The notes beneath the pieces are model-generated. The model was not told where the DNA came from. It worked only from the letters and a program-made list of their open reading frames with translations, and ran no database searches. Below, piece by piece: positions 1 to 64,000 of a stretch of 64,000 nucleotides of DNA. The position numbers were made by a program, and so were the translations under genes. Location: NCBI GenBank assembly GCA_963765765.1, contig CAVXYC010000015.1:320001-384000 (forward strand), given 5' to 3'. Positions within the stretch are counted from its first letter, which is position 1. Each line of letters begins with the position of its first letter. Origin of the DNA: an uncultured Chloroflexia bacterium. Lineage in GTDB: Bacteria > Chloroflexota > UBA6077 > JACCZL01.

Positions 1-21
1 GACATTAATCTGACTCACCAT
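1..21 (-). CDS. Possible 5' end of a gene running off the left edge (MVSQINV...)
   Basis: Minus-strand GGGAGG followed by ATG/GTG and an open frame to the edge; only 7 codons visible. Confidence 0.3.
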
Positions 22-107
22 CACCTCCCGCCGCCTCGGCGGCATTGGAGAGCTCATAGCGCAGGGCGCGTGCCGTCCGGCGGATTTCCAGTCCAGGTAG
101 CGCGAAA

Positions 108-837
108 TCACCTAGGCCTCGGCCAGCCATCGAGTTTCGCAAAGACGAGTCTTGCCGCTCTGAGAGCCAGATTAGGCTGCGCTGCTCGGCACGAAGCTTG
201 CACGGCGATTTTCATGATGCCGTCAAACAATGGGGCTGCTGCCGACGGCGGTGAGCTCGTGACTTCAGTCAGCAGCTGCGGTGTCTGCTCCTCATAGGCC
301 AATGACATCTGGCCCGGGGCATCAACTGGGACACCAGGCGGCGGATATTGCAAACGCACGCGCGCATCGGGCGCGGAGTCGATCGAAACAGGTGTCCAGT
401 TGAAACGGGCAAGGTTTAATTCAGCCTCCGATCGCGTCTGCCCGACCACGTCGGGCACGACCAGGCCGGAGCTGACGGTGACACGAACCTCGCGAGCCGC
501 ATTCACGCGCCAGCCGCTCACGGGCGACTGCTGCACGACGACGCCCTCGCGGATACTGATCGCTCGGCCGTTCGCCCAGCACCTGGACCGAAAGCTCAGT
601 AGACACCGCCCGGTCCTCGGCAACGGTGAGGGGCTGCCCGACAAGCTGCGGAATGGCGTGACCAACGTTCAACGTCGGCCTCGGTAATTGATTAATGAAC
701 TGCGCAATCGCCATAACGATGATGGCGAAGAAGATGGTGGAGATTGCGATGACTATCGCTGACAACCAGGAGCTCGCTCGGGCTGATCGACTCGCTAAAC
801 CGCGCACTGGATGTGAGCGTCGAAGCGTTGTGCTCAT
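108..837 (-). CDS. PASTA-domain membrane protein, split by a frameshift near 548
   Basis: ORF 421..837 gives an N-terminal TM helix and IPQLVGQPLTVAEDRAV...PSDQYP; ORF 108..665 continues EGVVVQQSP...VRVTVSSG-VVPDVVGQTRSEAELNL, i.e. two PASTA repeats. Confidence 0.75.
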
Positions 838-1254
838 GATGTCAATTCGATCGTGAGCGCTTGGGCGGGTTCAGATATAGATGGTCCGTCGCATTGGTCT
901 GGACAAGTCATTTCTCGATTCCTTCGCGTCTCACAGATGCACGATTCGGACCTTGATGAAAACCGACAGGACAGACGTAGCCTCGTTTGATCAAGATGGG
1001 GTGCACGCGGTATATGTTCGACGTACGAACGGCCCCCAGGCGATCAAGGGACGCCGTGAAATTTGGCAGGCGTTGCGCCTGGACTCATCGCACTGGCGGC
1101 CCTTCGTGCGTTATCGCGGCTGCGCATCGTTGCTCGATTCCTGTTAGCCTGCCGAGCCCGAATCTGCTCGGCGGGAATAGGCACTGGCGCGAGGTGTGCA
1201 TCCCTGGGGACCCTGGGTAGCGCTGTTGTGGCGCATAAGCGCGCTGAGGAAAAT

Positions 1255-1423
1255 GACTGGTGCGCGGTCAAGACGCTACTGAACTCGCACAATGTGGATG
1301 TCCAGCTCGATGGCAATTTCGGCGACCGGATCGATGGAGCCGCAAGCTCCCTTCCACCGAGCCAAGGTCATCACCATCGATGGAATCGTTGGAGATGCCA
1401 CCCGGACAGCCCTGGTTAAATGA
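1255..1423 (+). pseudogene. Degenerate peptidoglycan-binding domain (PG_binding_1) remnant
   Basis: Two frames join to AVKTLLNSHN..LDGNFGDR.DGA / FHRAKVITIDGIVGDATRTALVK*, matching the DGxFG...F...DGIVGxxTxxAL pattern. Confidence 0.5.
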
Positions 1424-1644
1424 ATGGCTCTGGAACAGCGTCGTCTCTGGCCCGCTGAGATCAGTAAGCCCGACGGACGCCGGTCGTCTTTGTAGCGGAG
1501 CCCCCCGGCTTTTATATGATTGATACGGGCGCCCGATGCCGGTGACGATTAAACCGGTTACGGAGCCTGACGGCATTTTTCCGCTCGTTCAGGCTCTCCG
1601 TCCCCAAAATAGGTAGTCCGATTCGCGCTGATTTCTCCTAGCTC

Positions 1645-2575
1645 ATGGTGTTTCGTCTATCTGCCAGTGCCGCAGCCGGTAGCCTTGCCCTGGGTCTCGG
1701 CGTGTATGCCACCCGGATTGAGCCGTATCGTCCAGTCCTACGCCGGCTGACACTTTCTGTTCCCGCGAACTGGCCGCGGCTCTCGATTCTCCACCTGAGC
1801 GATATACACGTGCACGCCCGGCCGGATCGCCTGTATCGGGCCCAGGAGCGATTCCTTCGCTCGATTGGTGGACATCCAGACGTGGTGTGTGTCACCGGCG
1901 ACGTGTGTGAGACTCTGCGGGGCGTAGCACGTGCAACGGCGCTCCTCAAGCAGCTTCAGCCGCGTATCGCGACCATCGTGACACTCGGTAACCATGAACA
2001 TGATGCGCCTGTTCCCGTGTGGCAACGGAAGCGAGTGTGGAGTGTTCCCCGCCAGTTAAAGCGCATCCTCTCGCTCCTGGTAGGGCCTCTGGAGCGCAGC
2101 TCGGGTACGGCAGAATCGCGACAGATTGCCGCGGCTTTCCGCGAGGGCCGGACTCGCGGTGCTCGTCAATGAGGGGACGCGGCTTGATGTCGACGGGAGA
2201 TCACTCTGGGTCGCCGGGACAGACTCCACGTGGGCCGGCCGCACGAGGGCTGTGGACGCCGTGAAGGGACGGCGACCCGATGAACCGTGCCTGGCGCTGA
2301 TCCATGAGCCTGAGGGAGTATTCTCGTTCCTGACTCGCGGAGCGGCGGTCATCCTTCCCGGGCACACGCACGGAGGGCAGGTCAGAATACCGTTTGGGAA
2401 CGCTCTCTACAGCCACCGCATGGACCCGCGTATCCGAATTGCCTCCGGACTCCAACGATTCGGATCGAGCCATCTCCATATCTCCCCCGGTCTGGGCCAA
2501 AATTTCCCTCTTCGATTCAATTGCCCGCCGGAGGCAGCGTGGATCGACTGCGTCCCGACCTCTCCGGTCGCCTAG
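1645..2575 (+). CDS. Calcineurin-like metallophosphoesterase (YkuE-like), frameshift near 2140
   Basis: Motifs SDIH, TGD, GNHE in ORF 1645..2172; HEP, GHTHGGQ and PLRFNCPPE in ORF 2126..2575. Confidence 0.85.
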
Positions 2576-2670
2576 TTGCCTATTGCATGGAGCCGATATT
2601 CGCCGCATGCTTCTCGGGCCGAAGCCTTGTTTAGGCTGGCGGATCAGACGGGCGAACGTGCGCTCTTCGC

Positions 2671-3123
2671 TTGGTCCGTTTCGCCGTACCGAAGCCATGC
2701 GGTTCTCCGAGGACTCGCGTCCTCCATCTTGGATTAAAGCATCTTGATGGTCGAAGGGTCGTAGAAGGGCAGATCTTCGACGACCATGTTATTTACAAGC
2801 TAATCCGAGAGATAGTCTCCGTCGACGCAGAAAGCAGCTCACTGCATCTTCGTCTCGGCGTAGACGACGCCGCTGGACTGTTCTTCTACGAACAGTTCGT
2901 CGGCGCAGACCGGACAGTCCCTCCATCGTGGTATTCAGTGCCTCTGCCGAATCTTCTCGCTCAGTTCATTGTGATGTATGGACCGCCGATAGTGGTGCGC
3001 TACAAGCCCCATCGGTGGGGTGCTATGTTGGATGGAAGGAATTCTCGGCTTCTGCCCGTCATCGAAAATGTTCTGCCGTCGCGGAGCGAGGTGGCCGAAC
3101 CCTTGTTCTCAATCATCTGCTAG
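2671..3123 (+). CDS. Hypothetical protein (start uncertain)
   Basis: 150-aa ORF with protein-like composition in a lower-GC accessory stretch; no recognised motif. Confidence 0.35.
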   Translation: MVRFAVPKPCGSPRTRVLHLGLKHLDGRRVVEGQIFDDHVIYKLIREIVSVDAESSSLHLRLGVDDAAGLFFYEQFVGADRTVPPSWYSVPLPNLLAQFIVMYGPPIVVRYKPHRWGAMLDGRNSRLLPVIENVLPSRSEVAEPLFSIIC

Positions 3124-3411
3124 AGCGTCGAGTGATGTTCTTGGGGGAGATGCGTTGGAGCAAGATGCATCATCTTGAAACACCCTGGATTGGTGCAGGC
3201 GCCTAGACGCCTTTTAGCAGGATATGGTGTGGTCCGCTGAATCACATGACGGTGTCGCGTTAGCGTCGATAGGCGAAGGCACGGCGTACTCCAAGGCGTT
3301 GTTCGCGTTCCAGGTACTTGATTCGCAATAGTCCCAGCATCCGTGCGGTCCAACCTGAGAATTCCCGGCATTCGACCCGAATAACAGCGGATTGGTTGGC
3401 CATGCTGGGCA

Positions 3412-3825
3412 TCACAAGCGAAAGATGCGGACCCGATAGCGAGCGCTAGTGGCCTCTACCTGCTTGTAATGCACTTCCTTAATTTGTCGGTCATTCTGAT
3501 ACAGGGCTACAGTCCTTAGTGGCCCGCGATGCTCAAGCACGCCGCGTCGATCCTTGACTTCAAGTACGTCGGCAACGCCCACGAGATAATTTGTAGCGTC
3601 CCAAGGGTCCAAGTCTGGTGATGCAAAAGAGTGACCTCAAGTCCGATCGGACCTTGGAGTGGTTGCCACCCGTTCTCGGCGATGGCCTGACGAGCTGACT
3701 CCAAAAGCTTTAGCACACGCGAGGCGTGGGAGTGTCCCATACCGAGCATCGATAAAGCCTCATTCTTGGCTGGTGGAAACCCCATTCACCTCAAGGCTAA
3801 GCTTATCCACTCGAACGTGGTCCAT
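3412..3825 (-). CDS. RusA-like Holliday-junction resolvase fold protein, two frameshifts
   Basis: Joined frames read MDHVRVDKLSLEVNG/FPPAKNEA...GPIGLEVTLL/DPWDATNYLVGVADVLE...YQNDRQIKEVHY, resembling the RusA PPxxN, DxxN and DD.Q(I/V) motifs. Confidence 0.5.
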
Positions 3826-3999
3826 GGTTGCTGTCTTGACTATCGCCGCCACGCTCTCTGGATATGCATTGCTGTTGCGACATGCGCCAGACCACGACGG
3901 CTCCGTTGTTTCGGTTCTCCACCCACGCTTCTAGCATGGCCCTGAGCCGGTCGCACAGGGATATTTAATGGCGGCGTTCGTTCTACCGCGCCACGCGCG

Positions 4000-4176
4000 T
4001 CAACGCATCTCGCCCCCCGCCCGCTCCACCCCTTCCAGCGGATGCCACTGGGCCCGGCATCTCAGGCACGGGCACTCACCGTCGCATCCGGAGATCCAGT
4101 CGTGGCCGCAGACGAGGCACATCCTGTCCAGGCCCCATTCGTCGTCCCACTCACGAAAGCGCCCATCCTCCGTCAT
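4000..4176 (-). CDS. Small Cys-rich putative metal-binding protein (58 aa)
   Basis: GAGGA RBS before ATG 4176; CLVCGH...GCDGECPCLRC (6 Cys). Confidence 0.45.
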   Translation of the reverse strand: MTEDGRFREWDDEWGLDRMCLVCGHDWISGCDGECPCLRCRAQWHPLEGVERAGGEMR

Positions 4177-4908
4177 CGCCGCATCCTCGTAAGAACGGCT
4201 CGCTATCTCTAATTCAGAGCTATCCATCGCCATCTCCACAGGGTGCGTCGGGCCCGCAATCACGCCTGCCTGGTTTCGACTAGTCAGACCGCCAACGCGT
4301 GCACCTGCCCGATCAGCCGGTCGCCCCGAGATCCACAACCCCAGCTGCGCCACGCCACCAATCGCGAGACCGATGGCCATCAACTTCTTGGGAACAATCA
4401 ATCAATCAACTCCAAAATCCGCTACCCGCGCCTTAACGCACAATGCCGATCAGGACCGGGGTACTACCAACCGTTGCGAGGACGAGGTTCCTGGAGACGG
4501 TGGCGTGATCTATCGCGCCACGAACGGCTCCTCGCCTCACTTCGTATGTATTCATCGACGCGCCAGCCTCGGATGGCGTTCCAATTCCCTCAACTTAGAC
4601 CCGTCGCCGAGCCATAGTTCTCTTGGGAGGCGCTGAAGACCTTCAGATGATGCTGACCGAGGAGTTGTCGCCGCTCGAGCAGATGTGGGAGTGGCGCAAC
4701 TAACCGGCAACCCCTTTCGGCATTGTCCCAGTGGGAACATTGGACAAGGCGTAGTCAAGTCGGCCGAGGCGTTACCTTCTGATCGTGACCGTGGTGTGCC
4801 AGTGAGCGAGATATGTCGCATATGTCGCTTTTCCCCCAGAGTGTCGACGAAACTTGTTGTCGCGTCTTCATGCCACATAGAAACGTTTCAATGTGATCCA
4901 ATGAGCCC

Positions 4909-5097
4909 ATGACGGATGAACGCGGAAGCGAGCTAGGGCGACAGTTGGTGGCGCGTCGACGCATTGTCGAGCGACCGTGCGTCGTGTGCGGGACCACCAT
5001 TAGCGGAACGGTGAGGCGTCAATACTGCTCTAATCGATGCCGGGTGGCCGCATACACGAAGCGGAAGCGCGAACAGCGGACGAAGGAGACCAGCTGA
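4909..5097 (+). CDS. Small zinc-ribbon protein coupled to the integrase
   Basis: CVVC-x11-YCSNRC followed by a basic helix; its TGA overlaps the integrase ATG (TGATG, 5095-5099). Confidence 0.65.
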   Translation: MTDERGSELGRQLVARRRIVERPCVVCGTTISGTVRRQYCSNRCRVAAYTKRKREQRTKETS

Positions 5098-6236
5098 TGG
5101 CTGGACGACGCGGTCACGGGGAAGGTTCAATCTACCAGCGGCAAGACGGACGTTGGGTCGCAGTTCTGGATCTCGGTTTGAAGGAAGGAAAGCGACGACG
5201 CAAATCGCTCTACGCGTCCACTCGACGCGAGGCGCAAGAGGCCCTTAGCAAGGCGCATCATCAGCAGTTCGCAGGAAGCCTCGCCACAGGCCCGCGATTA
5301 ACGGTTGAGCGCTACGTTCAGCAATGGCTCGAAGAGTCTGTTCGTCATAGAGTCAAACCTAGGACTTTTTCGAGCTACAACCAGCTAGTACGACTTCACG
5401 TTGCCCCAGGGCTGGGCAAGTTGCAATTGGCGAAGCTTCAAGCGAAGGACTTGCAGCATTTCTACAGCAAGAAACTGGAGACTCTATCGCCGCGGACCGT
5501 CGAGTATCTTCACGCGATTATCCATCGGGCGCTCAAGGAGGCCGAACGCCTGGACCTCGTTAGCAGAAATGTGGCTGATCTAGTAAGCCCTCCTCGTCCA
5601 ACCCGAAAGTCGGTGCGATTCCTGGCACCGCGCGAAGTGGAAGCGTTTCTCGCCGCGGTCAGTGCCGATCGGCTCGGGCCACTGTTCACGGTTGCCCTAT
5701 TTACGGGGTTACGACAGGGAGAATTGCTCGGTTTGAGATGGCCCGACGTGGATTTGTCAACTCAATCCTTGACGGTCGGTCAAACACTGCAACTCATCGA
5801 TGGAAAGTTAGTCTTCGGTCAACCAAAGAGTGGTACATCACGACGCACCGTGCCATTGACGCCCCAGGCATGCGAAGCTCTGCGGGCTTGGCGGACAACG
5901 CAAGTCCAGTCTCAACTTCAAGCCGGGCCAGCGTGGCATGAGTCAGGGCTCGTGTTCACATCAGAGATTGGAACGCCGTTGTTCGCTCGAAATGTCACAA
6001 GGCGACTACACAAACTCGTTCAAGCTGCTGGGTTAGTAGATATCAAGTTCCACGAGCTTCGTCACTCGACCGCAAGTCTTCTTATTGCCGCCGGGGAGCA
6101 ACTGAAGGTCGTGCAAGAGATCCTAGGACATAGCCAGATCAGTGTGACTGCGGATTACTACAGCCATCTGGCACCAGGGCTGAAGGAAAGTGCGATGAGC
6201 CGACTCGATGCACTGGTGCGTTCCCAAGCCCGCTAG
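5097..6236 (+). CDS. Tyrosine recombinase / phage-ICE type site-specific integrase
   Basis: N-terminal arm-binding segment (GEGSIYQRQDGRW); catalytic motifs GLRQGELLGL, HELRHS, LGHS and Y (TADYYSH); RBS AAGGAG. Confidence 0.95.
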   Translation: MAGRRGHGEGSIYQRQDGRWVAVLDLGLKEGKRRRKSLYASTRREAQEALSKAHHQQFAGSLATGPRLTVERYVQQWLEESVRHRVKPRTFSSYNQLVRLHVAPGLGKLQLAKLQAKDLQHFYSKKLETLSPRTVEYLHAIIHRALKEAERLDLVSRNVADLVSPPRPTRKSVRFLAPREVEAFLAAVSADRLGPLFTVALFTGLRQGELLGLRWPDVDLSTQSLTVGQTLQLIDGKLVFGQPKSGTSRRTVPLTPQACEALRAWRTTQVQSQLQAGPAWHESGLVFTSEIGTPLFARNVTRRLHKLVQAAGLVDIKFHELRHSTASLLIAAGEQLKVVQEILGHSQISVTADYYSHLAPGLKESAMSRLDALVRSQAR

Positions 6237-6621
6237 TTCTCCCCACCGGGCGAACTGCGGCCACGAGCGTCACTGTTAATCGCGACTCCGGTCGTCGTCC
6301 CCAGGGGAAGGGCCAAGTAATCGATTCATTGCTTCCGTCGCGTGCGCCACGGTGCGGGTCTCCGGAGGATAGACTCCCTGGACGGCATCACTCGGCGCAA
6401 TAAGCTGACCGTCGCGTTCCAGCAGAGCGGAGCGGCGTAGCAACAATCCCGTACCAACTCGAAACCGCCAAGACTCCGCAACGACATCCGCGAGAACCCA
6501 CTCACGGGCGACGTCAGTCACGACTGCATCGACGAATCGACGGATCGAATGGCCGGGAGACGGAGCGATTCGCACGAGCTTCCCACGCCTGGGTTTGACC
6601 ACGACGACCCCTAAATCGCGG

Positions 6622-6645
6622 CTTTGGCTGTCACTTTGGCTGGCA
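6622..6645 (+). repeat. 12-bp tandem repeat CTTTGGCTGTCA/CTTTGGCTGGCA, candidate integrase arm-type sites
   Basis: Lies between the integrase end and the tRNA-Lys 3' end (~60 bp from it). Confidence 0.55.
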
Positions 6646-6705
6646 AAATGTCAAAGCCTGGCGACTCGCGTCAACCAGGCCTTGAAATTCGAGATTAGAA
6701 ACCGG

Positions 6706-6778
6706 TGAGCCGCCGGGGACTCGAACCCCGAACCGGCTGATTAAGAGTCAGCTGCTCTGCCAGTTGAGCTAGCGGCCC
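6706..6778 (-). tRNA. tRNA-Lys (CTT)
   Basis: GGGCCGCTAGCTCAACTGGCAGAGCAGCTGACT-CTT-AATCAGCCGGTTCGGGGTTCGAGTCCCCGGCGGCTCA; cloverleaf intact, CCA not encoded. Confidence 0.97.
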
Positions 6779-7455
6779 GGGGAGATGATACGGGATGCGC
6801 GACGGGTGCGCCAAACGTGGGATGGTGCGCGGTGGTGCCGATTGGCGGGTATTCGGGCGGTCTGGCGGGACGCTCGTTGTGCGGTGGTGTCGGCCGTTTG
6901 CCCGACTAACGTGGCTTGTTTGGTCGAATGAGCTTGCGGGTTGAGTGCGAGCTTACGGTCGGGCAGGATGCCCGACACCACCGGGAATGCGATGCTCGAT
7001 GAGGTCTAGGGTGGCGGTTTTGGCGGCGCTGCGCGTGCGGGCGGGATGCCCGGGGTTACGGTTTGGCTGAGGTGGTGTAGTTATGGTCGCAACGAACGTG
7101 AGCCTATCCATCGGCCGGTAATCGTCGGCGTCGGCTTGTGTGCCCACACCGATGTGGCGCGATCGCTCGATTGGGGAATGTGGCGCAGCACCTGCACCGG
7201 CCCAGCCCGGGTGAGCTGGCGCACTCAAGCGGCGCTGTGGGAGAAGCCGGTGAGACGTGTTGGGCGCCACTTACGCGCTGGATCCCTCTCCAAGCATTTT
7301 GGGCGGGACTCCGATGCTGATGCAGCAATTGTTGCCACCGAGACTGGACAGCCAGAGACGGCTGCCCCACCGAGGCGCTCGGCCAGCGGAGGTCAATTTT
7401 CGCTCGCGGCGCTATGTGCTACGCTCTCAGCAATCAGCCCCGATGGAGTCGGCAT

Positions 7456-7950
7456 ATGACCGATACGATGGAACGGCCCATCCTGAAGCCGGGCGAGGAA
7501 TGGGTCTGGGACTACCCTCAGCCCGCGTTTATTGAGGATTCAACACGTCACGTGCGGGTTGTCTTCAATGACGTGGTCATCGCGGATACGCGGCGGGCCA
7601 AGCGCGTATGCGAGCAGGGGCAGCCGCCCGTTTTCTACATTCCGCCAGACGACGTAAAGATGGAATATCTGCAGGGGTCGGATCTCAGCACCACTTGACC
7701 ATGGCGAGGGCAGGCAGTGTACTTCACCGTTCAGGTGAACGACCGCGCTGCTGCCAACGGGGTATGGTCATACCCCAATCCCATTCCGGACGCCGAGCCG
7801 GTTCGAGATTACCTGGCGTTTTATCCAGGTAGGATGGACGCGTGCTTCGTCGATGACGAGCTCGTGAACAGCCAGGGCAGTGAATACTACGGCGGCTGGG
7901 TCATTGAAGGTATCGTCGGGCCATTCAAGAAGCGTCCCGGCGAGAAGTAG
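7456..7950 (+). CDS. DUF427 family protein with in-frame TGA (codon 81) at the conserved Cys; predicted selenoprotein
   Basis: ORFs 7414..7698 and 7717..7950 are in the same frame; read-through gives WDYPQP...PPVFYIP...STT-U-PWRGQAVYF...WSYPNP...YYGGW...GPFK. Family pattern is TxC(P/E)WKG. Confidence 0.8.
7709..7755 (+). promoter_or_regulatory. Bacterial SECIS-like hairpin
   Basis: Upper stem TTCACC/GGTGAA closes loop GTTCA (first base G, 30 nt after the TGA); lower stem GGCA-G-GCAGTG pairs with CGCTGCTGCC. Confidence 0.65.
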
Positions 7951-8056
7951 CAATTTAGAGAACGCTCAAAAGAGGACTGGAAGTCACATTCGTCACTCGA
8001 CATCGGGCGGTGCGCTGATCTGACGCATCGCCTGTTTTTATCAGGGAACAGACACT

Positions 8057-8587
8057 ATGGCCGATTTCCCTACAACCCGTGACGAAGCGCTGACCGCGAT
8101 TGAGCGAGCACGCGCTGCATTCAAGCAGGCATACAAAGATGTTCCCGACGCGGCGTTACGCTACCTCCCCGAGGGCGATGATTATTCGCTCGGTGGGCTC
8201 ATCGTCCACGTGGCGAACGCCATGGAGAACTATGTGACGGTACTTGACCGGATGAAGGCTGAGAGCTTCAGACGAATGAAAGCAGCCGAGGGCTCAGGCG
8301 AAACGCCCGAAATGCTGAAGGCGTTGAAGCACGGCTTTGATGGTCCGGAGCGCGCCAGGCATTGGTCCCGGCTCGATATCGTGCACGCGGCACTGGTGAA
8401 TAATGTGAACGCTCTGGGCGATCAAGACTTCGGCCGCACCGCACCCATTCTCTTTGGCGCCGCCACCGAGCCGCTGGACACGAACGCCGCCATGATCATG
8501 GGCTGGATGATCGACCACTACCGCGACCACGTCAGTCAAGTGCGAGACATGCTGGCGGAGTGGCAGGCGGACGAGCAGCCGACTTAG
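8057..8587 (+). CDS. DinB/YfiT superfamily protein
   Basis: YSLGGLIVHVA near the N-terminus and DHYRDH near the C-terminus (DinB His pattern). Confidence 0.8.
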   Translation: MADFPTTRDEALTAIERARAAFKQAYKDVPDAALRYLPEGDDYSLGGLIVHVANAMENYVTVLDRMKAESFRRMKAAEGSGETPEMLKALKHGFDGPERARHWSRLDIVHAALVNNVNALGDQDFGRTAPILFGAATEPLDTNAAMIMGWMIDHYRDHVSQVRDMLAEWQADEQPT

Positions 8588-8637
8588 GATCGGAGGCTGG
8601 CTGGTGTTTGCGCTGTGTCAGACTTTGTGCGCGGGAG

Positions 8638-8664
8638 GAACCGCACCCTTACGGGATGCGGCTC
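8638..8664. terminator. Hairpin between convergent genes
   Basis: GAACCGCACCC-TTAC-GGGATGCGGCTC imperfect stem-loop. Confidence 0.45.
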
Positions 8665-8672
8665 TGTCTCGG

Positions 8673-11172
8673 TCAGTCCCGGCGGACTTTGAGGCGGTCG
8701 CCTAGCTCCGCGAATGTGGTTGCCCACTCCTGGGCGAGGGAGTCGCCGTTGGCGGCTTCCTCGTAGATAGTCGGCGCTGTTTGCTGGAGGACGCGGTAAT
8801 ACACGTTCTGCGCCTTCCAGACGTCGGCCTCAAACGGAAGCTGCTCGCCCAGCGCCACAAGGGCATTTAGACGGCCGAGTAGCTCTCGGTCGTCGGGCTG
8901 TTCGGAGAACGTTGTCGCCATTGTGTCCACGGCGCGTTTCATTGCGAATCGGAGGGAGACCGTGTCGAGCGAAAGCTGCCATTCTCTCGCGCGGGTCGTG
9001 AGCGCGTCAACGGCCTCCGAATCCAGCTCTTCCTGCTCCAGACATCGGCGCAGATCGGTATTTACGATGAGCTCCACGGCTGCGCGAAGCGGTTTGGGGA
9101 TTGGCGCACCCAGGCCCACCAGGAACCTGATGAGCGGCTCGTTGTGCTCTGCGATGCGGTGGTACTCGGTCTCTGTCTCGGACAGCGTCGTATCCAGAAT
9201 TCGATCCAGTACCTGGCGCTGCTCATCCCGGAAGAGCGATCGAAGTGAATACGCGCTCTCGCCAAAATGGCGATCGAAGACGCGTATGACCTCCGGAAGG
9301 TCTGCGCGCTCGAACGGCTCGGAGACCTCCTCGATGATCTTTTGATAGGACGCTTCGTTGGCGTACTCCACAACTCCCGCGCTGAGATTGTGATCGCCCA
9401 TATGCACCGCGCCAAAGGCAAAAAGCTCGGACTCCAGGCTGATGTGGGATGTGATTCGGGCCGATCCGACGCCCAGTGAGACACGGCCAGCCTCGCGGTG
9501 CTGAAAATCGACGAGCTCAGCATCGAACCCGTAGACCGTCGCCTGCTCCGGGTATTGTTGAAAGAGGGATCGCACCGCGTAGTGCGCTGCCACTTGCTTG
9601 AGATCCACTTTGGCCGGTCGAACAAATCGCTCGTAAATCTGTCGGCCGTTGCCCATCTCGGGGATATTGCTGCGAGCCCGCTCCAACATCGCGATGAATC
9701 GTCCCTCGAGGCTCTTTGAGGCAGCGGCCGCCCGCGTAGTCACAAATGGCGGCTCCAGAAGCTCGGCGAAGCGGGCATCGGAGTTGCTTGTAAAGATCTC
9801 ATCCGCAAGCTGAATCGCTCTCCCCGCGTACTGAATGACCTGAACCGGCTCAATTCCTGAGATCTCGTCAAAGAACCAGCCACAGCTCGTGTACATGAGC
9901 ATCGCGTGACGTTGGAGCTCCATGAGCTTCAGAACCGTGGTTGTCTCCGCTTTGTTTAAGCTGCGCTTCGCGTGGCGCATCAAAAAGTCGTCAATACAGT
10001 CAGATGACCGATCCATCATGACGCTGACGTAGTCGTCCCGGGCCGTCCAGGGATCGCGCAGATATTCGCTCGCGTGCTTCTCGAATTGCGGTCCCAGCGT
10101 GTCACGCAGCCAGTCCAGCGACTCGCGCAAGGGCCTTCGCCACTCCTGATTCCAGCCTGATTGTCCGCCGGTACTGCAGCCGCAGTTTGCCCGCCAGCGC
10201 TCTATACCGTGCGCGCAGCTCCAGGACGTGTTGTCGATGACCTCGGCTTCATAGGTCGGTGGGAACCGCTCCAGATACTCACCGTAGTTGGTGATTGTGG
10301 CAATGCCGTGGCTCTCGATGTATTCCAGCGCGTAGGCGAGCGCCATATCGCCGTGGGGATGGTGGTGGCCGTACGTCTCGCCGTCAGTAGCGATGTGGAC
10401 GAGCTGCGACCAATCACGGTTGTCGCTGAAACCAGTGCGCAGCCGTTGAGCAAAGACCTCGCCGCTACCGAGCAGGTTCTCGAAGGCCACCGCTTGAGAA
10501 ATCGGACCATCGTAGAAGAACACGGCGATGCTCTTGCCGCGCGGAAGCGCAACGCGATACGCACGGGTTGGGTCAACGCCGCCGGGCCCATGGTCTTCCC
10601 AGCTCTGCTTGCCGATTTGTCGCACGCGACCCGCTTGATACGGCGAGAGCACGGTGTATTTGATGCCATGCTCTGCCATGATCGAGAGGCTCTCGAGGTC
10701 GACGGCCGTTTCGGCCAGCCACATGCCCTCGGGCTTGCGTTTGAAACGATGCTCAAAGTCAGCAATGCCCCAGATGACCTGCGTCTCCTTGTCGCGGCGA
10801 TTTGCCAGGGGCAGGATCATGTGGTTATAGGCCTGGGCAATTGCGGATCCATGGCCGGAGAATCGCTCCTGGCTCTCCAGGTCCGCCTCAAGGATGGCTT
10901 GATAGACGTCCGGCGTCCTGTTCTTCCATCCAGCCCAGGAGCGTGGGGCCGATGTTGAAGCTGATGCGCGCATAGTTGTTGACTATTGAGGCGATGCGAC
11001 CATCGCCATCAAGTATGCGGGACGTCGCGTTGGGGCCATAGCACTCCGCGGTAATGCGCTCGTTCCAGTCGTGAAACGGGTACGCGGAATCTTGAAGCTC
11101 CACCGTTTCCAGCCAGGGATTCTCCCGTGGCGGCTGATAAAAGTGGCCGTGGATGCAAATAAATCGTTCCAT
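8673..11172 (-). CDS. Glycoside hydrolase family 57 protein with DUF3536 domain, frameshift near 10920
   Basis: MERFICIHGHFYQPPRENPW...SFNIGPTLL then AQAYNHMILPLAN, GMWLAE, ATDGETYGHH, SWSCAHG, YTSCGWFFD. Confidence 0.9.
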
Positions 11173-11303
11173 GATGATGACTTAGCGTTCCTGTCTAGAT
11201 GGGCCGAGCATGGGCCGGAATTCCAGTGCGCGCACCGGAGCACGTGTTCTTGGAGCAACGTCGTGCAGACGAAAAGAATTGCTCGGTTGAAGGGGCTACA
11301 CAG

Positions 11304-13256
11304 TTAAGTAGGCTCGTTGGCGACGGGTTTCAGGAATAGCGCTGCCAGAGGCGGCAATGTCAATAAAACTGAATGGGGCTGGCCATGTCGCGATTCGGAG
11401 CTGGCTTCAACAAAGCTCGCGTTCCCGAGGCCGCTTCCCCCGTAGATGTCGGCATCGCTGTTAAGGATCTCTCGCCAGGTGCCGGGCTGTGGAACCCCAA
11501 GCTGATAACCATGCCGCGGCACGGGTGTGAAATTGAACACCGCCACAACAACGTCTTCCGGACTTTCGCCAATGCGCATCCAGCTCAGTACGCTGTTGTT
11601 AATGTCGCCACCGTCGATCCAGGTGTAGCCGCCGGGCTCAAAATCACGTGCGTGCAGAGCGGTTGTCTCCTTGTACATGGCGTTCAGGTCCGTGAGCCAT
11701 TGCTGAACCCCTCGGTGCTGAGGGTACTCCAGCGCATGCCACTCTACGCTTGAATCGTGCCGCCATTCGCTCCACTGGCCAATCTCGTCGCCCATGAAGA
11801 GCAGCTTTTTGCCCGGTTGGCCATACATGTAGCCATAGAGCAGTCGAAGGTTGGCGAACTTTTGCCAGTCATCGCCGGGCATCTTGCTGAAGAGCGAGCC
11901 TTTGCCGTGGACCACCTCATCGTGTGATAGCGGTAGAACAAAGTTCTCTTGAAAGGCGTACACCATACGGAAAGTGATCTCGTTGTGGTGATACTGGCGA
12001 TAGATGGGCGCACGCGACATGTACTCGAGTGTGTCGTGCATCCAGCCCATGTCCCACTTCATACCGAAGCCCAGTCCGCCGGCATACGTGGGCCGTGACA
12101 CCATGGGCCAGGAGGTTGACTCCTCAGCCATGGTCTGCACATCCGGGAAGGTGCCGTAAACCTCTTCGTTGAGCCGGCGAAGAAAGGAGATCGCCTCGAG
12201 GTTCTCTCGTCCGCCGAACTCGTTGGGGATCCACTCGCCTTCTTTACGGGAGTAGTCGAGATAGAGCATGGAGGCCACGGCATCTACGCGCAGTCCGTCC
12301 GCATGGTACCGATCCAGCCAATAGAGCGCACTGCTCAACAAGAACGATCGCACCTCATTGCGACCATAATTGAAGATCAGGCTCTTCCAGTCCGGGTGGA
12401 AGCCTTTACGCTGGTCTTCATGCTCGTACAGATGTGTCCCGTCGAAATAGCCCAGGCCGTGTTCATCGGACGGAAAGTGCGATGGCACCCAGTCCAGTAT
12501 GACTCCGATCCCTCGTTGATGAAGACCATCGACCAGAGTCATGAAATCCTGGGGCGTTCCAAAGCGGCTTGATGGGGCAAAGTAGCCGGTGGTCTGATAG
12601 CCCCACGAGCCAAAGAATGGGTGCTCCATCACGGGCATAAGCTCCACGTGCGTGAAGCCGAGCTGCTCAACATAATCCGCGAGCTTTGTCGCCAGCTCCG
12701 CATAGTTGAGCGACCGGTTGCCATCATCGGGCACGCGCATCCACGATCCGAGATGCACTTCGTAGATGCTCATTGGAGCGCGGCCGCTATTGTGCTTGCC
12801 ACGCGATGACATCCAGTCGGTATCACGCCAGTCATAGGCTAGGTCCCAGACCACGGAGCCCGTTCGCGGCGGCATCTCGTGATACACGCCAAACGGATCA
12901 GCCTTCTCCACCCGGTAAGCCCTGTTTCGGGATGCCACGAAGTACTTGTAGATGGTGCCGGGCTGGATGTCCGGGATGAAGCCCTCCCAGATTCCGGATG
13001 ACCCGCGTGGACGTAACTCATGGCTGGTCCGATTCCAGCCATTGAAGTCGCCCATGACGTTGACGGCCTCGGCGTTCGGCGCCCACACCGCGAAATACAC
13101 GCCTTCAACCCCATCAACCGTGACGGGATGTGCCCCCAGGCGCTCATAGAGTCGTGAATGGTTGCCCTCATTGAACAGGTGCAGATCCACTTCACCGAGG
13201 AGGCTCGGAGACTTCCCGCTCAGTACTGGCTTGGTGCTATTTGTGCCTTGAGTCAC
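11304..13256 (-). CDS. glgB: 1,4-alpha-glucan branching enzyme
   Basis: FAVWAPNA, IYEVHLGSW, SWGYQTTGYFAP, GLRVDAVASMLYLDYSR, AEEST, LSHDEVVHGK. Confidence 0.97.
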   Translation of the reverse strand: MTQGTNSTKPVLSGKSPSLLGEVDLHLFNEGNHSRLYERLGAHPVTVDGVEGVYFAVWAPNAEAVNVMGDFNGWNRTSHELRPRGSSGIWEGFIPDIQPGTIYKYFVASRNRAYRVEKADPFGVYHEMPPRTGSVVWDLAYDWRDTDWMSSRGKHNSGRAPMSIYEVHLGSWMRVPDDGNRSLNYAELATKLADYVEQLGFTHVELMPVMEHPFFGSWGYQTTGYFAPSSRFGTPQDFMTLVDGLHQRGIGVILDWVPSHFPSDEHGLGYFDGTHLYEHEDQRKGFHPDWKSLIFNYGRNEVRSFLLSSALYWLDRYHADGLRVDAVASMLYLDYSRKEGEWIPNEFGGRENLEAISFLRRLNEEVYGTFPDVQTMAEESTSWPMVSRPTYAGGLGFGMKWDMGWMHDTLEYMSRAPIYRQYHHNEITFRMVYAFQENFVLPLSHDEVVHGKGSLFSKMPGDDWQKFANLRLLYGYMYGQPGKKLLFMGDEIGQWSEWRHDSSVEWHALEYPQHRGVQQWLTDLNAMYKETTALHARDFEPGGYTWIDGGDINNSVLSWMRIGESPEDVVVAVFNFTPVPRHGYQLGVPQPGTWREILNSDADIYGGSGLGNASFVEASSESRHGQPHSVLLTLPPLAALFLKPVANEPT

Positions 13257-15370
13257 GATGTTCCCGTCTGACGCGCTCGATGAATCATGTTGAGCGTACC
13301 GAGTACGTCCTGATTCGATTTGAACTCTTCCATGGAATAGCGGGCTTTACGCCGCCAGTTCTCCCAATCATCGCCCGTACCGGGGACGTTCTGTGGCTCA
13401 CGCTCGAGCCAGAGATCCTCTAGCGTGACCATCAAGACCTGCGCAGGGCCGGCGGCGAGTCGCTCCAGTATGCCCTGAAGCGCCACCATCGCTGAGTCGG
13501 CGCCTTCAAGAACCTGCGCTTTGCCCAGAAATCTGAGGAGCGCCTGCTCGAGATGGGCCCGCTCTTCGCGTCGTTCTCTAAAATCATCATCGTCTATGAG
13601 CTCGAGCCGGCGCATAATTTCGATGTCCAGCCCATCCCAGAAGCCGCCGAAAAGCACCGTATCATGAGTATTCACGCTGGCCATTGAAGTCGCCGGCGCG
13701 GGCGGTAAAGCCTTCTCAACTGGGGATGACATTTCAAATTGCGCTACATACATGCGCAGGAAGTCATGTTCTGTCATGGCGGCCCGGACCGACTCCGGTA
13801 CGGTCCCGAGATCTTCCCCAACAATCGGGCACTGGAAGCGACGCGACTCTAGAGCAAGAATCGCGTACATCTCGTCAGGCGCGAATCGAACGTAGACACC
13901 ATCTTGAGCGCCCATGCCTTGCGGGATCCAGAACAGGCGCATGAGACCCATGACGTGATCGATGCGCAATGCACCCGCAAAGCGCAGGTGATTGCGTATT
14001 GCGTCGATGAAGTAGCTGTATCCCTGGTCGCGGATGGCCTGAGGCTGCATGGGCGGAAAGCCCCAGTTCTGTCCGCCGGTAAAGAACATATCGGGTGGCG
14101 CCCCCACCGATATGCCGTTTGCAAACGAGGCTCGCTCGCGCCACGTGTCGTACGAGTCGGGATGCACCCCCAGTGGAAAATCGAGGTACAGCCTGGCTCC
14201 CACTTCGCGGGAGCGGTCAGCCAGCCGATTGATCTGCTGGAAGAGCTGCCATTGCGCGTACAGATGGTAGCGTTGCCGAGCGGGGTCGAAGTCGCTTACC
14301 TCGATCCGCCCGTCGCGGGGGCCGTCCGGCCAGACGATCCAGCCGGATCGCTGTCGTTCTTGAACAGCGCGGAATTGGGCGTAGTCGTTCGCTCGAGGCT
14401 GTCTGGCAAGAAACGCTTGGAAGCCCGAATCGCGTTCTCCGCCTCGCTCGAAGAAGCACGCTGAAAGCGGCTCGAGCACTGCGCGCTGACCCTCAGACCA
14501 CGCCCGATAGTCGACGTGATTGACGTGGTTTTGCGAAGACAACCGGGGCTGGTTGGCTAGCAGCGACTGCGCGGCCGGGCAGCTCGCCAGCTCGGGAATC
14601 TGCTCGAGGTCCAGGAAGAGCTCGTTCCAGAACAGTCGCGAGGCTGGTGAATACGGGCTCGGATCGAACGGCTCATCCAGAAACGTGGCCAGCAGCGGCA
14701 GGGTGCCTACCAGCGACCCGCCCATTCTGGCGGTCCACGAAGTGAATTCTTCGAGATCGCTGAGCGTGCCACCCCATCGGCTATGCCGCGAGCGGAGCGC
14801 GTGGAGCGGCATGAAGACGCCCCATCGACGCGCCTGATCGCTATCAGCGGCGTATGTCCATGCCGTCTTCGGCGCGCTGATGATACGTGACTCATCGCGG
14901 CGTCCGTCGATTTCGACGCTGAACCGGTGGTAACCCATCGGCATGTCCTGGAGCTGACCTAGCTCTTTGACGAGATACAGCGCACCGTCAACTTCCGCGG
15001 TTTCAATCGTTGTCAGATCGGAGAGCGTGACGCTCCAGGGGTGTTGGCTGCCGTTCTCGAGCCGGAGCACGCAGGCACACCGCGATCGCTCGAGACTGGC
15101 CGGGATTCGAAGGGTGGTGCTGGATGAGCGACCGCCCCAGGCGATCAGCACGGGCTCCAGGCGGCGCGACCAGCGATCGATCTGTCGCTCCCGCAGTGCG
15201 CTGGGCGCGTCGGCGGGCGAGCCCAGAGGCGCGCCAAGTGATTGCAGCACCTTGATGAGCGCATCATCGGGCGCTGAACGCTCAGCGCCCCAGATATCGC
15301 GGTAGGTTGTGTCGATCCCGTAAGTCGTAGCGAGCGCGGCGAGCCCGGGATCGTTTGCAGATGTTCTCAT
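13253..15370 (-). CDS. malQ: 4-alpha-glucanotransferase (amylomaltase, GH77)
   Basis: PSPYSPASR, LYLDFPLG, GAPPD..GQNWG, LRIDHVMG, VGEDLG, NTHD, QNVPGT..NWRRK. Start placed at ATG 15370 (ORF track extends to 15523). Confidence 0.93.
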   Translation of the reverse strand: MRTSANDPGLAALATTYGIDTTYRDIWGAERSAPDDALIKVLQSLGAPLGSPADAPSALRERQIDRWSRRLEPVLIAWGGRSSSTTLRIPASLERSRCACVLRLENGSQHPWSVTLSDLTTIETAEVDGALYLVKELGQLQDMPMGYHRFSVEIDGRRDESRIISAPKTAWTYAADSDQARRWGVFMPLHALRSRHSRWGGTLSDLEEFTSWTARMGGSLVGTLPLLATFLDEPFDPSPYSPASRLFWNELFLDLEQIPELASCPAAQSLLANQPRLSSQNHVNHVDYRAWSEGQRAVLEPLSACFFERGGERDSGFQAFLARQPRANDYAQFRAVQERQRSGWIVWPDGPRDGRIEVSDFDPARQRYHLYAQWQLFQQINRLADRSREVGARLYLDFPLGVHPDSYDTWRERASFANGISVGAPPDMFFTGGQNWGFPPMQPQAIRDQGYSYFIDAIRNHLRFAGALRIDHVMGLMRLFWIPQGMGAQDGVYVRFAPDEMYAILALESRRFQCPIVGEDLGTVPESVRAAMTEHDFLRMYVAQFEMSSPVEKALPPAPATSMASVNTHDTVLFGGFWDGLDIEIMRRLELIDDDDFRERREERAHLEQALLRFLGKAQVLEGADSAMVALQGILERLAAGPAQVLMVTLEDLWLEREPQNVPGTGDDWENWRRKARYSMEEFKSNQDVLGTLNMIHRARQTGTS

Positions 15371-15535
15371 CAAGGGTGGCTCAGCGTTCCAATTTGGCCC
15401 GGCAAGAAACGAGAGCGGCTTCATCGGTCTCAGGAGACCTATGAAGCGCGGTGGATTGTGCCCCGCGAAATTCTGCTGTTCGAGCGTGCAGACGAGGCCG
15501 AGGAGTGCGGTTCCGCGGGGCACAAGACCACCGCG

Positions 15536-17533
15536 CTACGGGCCCTCCGCGGCGCTTTGCCGCACATGCAGAATGTGCGCCGGAGTGACGGCGGGATCCA
15601 GCTCGACATAATTGCGGGATCCGTGCCAGGCGTATGTGTCGCCGGAGAGCAGGTCGGTTACCGAGAACCCTGCGCTGGACGAAAGTCCAAGCGCATTGAG
15701 ATCGAGGTCGAGCCAACCTGCCTGCTTGTAGGTCGGATCGAGATTGACCACCATAAGGATGACGTCGTCGTCGGATGATTTCGAGTAGGTGAGAAACTGC
15801 TCGTTGTCGGAGTTGTGGAATCGCAGGGTATCGTTGGATTGAAGCGCCGGATGTGCTCGGCGAATCGCGTTGACCTGACGGATGAGCGGCGCCAGGCTCC
15901 TGGGATCGTTCAAGTTCCAGTGACGAATCTCATACTTCTCGGAGCTCAGATACTCTTCTCGCCCTGCTTCCAGCGGCAGATGCTCCTGAAGCTCGAAGGC
16001 AGGTCCATAAATCCCATAGCTCGCTCCTAATGTGGCTGCCAGGACAAAGCGCGAGGCGAACACGGAGCGCTCCCCAGTCTGAAGCTGCCCGGTCAGAATG
16101 TCCGGGGTGTTGGGCCAGAAATTAGGGCGGAAGTATTGAGCTACGCCCGTCTGGGTGAGCTCCGTCAAATACTCGGTCAGCTCATATCGGCCGAACCGCC
16201 AGGCGAAGTACGTATAGGACTGGGTGAATCCTAGCTTTGCCAGGCGATACATGACTTTTGGACGAGTGAATGCTTCGGATAGAAAGATTACATCGGGACA
16301 CTCGCGCTTTACTTCCGCGATGACCCATTCCCAGAAGGGGAACGCCTTGGTATGAGGATTGTCCACGCGGAAGATGCTGATTCCCTGCTTGACCCAGTAG
16401 AGCAAGACGTCGCGGAGCTCGGTCCACAGTCCGGCCCAATTTTCTGACTCGAAGTCGAACGGGTAGATATCCTGGTACTTCTTCGGCGGATTCTCGGCGT
16501 ACTGGATCGTGCCGTCTGGCCGACTTCGAAACCACTCCGGATGCTGGCGGACGTAGGGATGATCGGGAGAGCACTGGAACGCCATATCGAGCGCGATCTC
16601 TACGCCGAGCTCACGAGCTGACGCGATCAGGCGTTTGAATTCGTCCAGATCTCCGAGCTGGGGATGGATCGCGGTGTGGCCACCTTGCTCTGAGCCGATG
16701 CCCCAGGGACTGCCAGGATCGGTTGGGGCGGCCGTGGTGTTGTTGTTCTTGCCCTTGCGGTGCGCCAGCCCGATGGGATGGATCGGCGGCAGGTAGAGCA
16801 CGTCGAATCCCAGAGACGCGACATACGGCAGCCGCGCTTCTACGTCCTTAAACGTACCGTGCTTTCCAGGCTCTGTTGCCGTGGAGCGGGGGAACAGCTC
16901 GTACCAGGTGCTGAATCGAGCTCGTTCGCGATCGACGCTGACGCGGAGCTCGCGAGTGTGGGTGGTGGAATCGCACAGCTTCGGATACTGACTCATCTGC
17001 GCGTATAGCTCGGGACTCAGCGCCGTTGTAGCGGCCGCTCTACCGCCCTTAGCGACGCGATCGGCGAATCGACGCAGCTTTGTCGCATCCACGTCAGATG
17101 CGCGAGACGCCGCATCCTCGATGAGACTGGCGCCAATTTGAAGATCGACCGTGAGATCCTGTCGCGCCTCAAGTCGTTTGGCAAGGTCATGCGACCACGT
17201 TCCGAACGTGTCGATCCAGCCACGCACGGTATAGACGTAGTCTTCGGGGCGATCGATCTCGAACGAGCCGCGCCAGCGGTCGTTGCCCATCGCCGGCATG
17301 CGCGCCTCGCACCATTCAGTCTGGCTGACCGGGCGAAAGAGCACCGCGGCGGCGACCTCGTCGTGACCATCCGCGAAGACGTCGGCTTCAACTGTCACCC
17401 GTTCGCCGGCGGTTCGCTTTATCGGGAATCTGCCCGCGTCGATCTCAGGATGCACCGCCTCGATGGCGACGCGCTTGCGTCCATCGAGAAGCGATTTAGC
17501 CTTTCGGCGACTGGAAGTGCGATTGACGGCCAT
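15536..17533 (-). CDS. glgE: Alpha-1,4-glucan:maltose-1-phosphate maltosyltransferase
   Basis: WYELFPRS, YLPPIHPIG, QCSPDHP, YAENPPKKYQDIYP, FRVDNPHTK, EAFTRP, NTPDIL. Confidence 0.97.
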   Translation of the reverse strand: MAVNRTSSRRKAKSLLDGRKRVAIEAVHPEIDAGRFPIKRTAGERVTVEADVFADGHDEVAAAVLFRPVSQTEWCEARMPAMGNDRWRGSFEIDRPEDYVYTVRGWIDTFGTWSHDLAKRLEARQDLTVDLQIGASLIEDAASRASDVDATKLRRFADRVAKGGRAAATTALSPELYAQMSQYPKLCDSTTHTRELRVSVDRERARFSTWYELFPRSTATEPGKHGTFKDVEARLPYVASLGFDVLYLPPIHPIGLAHRKGKNNNTTAAPTDPGSPWGIGSEQGGHTAIHPQLGDLDEFKRLIASARELGVEIALDMAFQCSPDHPYVRQHPEWFRSRPDGTIQYAENPPKKYQDIYPFDFESENWAGLWTELRDVLLYWVKQGISIFRVDNPHTKAFPFWEWVIAEVKRECPDVIFLSEAFTRPKVMYRLAKLGFTQSYTYFAWRFGRYELTEYLTELTQTGVAQYFRPNFWPNTPDILTGQLQTGERSVFASRFVLAATLGASYGIYGPAFELQEHLPLEAGREEYLSSEKYEIRHWNLNDPRSLAPLIRQVNAIRRAHPALQSNDTLRFHNSDNEQFLTYSKSSDDDVILMVVNLDPTYKQAGWLDLDLNALGLSSSAGFSVTDLLSGDTYAWHGSRNYVELDPAVTPAHILHVRQSAAEGP

Positions 17534-17667
17534 AGATCAAATCATACCGAAGGGAATTTGTCAGGACTGCCGTGAAATGAGCGCCCGTCGTTGACTCGAT
17601 TGCCACTACGTCTCAGCACCTAGATTAGGTATCGACACTCTGGAGTCGCGGATTCAAGTAGTTCCGT

Positions 17668-19912
17668 TCACGTTTGCTGGTGGAGCGCCTCGTGAACGCG
17701 CTCGGCAGAAACGGGGAGCGTATAAACTCGTGCGCCACAGGCACGGGCGACCGCATTGGCGACCGCGGCAGGTATCGGAACGTTGCTCAGCTCCGCCACC
17801 GCCTTGGCTTCGTATGGACCGGGGCCGGTCGAGCCTTCTACGAACACGCTCACCAGCTCCGGCAGGTCTGTAGTAACGGGCAGCTTGTAATCGCCAAGAT
17901 GGCTTGCGGTGGGGCGACCATCCTCGCGGGCGAGGTCTTCCATCAATGCGTGCCCCAGTCCTTGAATCGTGGCTCCGTCGATCTGCGCCTGGAGCAGTGA
18001 CGGATTGATCGCGGTCCCCACGTCATGCACCGCGGTGATCTTGAGTGGCGTGACGCGACCGGTCTCCGGATCCACTTCGACATCCACCGCGTAGGCCACG
18101 ATACACGACTCGGATGCTTTTTGATCTCGGGTGGGCCCGCCAGATGTGCCTTCCAACGTGCCACCGGCTCGGTTCGCGGCATCCGACGCGACATCCTGTA
18201 CAGGTACATTGAGCCCGGCGTGACCACGCACCTGGAACGCCTGTCCAACGAGCTCCAGGTCTTCCGTTGAGCATTCCAGCCTCTCCGCCGCGATGGGGCG
18301 AAGCTGGTTCATGATCTTGCCAGAGGCTTCTACCGAAGCAACCGTGAGACTGTAGGTATGCTTGCTACCGCCCATTCCCGCGTCGGGTGGAGCGTCGTTC
18401 GTGTTACCACCGATGACTGTTACAGCTTCGAGGGGCAGATGCAGCTCCTCAGCAAGCACCTGGCGCATCACCGTGAGTGCGCCGGTGCCGCAATCGACGA
18501 TACCGGACAACGCGGTCGCCGAACCGTCATCGTGGACGGTGATGACCAGGCCGCTTTCGCCAGCGCCAATGCCGCGCTCGCTGACGGCCATACCCCTGCC
18601 CTGGTTTGGTCCCATGGGCGAATCCCATCCGGATACGTCCCGAAGCCGCTCAAGAGTCTCGCGGGTCATGACGCCTTCAAACGTGCCGTTGTGGGGCCAG
18701 ACGTCCTCAGTGCGAATCGCATTCTTGATGCGGAGATCGAGCGGGTCCATTCCTAACGCCTCTGCGATGAGGTCGATCTGCGACTCGCCGGCAAACACGA
18801 CTTGTGGCTGAGCGGGCGCTCGGGCCACCCCGCCGGGGGTGTTGTTGGTGTAAACGAACTCAGCAGTGATCCGAGTATTAGGGATTCTGTAGGGGCCCAA
18901 TGCTCGCGCCACGGATGGAAGGATGACCTGCGGGGTGGGCTTGTATGCACCGTAAGCGCCGCCATCCATGATGATTCGCGCCGATCGAGCGACGATCGTC
19001 CCATCGCGGTTGACACCCGTCTTCACGGTGGTGACCGATGCGTGCCGCGGCCCTCCTGCTAGCAGCTCTTCCGATGAAGTCGGCACGTATTTCACTGGCC
19101 GGTCTGTGGCCCGGGCGAGGGCGTGGAGCGCACGGCTCCAGGCCCACACTCCCCTTGGCGCCAAACGAGCCTCCAACCGGCGTGGACTCAACGATGACCT
19201 CATCAGTAGTTAAGCCCAGCAGCTTCGCCAGAAGATTGCGCAGACCGTACGGTGACTGACAGCTACTCCAGACGTGCACCGTGCCATCGGTCGCCACATT
19301 GACCATGCAGGCGCGCGGCTCGATGTACCCCTGGTGCATAGTGGACGTGCGAAAGGTATGCTCGAAGACGAGCTCCGCCTCAGCGAAGCCTTCCTCAACG
19401 TCACCCTTTTTGATGTTCGTGAAGCCTTGAAGGTTGGGCGTGTCTGGCAGCTCGGGGGCGCCCGCGTAGCTGGAGCGATCGGGATGGAGAATCTCGGCGG
19501 ATTCGCTCATCGCGGATTCAACGTCGAACACCGACGGGAGCTCTTCGAGGTCGACCCGGATGAGGCCGAGCGCTGCTTCAGCGGAATCGGCATCCTGAGC
19601 GGCAATGACGGCAATAGGCTCGCCGACAAATCGGATGCGATCGGTGGCGAGAACTGGCATATCCCGAATGGCTGCACCGGTGCACAAGCCGCCGAGATCC
19701 TTGCCGGTCACCACGGCTTCCACGCCTGCCAGCGCCAGCGCCGCCGAAGTATCAATTCCTTTGATGACCGCGTGCGGAACGGTGCTTCGCAGGACGCGCG
19801 CGCTAAGCACGCCGGGCAGTGTCACGTCTACCGTGTAGCGGGCTCCGCCGGTGACCTTGGGCCGTCCTTCGATGCGTGGAACACTCGTCCCAACGACGCT
19901 CAATGTTGGCAT
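17668..19912 (-). CDS. Xanthine dehydrogenase family molybdopterin-binding subunit, frameshift near 19130
   Basis: KVTGGARY, STVPHA, YIEPRA, GGSFGAK in ORF 18878..19912; RAPAQPQ, VEVDPETG, HDVGTAINP, GPYEAKAVAE in ORF 17668..19203. Confidence 0.9.
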
Positions 19913-20133
19913 GCTGATTCACCCCTCCGTCGTGCGCTTCCTGACCTTCGATTCTTGGTGTCCGGAATCACACCCATCAACGCGAAGATTGTCTCATAAT
20001 GGGCACCGTGAGAGTGACGAGCGAGATTCATTGTGCTTATTGACCATGGTCGGACTAAGCGCGGGATAGATAGCATGAATTGCGTGGATCTCGGCATGTG
20101 CTGGCTATTTCCCATGGTCACGGGGTGTAAATA

Positions 20134-21228
20134 GTGGCGTCCGTCACGTATGACCGGGTGAGCAAGCGCTTCGGCGCGGATACTGTTGCGGTTCGAGACT
20201 TCTCACTTGTCGTACAGGACGGGGAATGCCTCATTCTGGTGGGTCCTTCAGGCTGCGGAAAGTCCACCTCGCTACGCATGCTCGCTGGTCTGGAAGAGAT
20301 CTCAGAAGGCGCGATCTATATCGGTGACCGCATGGTGAACAACGTCCCGCCCAGTGAGCGCGACATCGCCATGGTCTTTCAGAACTACGCGCTCTATCCG
20401 CACATGACCGTCTTTGACAATATGAGCTTCGGCTTGCGAATGCGGAAAGTGCCCCGCGCTGAAGTTGAGCGAAAAGTTCACGAGGTGGCTGGGATGCTTG
20501 GCCTGGAAGCGCTTCTGGACCGGAAGCCGCGCCAGCTTTCTGGCGGACAGCGTCAGCGTGTTGCGCTCGGGCGCGCTATCGCGCGTCAGCCGCAGGTCTT
20601 TCTTTTCGATGAGCCTCTATCTAATCTTGATGCCGCGCTACGAGCGGAGACGCGCATCCACCTGCAGCGGCTCCACAAAGACCTTGGTACTACCTTCTTC
20701 TACGTTACCCACGATCAAGTAGAAGCCATGACCATGGGCGATCGTATCGCCGTCATGCGCGATGGCGCGATTCAGCAAGTGGCGACGCCACGGGAGTTGT
20801 ATGACCACCCGTGCAATCTCTACGTCGGGACGTTCATCGGTCATCCGCGAATGAACTTGCTTCGGGTCACAGTCACTGATCGGGTGGCGCGAGCCGAGGG
20901 TGTGGAGGTCGCGCTGCCGTTTGCGACTTCAACCAGTGAAGTGATCATCGGGATACGCGCCGAGGATTTGTCGTTGCCGGCGGAAGAAGGCTCTGAGAAG
21001 CTGCGGACTACCGTGGAGATTGTCGAATGCCTCGGGTCGGATCAATTCATCTACGGCAAGATCGGCGGCGTTGAGCTGATCGCGCGTTCGCGGCCAGATT
21101 TGATTGTTTCGCCAGGAGACGTGGTGGAATTGGGAGTGAACGTGTCCCGGATTCACATATTCGATGCTGCCACTGGCGAGGCTATTTCCCAGGAGTCCAG
21201 ATCATTGGAATCGGCGGCGGCGCGGTGA
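20134..21228 (+). CDS. Sugar/G3P ABC transporter ATP-binding protein (UgpC/MsmK-like)
   Basis: GPSGCGKS, VFQNYALYPH, LSGGQRQR, FDEPLSNLD, VTHDQ. Confidence 0.95.
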   Translation: MASVTYDRVSKRFGADTVAVRDFSLVVQDGECLILVGPSGCGKSTSLRMLAGLEEISEGAIYIGDRMVNNVPPSERDIAMVFQNYALYPHMTVFDNMSFGLRMRKVPRAEVERKVHEVAGMLGLEALLDRKPRQLSGGQRQRVALGRAIARQPQVFLFDEPLSNLDAALRAETRIHLQRLHKDLGTTFFYVTHDQVEAMTMGDRIAVMRDGAIQQVATPRELYDHPCNLYVGTFIGHPRMNLLRVTVTDRVARAEGVEVALPFATSTSEVIIGIRAEDLSLPAEEGSEKLRTTVEIVECLGSDQFIYGKIGGVELIARSRPDLIVSPGDVVELGVNVSRIHIFDAATGEAISQESRSLESAAAR

Positions 21229-21246
21229 TGGACCGGATCGCGCGCT

Positions 21247-22248
21247 GTGACCGTCACCGGCGAGGCGCTCACCCAGGCGGCCCCGGTCGTCCAGGGGGCG
21301 GTGTATGCCCGGAAGGCTCGCATGAGCGAGGTGACGCTGGGCTACGCGATGCTGGCTCCGGCGCTCATTCTCCTGTTTGCGTTCGAGCTTTTTCCGATCC
21401 TGTACGGCCTCTTTATCTCCACGTGCGATTGGCGACTGAGCTGTGTGGAGTTCATCGGAGCAGACAACTACGTGCGCGCGTTCCGCGATCCCGCAATGTG
21501 GCACGCGCTGCTCGTGACAACCACGTACTCACTTATCGCCGTTGTGCTCCAGCTCAGTGTGGCGCTCTTTCTCGCTTACCTGCTCTATCAAAAGATCGCC
21601 GGGCAGGAGGCGTTCCGAGTCCTTCTGTTCTTGCCATACATCACCTCGACGGTGGCGTCGGCAGCGGTCTGGAGCTACGTCTACAGTCCGGACAATGGGT
21701 TACTCAACGCCATGCTGCGCGCCGTTGGCCTCCAGCCGTTGCGCTGGCTGCTGGAGCCCACGGGGTTATTTGCTTTGATCGCGCAGGGGTTCGGAGTGAC
21801 ACTGCCGGTCTGGGCACACGGGCCGAGTTTTGCTCTGGTGGCGATCATTATCTATACGACGTGGGTCTTTGTCGGGTATGACATCACAATCTTCCTGGCA
21901 GGTCTCTCCAATATCCCGACCGAGCTTTATGAAGCCGCGAAGGTGGACGGCGCGCGTGGCTGGAAGCTCTTTCGCCACATCACCTTTCCGCTTCTCTCGC
22001 CGACCACGTTTTTCCTCTCGCTCCTTACTGTGATCGGGACGTTTAAGGCGTTCAACCACGTCTATGTCCTGACGCAGGGTGGGCCGGGCAATGCCACGAC
22101 GACGGCGAGTGTGCTCATCTTTCAGCAGATGTACCAGGCCAATCGCTATGGCTACAGCGCCGCCCTCTCATTCATTGTGTTCTCGGTGATTCTGGTGCTG
22201 ACCCTTATGCAGCACCGGTTCGCTGCCAAGCGCGTGGTGTACGAATAG
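21247..22248 (+). CDS. Carbohydrate ABC transporter permease
   Basis: Multiple TM helices; EAA loop ELYEAAKVDGA. Confidence 0.93.
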   Translation: MTVTGEALTQAAPVVQGAVYARKARMSEVTLGYAMLAPALILLFAFELFPILYGLFISTCDWRLSCVEFIGADNYVRAFRDPAMWHALLVTTTYSLIAVVLQLSVALFLAYLLYQKIAGQEAFRVLLFLPYITSTVASAAVWSYVYSPDNGLLNAMLRAVGLQPLRWLLEPTGLFALIAQGFGVTLPVWAHGPSFALVAIIIYTTWVFVGYDITIFLAGLSNIPTELYEAAKVDGARGWKLFRHITFPLLSPTTFFLSLLTVIGTFKAFNHVYVLTQGGPGNATTTASVLIFQQMYQANRYGYSAALSFIVFSVILVLTLMQHRFAAKRVVYE

Positions 22249-22263
22249 GATGATGTCGGTCTC

Positions 22264-23154
22264 ATGAGCGCGAAGCCTCAATTGCGAATTCGTCGGCAGA
22301 CGTCGCTTGGCCGCAAGCTCACCTACGTGCTGCTCATCATTGCCGCATTCCTGGCTGTGGCGCCGTTTGTTTACATGCTCATGGCGTCGCTCAAGACGTA
22401 CGGAAGTGTGATCGCCAATAACCTCTGGCCCTGGCCGCCGTTCGGTTCTGAAGGGCTGCAGTTCGGGAACTATCCGCAGGCTATTGAAACCATCGGTCGG
22501 GATCGCCAGTGGAACACATGGCTGTTCTTCCGCTACCTGGCAAACAGCTTGATCGTTTCAGGCTTGACGGTCATCGGTGTCCTCCTCACATCAACACTGG
22601 CGGCGTACGCGCTAGCGCGTATCAAGCTGCCGGGCCAGAACATCCTCTTCATCCTGGTGCTGACGGCGGTGATGGTTCCCGAGGATCTCACCACCGTGCC
22701 CAAGGTGGTCATGATGTTCAATCTGCAGTGGTACAACACGTATGCCGCGTTGATCGTCCCGTTTACCGTGAGTGTGTTCGGGATATTCCTACTGCGTCAG
22801 TTCTTCATGCAGATACCGCGCGAGCTTTATGAAGCCGCGGTGCTGGATGGTGTCGGACACATCGGTTTTCTGTTTCGCGTGGTTCTACCGCTGAGTCGTC
22901 CGATCCTGATGGCGCTCGGGCTGTTGACCTTTGTCTGGTCCTGGGACAACTTCAAGTGGCCGCTGCTCGTCACCCGTGATGCCAGCATGCGCGTCCTGGC
23001 GGTTGGCCTGCAGCAGTTCATCATCGGCGAAGGTCGGGAAGTGCAGCTTCTCATGGCGTTCGCCACGCTCGTCGCCGGACCAGTGATCGTGCTGTATTTC
23101 ATCACTCAGAAATACTTCAAGGAAGGGATTCTGACGACCGGTTTGAAGGGGTAG
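22264..23154 (+). CDS. Carbohydrate ABC transporter permease
   Basis: ELYEAAVLDG; C-terminal QKYFKEGILTTGLKG. Confidence 0.93.
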   Translation: MSAKPQLRIRRQTSLGRKLTYVLLIIAAFLAVAPFVYMLMASLKTYGSVIANNLWPWPPFGSEGLQFGNYPQAIETIGRDRQWNTWLFFRYLANSLIVSGLTVIGVLLTSTLAAYALARIKLPGQNILFILVLTAVMVPEDLTTVPKVVMMFNLQWYNTYAALIVPFTVSVFGIFLLRQFFMQIPRELYEAAVLDGVGHIGFLFRVVLPLSRPILMALGLLTFVWSWDNFKWPLLVTRDASMRVLAVGLQQFIIGEGREVQLLMAFATLVAGPVIVLYFITQKYFKEGILTTGLKG

Positions 23155-23196
23155 GTAGGTATTCGCCAGTATTTGCTCATGCAGAGGAGCAAGCAC

Positions 23197-24681
23197 ATGA
23201 AGATTCCAGGGTTTCGCATAGCCTCGATGCTCGCGATCGCGAGTATCGCGCTCGCGGCGTGCGCGCCACCGAGCAGTACGTCTGGCGCTAAGCCAACCAG
23301 CGCGCCGGCTGCGGCGAATCCGGCAGCGGCGCCCGCCGGTGCGAAGCCGGCTGCTGAGTCGGCAAAGCCGGCAACCGTCGCGGTGACCAACCCACCGACA
23401 TCTCCAGAGATGGTGGATTCGATCGACATTCAGGGCAAAAATATCGAGGTCACGTACTGGCACCAGCGCCCACAGAAGGATCAGGACGTCCTGCAGGAGA
23501 TGCTGGACCAGTTCAGCGCCAGCAATCCATACGGGATCAAGGCACGCGCTGAAATCGCGGGCGCGGCGTATCCCGATGTCTACAACAAGGTGAATGCTGC
23601 TCTGCAAGCGGGCCAGCCGCCCGAGGTCTCGGTGGCTTACCAGAATCAAGCCGCCTTTTACCGAGCCCAGAATGCCGTGCTGGACCTGAATCCATTTATC
23701 AAGAGCAAGAAATACGGGCTCTCTGACGAGGACCAGAAGGACTATTTCCAGACGTTTCTAGATGGCGACGCGAACCCTCAGTTCCAGGGTGAGCGCCTTG
23801 GATTTCCAACCCAGCGATCCATGGAAGTCATGTACTACAACGTGGATTGGCTAACGCAGCTTGGCTATAACGAGCCGCCCAAGGACTGGAAGACGTGGGA
23901 AGAGGCTGCATGCAAAGCGAGCGACGCTGCGCAGAACAAGTCGGGCTGGGCCTTCCGCCACGACGCCTCGAATTTCGCGTCCCAGGTCTTTGCGCGGGGC
24001 GGCCGGATCCTGTCCGCCGATGGCACCTCGTATCAATTCAACTCCGATGCCGGCGTTGAAACGATTGCCATGGCCCAGCGGATGTTCAAAAACAAGTGCG
24101 CGGTTGAGATTCCGGTGTCCGAGCGCAATGGCGAGCAGAACAGATTCGCCAACGGCCAGATCCTGTTCGTCTTTGCAACGTCCTCAGGAATGGCGGGCTA
24201 TCAGGAATCCATCAGCAAAGGCGCCAACTTCAAATGGGACATCGCGCTGTTACCAAATGGCGGCAAGCCGGCTGTGAATCTCTATGGAGCGAGCGTTTCC
24301 GTCTACAAGACCACACCGGAGAAGGAGCTTGCGGCCTGGCTCATGATCAAGTACCTGGGTGAGAAGGCCCAGACTGTGAAATGGGCCACGAGCACCGGCT
24401 ACCTGCCCGTTCGGGCGAGCGCCAAGGATGACGTCATCGGTATCTATAAGCAGGACCCGCGCTGGGGACCCGCGGCGGATTCGTACGCGAAGATGTTCGA
24501 TTGGGCGCAGTACGGCATGGTCGAATCACCGGTCGCGGGGTATGACCCCGTTCGAGACATCATCGACAAGGAGATTCTGACGAAGGTCATCACGGACTCG
24601 TCGGTCGATCCGAAAAAGCTCGTGGACGACGGCGTGGAGAAGTCCAACGCGATCCTGAAGGAGAATGCGCCCAAGCGGTAG
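23197..24681 (+). CDS. ABC transporter substrate-binding lipoprotein (UgpB-like)
   Basis: AGAGGA RBS before ATG 23197; lipobox LAAC; Pro/Ala linker; YYNVD and TGYLPVR. Confidence 0.9.
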   Translation: MKIPGFRIASMLAIASIALAACAPPSSTSGAKPTSAPAAANPAAAPAGAKPAAESAKPATVAVTNPPTSPEMVDSIDIQGKNIEVTYWHQRPQKDQDVLQEMLDQFSASNPYGIKARAEIAGAAYPDVYNKVNAALQAGQPPEVSVAYQNQAAFYRAQNAVLDLNPFIKSKKYGLSDEDQKDYFQTFLDGDANPQFQGERLGFPTQRSMEVMYYNVDWLTQLGYNEPPKDWKTWEEAACKASDAAQNKSGWAFRHDASNFASQVFARGGRILSADGTSYQFNSDAGVETIAMAQRMFKNKCAVEIPVSERNGEQNRFANGQILFVFATSSGMAGYQESISKGANFKWDIALLPNGGKPAVNLYGASVSVYKTTPEKELAAWLMIKYLGEKAQTVKWATSTGYLPVRASAKDDVIGIYKQDPRWGPAADSYAKMFDWAQYGMVESPVAGYDPVRDIIDKEILTKVITDSSVDPKKLVDDGVEKSNAILKENAPKR

Positions 24682-24711
24682 GTTTACTCGCATCGGTCTA
24701 CAGAGATGCCT

Positions 24712-24748
24712 AGAGGCAGCGCGGAGTAGCTTCCGCGCTGCCTCTCTT
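24712..24748. terminator. Intrinsic terminator between convergent genes
   Basis: 14-bp stem AGAGGCAGCGCGGA / TCCGCGCTGCCTCT. Confidence 0.8.
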
Positions 24749-24782
24749 GCTCATGCCTATTCAAGCGGTTGGGTGTCCGGCT

Positions 24783-25568
24783 TCAGACCAGACCCATGCC
24801 GCCGTCCACGATAAAGATCTGGCCCGTCACGTACGCCGCCGCGTCAGATGCTAGATACACCGCCAGTAGCCCGACATCTCTGAATCGACCCTCTCGGCCG
24901 AGCGGTACCCTTTCAGATAGGTCTCGGATCGATTTCTCCATGTTTTCTGGAGAGCGCTGCTCGGGATCTGGATAGGTGCCGGGGCCGATCGCATTGACCC
25001 GAATGCCGTACGGCGCCCACTCGAGCGCGATGTCGCGCGTGAACTGATTCAGTGCTTGCTTCCCCGAGTCATATGCGGAGCTTGCTACCCGAGCACGATT
25101 CAAGACGTACGTGGTGATATTGATAACGGTGCCGGATCGACGCTCGATAAACCGTGGGCCGAATGCACGGCAGCCGAGAAACGCGTGTGTCATATTGATG
25201 TCCATGATGGATCGCCAGTCGGCGAGCGTCATCTCTCCCTCCGGTCCATCAGGGAGACGAACGATCGGCCGACGGAGTGAATCGCCTACGCAATTCACGA
25301 GAATGTCTATATCTCCGAATTGCGCGCTCACGTCGGCGGCCAGCCGCGTCATCGAATCTTCGTTCGTGGCATCGACCTGAAATGCTTTGCCAACCCTACC
25401 GTGGGCGGTGACACCGTCGAGCGCCTTTTCGGCGTTCGCCAGCGTGAGGCTAGCGATCCCCACGTCCGCGCCAGCTTCGGCCAGCACGGCGGCTAGCCCC
25501 TTGCCGATGCCTCGACCTGCGCCGATGCAGAGTGCTCGGCGACCCTCGAGGCTGAACTCCTTGATCAT
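24783..25568 (-). CDS. SDR family oxidoreductase
   Basis: GAGRGIG, YDSGK (YxxxK), VNAIGPG, VTGQIFIVDGG. Confidence 0.92.
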   Translation of the reverse strand: MIKEFSLEGRRALCIGAGRGIGKGLAAVLAEAGADVGIASLTLANAEKALDGVTAHGRVGKAFQVDATNEDSMTRLAADVSAQFGDIDILVNCVGDSLRRPIVRLPDGPEGEMTLADWRSIMDINMTHAFLGCRAFGPRFIERRSGTVINITTYVLNRARVASSAYDSGKQALNQFTRDIALEWAPYGIRVNAIGPGTYPDPEQRSPENMEKSIRDLSERVPLGREGRFRDVGLLAVYLASDAAAYVTGQIFIVDGGMGLV

Positions 25569-25723
25569 CTTTAACTCTCCTACAATATTCTTCGGCCCAC
25601 TATAAGGCGAAGAGTGATGAGTAATAAGCCATGACTGGTGAGTAAGACCTCACATGCGTCGCTCATCACTCGCATCTCCCAGAGTAAGATTCGCGGGCAT
25701 AGTCGTGGTTTGTTGGAGTTCAG

Positions 25724-28021
25724 ATGTCCATCGTGCCCGGGGAACCTGCTCTTCTTTCAATAGCTGACGTCCGTCTGGAGGGGCCGCTCAAGGTCACCGG
25801 TCAGGCACACTATTCGGCGGACTTCTCCCGGCCAGGGATGCTTCACGCCAGGACGCTCGGCAGCCCTCATGCGCACGCGCTCATACGCTCCGTTGACGTT
25901 TCCGAAGCGAGGGTGCTGGCCGGTGTGCACGATGTGATCACCGCGCACGACATCGGACTGATTCACACCGGTAGACGGCTCATGGACTACCCGATTCTTG
26001 CCCGCGATCGCGTGCGCTTCGTGGGTGAGCGAGTCGCCGCGGTGGCGGCAGAGACGCCGGAGATCGCTGAGGAAGCGCTACGTCTGATCCACGTCGAGTA
26101 CGACGAGCTGCCGATGGCGCTGACACCCGTGGAATCTCTGGCGGACGGTGCACCGATTCTGCATCCCGATTCCGCGACGTATCAATTCCGTGGCGGCGTA
26201 CGCGATGCGGTTCCGCACCCCAATATGCAGGCGTGCAAGGTGGTAGGTAAAGGCTCGGTTGCCGACCTGGAAGTGTCATTTGCGAGCGCGGCGCGCGTCT
26301 TTGAGCACACGTTCAACACACCCAGGCAACATGCCGGCTACATCGAGCCACGTGTGTCGCTGGTCTGGATTGAGCCAGATGACACTCTGCGTGTGATTAC
26401 GACGAACAAGCTTCCGTTCAACCTCCAGGAAGAGCTGAGCATGGTCACGGGGCTCCCGCTCGAGAAGATCGACGTTGACTGCGGCTTCGTCGGCGGAGAC
26501 TTCGGCGGAAAAGGCCTGTCATTGGATGAGATGACAGGATACTTTCTGGCGCGTCGTACCGGGCGGCCGATCAAGGCGGTTCTTCCCTACGGCGAAGAGC
26601 TCACGACGACGAACTCACGCCACGCCGCGACAATCCGATTACGAACGGCCGTGGATAAAGACGGCCGGTTTCTGGCCCATGAGGGGCGAATGCTCTGGGA
26701 CGGTGGGGCCTACGCCGCGGGCAAACCACAAGCCGACGTAAACCTCATCTCGGGGAGCCGTCACTTCAATGCCTATGCGATTCCAGTCGTGCGGAGCGAG
26801 CACGTGATGGTCTACACGAACAATCTGCCCGGCGGACAGGTGCGCGGACCGGGGAACGCGCAGGTTGTCTTTGCCTGGGAGTCGCACGTGGACATGATGG
26901 CCGCTGAGCTGGGTATCGACCCGCTGGAGTTTCGTCAGCGCAACGCCTTGCGCGATGGAGATTCGGGCATGGGTGGTCAACGCATCGCGGCACCCAAAAG
27001 CCGAGAAGTCCTGGAAGCGGTGCGACGTGAATTCCATTGGGACGACCCACTGCCGCCCAATCGCGGACGCGGGCTCGCCTTCTTCACCCGAGAAACGGGC
27101 GAAGGCAAGACATCGGTGTTGATGCGAATCGCCGAGGACGGCCGGCTGGAAGTGGTGACCGGTGTCCCGGAGCAAGGCTCCGGGATTCACACCATGATTG
27201 CTCGCGTGACCGCGGCGGCGTTTGATGTCGAATTGTCGGACGTCCTGGTCACTCGGGGAACGACAACCCAGGCGCCATGGGATCCCGGGGTGGCAGCCAC
27301 GCGCTCTACGCACCTCATCGGCCAGGCCGCGCTGAATGCTATCGCCCAGCTCAGGCCAATTCTAGAATCCCTCGCCTCCGAGCTACTCGGGTGGCCCAGC
27401 GACGAGGTGCATCTACGCGATGGCAGCTTTCACCTGGGAGCTGAGTCGCGTAGCGCGATTCCCTTTCGAGAGGTTTCGCGGTTGATCAGTCGTGGTCCGC
27501 GTGTGGAAGTGACCGGTTTCTACGATAGCGCGAAATCCCATTCACCAGAGGGCCTCGCACTGAACTTCTTGGCCATGGTGTTCGAGGTCAGTGTTGACCC
27601 GGAAACGGGACGTGTGGAGATCATCGACGCACTGTCTGTGACGGACGTCGGCGGAATCATCAACCCCATAAGTCATGCTGGACAGGTTGAGGGTGGCTTC
27701 GTGTGCGGTATTGGCTCGGCCTTGCTGGAGGAGCTTGTCTCGGACGGCGGCCGAATTACGAACGGCAGTCTTGCCGACTATAAGCTGCCGAACATTGCCG
27801 ATCTGCCGCCGTTTCGAAGCTCACTGATTCGTGGGAATGATGGGCCGGGACCCTTCGGAGCCAAGGCTATCGGCGAGCACACGAATATCGGAGTGCCACC
27901 GGCGCTTGCAAATGCCATTGCACACGCTATCGGGGCGCGTGTCACTGAACTGCCAATCACGCCTGAGCGGATTCTCGACGCGTTGGCTAGCCGGGCTCAG
28001 CACAGTCTTATTAAGGGCTAA
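25724..28021 (+). CDS. Xanthine dehydrogenase family molybdopterin-binding subunit
   Basis: KVTGQAHY, SPHAHA, YIEPR, GGDFGGKG, RGPG, DPETG, GQVEGG, GPFGAKAIGE. Confidence 0.93.
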   Translation: MSIVPGEPALLSIADVRLEGPLKVTGQAHYSADFSRPGMLHARTLGSPHAHALIRSVDVSEARVLAGVHDVITAHDIGLIHTGRRLMDYPILARDRVRFVGERVAAVAAETPEIAEEALRLIHVEYDELPMALTPVESLADGAPILHPDSATYQFRGGVRDAVPHPNMQACKVVGKGSVADLEVSFASAARVFEHTFNTPRQHAGYIEPRVSLVWIEPDDTLRVITTNKLPFNLQEELSMVTGLPLEKIDVDCGFVGGDFGGKGLSLDEMTGYFLARRTGRPIKAVLPYGEELTTTNSRHAATIRLRTAVDKDGRFLAHEGRMLWDGGAYAAGKPQADVNLISGSRHFNAYAIPVVRSEHVMVYTNNLPGGQVRGPGNAQVVFAWESHVDMMAAELGIDPLEFRQRNALRDGDSGMGGQRIAAPKSREVLEAVRREFHWDDPLPPNRGRGLAFFTRETGEGKTSVLMRIAEDGRLEVVTGVPEQGSGIHTMIARVTAAAFDVELSDVLVTRGTTTQAPWDPGVAATRSTHLIGQAALNAIAQLRPILESLASELLGWPSDEVHLRDGSFHLGAESRSAIPFREVSRLISRGPRVEVTGFYDSAKSHSPEGLALNFLAMVFEVSVDPETGRVEIIDALSVTDVGGIINPISHAGQVEGGFVCGIGSALLEELVSDGGRITNGSLADYKLPNIADLPPFRSSLIRGNDGPGPFGAKAIGEHTNIGVPPALANAIAHAIGARVTELPITPERILDALASRAQHSLIKG

Positions 28022-28334
28022 TCCATGCGATCCTCTGGTCATCGATAACAACCGCAACGGTATCACCTGTGAAGGTGCTGACGGAGCCCCATTCATCAAT
28101 GGTCCATTTGACGCGAATCCAGTGGCGCGCAACGGGATGGTCGGGCGAATGTGACCCCGGGAGCAAACTGCAGTCAGTTCCAAAGTCATTCGTTAGCTCA
28201 GGCTTACCTGTGTGTCAATCCGAGCGATCCTTTGCTGACTGGACAACACTGGTAACGGGATAGCCTGTGAAGGTGCTGACGGCGTCGGATTTATGAACGG
28301 TCCATTCGATTACAACCCCGTCCATCGTAATTAG
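27985..28334 (+). pseudogene. Two degenerate Excalibur (Ca-binding) domain copies
   Basis: Copy 1 ...LRANPCDPLVIDNNRNGITCEGADGAPFINGPFDANPV; copy 2 ANCSQFQSHSLAQAYLCVNPSDPL/LDNTGNGIACEGADGVGFMNGPFDYNPVHRN*; frameshifts and no start. Confidence 0.6.
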
Positions 28335-28498
28335 CGGCCGCGGGAAGTCTCTGGCCATCTAACCGCCCGTCCGATCGGCTCTAGCGGAGCATGAAGCGCT
28401 CACTGAACTAGCCCTGGGCTTACCGCGCACCCGGAGAGCGTTCGCCCCTCGGCTCCGTGGGGGGTGGGGGAGCGGGGCCAATACTCGCTCATCAGCCC

Positions 28499-29848
28499 CT
28501 ACGAGCTGCCCGGTATGGGTGTTCCAGTGGGCGTTGGCGATTGGGTGGGGCTCATTGTCGGCGTTGGTGTTATTGATGCCGTCGGCGCCGCAGTGGCGGT
28601 CGCCGTGGGCGTCGGTGTCGCCAACCGAATCCCCGTTATCTCACGAATCATGCTTTCGTCCAGACCTGGCGCAATGAGCTGACGATCGATATTTCGCTGC
28701 CGCGGCTCTGGGTGCCAGATCTGGTACGGGTGGCTGAATCTTCCGTTCTCGCTGATACCGGTCCACGCGCCGTCTGTCGGATTCTCGGCTGGACCCTTGA
28801 TGCGATAACGAAACTCTTTTCCTTCGTTTGAAGGCCAGTGGCGGACCCCCACAAAGTCAGGAGGCACGTCGTTATCGACAAGCCAGACTGTCGTCTCTAC
28901 GACGGACCAATCTGGATCTTCCGGATCCGGCCCGTACTGGAGCTGGAAGCGATACGCGGGATAGCTCCAAATTTCGTTGTCACCGATCCGGAACGTCACG
29001 ATCATCGCCTTCTTTTGCTCACCCATCCAGGTCAGCAGCATACGATGAAAATCGACCGGATTCACGTCGTCGCCACCACCATATGCCCAGCTCGCCGCGT
29101 CCGCGAAATGGAGATCGGAGAAGAGCCCTTTCTGATCTCCGACGGTAAACGTAATCCCGCCAAACTCGCGTGGTGCCTGAGGCTCCTCTTCCAGAATTGC
29201 CGCCGCTGCCCAACCATTGCAATGACCGGCCCACAGCAATCCCAGGCCTGCTGGCGAGAGCTCGCTCGACTCCCATTCTCGGGTTCCGGGGCTCTCCCCG
29301 CGTGTTGCCAGAACAGCACGGTCATACTTCCATAACGGCCCGCCGAAGGAATCGAGCGCTGGTCCGGCCCCGCTGACAGACCACCACCATCCAGACCATG
29401 GCTGTCGACTGGATTGCCCTTCGGCGCGGTGTGCGCGCTCAGGAACGCGCGCGGCCGCGGGGATATCTCCGAGTGCGGAGATATCCAATCGATCGGCAGA
29501 GGTTGCCTCCGCGTCCCACGCGAGTGCGCCGCGCTGAAACGCCTGCACAACGCGACCGCGGGCGATAAATCTTCGGCTCAGCGGATAGCCGAGCTCCTGC
29601 CAGCCGCCGTTCTGGAGGAATGCGTCCCAGAAGGCAATCCCAAGCGAGTCCGTGACGGCGTATCCTTCGCCACTCTTCCCGCCGGGGTGCGCTTGTGTAT
29701 AGAAGTGCCCATTGGGGATGTCATAGTCCGCAGGCTCGGCTTGGGCAGACGCTCCGGGACGAGAGAATGCCAAAACGGATGCGATGACGATGGCCCAGAT
29801 CAGTAAGAAATGAGTGATCCGACGGGAAGCTTTGGGCATGTGCAGCAA
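28499..29848 (-). CDS. Secreted protein with a transglutaminase-elicitor-like (GP42-like) catalytic domain
   Basis: Signal peptide; LGYPLSRRF segment; PWSGWWW, KYD, WAGHCNGWAAAAILEEEP, TFTVGDQKGL, EIWSYP; Pro/Thr tail. Confidence 0.6.
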   Translation of the reverse strand: MLHMPKASRRITHFLLIWAIVIASVLAFSRPGASAQAEPADYDIPNGHFYTQAHPGGKSGEGYAVTDSLGIAFWDAFLQNGGWQELGYPLSRRFIARGRVVQAFQRGALAWDAEATSADRLDISALGDIPAAARVPERAHRAEGQSSRQPWSGWWWSVSGAGPALDSFGGPLWKYDRAVLATRGESPGTREWESSELSPAGLGLLWAGHCNGWAAAAILEEEPQAPREFGGITFTVGDQKGLFSDLHFADAASWAYGGGDDVNPVDFHRMLLTWMGEQKKAMIVTFRIGDNEIWSYPAYRFQLQYGPDPEDPDWSVVETTVWLVDNDVPPDFVGVRHWPSNEGKEFRYRIKGPAENPTDGAWTGISENGRFSHPYQIWHPEPRQRNIDRQLIAPGLDESMIREITGIRLATPTPTATATAAPTASITPTPTMSPTQSPTPTGTPIPGSS

Positions 29849-30030
29849 GATAGTAGTGATTTGAGGTGCCCCGTGTCAGGGCGCAGGCTTCACGCGCTGA
29901 GGCACACCTTCCGCCGACCCAATGGAGATCACGATCGCACACTGATTGATCGGTCTCGGGCGAGAGGCCTGGCGACCGATCCACCTGAACTTATTGCACT
30001 TGAGGCGCCGCCCCAAGGTTCGATTTAAGA

Positions 30031-30921
30031 CTACTCCCAGCGCACGTTCTTGGTGAAGTCATACGAGAGCGAGATGTCTGACTGCATGCGCCAGATTGCT
30101 CGGTCCTTCGGGTAATTACCGCGGGCGACATGCTCCAGAAACGTCAGGATCCGTGACCACGCATGCTCAGATTGTTGCGGGCGATAACGACCGGGCATCG
30201 TATCGTTCAGCCAACCGTGAGGCATATCTCGGTAGACGAGAAACTCGTAGCTCTTCCGCTTCTCCTCCAGCACGTTTCGCAAATGGCGCACATCGTCCAA
30301 CGAGACCACATTATCAGCTTCACCCCAGACGCCCAGAACGGGCGCTGTGAGTCGTTCCAGAATCGATTCATACCGCTCTGACCGGTTCTCGTTGATCTGC
30401 CACTCACGAGCCTGGGCACCGCCGTAAAAGACGACGTTGGCGTAGATTTCGGACCGGACGCTGTTGAGCACCAGGGGATAAGCGCCGCTCTGGCAAACAC
30501 CCATCGCGGCGATCCGATCCGACATCACCCGTGAATCAGCAAGCAGAAAATCCAGACTCGCGCCCATGTAGTCTCGAATGTTAGCGTCGGAGATTGGAAC
30601 CGAAATGTCTCCGCGATTTAATGCGGCCTTATCACCGTCCCATCGCGAGAACAGATCAGGTGCGATGCCGACTATTCCGTAGCGGGCGAATTTCGCCGTG
30701 AGATCCAGGGTGTGTTGAACGAGGCCGTAACGCTCATGTCCCAGGATGACCGCTGGAAATGGACCGTTGCCTGATTCTGGAACCGCAAGGAATGCGCTCA
30801 CGCGATTACCGAAGGTGACCGTCTCCGTACGTGCGCCGGGGAATTGAGTGAAATGGAGTGCTCCTTGACGCATTGGTACGACAGGCGTCTCCAGCTGTCG
30901 AGTCCATTCAGAGTGGGCCAC
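30031..30921 (-). CDS. Dienelactone hydrolase family protein
   Basis: HERYGL, IAPDLF, nucleophile GVCQSG, GEAD, PHGW. Confidence 0.88.
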   Translation of the reverse strand: MAHSEWTRQLETPVVPMRQGALHFTQFPGARTETVTFGNRVSAFLAVPESGNGPFPAVILGHERYGLVQHTLDLTAKFARYGIVGIAPDLFSRWDGDKAALNRGDISVPISDANIRDYMGASLDFLLADSRVMSDRIAAMGVCQSGAYPLVLNSVRSEIYANVVFYGGAQAREWQINENRSERYESILERLTAPVLGVWGEADNVVSLDDVRHLRNVLEEKRKSYEFLVYRDMPHGWLNDTMPGRYRPQQSEHAWSRILTFLEHVARGNYPKDRAIWRMQSDISLSYDFTKNVRWE

Positions 30922-30954
30922 ACGACAGTCGGAGACCGACCCTCGCGGAAGTTA

Positions 30955-32685
30955 TTAGTACAGTCGCGCCAGGCCGGTGCGCTTGCGGATGAACAGTGCC
31001 ACTGCCAGCGCAACCATGCTGATTGCCATGAGAATGAGGCCAGCTACGAGCGCCCGCTCTGGGTTGGACCCCGACCAGTTCTCCCAGATCATGCTTGCCA
31101 AAACGCGACTGTCCGGCCCGTAAAAGAACAGGATCAACGATAAATTTCGGCTGGCTACCAGGAAGAGCAGGACGAAAGAGGTGAGCAGGGTCGGCGCCAG
31201 CAGCGGCAGCAAGATCCGCACGAACGTTCGCGTCCAGTTCGATCCAGCTACCCAGGAGGCCTCTTCGAGCGAGGCAGCAATCTGATGCATCGCTCCGTTG
31301 GAGATTCGCGCGCCAAGCGGGATACCGTTCACGATTAGCACGATCGCCAGGATCCACACCGTGCCGAGCAACGGTCGGAAGATGTCAGGGCCGACGTACG
31401 TCCACAGGAAGGCAATGGCCAGCACCGGAGCCGGCGCTACACGCGGCGCCCAGGTGATGAACTCCAGCAGTCGCCCACCCTTGAACCTCGTTCGGACGAT
31501 GACATATGCGGTGAGCGCACACAGCGCGGTGCCGCCCAATCCCACCAGGACGCCCAGGACGATGGTGTTAGTGATGGCTGACATCAATCGGGGATCGCCA
31601 AGCGAGACCTCCCAGTGTTTTAAAGTGAATGCGTTAGGGCCCCAGAGCCCCCAGCCCTTCATGAATGTGCCCATGACCAGAATGATGAACGGCAGGACGG
31701 TTGCAATAACGAAGTAAAGGAGGCAGATCGTGAAGGTGACCCAGCGCCATGGTCCCAGAGGAGTGACACGAGTGGAATAGGTAGTACCGGAGACGGTTGT
31801 GAACGATTTTCCGCGAGCCATGCGCATCTGAAGCCAGATCACACCAACTACGGCAAGCAAGAACACCGAGCTCAGCGCTGTGCCGAGCGGCAGGTCGGAA
31901 GGATATTGCTCCGCCAGTACAAAGATGCGAGTCGAGAGGACGTAGACCTGCGCTGGCGTTCCCAGGATGAGCTCAGTCTCGAATGACTCGAGCGCGATGA
32001 TGAATGTATAGAACGCGGCGCCCAGGATGGCAGGGAGCACCAGCGGAACGGTGATGTCCTTCAGGATCCTGAGATTGCTTGCGCCCGTGATCTTGGCCGA
32101 GTCCTCTAGCGTGGCGTCCATCGATTGGAACGCCGGCATCACCAGCAGAAAGATGAACGCGGCGAACTGGAGCGTCGAGATGAATACGATGCCCCAGTAC
32201 GACGTGATGTTGAACAGCGGCTCGCGGATCAGGCCCAGGTCTTGAAGGGCGCTGTTCAGTAAACCCGACTTCCCGGCAATGAGAATCCAAGCCACGATCA
32301 TGGGCAATGGCGGCGTGAAGAACTTGATCCAGATGAGGATCTCGATCAACCTGCGGCCGGGGGTATCCGTGCGGGTCACCACCCACGCCAGAAAGATTCC
32401 GATAACCAGGGCGATCGCCACTCGTAGCGCGGCCAGGCTGACGGTGGTCCACAGCAGCTCGTATGTCGTCGGGTTGGTGAACGCGCGCACGTAGTTGTTG
32501 ATCGTGAAGACGGCGTCGGCCTCAGGGCCTGACTTGAAGCTGGAGACAAAGAGCTGGATGAGCGGGTAGATGGCCAGCCAGGCGAGTGCGGCTGTCAGCA
32601 GCCACGCGGGCCACCAGGCGCGCAAAACCTCGGGAATGACCGGTCGGGACTTCGGCTCCGACGCTGGGACGGCAATGCTACTCAT
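30955..32685 (-). CDS. Fe3+/thiamine-type ABC transporter permease (two fused domains)
   Basis: About 12 TM helices; two EAA-like loops (LEDSAKITGA, LEEASWVAGS). Confidence 0.9.
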   Translation of the reverse strand: MSSIAVPASEPKSRPVIPEVLRAWWPAWLLTAALAWLAIYPLIQLFVSSFKSGPEADAVFTINNYVRAFTNPTTYELLWTTVSLAALRVAIALVIGIFLAWVVTRTDTPGRRLIEILIWIKFFTPPLPMIVAWILIAGKSGLLNSALQDLGLIREPLFNITSYWGIVFISTLQFAAFIFLLVMPAFQSMDATLEDSAKITGASNLRILKDITVPLVLPAILGAAFYTFIIALESFETELILGTPAQVYVLSTRIFVLAEQYPSDLPLGTALSSVFLLAVVGVIWLQMRMARGKSFTTVSGTTYSTRVTPLGPWRWVTFTICLLYFVIATVLPFIILVMGTFMKGWGLWGPNAFTLKHWEVSLGDPRLMSAITNTIVLGVLVGLGGTALCALTAYVIVRTRFKGGRLLEFITWAPRVAPAPVLAIAFLWTYVGPDIFRPLLGTVWILAIVLIVNGIPLGARISNGAMHQIAASLEEASWVAGSNWTRTFVRILLPLLAPTLLTSFVLLFLVASRNLSLILFFYGPDSRVLASMIWENWSGSNPERALVAGLILMAISMVALAVALFIRKRTGLARLY

Positions 32686-32768
32686 GAGTCACACGACGGA
32701 CGGTGGACAACGAAAGATGGACGGCTGAGTGCCGTCGTCTCTCGCCCGACGTCCGTCGTCCATCCGCC

Positions 32769-34107
32769 TCAGTTGTCCCTAAGCGGAATCGCCTTCTGCG
32801 GTCCGCCATTCTTGGCTTCCCATTCCTTGACGGAGGCGTCCACGAGTCCGATGAACTCTTCCTTGCCAATGGCGCCATTGACCAGACGGGTCCAGAAATC
32901 CAGCGCGGCAAGATCTGTATTCAGGTCGGCCTGCGGTCCCGAGACGATGAAGGTGCCCGCCTTATCCGTGCCGCCAACGAGCTCCGGCTTGGACAGAGCT
33001 TCCGGGAAGTTGGTCCGGCACATCGGTGCGGAGGCTCATGGTCTTGCGCGTCTTGACCATGTACTCGTGGCCTTCCTTACTCATGATCCAGTTGGCCAGC
33101 ACCAGGGCCGCGTTGGGATGCCGCGCATTGTTGAAGATGACCATTCCGTTGATGTTGGTCACCGCCGGGTAGCCGGAGAAGCGCAACACCTTGATCGGGG
33201 CGCCGGCTTCAGCGGCCGTCTCGAACCCGGCCAGCCCCATGGCAATCGCGGCTTCGCCGCGTGAGACCGCGTCAGCCTCGGGCTGCGGATTGGGATACAG
33301 GAGCGGCTGCTGGTTGGCGTAGATGTTCCATATCGCCTCGGGTGTGAGGCCGCCACCCGTATAGCCCCAGAAGATGTACTTGCTAGGGACGTCGCCGGTG
33401 GTCTTTGGGTCCACCCATGCGATCTTGCCTTTGTACTTGGGCTCAGTAGATAGGTGCATGTAACTGGTTGGATAGTCCGCGGCGGGGAGCAAGCGCGTGT
33501 TCACCATTACATGGCCGCCCGGGTAGGACGGGTAATTAATCATGTACGCGCCGCCGCTGCTCATCGCTAGCGGCTCCACCCGCCAATTGGCGGCGGGCTC
33601 CTTGAAGATAGGCAACGGCTTGTCCTTGAGGACCATGTTTAGGCCGTCTCGCTCCATGATTCCTGGGAAGGGAGGCGACCCGAGGAACATGTCCGCGGTT
33701 GGGACGTTCGCCCGCATCTCCTCGCGGATCCGCTGGTACGAGCCGCTACCGCCCGAGATCTCGACCAGGTCGATCTTGACGCCGGTGGCCTTCTGAAACT
33801 CCTGGGCGATCTGCTGGCCCTCAGCGCCACGCAAGAATCCCTGGCCGTAGACCAGCACCGAGCCCTCTTGCTTGGCAGCGTCCAGGATCTTCTGCCATTC
33901 CGGGTCCACCCCGGCCGGCGCGGCGGCGGGCTTGGCCGCGGTGTCGGGGGCGGCTGCTTTGGGGGCCGCGTCCTTGGGAGCAGCGGGTGCGGCTTCCTTC
34001 GGCGCCGCAGGGGCGCTGGTTGGCGGCGCCGCGGCGCCGCCCGCGCAGGCTGTCAGAAGCATGCCCGCGGTGAGCATGGAGATAACTGTCCAGGTCCGTC
34101 GATACAT
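32769..34107 (-). CDS. ABC transporter substrate-binding lipoprotein, frameshift near 33010
   Basis: Lipobox LTAC, Pro/Ala/Lys linker, WQKILDAAKQEG, ARHPNAALV; C-terminus continues in ORF 32769..33023. Confidence 0.85.
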
Positions 34108-34170
34108 GGGCGTACTCCTCCGTATTCCGGTGGCGCGGGTCCTCCATCTTGAAGCCCTGGGTGTACTACG

Positions 34171-35202
34171 CTACTTCAACCCATACAGCCGACTGGGATT
34201 GTCTCCCAGAATCTTGCTCGCAACGTTGGAGCTCACTCCCGGCAGGTCCTTCAGGCGCTGTAGTGCCTCCAGCTCACTCGACGTGTCCGCGTGCCCGTAG
34301 TCTGTTCCCATCATCAGTCCGTCATCGCCCGCGTAGCGCAGCACGTACTCCACATCGTCGTCCGTCTGGCACGCCACGACAAAGCGATTCTCCCGCAGTA
34401 CGTTGGACTTGTCCACCATTACACCGCGCTTCTCCTGGCGGCGAGCGTAGTCGTGCACCGCGTACGGTACCCACTGGGAGCTGAGCTCGACGAATCCGAA
34501 GCGCAGCTTCGGGAAATTGCTGTCGGCACTTTCTGCATGAGCAGACTGTGGAATGCCACGATGCCGGGAACTTTGAATCGCCACAGTCCCACTGTCGCTC
34601 GGGAACATGTCGTGGTGCGTGAATTTGCCTGTGGCCGCATGGACGCAGATTGGCAGATCCAGCGCCTCAGCCGCCTCATAGAGCGGGAAGAAATACGGGT
34701 CGCTGATGACTCGGTCCACGTCCATACCGCGCATGAACACTGCGCAGGCGCCGTTGGACTTTCCGAACTGAAGCTCCTCCAGCGCTTTGTCCATCGAGCG
34801 AAGTGGGAGTACCACCGCCCAGCGCATCCGCTCGGGCGCCTGCTTCCAGGCGTCTGCTAGCCAGCGGTTGTAGCTCTGGCATAGCGCCAGCTCACCGGCT
34901 GGATCGTCAGTGATCGGTCGAAGAAATATCGTCGGGTAGAGGACATGAATGTCCGTCCCGAGCTCGTCCATGTGCTTGATCCGCGCCGGCACGTCATCCA
35001 GCTCGCGGATCGCCTGGACCGTCTCCTCCACTGCCACCGGTCCGCCGAATACTGCTTTCCCGTCGACTTCCCAGTGTGTGGCGCTGGTGATGCCCTGATG
35101 ATTGACGAGTCGCTTGGGTCGGAACCGATCCTCGACGCCGTCCATGTATGACCAGGTACGCTCCGTTTCGACGACATGTGCGTCGGCGTCGATAACAGTC
35201 AC
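34171..35202 (-). CDS. Amidohydrolase_2 family protein; two compensating indels near 34530-34590
   Basis: GGAGG RBS before GTG 35202; IDADAHV, YNRWLAD, PICVH, GTDYGH. The segment LWRFKVPGIVAFHSLLMQKVP lies in another frame. Confidence 0.88.
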   Translation of the reverse strand: MTVIDADAHVVETERTWSYMDGVEDRFRPKRLVNHQGITSATHWEVDGKAVFGGPVAVEETVQAIRELDDVPARIKHMDELGTDIHVLYPTIFLRPITDDPAGELALCQSYNRWLADAWKQAPERMRWAVVLPLRSMDKALEELQFGKSNGACAVFMRGMDVDRVISDPYFFPLYEAAEALDLPICVHAATGKFTHHDMFPSDSGTVAIQSSRHRGIPQSAHAESADSNFPKLRFGFVELSSQWVPYAVHDYARRQEKRGVMVDKSNVLRENRFVVACQTDDDVEYVLRYAGDDGLMMGTDYGHADTSSELEALQRLKDLPGVSSNVASKILGDNPSRLYGLK

Positions 35203-35230
35203 GGAAACCTCCAAAGCGCGAACTGAATCG

Positions 35231-35258
35231 ACTATAGGTTCGGGGGCTCGGCCGTCAA
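35231..35258 (-). promoter_or_regulatory. Sigma70-type promoter of the amidohydrolase operon
   Basis: TTGACG-16 bp-TATAGT, ~30 nt upstream of the start. Confidence 0.6.
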
Positions 35259-35349
35259 TGGGAAGCGAGAGATGCGGAGTCAAGGGGGATGTGCTGGGCA
35301 GCCGCAGGGTGCCGGACATAGCCTGGTGAAGTTCTGAAACCAAGCGGGC

Positions 35350-35383
35350 AAACAAAGGGCTTGTCCAATTGCGGACAAGCCCT
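35350..35383 (-). terminator. Intrinsic terminator
   Basis: AGGGCTTGTCC-GCAATT-GGACAAGCCCT followed by TTGTTT on the minus strand. Confidence 0.8.
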
Positions 35384-35536
35384 CAGTCATTCCTATCCAG
35401 TTCCTCAGGTTCGCGCGCGAAGTAGTCCGGAAGTGGACCTGTGCTTTCTAAGTCGTCACCGCCCCGCGGGCGTGACCAGCAGCCCGGCGGACCCTGAGGG
35501 GTGATTCCTGGCTCCACGTCCCTGGAACGCGGAGCC

Positions 35537-35587
35537 TTACCAATCCACCTGGAATCGAAGTTCGAGGACGTTCAACTTGATGTGCAT
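35537..35587 (-). CDS. Candidate 16-aa peptide MHIKLNVLELRFQVDW
   Basis: AAAGGGAGGG-CCG-ATG ribosome binding site; TAA stop. Confidence 0.4.
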   Translation of the reverse strand: MHIKLNVLELRFQVDW

Positions 35588-35850
35588 CGGCCCTCCCTTT
35601 TGTCCGGTCTTGAGGTAGCTTAGGTACCTTCGCCACCCCTTTCCTATACCACATCAGCGACATGTCCGCAAGATGAAATCGCGGAAACGCGGAAAGCGTC
35701 GATTATCGTCAGAGAGCAACTTGTTGTAATTTCCGAAGCCCGAGTCTTGTGCCGGATTGCCACCCGTCAACTCTTTCGAGAGAGCCCAGTCCATCAGGGC
35801 TTCCCTGTTAGACACGAGCTCGCATGGCATGCTACGCACCTGACTCGGAC

Positions 35851-36780
35851 TTACTGGCTCCACCAGCGCAGCACGCCCGTGATGTTGCCTGCAAGGCCGC
35901 CTGGAAAGCTGGCCCACGTTCCGTACGTGGGCTGTAAAGCTGTACGGACTGAATTCACCATCTCCTCGGAATTATCCGCTAGTCCGGCGGCCTGAGCTTC
36001 CCGCACCGCCGCCATCAAGTCGATGTAATACTGGCGGTGGTCAGCGAGATCCTGCCGATTGCCCATGATGTTCGCGGCAGGACCGTGCCCTGAGAGGTAG
36101 GTATCGAAGTCGAACGTCTTGTCTACCCAGTCCAGCCACTCCACCATGCGCTCCGGTGAGGCTCCCTGGAGCTGCCCGAATGCGATCGTGCGAACGCGGC
36201 CCTGGTCCACTGTCATGATGAGCTTCTGAGCGGGGTAGGCGAAGATCAGATAATCATCTTGCGCTGTCGTCGCGGAGGGATGCAGCTCAAAGTGCTTTCC
36301 GCCGACATCCAGCGGGATCATCCGGTCCGTGACAACTGTTGGGACGGGGGTGGTGGGATCGTTGCGGGCCTCGATCCTGGGCTTCGCGAGGGTGTGGCCG
36401 ATGAATGTGGCGGTGTCGGAAAAGACGGCTCCGCCGTTGGCATGGTCGGCGTTGGAGTGGCTGTAAATCATCCACCTCACCGGCTGATCGGTGACGGAGG
36501 CGATGGCCCCCTTGAGTGCGACCGGAGCTTGCGGATTTCCGCCGCCGCCAATGGGATCAACGAGCACCACGCCCTCATCGGTGGGCACGAATAGCGCCAC
36601 ATGATTCAGGTAACGGAATGCGTATACGTCGTCACGCACGCGAACGAGCTCGGCTACCGATTGTGGCAGCGTCTGCTGGGCAATGGCTGGGCTGGCTCCG
36701 TAGGCGATCAGCATCCAGAGCGCGATGGCGGCGCCAACGCCAAGAACACGGGCAAGCACATGCATCTCGAGAACCTCCAA
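35851..36780 (-). CDS. Secreted MBL-fold metallo-hydrolase
   Basis: Signal peptide; VVLVD, SHSNADHANG, LSGHG. Confidence 0.85.
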   Translation of the reverse strand: MEVLEMHVLARVLGVGAAIALWMLIAYGASPAIAQQTLPQSVAELVRVRDDVYAFRYLNHVALFVPTDEGVVLVDPIGGGGNPQAPVALKGAIASVTDQPVRWMIYSHSNADHANGGAVFSDTATFIGHTLAKPRIEARNDPTTPVPTVVTDRMIPLDVGGKHFELHPSATTAQDDYLIFAYPAQKLIMTVDQGRVRTIAFGQLQGASPERMVEWLDWVDKTFDFDTYLSGHGPAANIMGNRQDLADHRQYYIDLMAAVREAQAAGLADNSEEMVNSVRTALQPTYGTWASFPGGLAGNITGVLRWWSQ

Positions 36781-36990
36781 GTCTATCCATCAAAAATCCT
36801 AACAGGCCCACCATAAGCGGGACGATGAATTGGTCGAGTGGCAAATCGTCAACCGTCCGGCGGATTTCGCGGTAACGATTGAGGCTGCTGTGGGTCTTTA
36901 GATGGCCGCTAGGAGGAGTAATGGCGCTGCCGGGAGGCAGCGCCATTACGTTGGTGTGGAGCTACGAACCGTTGAGGGTCAACGGCCTGC

Positions 36991-38259
36991 CTACTTCAGC
37001 ACCTCAGTTATCAGCTCGCGAGTTTTGTCGATCTCGGGAATGAGGTTCTCGGCGTCGATCTGCACGTACTTCTTGCCCTGTTCGGGCTGGCGCTCCTCGG
37101 CACCTGCCGGGACGTCCACGCGGCGGCTGTTGGTTTGTAGCTCTTTAGACCAGACGGTTTGCCCATCCTTAGTCAGGAGCCAGTTGATGAAGAGCTTTGC
37201 TGCGTTGGGGTGGGGCGCCTTATCGACGAGCCAGATGTTGGTACCCGAGACGTACGTCCACTCTTCATTGTTGTCGATAGCCTGAAGCTCTTTGCCGATG
37301 CCCTGTGCCTGAAAGTCCACGATGATCTGCTCGTCCACAGCGCCGATGCCAATTGAGTAGCGCCCGCGTGCCATCATCTCGGTCATTTGGCGCGCGTCAG
37401 AGCCGATGAAGGGCTCCTGATCTGAAAGGAGCTTCCGAATAATCGGATCCGCGGCGTCACCGCCAAGGTTGGCGCGCAGGGTGGTCATGGGCCAGTAACC
37501 GCGGCCCTCGGTGCGAGGGTCTGCGATCATAATTTTGCCCTTGTATTTCGGGTCGACGACATCGCGGAAGCTCTTGATCTCGCCCTCGGCAATCTGGCCC
37601 GTGTGTACCCACAGTGAGCGTGCCTTGTCATTGCAGAAAGCGTAAGCCCATTTCTTATCGATGTCGGGCCAACCAGCATCAAATCCGCCCTCCCATACTT
37701 TGTCGTCCAGCACGTCCGGACGATTAATAGCGGGGCGCACCGGCTCCCAGACGCCGGACGGGCGAAGAACGGTAAGCGCCGTGGTTGTGGGAACCTGGGC
37801 GATGTCGTAGTTGAAGATATTCCCCTGGCGCTCCTGTCGTACGCGCGCAGCGAAATCGCTGCCGCGCAGCGCGGTGTGCTCCACGGTTACTCCGGGGAAG
37901 GCTTCCTGGAACAGGTCCATCACTCGACGATAGGCGGAGCCGACCCCCGTAACAGCGGCCAGTGTCCCTTCCCTCTTCGCCGCGGCGACCAGTTGATCCC
38001 AATCAGCGCCGGCCGGCGATGCATCAGTGGGCTTGGCTTCCGCTGCCTTGGGCTCGCCTGCTTTGGCGGCTGGTGCAGTTGTTGGCGGTGCCGCGGGTGG
38101 GGCTGCCGGCGGCGCGGCAGCAGGCTTCGCTGTCGGCGATGCAGCCTGCGGAGCTCCACAAGCAGTGAGCAGCGCGGCGGCGCCTACGACAGAGAATCCG
38201 CGCAGAAATCCTCTCCGCGAGACGGGTTTTCGTTCGAGATTCGTCATTGATCCCCTCAA
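36991..38259 (-). CDS. ABC transporter substrate-binding lipoprotein with Tat signal
   Basis: SRRGFL, LTAC lipobox, Pro/Ala linker, AAAKREG, APHPNAAKLFINW. Confidence 0.9.
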   Translation of the reverse strand: MRGSMTNLERKPVSRRGFLRGFSVVGAAALLTACGAPQAASPTAKPAAAPPAAPPAAPPTTAPAAKAGEPKAAEAKPTDASPAGADWDQLVAAAKREGTLAAVTGVGSAYRRVMDLFQEAFPGVTVEHTALRGSDFAARVRQERQGNIFNYDIAQVPTTTALTVLRPSGVWEPVRPAINRPDVLDDKVWEGGFDAGWPDIDKKWAYAFCNDKARSLWVHTGQIAEGEIKSFRDVVDPKYKGKIMIADPRTEGRGYWPMTTLRANLGGDAADPIIRKLLSDQEPFIGSDARQMTEMMARGRYSIGIGAVDEQIIVDFQAQGIGKELQAIDNNEEWTYVSGTNIWLVDKAPHPNAAKLFINWLLTKDGQTVWSKELQTNSRRVDVPAGAEERQPEQGKKYVQIDAENLIPEIDKTRELITEVLK

Positions 38260-38339
38260 TTATCGCCGTTGACCGTATTGCAGCTGACAAGCTTCGAGTA
38301 TTTAGCACGAATGACCGATCCGCAAGCATTGGACGCTGC

Positions 38340-39569
38340 TCAGGTTGTCGCTCCCGGCGTGGGGACAACGGATTTCCGCGATGCTCGGGAATACGTTTCA
38401 GTGCCAAACGCCCAGGTAAGCAGGGCACTCACTCCCATGATGATGGCTACGATCGTGAATGTCGGTCCAAACCCCATGGCGTCCGCCATGAGTCCAATCG
38501 ATATCGGCGCAATGATGGATCCGGCATTTTGAAGCAGTGACCACACGCCGATAAATGCGCCACGATTCTCCTCGGGCGCGAGGTCAATTGCGTAGGTCTG
38601 TGATGAGCTCGCCGCCATGCCTTCCCCCACGCCATAAACAAGCACCATCAGCACAACGCCCCAGTATCCGGTGGATAAACCGAGCAGATAGCATGAGAGG
38701 CCCAGAATCATCAGGCCGGGAACCATTGAAGCCTTCCGCCCAAATTGATCGACCAGCCAACCGTTAGGGAACGAGATGATGAGCGAAGTGATTCCGGCGA
38801 GCGTCATCATCAGACCAATGTCGTTCGCCGGTAGCCCAACGAAATCCTGACTGAAGACTGGAAAGAGCGCCTGAAAGACTCCCTGCTGCATGGAGCTGAT
38901 GGCGATGGTCGCGAAGGCCACAGTGATGAATGGCTTGTTCAAGAACAAGCCGGGGTCGAGCTTCGCCTTGGCAACGAGCTGGCCGTCTGCATGCCGTTTG
39001 GGCTCCGGCCGCGTCTCACGCATCATCCACAGGAGAATGATCAGCATGACGATCTTGGTGACGAAATTGAAGAGGAAGATGGATCGCAACCCGAACATCA
39101 CGGCGAGCAGCGCGCCGATGGCCGGACCAAGGATGGTGCCGAGCTTGATCGAGAAGCTCCGCGTCGCGACAACCATGCCGCGATTGTCTTTGTCGCTGAC
39201 GTCGCCGATCAAGATGTTGGCCCCGGTGGCCCAGATGGCGACGCCGATTCCGCCGATGAATTCGAGGACGAGAAACTCGAGATAGCTCTCGGTGAAAAAT
39301 TCCCAAAGAGCTGTGACGCCTCGCAGGACCACGCCGATGATGAGCACCGGACGTCGCCCCCAGCGATCCATCGCCCATCCCGTGATAGGAGCGGACACAA
39401 GTCTCGCTACCGAGTTGGATGAGGTGATCAAGGAAACGAGAAATACCGGAACGCCAAACGATGCGGCGAAGAGGGGTCTCGCGAGCTGGATTGCCCCGGT
39501 GCCGACGCTCCAGAGGAAAAAGTTCGAGAATATCGGCAGGCCTTGACGGCCAATGATGTTGGGGCCCAA
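38340..39569 (-). CDS. MFS transporter
   Basis: About 12 TM helices; GWAMDRWGRR and GWLVDQFGRK motifs. Confidence 0.92.
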   Translation of the reverse strand: MGPNIIGRQGLPIFSNFFLWSVGTGAIQLARPLFAASFGVPVFLVSLITSSNSVARLVSAPITGWAMDRWGRRPVLIIGVVLRGVTALWEFFTESYLEFLVLEFIGGIGVAIWATGANILIGDVSDKDNRGMVVATRSFSIKLGTILGPAIGALLAVMFGLRSIFLFNFVTKIVMLIILLWMMRETRPEPKRHADGQLVAKAKLDPGLFLNKPFITVAFATIAISSMQQGVFQALFPVFSQDFVGLPANDIGLMMTLAGITSLIISFPNGWLVDQFGRKASMVPGLMILGLSCYLLGLSTGYWGVVLMVLVYGVGEGMAASSSQTYAIDLAPEENRGAFIGVWSLLQNAGSIIAPISIGLMADAMGFGPTFTIVAIIMGVSALLTWAFGTETYSRASRKSVVPTPGATT

Positions 39570-39628
39570 CGATCACCTCGAAGAGAAGCTCCGCGGCGGA
39601 CGTCGGGAGCATTCCGCTGAGCCTCGGC

Positions 39629-40466
39629 TCAACCCCAGCAGAGTACACCCGAAACGGTTCGGTCCTCAACGCGGCGGGCTCTGGCGAGTTGCGCTTTGTA
39701 GGTATCTGGACGGTGCGAGCTGGACAACCCGTGTTCTGCGCTCATGGCGAGTGGCTCGTCCTCGATAGGTGGCATCTCGGCTATCAGACGACCATGGCCG
39801 ACTGTACCCTCAGTAATGCCCACCTTTGGAACCGAGCGCCAGATGGTCGCCTGATTTGTCGTAATGACAAGCTGTCCCTGTTAGGCGCTCGATCTCCGCG
39901 GCGGCTTCCATTGCCCGCCACGCCGAGCTTGAAAGTACTATCGCGTCTGCCTCATCCGGACAGATAGAGGACACGAGTTTCACAATCTCAGACGGTTCCT
40001 GCAGGTTCGCGTCCTCGAGGCTATTCTGAGTCATCCGGGGATCGCCAAACGCGCCAACCATTTCAAACCGAAAGTTTGCGAAGTATTCCCAGAGTCAGGC
40101 GTTGACATGATCGCCGTATGGCGTGCGGATTGCGACACGTTGAGTGCCGTAGTGGCGGAGCGCCTGGACGACAGACGGGGAGCTTGCTACTGCCGGAATG
40201 TCAAAGATCCGGGCGAACTGGTCTTCACTGGCTGCATTGCCCTTGCGCCAGCGCCAGTACGCCCAGCTTCATTGGTGTCAGGAAGCGGGTGGCATGAAGA
40301 AATTCGTCTCCAGCTTCTCCGTGCGCGCGGGACGTCGCGGATCGATGTCAGACCAGAGGTGGAGCTGTGTACTGTTACGGAGCGTGGAACCGCGTTGGCG
40401 GAAGTTCGGTTCCACCGTGGAATTGTTGGACGGGACGAGCAGTCGTATCCGTTTTCGCTCCGACAT
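39629..40466 (-). pseudogene. Degenerate maleate cis-trans isomerase / Asp-Glu racemase family gene
   Basis: MSERKRIRLLVPSNNSTVEPNF; IATPY; ADAIVLSSSAWRA...IERLTG/VITTNQATIW; several frameshifts, a stop codon and loss of the catalytic SC. Confidence 0.7.
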
Positions 40467-40687
40467 ATTATCCCCCGCTCGGGCATTGACGCGTGACGCG
40501 TCCTGGACTCGAACACATCCGGTCTGAAAACGAGACCGTGATGGCAGTCTGCACCAGTCTTGAGTTGATCGTCGGCCACCAGTCCGCGGAGTTGCAGCGT
40601 GCATGCGGGCGATACTTTTTGGAGCGGGCGTGTACCTGGGTGGACTAGCAAATGACGGCTGGCCGGCTGCCTGGGCCTCTGCTTCGG

Positions 40688-55717: not shown

Positions 55718-56377
55718 GTGGCACCTATGAGACAGGATGCAGCGGATGCATCTCGTCTTCCTCCTCAGAATCACGGCTTACCTTCCGGCAAGTCTCGGCA
55801 GGATACGGCGCTAGCCTGCACCTGGTCAACGTACCCATCTCGTTGACACACGGCTCGCACTCAACCGGCGACTGTGCTCCAGACAGTCAGCATGGCGCTT
55901 TCAAGCGTTCGACCTCCGGTGCCAGGCGAGGTGAGGATCATCTGCGGGTCACGACGGTCGCCACGTCGTCCAGCGGGCTCAAGCGCGCGGCTATCGCCCG
56001 TCCCGTCGATTAGGCTGTTCGATCTTCAGCCGAACGTCACGAAAGCGACTGCTCGCCGCATCCTTCGCAGACAGCTATTCCCGTGTTGAGATATTGACGG
56101 AATGCCGGCGTGCGGACCGCCTTCTATCGGGATCAGTCAGATCGCACATTCAATGCGGATGTTCAGGCGTTATCCCGAGAAGTCCCCAGTATGACGAGTC
56201 GATGTCTATCTGGCAGACCCCCGGAGCTTGCCGGTCCCTACCGAGGCTGGGCAAATGTGGGGGAGACGAGCCTACACAGGGTAGGGATCCAGACCGATGC
56301 GAGCAAGCACGGTGTACGCGTGACTTATCGGCGCACGAGGTGTGACACGGTCACAACGCCGGGCACCGACTCATGGC

Positions 56378-57491
56378 CTAGTCGAACGAAGACTTGACTG
56401 CTTGCTCCACCTGCTGTTGCAGCTCACGCCGCACTGGATCCAGGCCTTTCTCCACCTGCTGCAGAAGTTGCTGCCGCACCGGCTCCAGGGCTTCGTCAAC
56501 TTGCTGCTGAAGCTCCCGCCGCACCGGCTCCAAAGCCTCATCTACCTGCTGCCGGAGCTGTTGCCTGATCGGGTCCAGCGCGTGATCCACCTGGGTCTCG
56601 AGCTCTCTCCGTAGCGGCTCGAGTGCCTGGTCCATCTGCTGCTGTACGGCTTCCGAGACCTGCCTCTCGACCTGCGTCAGCACGGGTTGAACCGCCTGCG
56701 TAATCTGCTGCTCGAGTACCTCTCCCAGGTCATCACCGACACCGGCCGGCAGTCCGCTTCTCGCTGCCCTCGCCGGCTGCTCCTGCTCACGGCCCCGTGG
56801 CTGCTCCTGCTGGCGACCACCCGGCTCGCTCCTGTTCGTTCCGGCCCTTTGGCTCGTCGCGCTCGCTACTACCAGCCTTGGCCTGCTCTTGCTCGCGGCC
56901 TTTCGGCTGCTCGCTACTACCAGCCTTGGCCTGCTCTTGCTCGCGGCCTTTCGGCTGCTCGCTACTACCAGCCTTGGCCTGCTCTTGCTCGCGGCCTTTC
57001 GGCTGCTCGCTACTACCAGCCTTGGCCTGCTCTTGCTCGCGGCCTTTCGGCTGCTCGCTACTACCAGCCTTGGCCTGCTCTTGCTCGCGGCCTTTCGGCT
57101 GCTCGCTACTACCAGCCTTGGCCTGCTCTTGCTCGCGGCCTTTCGGCTGCTCGCTACTACCAGCCTTGGCCTGCTCTTGCTCGCGGCCTTTCGGCTGCTC
57201 GCTACTACCAGCCTTGGCCTGCTCTTGCTCGCGGCCTTTCGGCTGCTCGCTACGGTCGCTGCGACTCTTGGCTTGCTCCTGCTCGCGGCCTTTTGGCTGC
57301 TCGTCCCGCTCGCTACGGCTCTTGGCCTGCTCTTGCTCGCGGCCTTTCGGCTGCTCGGTGCGGTCGCTCCGACTCTTGGCTTGTTCCTGCTCGCGGCCTT
57401 TTGGCTGCTCGCTGCGGTCACTGCGACTCTTGGCTTGTTCCTGCTCGCGGCCCTTCGGCTGCGTTGGCGATTTCTTCTTGGTGGTGGCCAT
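56378..57491 (-). CDS. Unknown repeat protein: charged tandem repeats, shared motif and 15-aa helical repeats; frameshift near 56830
   Basis: ORF 56787..57491 (MATTKKK..., RBS GAGGGAAG) joins the C-terminal part of ORF 56378..57421. Confidence 0.75.
56862..57461 (-). repeat. Coding tandem repeat: 4 x 54 bp followed by 8 x identical 48 bp
   Basis: Encodes QPKGREQEQAKSRS(D/E)R(S/T/D)E x4 then QPKGREQEQAKAGSSE x8. Confidence 0.93.
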
Positions 57492-57564
57492 CGAACTTCC
57501 CTCTACGAATTTTGTTTCACGCTAGCGTGGCGGCGGTATTCACGCGCGCCGCACCTAAACCGGC

Positions 57565-58993
57565 TCAACTGTCGGACGCCGGTGGTGATTTTCCGGATGG
57601 AGCCCGACCACGGTGAGGAGGTTGTCCTTCGCGAATAGGACGGGCTGTCGACGGTGCGGACCCCGAAGGCGGGCGCCCGCCGGAAGGTGGCTGGCCAAGT
57701 TGACCCTGAGTTGATTGTTTGACCGCGTTTTCCATCCCCTCGGCCACTCGCTGCTGAAGTTGCTCCGTCTCCTCTTTCAGACGCTCACGGAAAGCCTCGA
57801 CAGCCTGGGTCATCTGGTCCCGCAGCTCGTCCTCCCCTTTCTCGGTCACTTTTCCCTTGGTGGAATCGCCGACATCCGACTGAACGGCCCCCCGCGCAGC
57901 TTGGACGGTCTCCTTGGCCTTGTGCTGCAGCTCCTTAGGTGCAGCGGCCGTGATAGTCCCGAGACCATCTTTGAGCGTCGAGCCGAGCCGGTACTGAAGG
58001 CCGCGGAGGATCACTCTAAGCACGAGCTGAAGGACCTGCTCCAGGTGGCCTAGCAGCATATCCAGAAGCTGCTTAAGCAAGGCACCCAGGCCTTCTTGAC
58101 CCTCCCGCAACATGGTGCGGAAGTCCCGCTCGATTAACGCGTGGATCGCCCGCTCTCCGTGTGCTTGCAGCTCGGTCCGTACCTGGCCTTCGAAAACAGC
58201 ATCGAGTGTCTCGCGTACCAGAGTCTCAAGCGTCTGCTCCACATCCGGGCGCAAGTCCTTCCGTGCATCGTCATCTGGGATGAAGTTCAGGCTGATCTGG
58301 AGCAGCGATTGAACTCCCTGCTGCAGCTCCCGCTCCAGGGTAGTGCGCGTGGAATCCGAGAATATCAGGTCGAGACCAACATCGAGTCGCGACCGTAGCC
58401 AGTGCTCGGCCTGTTGCTCTAAGATTTCAGGAGCAGCCTTGCGCAGCATCTCGGGAGCCGCTTTAAGCAACGCCCCGGAAATGGCCGGCAGGAGCTTCTG
58501 GAATCCTGACTGACCTTCCGTATCGCCCTGCTGCGCCGATTCCGTTGGCTCCTTCCGCTCCGCTCGCTGAGCCGACGCCGGTGGCTCTTTCTGCTCCGGC
58601 TGCTCCCTACGCTCCGCTCGCTGAGCCGACGCCGGTGGCTCTTTTCTGCTCCGGCTGCTCCCTACGCTCCGCTCGCTGAGCCGGCTCCGATGGCTTCCTC
58701 CGTACCTCTTGCTGTCCGTTCCGTTGGCCAGACTCAGAGGCCGGTGCAGCTTGCTGGCGCGAGCCCTGGTTGGGAGGTGGCGCCGGCTGGCGCGGGCCCT
58801 CGTCGGGGTGGAGCGCCTGTTGCATCTGCTCCCGAACGGCCTGTGCCATCTGTTGTTGGAACTCTGCCAGGACGGGCTGGAGTGCCTCCTGAACGTGCTG
58901 CTGGAGCGCTGGACCTAACTCTCGGCTAACCCCCGCTCGGGCGCCTGCGTCGCTCCGTCCCGCCGGCGCCGACCGCTCGTCCTCGTCAGTCAC
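57565..58993 (-). CDS. Unknown helical protein with shared motif; 1-bp frameshift at ~58643
   Basis: AAGGAGG RBS; two copies of a 54-bp repeat differ by one T (TTT vs TTTT), and removing it joins ORFs 58607..58993 and 57565..58470. Confidence 0.8.
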
Positions 58994-59113
58994 TTGATCC
59001 TCCTTGCCACGGCCGTGCTCGGCTCACCCTGCTCTCGCTTTACCATAGTAGTCCTAAGTAGTCCTAGTACGTTCAGAATGCGGCGCTTTCCTTGTAGGGT
59101 GACCCGGTAGACG

Positions 59114-59144
59114 AATAGCCGGCCATATCCAGGAGCCGGCTATT
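59114..59144. terminator. Hairpin/terminator downstream of the 59351..60082 gene
   Basis: AATAGCCGGC...GCCGGCTATT stem. Confidence 0.55.
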
Positions 59145-59350
59145 TCGCACAGTGTCTCCCGCAACGATCAGTGGCTTCTCGAGCAGTCGCCCGAAGGATT
59201 CGCTGCGGCCCACCCTTGCTCAACCGATGGAACGCCGTACGGCGTTCCATCGGTTGAGTCAGCTATTCACGAGGCTTTCCCATTTTCACGTGCAAGCCTC
59301 GTGGTGGCCTGCTCGTGCCGTAAGGAAGACGCGGGCGACCTAGCCCGGGC

Positions 59351-60082
59351 TTATGACGTCGCGCCCTGTGTCACGCGGCTCGCCATAGATCCGACCGCCC
59401 CTCCCAGGGCTCCGGCCCCGCGACCTACCAGCCCGGCCGGTATCTTGAGGCCCTGCCACAATGCAACGACGATCAGCCGTAGTAATGACACAACAGTCTG
59501 GAGCAATCCGCGCACGGTCAGCAGCAGCTCGCGCAGCGTATTGACCAAGCGCTGGACCGTCTCCTTCAAGGCAGCAACAATCATTTTGACCGCTTGCTGT
59601 AGCGGTGACTGATCCTCCCCATCGTCCTGGACGGCCGGCCCTGAAAGCAAGCTAGACACCATCCCCGCAGCTTTGCCAAGCGGGGACTTGGATTTTTCCT
59701 GCTCCTCTCCATCCTCCGAGCCCGACTCAGATCCCGACTCGGACTCGCCGCCCTGGCGAGTCTGGTCCAGCGTTTGCTCGACCTGCTGCTGGACCTGCTG
59801 ACGGATGGGGTCCAGCGCCTGATCGACCTGCTGTTCCACCTCTTGGCGCGTGAGCTGAAGTGCCTCCTCCATCTGCTCTCGGACGGCTTGCGCTATCTGC
59901 TGCTGGAGGTCACCAAGAACCGGCTGGACGGCCTGCGCAATCTGTTCCTGCAATGCCTGACCCAGCGGCTGACCTCCGTCCGCGAATTCCCGGTCACGGC
60001 CGTCCTGCGGTGCTTGAGTATCCTCGGCCTGCGGTTCTCGCTCCTGCGTCTGCTGTCCCGATTGCGCTCGCTCGGTGGCCAT
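59351..60082 (-). CDS. Unknown Q/E-rich protein with shared motif and amphipathic C-terminus
   Basis: AAGGGAGG RBS; intact 243-aa ORF. Confidence 0.8.
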   Translation of the reverse strand: MATERAQSGQQTQEREPQAEDTQAPQDGRDREFADGGQPLGQALQEQIAQAVQPVLGDLQQQIAQAVREQMEEALQLTRQEVEQQVDQALDPIRQQVQQQVEQTLDQTRQGGESESGSESGSEDGEEQEKSKSPLGKAAGMVSSLLSGPAVQDDGEDQSPLQQAVKMIVAALKETVQRLVNTLRELLLTVRGLLQTVVSLLRLIVVALWQGLKIPAGLVGRGAGALGGAVGSMASRVTQGATS

Positions 60083-60316
60083 TACGCCTCCCTTTCATTC
60101 TCTACAATTTGCTTCGATACGATTTGAATCTTCAAGCTTAAATCATTGATGGGCTCAGTCACCACAAGTCTACCCCCACCCGGGTGCCCATATTACCTCG
60201 CTGGGCGATAGCTTGGGGTAGCTGTGACGGGCTCGACGGCCCGTAGTAGCGCAGTTAATGTGCCGGCCGTATTTAACGGATTCCACACGGGAGCGTAGTA
60301 CCGGCCACGTCCCGTC

Positions 60317-60847
60317 TCAGGATCTGGGAGCCCGGCGTGAAGAGCTCCGCCTTCGTGGGCTCGTCCGTGGCTCAGCCGGTGGCTCCTGGTCTGTCTCCGT
60401 AGTTGGCTCCTGAGCTGTCGCTGTAGGTGGCTCCTGGGCTGCCTCGGTAGCTGCTGGCACTTGGGCGGCTTCGGTAGGTGGCGCTTGGCCGGCCTCAGCG
60501 GTCCGGTCAGCCAATCGAGCCTCTAGACGATCGAGGCGCTGTTGGAGGCGGTCTCTGTCTTCTTCCAGCGCTCTGGCGCGTGACGAGAGGGCGGGGTCGG
60601 ACTGCCACCAGTTGATCCCGATCTCTTGGGCCTTGTCGACGGACGCAATCAGCAGGCGTATCCGCAGAGTTAAGACCTCCACCGTGCCCAGCGAGAGCGT
60701 GATATCCCCCGCGATAACGATTCCCTTGTCGAGCACCCGCTCGAGCAGGTCGGCCAAATTGGCGGGCTGAGTGGCACCGACAGGCTGCCGGCTGGACATG
60801 CTGCTGGTTGGCCTTCCAGCCATGGATCGATTGGAGCCTTCAGTCAT
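60317..60847 (-). CDS. gvpJ: Gas vesicle protein, GvpA/GvpJ family, with coiled coil and Pro/Glu/Thr tail
   Basis: NLADLLERVLDKGIVIAGDITLSLGTVEVLTLRIRLLIASVDKAQEIGINWW. Confidence 0.85.
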   Translation of the reverse strand: MTEGSNRSMAGRPTSSMSSRQPVGATQPANLADLLERVLDKGIVIAGDITLSLGTVEVLTLRIRLLIASVDKAQEIGINWWQSDPALSSRARALEEDRDRLQQRLDRLEARLADRTAEAGQAPPTEAAQVPAATEAAQEPPTATAQEPTTETDQEPPAEPRTSPRRRSSSRRAPRS

Positions 60848-61050
60848 ACTTCTCCTCCGGCGCCCTCGGCTCTGGCCGGCCGTACGCCAGTCGAACGTTG
60901 CTACAGTTGGCGAGGAGTCCCACGCGAGGCGTGGGACTCCAGTGCGAGCTGGGATCGATGCAGCCGTGTTGGGGCCTGGGAGACTCGGTCACCGGCGCCG
61001 TCACGGCCCTTTTTGCAATCGCATAGTCGCCCTTAGCACATTGTGAGCCG

Positions 61051-61516
61051 TTATTCCGTTAGCAGATCGCGGAGCGGCCCGAGGTTTAGATTCAGATCCT
61101 CGTTCTCCAGGCCAAAGCTCGCCTTTAACTCAGTCATCTTCTGCTCGAGCTTCAGGAACGTTTCGCCCATTCGCTCAATCTCATCATCGCTCAGGGATCC
61201 CGCGTCAATCCGGTGCATGGCTTGCTTTTCCAGCAACTGGCGGACGACATCGATGAGGGCCAGTACCAGCTTGGCAAGGCCCTGCTCCACGCTCTCCTCG
61301 TCGGCGTTGATCCGCTCCGGAAAGAGGGGATCCGGTGCCTGTTCGGCGGTTTCCACCCGCCAATGGCTCGTCGAGTGATGATTCAGCTCGCGAGCGGCTG
61401 CTGACCTGCGCGAATTCTTGAGCGAAATCGCGCAGGTCAGCCAGGTCGCCACTCAGCCGCTGTTCGAGCTCGATTGACCTATCTTCGTCCACCTTGCCTC
61501 GCATTTCGCTGCCCAT
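61051..61516 (-). CDS. gvpK: Gas vesicle protein K, frameshift near 61350
   Basis: EQGLAKLVLALIDVVRQLLEKQAMHRIDAGSLSDDEIERMG...FGL..EDLNLNLGPL. Confidence 0.88.
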
Positions 61517-61522
61517 GCACGG

Positions 61523-62485
61523 TCACAGAAGCTGTTCTAGCCGGTTGAGAATATTCAGGGCGCTGTGGAATCTCCCCTCACGCTCGAGGTCATCGGCCAG
61601 CTCCAGAAGCTCTTCCGCCGCGGCATTCGCGGCACCCCCACCGGGGTAGCGGATCAGCACCTGCGTGTAGGCATGAATTGCCTGGTATGTGCTTCCCGCC
61701 TCGTGCCACCTTCTGGCTAGGCGCAGCAGCCCGACGCGCGCCGCGGACCTCCCGTCGAATACCCACGGCTGTGCTCCTCGCTCGGCCGGACGACGGTCAA
61801 TTTGAGTGCTGCGCTGTAGCCGACGCCCCCCAGTAGTAGCCAGTTGGCGCCGTTCGCCGCCATCGGTTCTTTGTTCCCGTTGGGCCGGCCTCTCGACTCC
61901 ACGATCTTGTTGGGCTGCCCTCTCGCCATCACGTTCTTGTGGGGCTGGCCTCTCGCGATCACGCACTTGTTGGGCCGGCCTCTCGTCATCATCTTCTTGT
62001 GGGGATGGCCTGTCTGTATCACGCTGCGCGGGGGGCGAGTCTGCTTGCCGCCCGGCCTGCTGAGACCTCGGGCGCGCCGACTGCTGCTCATCCGACTGCT
62101 GCTCATCCGACTGCTGCTCATCCGACTGCCGCTCATCCACCTGCTGCTCCTCCGATCGGTTCGGTCCGGACGAACGTTGTGCGTCGCCCTCGGGCTGGCG
62201 AGCTAACTGGGACACTTGGCTGCTATGCTCCTGCACGGTCTGCTCCACCTGCTGACGGAACTCCTCCATGGCAGGCTCAAGGGCTTGCGCGATCTGTTCC
62301 TGGAGCAGCCGACCGAAGTCCTGGAGACCATCCGATGATTCGGCCTCGCTCTCAGAGCGCTCACGCTGCTCCGCGTTGTTGCTCGTCGATGCCGCCTCCT
62401 CAGCCTCGGGCTCATCTCGCTCGCGCTGATCCTGCTCCGCTTCGTTGTCCTCGCGTCGCCCTCTCTGGGGTGGTCTCGTAGCCAT
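61523..62485 (-). CDS. Unknown protein in the gvp cluster: disordered region, shared motif and C-terminal TPR-like pair
   Basis: Abuts gvpL/F and gvpK; QQSDE repeats; LLRLARRWHEAG..YQAI..Y..VL..YP...AA..AAEELLELA. Confidence 0.8.
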   Translation of the reverse strand: MATRPPQRGRREDNEAEQDQRERDEPEAEEAASTSNNAEQRERSESEAESSDGLQDFGRLLQEQIAQALEPAMEEFRQQVEQTVQEHSSQVSQLARQPEGDAQRSSGPNRSEEQQVDERQSDEQQSDEQQSDEQQSARPRSQQAGRQADSPPAQRDTDRPSPQEDDDERPAQQVRDRERPAPQERDGERAAQQDRGVERPAQREQRTDGGERRQLATTGGRRLQRSTQIDRRPAERGAQPWVFDGRSAARVGLLRLARRWHEAGSTYQAIHAYTQVLIRYPGGGAANAAAEELLELADDLEREGRFHSALNILNRLEQLL

Positions 62486-63352
62486 TTACATACCTCTTTG
62501 GAGATGATTCTTATCGGCGTGGTCGATTGGTTGGTCTTCGGCTGCGCGGCTGCCTCCTCGTGGCGACGAGCTGGGGGTTCGGGCCACAGCGACCGGCCCC
62601 CCTTGTCCGTCCGTTCGCTGCTCGCCTATTCGCGTGGGAGTAACAAAGCTATAGGGAGGCCAGGGGCCGCTCAAGAGGAACCGAAGCTCCGGATGTACCC
62701 GCCTCGTCTGGTCGAAGGTTTCCCGGAACCCTCGCACCTGTGACGGATCCAGAAGATAGGCCGCCCGTGCGGCCATACGTGGGGTCGGTAGGATGGTCCA
62801 GCGACGGTCAAGTGTCTCAGGGCTGAGCGCTTCGTCAAGGTTGCGCGCGAGCTCCTTGGCCTTGCTCCGGATAGCCGCCTCGCTGTGCCGTCTGCGCACC
62901 CGGGCCTGCAAGTAGCGTGCCCCGGGCCCTTGCGGATCGATTGGCTCGGAGTCGCGCGGACCTTCTTGCACCGGTTCTTCCTGAACGAGAGGTGGTTCCC
63001 AGAGTACGGTCAGACCCATCTCCACCTTATCGCCCAGCCGTGCCAGGTCGGCAGTCAAAATGGATTGGCGCTCTACCAGTGCCGCGGTGACGGCATCGGC
63101 ATTGGCCAGGACTGTCCCAAAGCGCACCGGGAGCGCGGCGCCCGCCTGACATACGGCTTCGACCACCGTCTCGTGCTGGAGCACGTGCTCCGCTGACGGC
63201 TCGACGAAGTCCATCCCATCGAGCGCGCTTGTGACGGCCGCAAGATCACCACACGGTATCTTGAAGAGCCGCGCTCCCCCATGCCCAACGAGGTCCGCTG
63301 GGATACATGTCTCCCGCGCAACGATTGCGTAGACGTAGCAGCCGCTAGCCAT
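62486..63352 (-). CDS. GvpL/GvpF family gas vesicle protein
   Basis: YVYAIV, HETVVEAV, LPVRFGT, EMGL, AAYLL, SGPWPPYSF. Confidence 0.93.
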   Translation of the reverse strand: MASGCYVYAIVARETCIPADLVGHGGARLFKIPCGDLAAVTSALDGMDFVEPSAEHVLQHETVVEAVCQAGAALPVRFGTVLANADAVTAALVERQSILTADLARLGDKVEMGLTVLWEPPLVQEEPVQEGPRDSEPIDPQGPGARYLQARVRRRHSEAAIRSKAKELARNLDEALSPETLDRRWTILPTPRMAARAAYLLDPSQVRGFRETFDQTRRVHPELRFLLSGPWPPYSFVTPTRIGEQRTDGQGGPVAVARTPSSSPRGGSRAAEDQPIDHADKNHLQRGM

Positions 63353-63355
63353 CGA

Positions 63356-63565
63356 TCATTCCAGGCTCTCGCCCATCAAACTGCCGGCTCGCATCTCCTC
63401 TGCGCGTTCGATCGAGGAGAGCATAATTCGCAGTCCGAGATAGATCAGGTCGACGTTTGCCACGGAGATGGTGATGTCCCCCGCGAGTATGACCCCGTGA
63501 CCGACGACACGATCCAGGAGCTCTACGAGCGTCACTTCTCTCGCTTCAGCCTCGGTAGTGCTCAT
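63356..63565 (-). CDS. Small GvpA-family gas vesicle protein (GvpS/GvpM-like)
   Basis: VTLVELLDRVVGHGVILAGDITISVANVDLIYLGLRIMLSS. Confidence 0.88.
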   Translation of the reverse strand: MSTTEAEAREVTLVELLDRVVGHGVILAGDITISVANVDLIYLGLRIMLSSIERAEEMRAGSLMGESLE

Positions 63566-63999
63566 CCCGATCCCTCACCCGCCAGCACGGCGAAGCTGTA
63601 CGGCGGCCAGGGCCCGCTGTAGGCGCAACGGAATCCTTCCTGGCACTCGTTCCAGGTCCGAATTTCCTCAAGAAACGTCTCTTGACCCTCGCGGTGCACG
63701 AGAAAGGCTGCTCGCAGAATTTCGACTTCGCCGGAGGCACCGGGGGCCACGCGCGCAACGGAGCTTCGTTCTTCCCCCACCGCCCAACGACCAAGCTCCT
63801 CGTACAGCGCCTCGGCCGCATCGCTCGTTGCTTGCCGAGTCGCCTTGTCGAGCTCATCGGTGAGCTTTCGGCGGAGAAAGAAGGCTCGACCTGGCGGAGC
63901 GGTACTGGCCTCTTGCTGCAGCCGTTGCACGCTCGGGTGCTCAGCCTCGAGATACTTCTCAACGGCCCGGCGATCGGCGTAGAGATGGACTGCCCATTC
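63562..63999 (-). CDS. GvpL/GvpF family gas vesicle protein (5'-truncated by the window edge)
   Basis: Frame open from 63999: EWAVHLY...PGRAFFLRRK...AAFLV...SGPWPPYSF. Confidence 0.9.
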   Translation of the reverse strand, partial: EWAVHLYADRRAVEKYLEAEHPSVQRLQQEASTAPPGRAFFLRRKLTDELDKATRQATSDAAEALYEELGRWAVGEERSSVARVAPGASGEVEILRAAFLVHREGQETFLEEIRTWNECQEGFRCAYSGPWPPYSFAVLAGEGSG

Positions 64000-64000
64000 A

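What the first reader, a model, noticed from the sequence alone, without database searches (positions are those of the whole stretch)
7456..7950. Candidate selenoprotein: DUF427 protein with UGA at the conserved Cys and a SECIS-like hairpin
Seen: two same-frame ORFs are separated only by TGA 7696-7698, reading STT-U-PWRGQAVY, with both halves otherwise intact. An extended hairpin (7709-7755) follows, with apical loop GTTCA starting 30 nt after the UGA. Established: DUF427 proteins carry TxC(P/E)(W/Y)KG at this position; UGA aligned to a conserved Cys plus a downstream stem-loop with a G at the start of the apical loop is the standard bacterial Sec signature. The other defects in intact-looking genes of this window are indels, not nonsense substitutions. 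An extra Cys (C52, RVCEQ where homologues usually have RVLET) could act as a resolving residue. Inference: this uncharacterised family has a redox-active Cys/Sec. I do not recall DUF427 as a standard selenoprotein family but cannot confirm it is unreported.
Basis: partly seen in the sequence, partly recalled or inferred. Interest (0 to 1): 0.85.

Follow-up and report, generated by a model that had tools for sequence, protein, structure and literature searches.

The report
Selenocysteine DUF427 protein near selenoneine genes
This gene most likely encodes a previously unlisted selenoprotein: a DUF427 protein whose conserved cysteine is replaced by selenocysteine, from a small gene set that in a related genome sits beside the genes for the selenium antioxidant selenoneine.

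Summary
Window 7456-7950 is one 164-codon DUF427 (PF04248) gene with a single in-frame TGA (7696-7698) at the family's near-invariant Cys. The genome (a Chloroflexota MAG) has selA, selB, tRNA-Sec and a Sec-containing selD/senC. TGA otherwise acts as the commonest stop.

Nine genes carry TGA at this column: two paralogue types, A and B, in this genome, a congener and three metagenome contigs. They fall on one side of a single tree branch. The part after the TGA is under the same purifying selection as the part before it (dN/dS 0.05-0.21 against 0-0.17). A 75-nt hairpin starts at the UGA, meets the published bacterial SECIS model and shows compensatory changes. It is absent from 109 Cys homologues (mean z -3.4 against +0.1).

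In the protein collection, relatives at 63-98% identity appear only as fragments cut at the TGA. Neither DUF427 nor PF04248 occurs in the main text of the 2026 inventory of 119 prokaryotic selenoprotein families.

New context: in the congener, types A and B and a DinB_2 gene form a unit divergent from the selenoneine cluster (senC, ABC transporter, senA, senB). Here type B is still next to senC. A redox role in seleno/thio-imidazole metabolism is a hypothesis (about 0.35-0.4). Six other Chloroflexota sen clusters lack DUF427.

The parts
7456..7950 (+). Coding sequence of the Sec-containing DUF427 protein, type A (164 codons; Sec at codon 81; stop TAG 7948-7950).
   Evidence: one frame, one TGA, full-length PF04248 match; dN/dS downstream of the TGA is 0.056-0.187, against 0-0.122 upstream, among the 5 type A orthologues; database fragments start at MTDTMERP, which supports ATG 7456.
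7445..7448 (+). GGAG, a likely ribosome-binding site 7 nt before ATG 7456.
   Evidence: Read directly. Inference only.
7696..7698 (+). UGA read as selenocysteine (U81), at the family's conserved Cys in TxC[PE][WY]KG.
   Evidence: The same column is TGA in 9 genes. The base after the UGA is C in 9 of 9.
7696..7770 (+). SECIS element, an extended hairpin. Lower stem 7696-7703/7763-7770, middle stem 7709-7720/7745-7755, apical stem 7723-7728/7734-7739, loop GUUCA 7729-7733.
   Evidence: 93.8% of cells paired; covariation score 0.165 against a shuffled 0.085, reached by 0 of 500 shuffles; pair 21-54 reads AU:3 GC:3 CG:2. Sec genes mean z -3.40 (n=9) against Cys homologues +0.09 (n=109); the published bSECIS constraints are met.
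8057..8587 (+). DinB_2 superfamily gene (176 aa), the conserved downstream partner of the Sec-DUF427 genes.
   Evidence: PF12867, E 1.3e-8; an orthologue follows the DUF427 gene(s) on the same strand in L079 (91% identity), L080 (78%, cut at the contig end) and G001 (71%). It was not found beside Cys-type homologues.

Best explanation
Window 7456-7950 is an intact selenoprotein gene. The ribosome reaches UGA 7696-7698. The mRNA hairpin 7696-7770, whose base includes the UGA and whose apical loop GUUCA lies 30 nt downstream, recruits SelB carrying Sec-tRNA(Sec), and selenocysteine is inserted. The product is a 164-residue DUF427 protein with a beta-tent fold. Sec81 sits at the end of strand 72-81, at the turn of a beta-hairpin, in place of the family's conserved Cys.

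Shown here: the UGA, its conservation, the hairpin and its covariation, selection on the downstream part, and the presence of the Sec machinery.

Inferred: Sec81 is the catalytic redox nucleophile. After reacting it would be resolved by a Cys (invariant Cys130, or Cys52 in type A) and re-reduced by a thiol system.

Further inference (about 0.35-0.4): the two Sec paralogues (A is this gene; B lies on contig C21) work with the DinB_2 protein on oxidised seleno- or thio-imidazole species. One candidate reaction is reduction of the selenenic acid left after SenA's selenoxide eliminates, or recycling of oxidised selenoneine. The reason is that in the congener the unit lies divergently beside senC, an ABC transporter, senA and senB.

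The confidence figure below refers to 'genuine Sec-decoded DUF427 gene', not to the selenoneine role.
For: Sec machinery and code
- selA, selB and selD are all above their curated cut-offs, and there is a tRNA-Sec.
- selD/senC has UGA at GAG-U-ACK here and in 4 other Chloroflexota genomes.
- TGA is otherwise the commonest stop, ending 771 of 1624 open frames of 400 codons or more.

Conservation of the TGA
- It is at the same column in 9 genes: type A in the window, L079 (98%), L080 (88%), G001 (79%) and L081 (76%); type B in own C21, G001, L080 and L081.
- The column is Cys in the other matches.
- The 9 genes fall on one side of one branch (SH-aLRT 91), with A and B each supported at 99.

Selection
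- dN/dS after the TGA is 0.05-0.21 with dS about 1, similar to 0-0.17 before it.
- In an RNA-library contig of a related strain, 9 of the 11 differences listed after the TGA are at third codon positions in this frame.

Hairpin
- z is -3.49.
- It is specific to the TGA genes: n=9 mean z -3.40, against n=109 Cys homologues mean z +0.09 at equal GC of 0.62.
- Covariation score 0.165 against a shuffled 0.085, reached by 0 of 500 shuffles. Slid controls are 22-52% paired against 93.8%.
- Codons that build the lower stem are fixed in 9 of 9 Sec genes: Pro after UGA, Val GTA and Ser TCA. Of the 109 Cys homologues, 99 have Glu after the Cys, and TCA is not among their 12 commonest codons there.
- The bSECIS model from PMC13188914 is met: 5-nt loop starting GU, 6-bp upper stem, 30-nt spacing, upper stem-loop -7.7 kcal/mol.

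Database picture
- 9 of the 10 N-terminal fragments returned end exactly at residue 80, and 3 fragments start just after the TGA.
- No full-length protein exceeds 59% identity among the 120 listed of 129 hits.

Fold
- Model pLDDT 92.7. 3djm (DUF427) Z 16.4, then beta-tent proteins including human MsrB1 at Z 4.8.

Context
- G001 layout: DinB_2, then type B, then type A on one strand, divergent from senC, a Phosphonate-bd binding protein, an ABC ATPase, a permease, senA and senB.
- In this genome type B is divergent from senC, with senA (in two pieces) and senB (TIGR04348, 349.1 bits against a cut-off of 300) downstream.
- Cys homologues L094 and L126 lie beside egtB-like genes, and L094 also beside egtD.
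- PMC13674229, Table 1 (passage read), lists DUF427/COG2343 as co-encoded with 5.7% of NHISS genes.
[quoted passage not shown] The passages shown name no enzyme for that step.
Against: - There is no direct evidence of selenium in the protein.
- Rfam has no match at the hairpin.
- In 5 of the 9 genes the MFE apical loop does not start with G. These fit the bSECIS model only if the top one or two pairs open. G34-U35 is invariant but also encodes Thr-Val.
- The lower stem never varies and is also constrained by coding.
- The 9 genes are close kin, so the statistics across them overstate the support.
- The Sec form is rare: 2 of 39 genomes of the order, 2 of 401 sampled from the phylum, and one species record in the pattern scan of 185,579 species.
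- Against the selenoneine role: none of 6 other Chloroflexota sen clusters has a DUF427 match within the fetched 8-20 kb. In this genome the window gene is not next to the sen cluster. Only 2 of the Cys-homologue loci examined lie beside egtB-like genes.
- This genome's type B copy has one extra base relative to G001 and L080, so it is frameshifted as assembled.
- The distance from residue 81 to Cys130 or Cys52 could not be measured, because no model coordinates are given.
Confidence: 0.88

Rival explanations
1. The protein is a genuine selenoprotein but has nothing specifically to do with selenoneine. It would be a general thiol/selenol oxidoreductase or stress protein, and its place beside selD/senC would reflect co-regulation of selenium-dependent genes in a 'selenium island'.
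For: Six of the 8 Chloroflexota sen clusters found have no DUF427 nearby. The window copy sits away from the sen cluster, next to glycogen genes and a tRNA-Lys/integrase junction. Long-form DUF427 is present at E <= 1e-35 in 65 of 401 sampled genomes of the phylum, while SenB is present in 8 of 401. senC is the only selD above the cut-off in this genome, so it also serves Sec synthesis.
Against: The A, B and DinB_2 unit is directly divergent from senC in G001, and type B is so here. DinB_2 is the fold of the N-terminal domain of EgtB/SenA. The Cys homologue L094, close to the Sec clade in the tree, follows egtD and egtB. There is a published 5.7% co-occurrence with NHISS genes.
Confidence: 0.4
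2. The protein is a selenium carrier or delivery protein. The exposed Sec or Cys at the hairpin tip would carry selenium (as a perselenide or selenotrisulfide) to SenC/SelD or SenB, rather than catalysing a redox reaction on a small molecule.
For: It is adjacent to senC and to an ABC transporter with a Phosphonate-bd binding protein. The preprint 10.1101/2022.04.13.486033 describes a putative selenate transporter near many sen clusters (passage read). The Sec lies at a beta-hairpin turn in the model.
Against: No homology to known selenium-binding proteins was seen. The Cys form is widespread in genomes without SenB. The invariant residues R50, E53, P58, G85, A87, Y89, W104 and Y106 suggest a defined substrate pocket, as in other beta-tent proteins (PMC4287342, passages read).
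Confidence: 0.1
3. The TGA is a true stop: a pseudogene, or two separate small genes.
For: Gene callers split the gene in every database copy seen. TGA is the commonest stop in this genome. Some Cys homologues do carry nonsense codons (TAA in L097/L098 and L102/L105).
Against: TGA is kept at one column in 9 genes that differ by up to about 50% in protein sequence, with dS about 1 and downstream dN/dS of 0.05-0.21. The downstream part has no conserved start of its own. It carries the invariant C-terminal half of the domain. There is a hairpin specific to the TGA genes.
Confidence: 0.02
4. The TGA is a sequencing or assembly error for TGC or TGT.
For: This assembly shows probable indel errors elsewhere: senA is split in two and type B has one extra base, both relative to G001.
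Against: Independent assemblies carry TGA: G001 and the three metagenome contigs L079, L080 and L081. A DNA contig of run X2 covers 7619-7769 with 1 other letter in all, and no difference is listed at 7696-7698 (5 difference rows were not shown). The suspected errors elsewhere are indels, not substitutions.
Confidence: 0.01

Closest known systems
Bacterial SECIS/SelB-dependent selenoproteins with Cys homologues (for example SelD, peroxiredoxin-like and DUF-type families in Table 1 of PMC13188914)
   Same: In-frame UGA at a conserved Cys. A stem-loop lies directly downstream, inside the coding region, with a G-first apical loop 16-37 nt from the UGA. selA, selB, selC and selD are all in the genome. 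Cys forms far outnumber Sec forms.
   Different: The family (DUF427/PF04248) is not among the 119 families and subfamilies of that table, judged by full-text search. The hairpin is unusually long (about 75 nt) and includes the UGA in its base. There are two Sec paralogues in tandem.
DUF427 / PF04248 (crystal structure 3DJM, Rhodobacter sphaeroides, function unknown)
   Same: Full-length profile match. The model superposes on 3djm at Z 16.4, rmsd 1.5 A over 112 residues. The Cys motif aligns (tCPlkG).
   Different: Sec replaces the Cys. This is the long form, with an N-terminal WDYP segment and a C-terminal extension (MDAC...YGGW..GPFK) that carries an invariant Cys130. 3djm has 116 residues.
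MsrB, methionine-R-sulfoxide reductase (mammalian MsrB1 is a selenoprotein)
   Same: Same beta-tent fold class (PMC4287342, passages read). Weak structural matches: human MsrB1 Z 4.8, S. aureus MsrB Z 4.0. The idea of a Cys/Sec nucleophile that reduces an S=O or Se=O species and is then resolved by a second Cys comes from MsrB.
   Different: No sequence similarity. PMC4287342 states that DUF427 lacks the zinc site. Whether the catalytic residues are equivalent was not tested. The Z-scores are in the range the tool calls common. This is an analogy, not membership.
Selenoneine biosynthetic cluster senC-senB-senA (preprint 10.1101/2022.04.13.486033)
   Same: This genome and G001 carry senC (a selD homologue), senA (DinB_2 plus FGE-sulfatase, EgtB-like) and senB (TIGR04348 above its cut-off), with an ABC transporter. 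The Sec-DUF427 genes lie divergently beside senC.
   Different: DUF427 and the stand-alone DinB_2 are not part of the described three-gene cassette. They are missing near 6 other Chloroflexota sen clusters. In this genome the window gene has moved away from the cluster.

Membership tests
Bacterial selenoprotein gene (SelB/SECIS-dependent UGA recoding) | In-frame UGA aligned with Cys in homologues | tested here: met
   The column is C in 76 of 82 matches in metagenome loci, and is listed as nearly invariant (90% or more) in alignment A4.
Bacterial selenoprotein gene (SelB/SECIS-dependent UGA recoding) | Downstream stem-loop that fits the bSECIS model: loop of 3-9 nt with G in its first two positions, upper stem of 4-16 bp, 16-37 nt from the UGA, MFE <= -7.5 kcal/mol (PMC13188914, Fig. 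2 legend) | tested here: met
   Window gene: loop GUUCA, 6-bp upper stem, 30-nt spacing, upper stem-loop -7.7 kcal/mol. Of the 9 genes, 4 have a G in the first two loop positions of the MFE fold. The other 5 fit only if the top pairs open.
Bacterial selenoprotein gene (SelB/SECIS-dependent UGA recoding) | selA, selB, selD and tRNA-Sec in the same genome | tested here: met
   selA and selB are adjacent on C14, selD is on C21, and the tRNA-Sec is on C15.
Bacterial selenoprotein gene (SelB/SECIS-dependent UGA recoding) | UGA-containing orthologues in other Sec-using organisms, with the downstream frame conserved | tested here: met
   9 genes. Downstream dN/dS is 0.05-0.21. G001 also has a Sec-containing selD. 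selA and selB were not searched in G001.
Bacterial selenoprotein gene (SelB/SECIS-dependent UGA recoding) | Selenium shown in the protein (75Se labelling or mass spectrometry) | not testable with these tools
   No proteomic or labelling data. Contigs from RNA libraries cover the gene, but this does not show translation.
DUF427 (Pfam PF04248) | Profile match above the gathering score, and the fold of 3DJM | tested here: met
   117.4 bits against 22.1. PDB sequence hit 3djm, E 1.1e-11. Foldseek TM 0.91 normalised to the target. VIA Z 16.4.
MsrB-type sulfoxide reductase | Sequence family membership (SelR/MsrB domain) and an equivalent catalytic Cys/Sec position | tested here: inconclusive
   No Pfam match other than PF04248. 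The structural matches are weak (Z 4.0-4.8). Residue equivalence could not be examined. I do not file the protein as MsrB.
Selenoneine (sen) gene cluster component | Regular co-location with senA, senB and senC | tested here: not met
   Adjacent in G001, and for type B in this genome. Not found near the 6 other Chloroflexota sen clusters fetched. It is an occasional neighbour, not a core member.

The most novel reading that the evidence does not exclude
The two Sec-DUF427 paralogues and their DinB_2 partner are accessory enzymes of selenoneine metabolism. They would be selenoproteins that finish or maintain a selenium metabolite, for example by reducing the selenenic acid or selenoxide left by SenA, or by recycling oxidised selenoneine. 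More widely, the Sec/Cys pair would mark Cys81 as the catalytic redox residue of the whole DUF427 family, whose Cys members would do the matching chemistry for ergothioneine-type thiols beside egtB and egtD.
Probability: 0.3. Interest if true: 0.8.

Novelty: new member of a known kind. Interest (0 to 1): 0.6.

Why it matters
1. It adds a family to the list of prokaryotic selenoproteins. Gene callers currently cut every copy seen here in two, so the proteins are on record only as 57-87-residue fragments.

2. From my own knowledge, not from a call: a Sec/Cys pair at one column is an accepted pointer to a catalytic redox cysteine. If that holds here, DUF427, a widespread family with a solved structure and no known function, gets a testable active site.

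3. The position beside senC, senA and senB, together with the published 5.7% co-occurrence of DUF427 with EgtB/SenA-type enzymes, offers a concrete candidate for a step of selenoneine formation that the preprint leaves to 'reduction or disproportionation'. It also links two selenium traits, Sec decoding and a selenium metabolite, in one locus.

4. Practically, annotation pipelines could rescue these genes with one rule: DUF427 plus TGA at the Cys column plus the hairpin.

Tried and rejected
- Rfam scan of 7400-8000 at E <= 10: only three chance-level hits, and no SECIS family.
- Promoter and terminator scan of 6780-8720: nothing usable on the + strand.
- NCBIfam: no family matches the protein, so there is no selenoprotein-specific model for it.
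- Pattern scan of genome contigs for T-U-P-W-[KR]-G-x-A-x-Y-F: one Chloroflexota MAG contig with two hits, whose layout matches G001, and one Limnohabitans contig. The Limnohabitans hit is a chance match in no DUF427 frame. The pattern is narrow, so Sec forms with other neighbouring residues would be missed.
- Phylum sample: G082 has a match with one TGA and one TAA. I took it as a probable pseudogene and did not examine it.
- Foldseek against the PDB: besides 3djm it gave only weak yippee/Mis18 hits (probability 0.63). MsrB appeared only in the VIA-wide search, at Z values the tool calls common. I therefore rejected 'is an MsrB'.
- I considered a general reassignment of TGA (codes 4 or 25) and rejected it. 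TGA ends 771 of 1624 long frames, and selA and selB have no internal stops.
- Read laying: all four runs are Logan contigs, so there is no pile-up. No row lists a difference at 7696-7698, but 5 rows were not shown, so this is only weak support. X1 did not cover the TGA. Parts without cover are not evidence.
- I did not use complex prediction, the protein atlas or the search of protein representatives, because no claim here depends on them.
- Papers: full-text searches for 'DUF427'+'selenoprotein' (2 papers, both irrelevant on reading the passages), 'PF04248' (2 papers, irrelevant), 'DUF427' (37 papers, 30 listed) and 'COG2343' (1 paper). None calls DUF427 a selenoprotein.
Full report
1. THE OBSERVATION

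An ATG lies at 7456, preceded by GGAG at 7445-7448. There is a single in-frame TGA at 7696-7698 (..LSTT-U-PWRGQAVYF..) and a TAG stop at 7948-7950. Read through, the 164-residue product matches Pfam PF04248 (DUF427) over the whole profile (117.4 bits, cut-off 22.1). NCBIfam has no model for it. The only solved relative is 3DJM, a DUF427 protein of unknown function (E 1.1e-11).

The UGA itself is in the lower stem (7696-7703 with 7763-7770). The middle stem is 7709-7720 with 7745-7755. The apical stem 7723-7728/7734-7739 closes the loop GUUCA (7729-7733). The MFE is -37.5 kcal/mol, z -3.49, with 0 of 200 shuffles as stable.

2. CAN THIS ORGANISM READ UGA AS SEC?

The window lies on contig C15 of a 6.49-Mb, 33-contig assembly with 61% GC. 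A near relative's record is titled Chloroflexota bacterium. The genome has:
- selA (555.5 bits) and selB (312.4 bits; 337.1 with its C-terminal piece), side by side on C14;
- one selD above its cut-off on C21 (381.6 bits), which itself has UGA at the known GAG-U-ACK position;
- a tRNA-Sec (anticodon tca) on C15.

TGA is not generally reassigned. It ends 771 of 1624 open frames of 400 codons or more.

3. IS THE UGA CONSERVED?

Nine genes carry TGA at this column. They form two paralogue types.
- Type A (RVCEQG.., U-PWRG): the window gene; metagenome contigs L079 (98% identity), L080 (88%) and L081 (76%); and the congener G001 (79%).
- Type B (RLLERG.., U-PWKG; about 51% identical to A): own contig C21, G001, L080 and L081.

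In G001, L080 and L081 the two types are tandem, A then B. Every other aligned homologue has Cys here, apart from degenerate second copies. In the 80 metagenome loci the column reads C 76, stop 5 and R 1 over 82 matches.

A quick maximum-likelihood tree of 74 long-form sequences puts the nine on one side of one branch (SH-aLRT 91), with A and B each at 99. That fits one Cys-to-Sec change followed by a duplication. The Sec column was not removed from that alignment.

Among species genomes the Sec form is rare:
- 2 of 39 genomes of the order;
- 2 of 401 sampled from the phylum, plus one match with TGA and TAA that I did not follow;
- one species record in a narrow pattern scan of 185,579 species, plus one chance hit.

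4. IS THE PART AFTER THE UGA STILL A GENE?

Pairwise dN/dS after the UGA is 0.056-0.187 in type A and 0.052-0.212 in type B, at dS about 0.85-1.56. Before the UGA it is 0-0.122 and 0.086-0.174.

A contig from a soil RNA library of a related strain covers 7387-7772, and a second covers 7711-7998. Of the differences listed inside the gene, 12 of 13 before the UGA and 9 of 11 after it fall on third codon positions of this frame. After the TAG stop there are indels. No difference is listed at 7696-7698 in any of the four runs, but 5 rows were not shown and all runs are contigs, so this is weak support. The direct evidence for TGA is the independent assemblies.

5. IS THE HAIRPIN A SECIS?

The 2026 review (PMC13188914, Fig. 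2 legend) gives the bacterial model:
- apical loop of 3-9 nt with G in one of its first two positions, mostly followed by G or U;
- upper stem of 4-16 bp;
- 16-37 nt between the UGA and the loop;
- MFE <= -7.5 kcal/mol.

The window gene has loop GUUCA, a 6-bp upper stem, 30-nt spacing and -7.7 kcal/mol for the upper stem-loop alone.

On the nine aligned elements, 93.8% of cells pair, against 22-52% when partners are slid. The covariation score is 0.165 against a shuffled 0.085, reached by 0 of 500 shuffles. Pair 21-54 occurs as A-U (3), G-C (3) and C-G (2).

As a control I folded the same 75 nt, counted from the Cys codon, in 109 distinct Cys homologues. Their mean MFE is -24.4 kcal/mol and mean z +0.09. 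The nine Sec genes have -35.2 and -3.40, at the same GC of 0.62. These genes are kin, so the p-values overstate the case.

The Sec genes have also fixed the codons that build the lower stem: Pro after the UGA (9 of 9, against Glu in 99 of 109 Cys genes), Val as GTA and Ser as TCA (9 of 9). TCA is not among the 12 commonest codons at that site in the Cys genes.

Weak points:
- In 5 of 9 genes the MFE loop does not begin with G, unless the top pair or two open.
- The invariant G34-U35 also encodes Thr-Val.
- The lower stem never varies.
- Rfam has no matching family.

6. HOW THE DATABASES SEE IT

Among 5.8 billion predicted proteins, relatives at 63-98% identity exist only as pieces.
- Nine N-terminal fragments end exactly at residue 80 (..TT or ..ST).
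- Three fragments start at [MV]YFTV, just after the UGA.
- One further N-terminal fragment is a Cys form cut by a contig end.

The best full-length protein is 59% identical (120 of 129 hits listed). The names given are 'hypothetical protein' or 'DUF427 family'.

Full-text searches found no paper that calls DUF427 a selenoprotein. The review's Table 1 (119 families and subfamilies) holds neither 'DUF427' nor 'PF04248'. Supplements were closed.

7. FOLD

With a 67-sequence alignment AlphaFold gives pLDDT 92.7. Residue 81 ends strand 72-81, at a hairpin turn. The model matches 3djm (Z 16.4). Below that come only beta-tent proteins: Mis18/yippee 7.4 and 6.8, RIG-I CTD 5.5, cereblon 5.3, human MsrB1 4.8, S. 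aureus MsrB 4.0, MSS4 3.4, GFA 3.0 and TCTP 2.7. This agrees with PMC4287342, which places DUF427 in that fold and says it lacks the zinc site (passages read). These Z values are modest. The MsrB likeness is an analogy only.

The alignment shows Cys130 (MDAC) invariant in 67 of 67 sequences. Cys52 is confined to type A. No coordinates are given, so I could not measure distances.

8. CONTEXT: THE NEW PART

On own contig C21, type B lies divergently next to selD. Downstream of selD come:
- an ABC ATPase;
- an EgtB-like gene in two overlapping pieces (DinB_2, then FGE-sulfatase);
- a TIGR04348 glycosyltransferase at 349.1 bits, above its cut-off of 300.

That set is the senC, senA, senB cassette of selenoneine biosynthesis described in preprint 10.1101/2022.04.13.486033 (passages read). 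A true egtB-egtD pair lies elsewhere, on C20.

In G001 the layout is complete. DinB_2, type B and type A lie on one strand. Divergent from them are senC, a Phosphonate-bd binding protein, an ABC ATPase, a permease, an intact 449-residue senA, and senB.

L080 has A, B and DinB_2. L079 and the window have A and DinB_2. So the window gene and its DinB_2 neighbour (8057-8587) belong to a three-gene unit that in this genome has been split. The window part lies next to tRNA-Lys (6704-6778) and an integrase (5037-6236).

This genome's type B copy has one extra base relative to G001 and L080, and its senA is split. Both may be assembly indels.

Outside the Sec clade, the Cys homologue L094 follows egtD and an egtB-like gene, and L126 follows an egtB-like gene. 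L094 is among the rows nearest the Sec clade. PMC13674229, Table 1, lists DUF427/COG2343 among genes co-encoded with 5.7% of EgtB/SenA-type enzymes, without comment (passage read).

Against a core role: of the 8 Chloroflexota genomes with SenB among 401 sampled, the 6 others show no DUF427 match in the 8-20 kb fetched around the cluster.

9. READING

That this is a Sec-decoded gene I hold at about 0.88-0.9.

The mechanism of decoding is the standard one. What is shown: the UGA, the hairpin and the machinery. What is inferred: SelB binding.

That Sec81 is a redox nucleophile follows from the general rule that Sec replaces catalytic redox Cys. That rule is my own knowledge, and it is consistent with the review's statement that most such proteins are thought to serve redox functions (passage read).

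A role with DinB_2 in seleno- or thio-imidazole redox chemistry is a hypothesis, at about 0.35-0.4. The preprint leaves the selenenic-acid-to-selenoneine step to 'reduction or disproportionation'. The main rival is a general oxidoreductase that merely shares a selenium-regulated neighbourhood with selD.

10. NOVELTY AND SCORE

This is a new family within a well-known kind (bacterial selenoproteins), so 'new member of a known kind'. New selenoprotein families are still found in batches: 9 in 20 genomes in PMC12013277 (passages read). That alone is moderate news. Three things raise the interest to about 0.6: the pointer to an active site for a widespread DUF with a structure, two tandem Sec paralogues, and the tie to the selenoneine cluster.

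Noticed in passing
L175 (G018:C130) TGA at locus position 10628; L177 (G087:C156) TGA at 4060: SenB (TIGR04348) homologues in two other Chloroflexota genomes carry an in-frame TGA at the same column (HWRV*RLIAGSH and HWRA*QLTAGSH). Other SenBs have F, R or M there, not Cys. About 17 nt downstream both have a hairpin, GAGUCA-CGUGC-UGACUC against GAGCCA-CGUGC-UGGCUC, with a compensatory pair. This may be a Sec-containing SenB. Neither 'glycosyltransferase' nor 'TIGR04348' occurs in the main text of the review PMC13188914.
   Followed up: partly
G000:C21:109036-115160 (L048 9036-15193): A selenoneine-type cluster in the window's genome: Sec-DUF427 type B, Sec-containing senC/selD, an ABC ATPase, senA split into two overlapping frames, and senB. 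Type B has one extra base relative to its orthologues. Both defects may be assembly indels.
   Followed up: yes
window 5037-6236 (+) and 6704-6778 (-): A phage-type integrase gene and a tRNA-Lys(CTT) lie just upstream of the DUF427 gene. They may mark the junction where the A plus DinB_2 pair was relocated or an element was integrated.
   Followed up: no
window 8673-15523 (-): A run of glycogen and alpha-glucan genes on the opposite strand: GH57/DUF3536, a GlgB-like branching enzyme and a 4-alpha-glucanotransferase. They are unrelated to the finding.
   Followed up: no
L097/L098 and L102/L105 (metagenome contigs): Cys-type long-form DUF427 genes with in-frame TAA codons (ASY*SI and GPL*G). Each is seen in two contigs and they are probably pseudogenes.
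   Followed up: partly
G000:C20:125296-127532: An egtB-egtD pair (423.1 and 354 bits, both above their cut-offs). The organism can probably make hercynine and ergothioneine as well as selenoneine.
   Followed up: no
L094 623-3456; L126 19-1233: Metagenome contigs in which a Cys-type DUF427 directly follows egtD and an egtB-like gene (L094), or an egtB-like gene (L126).
   Followed up: partly
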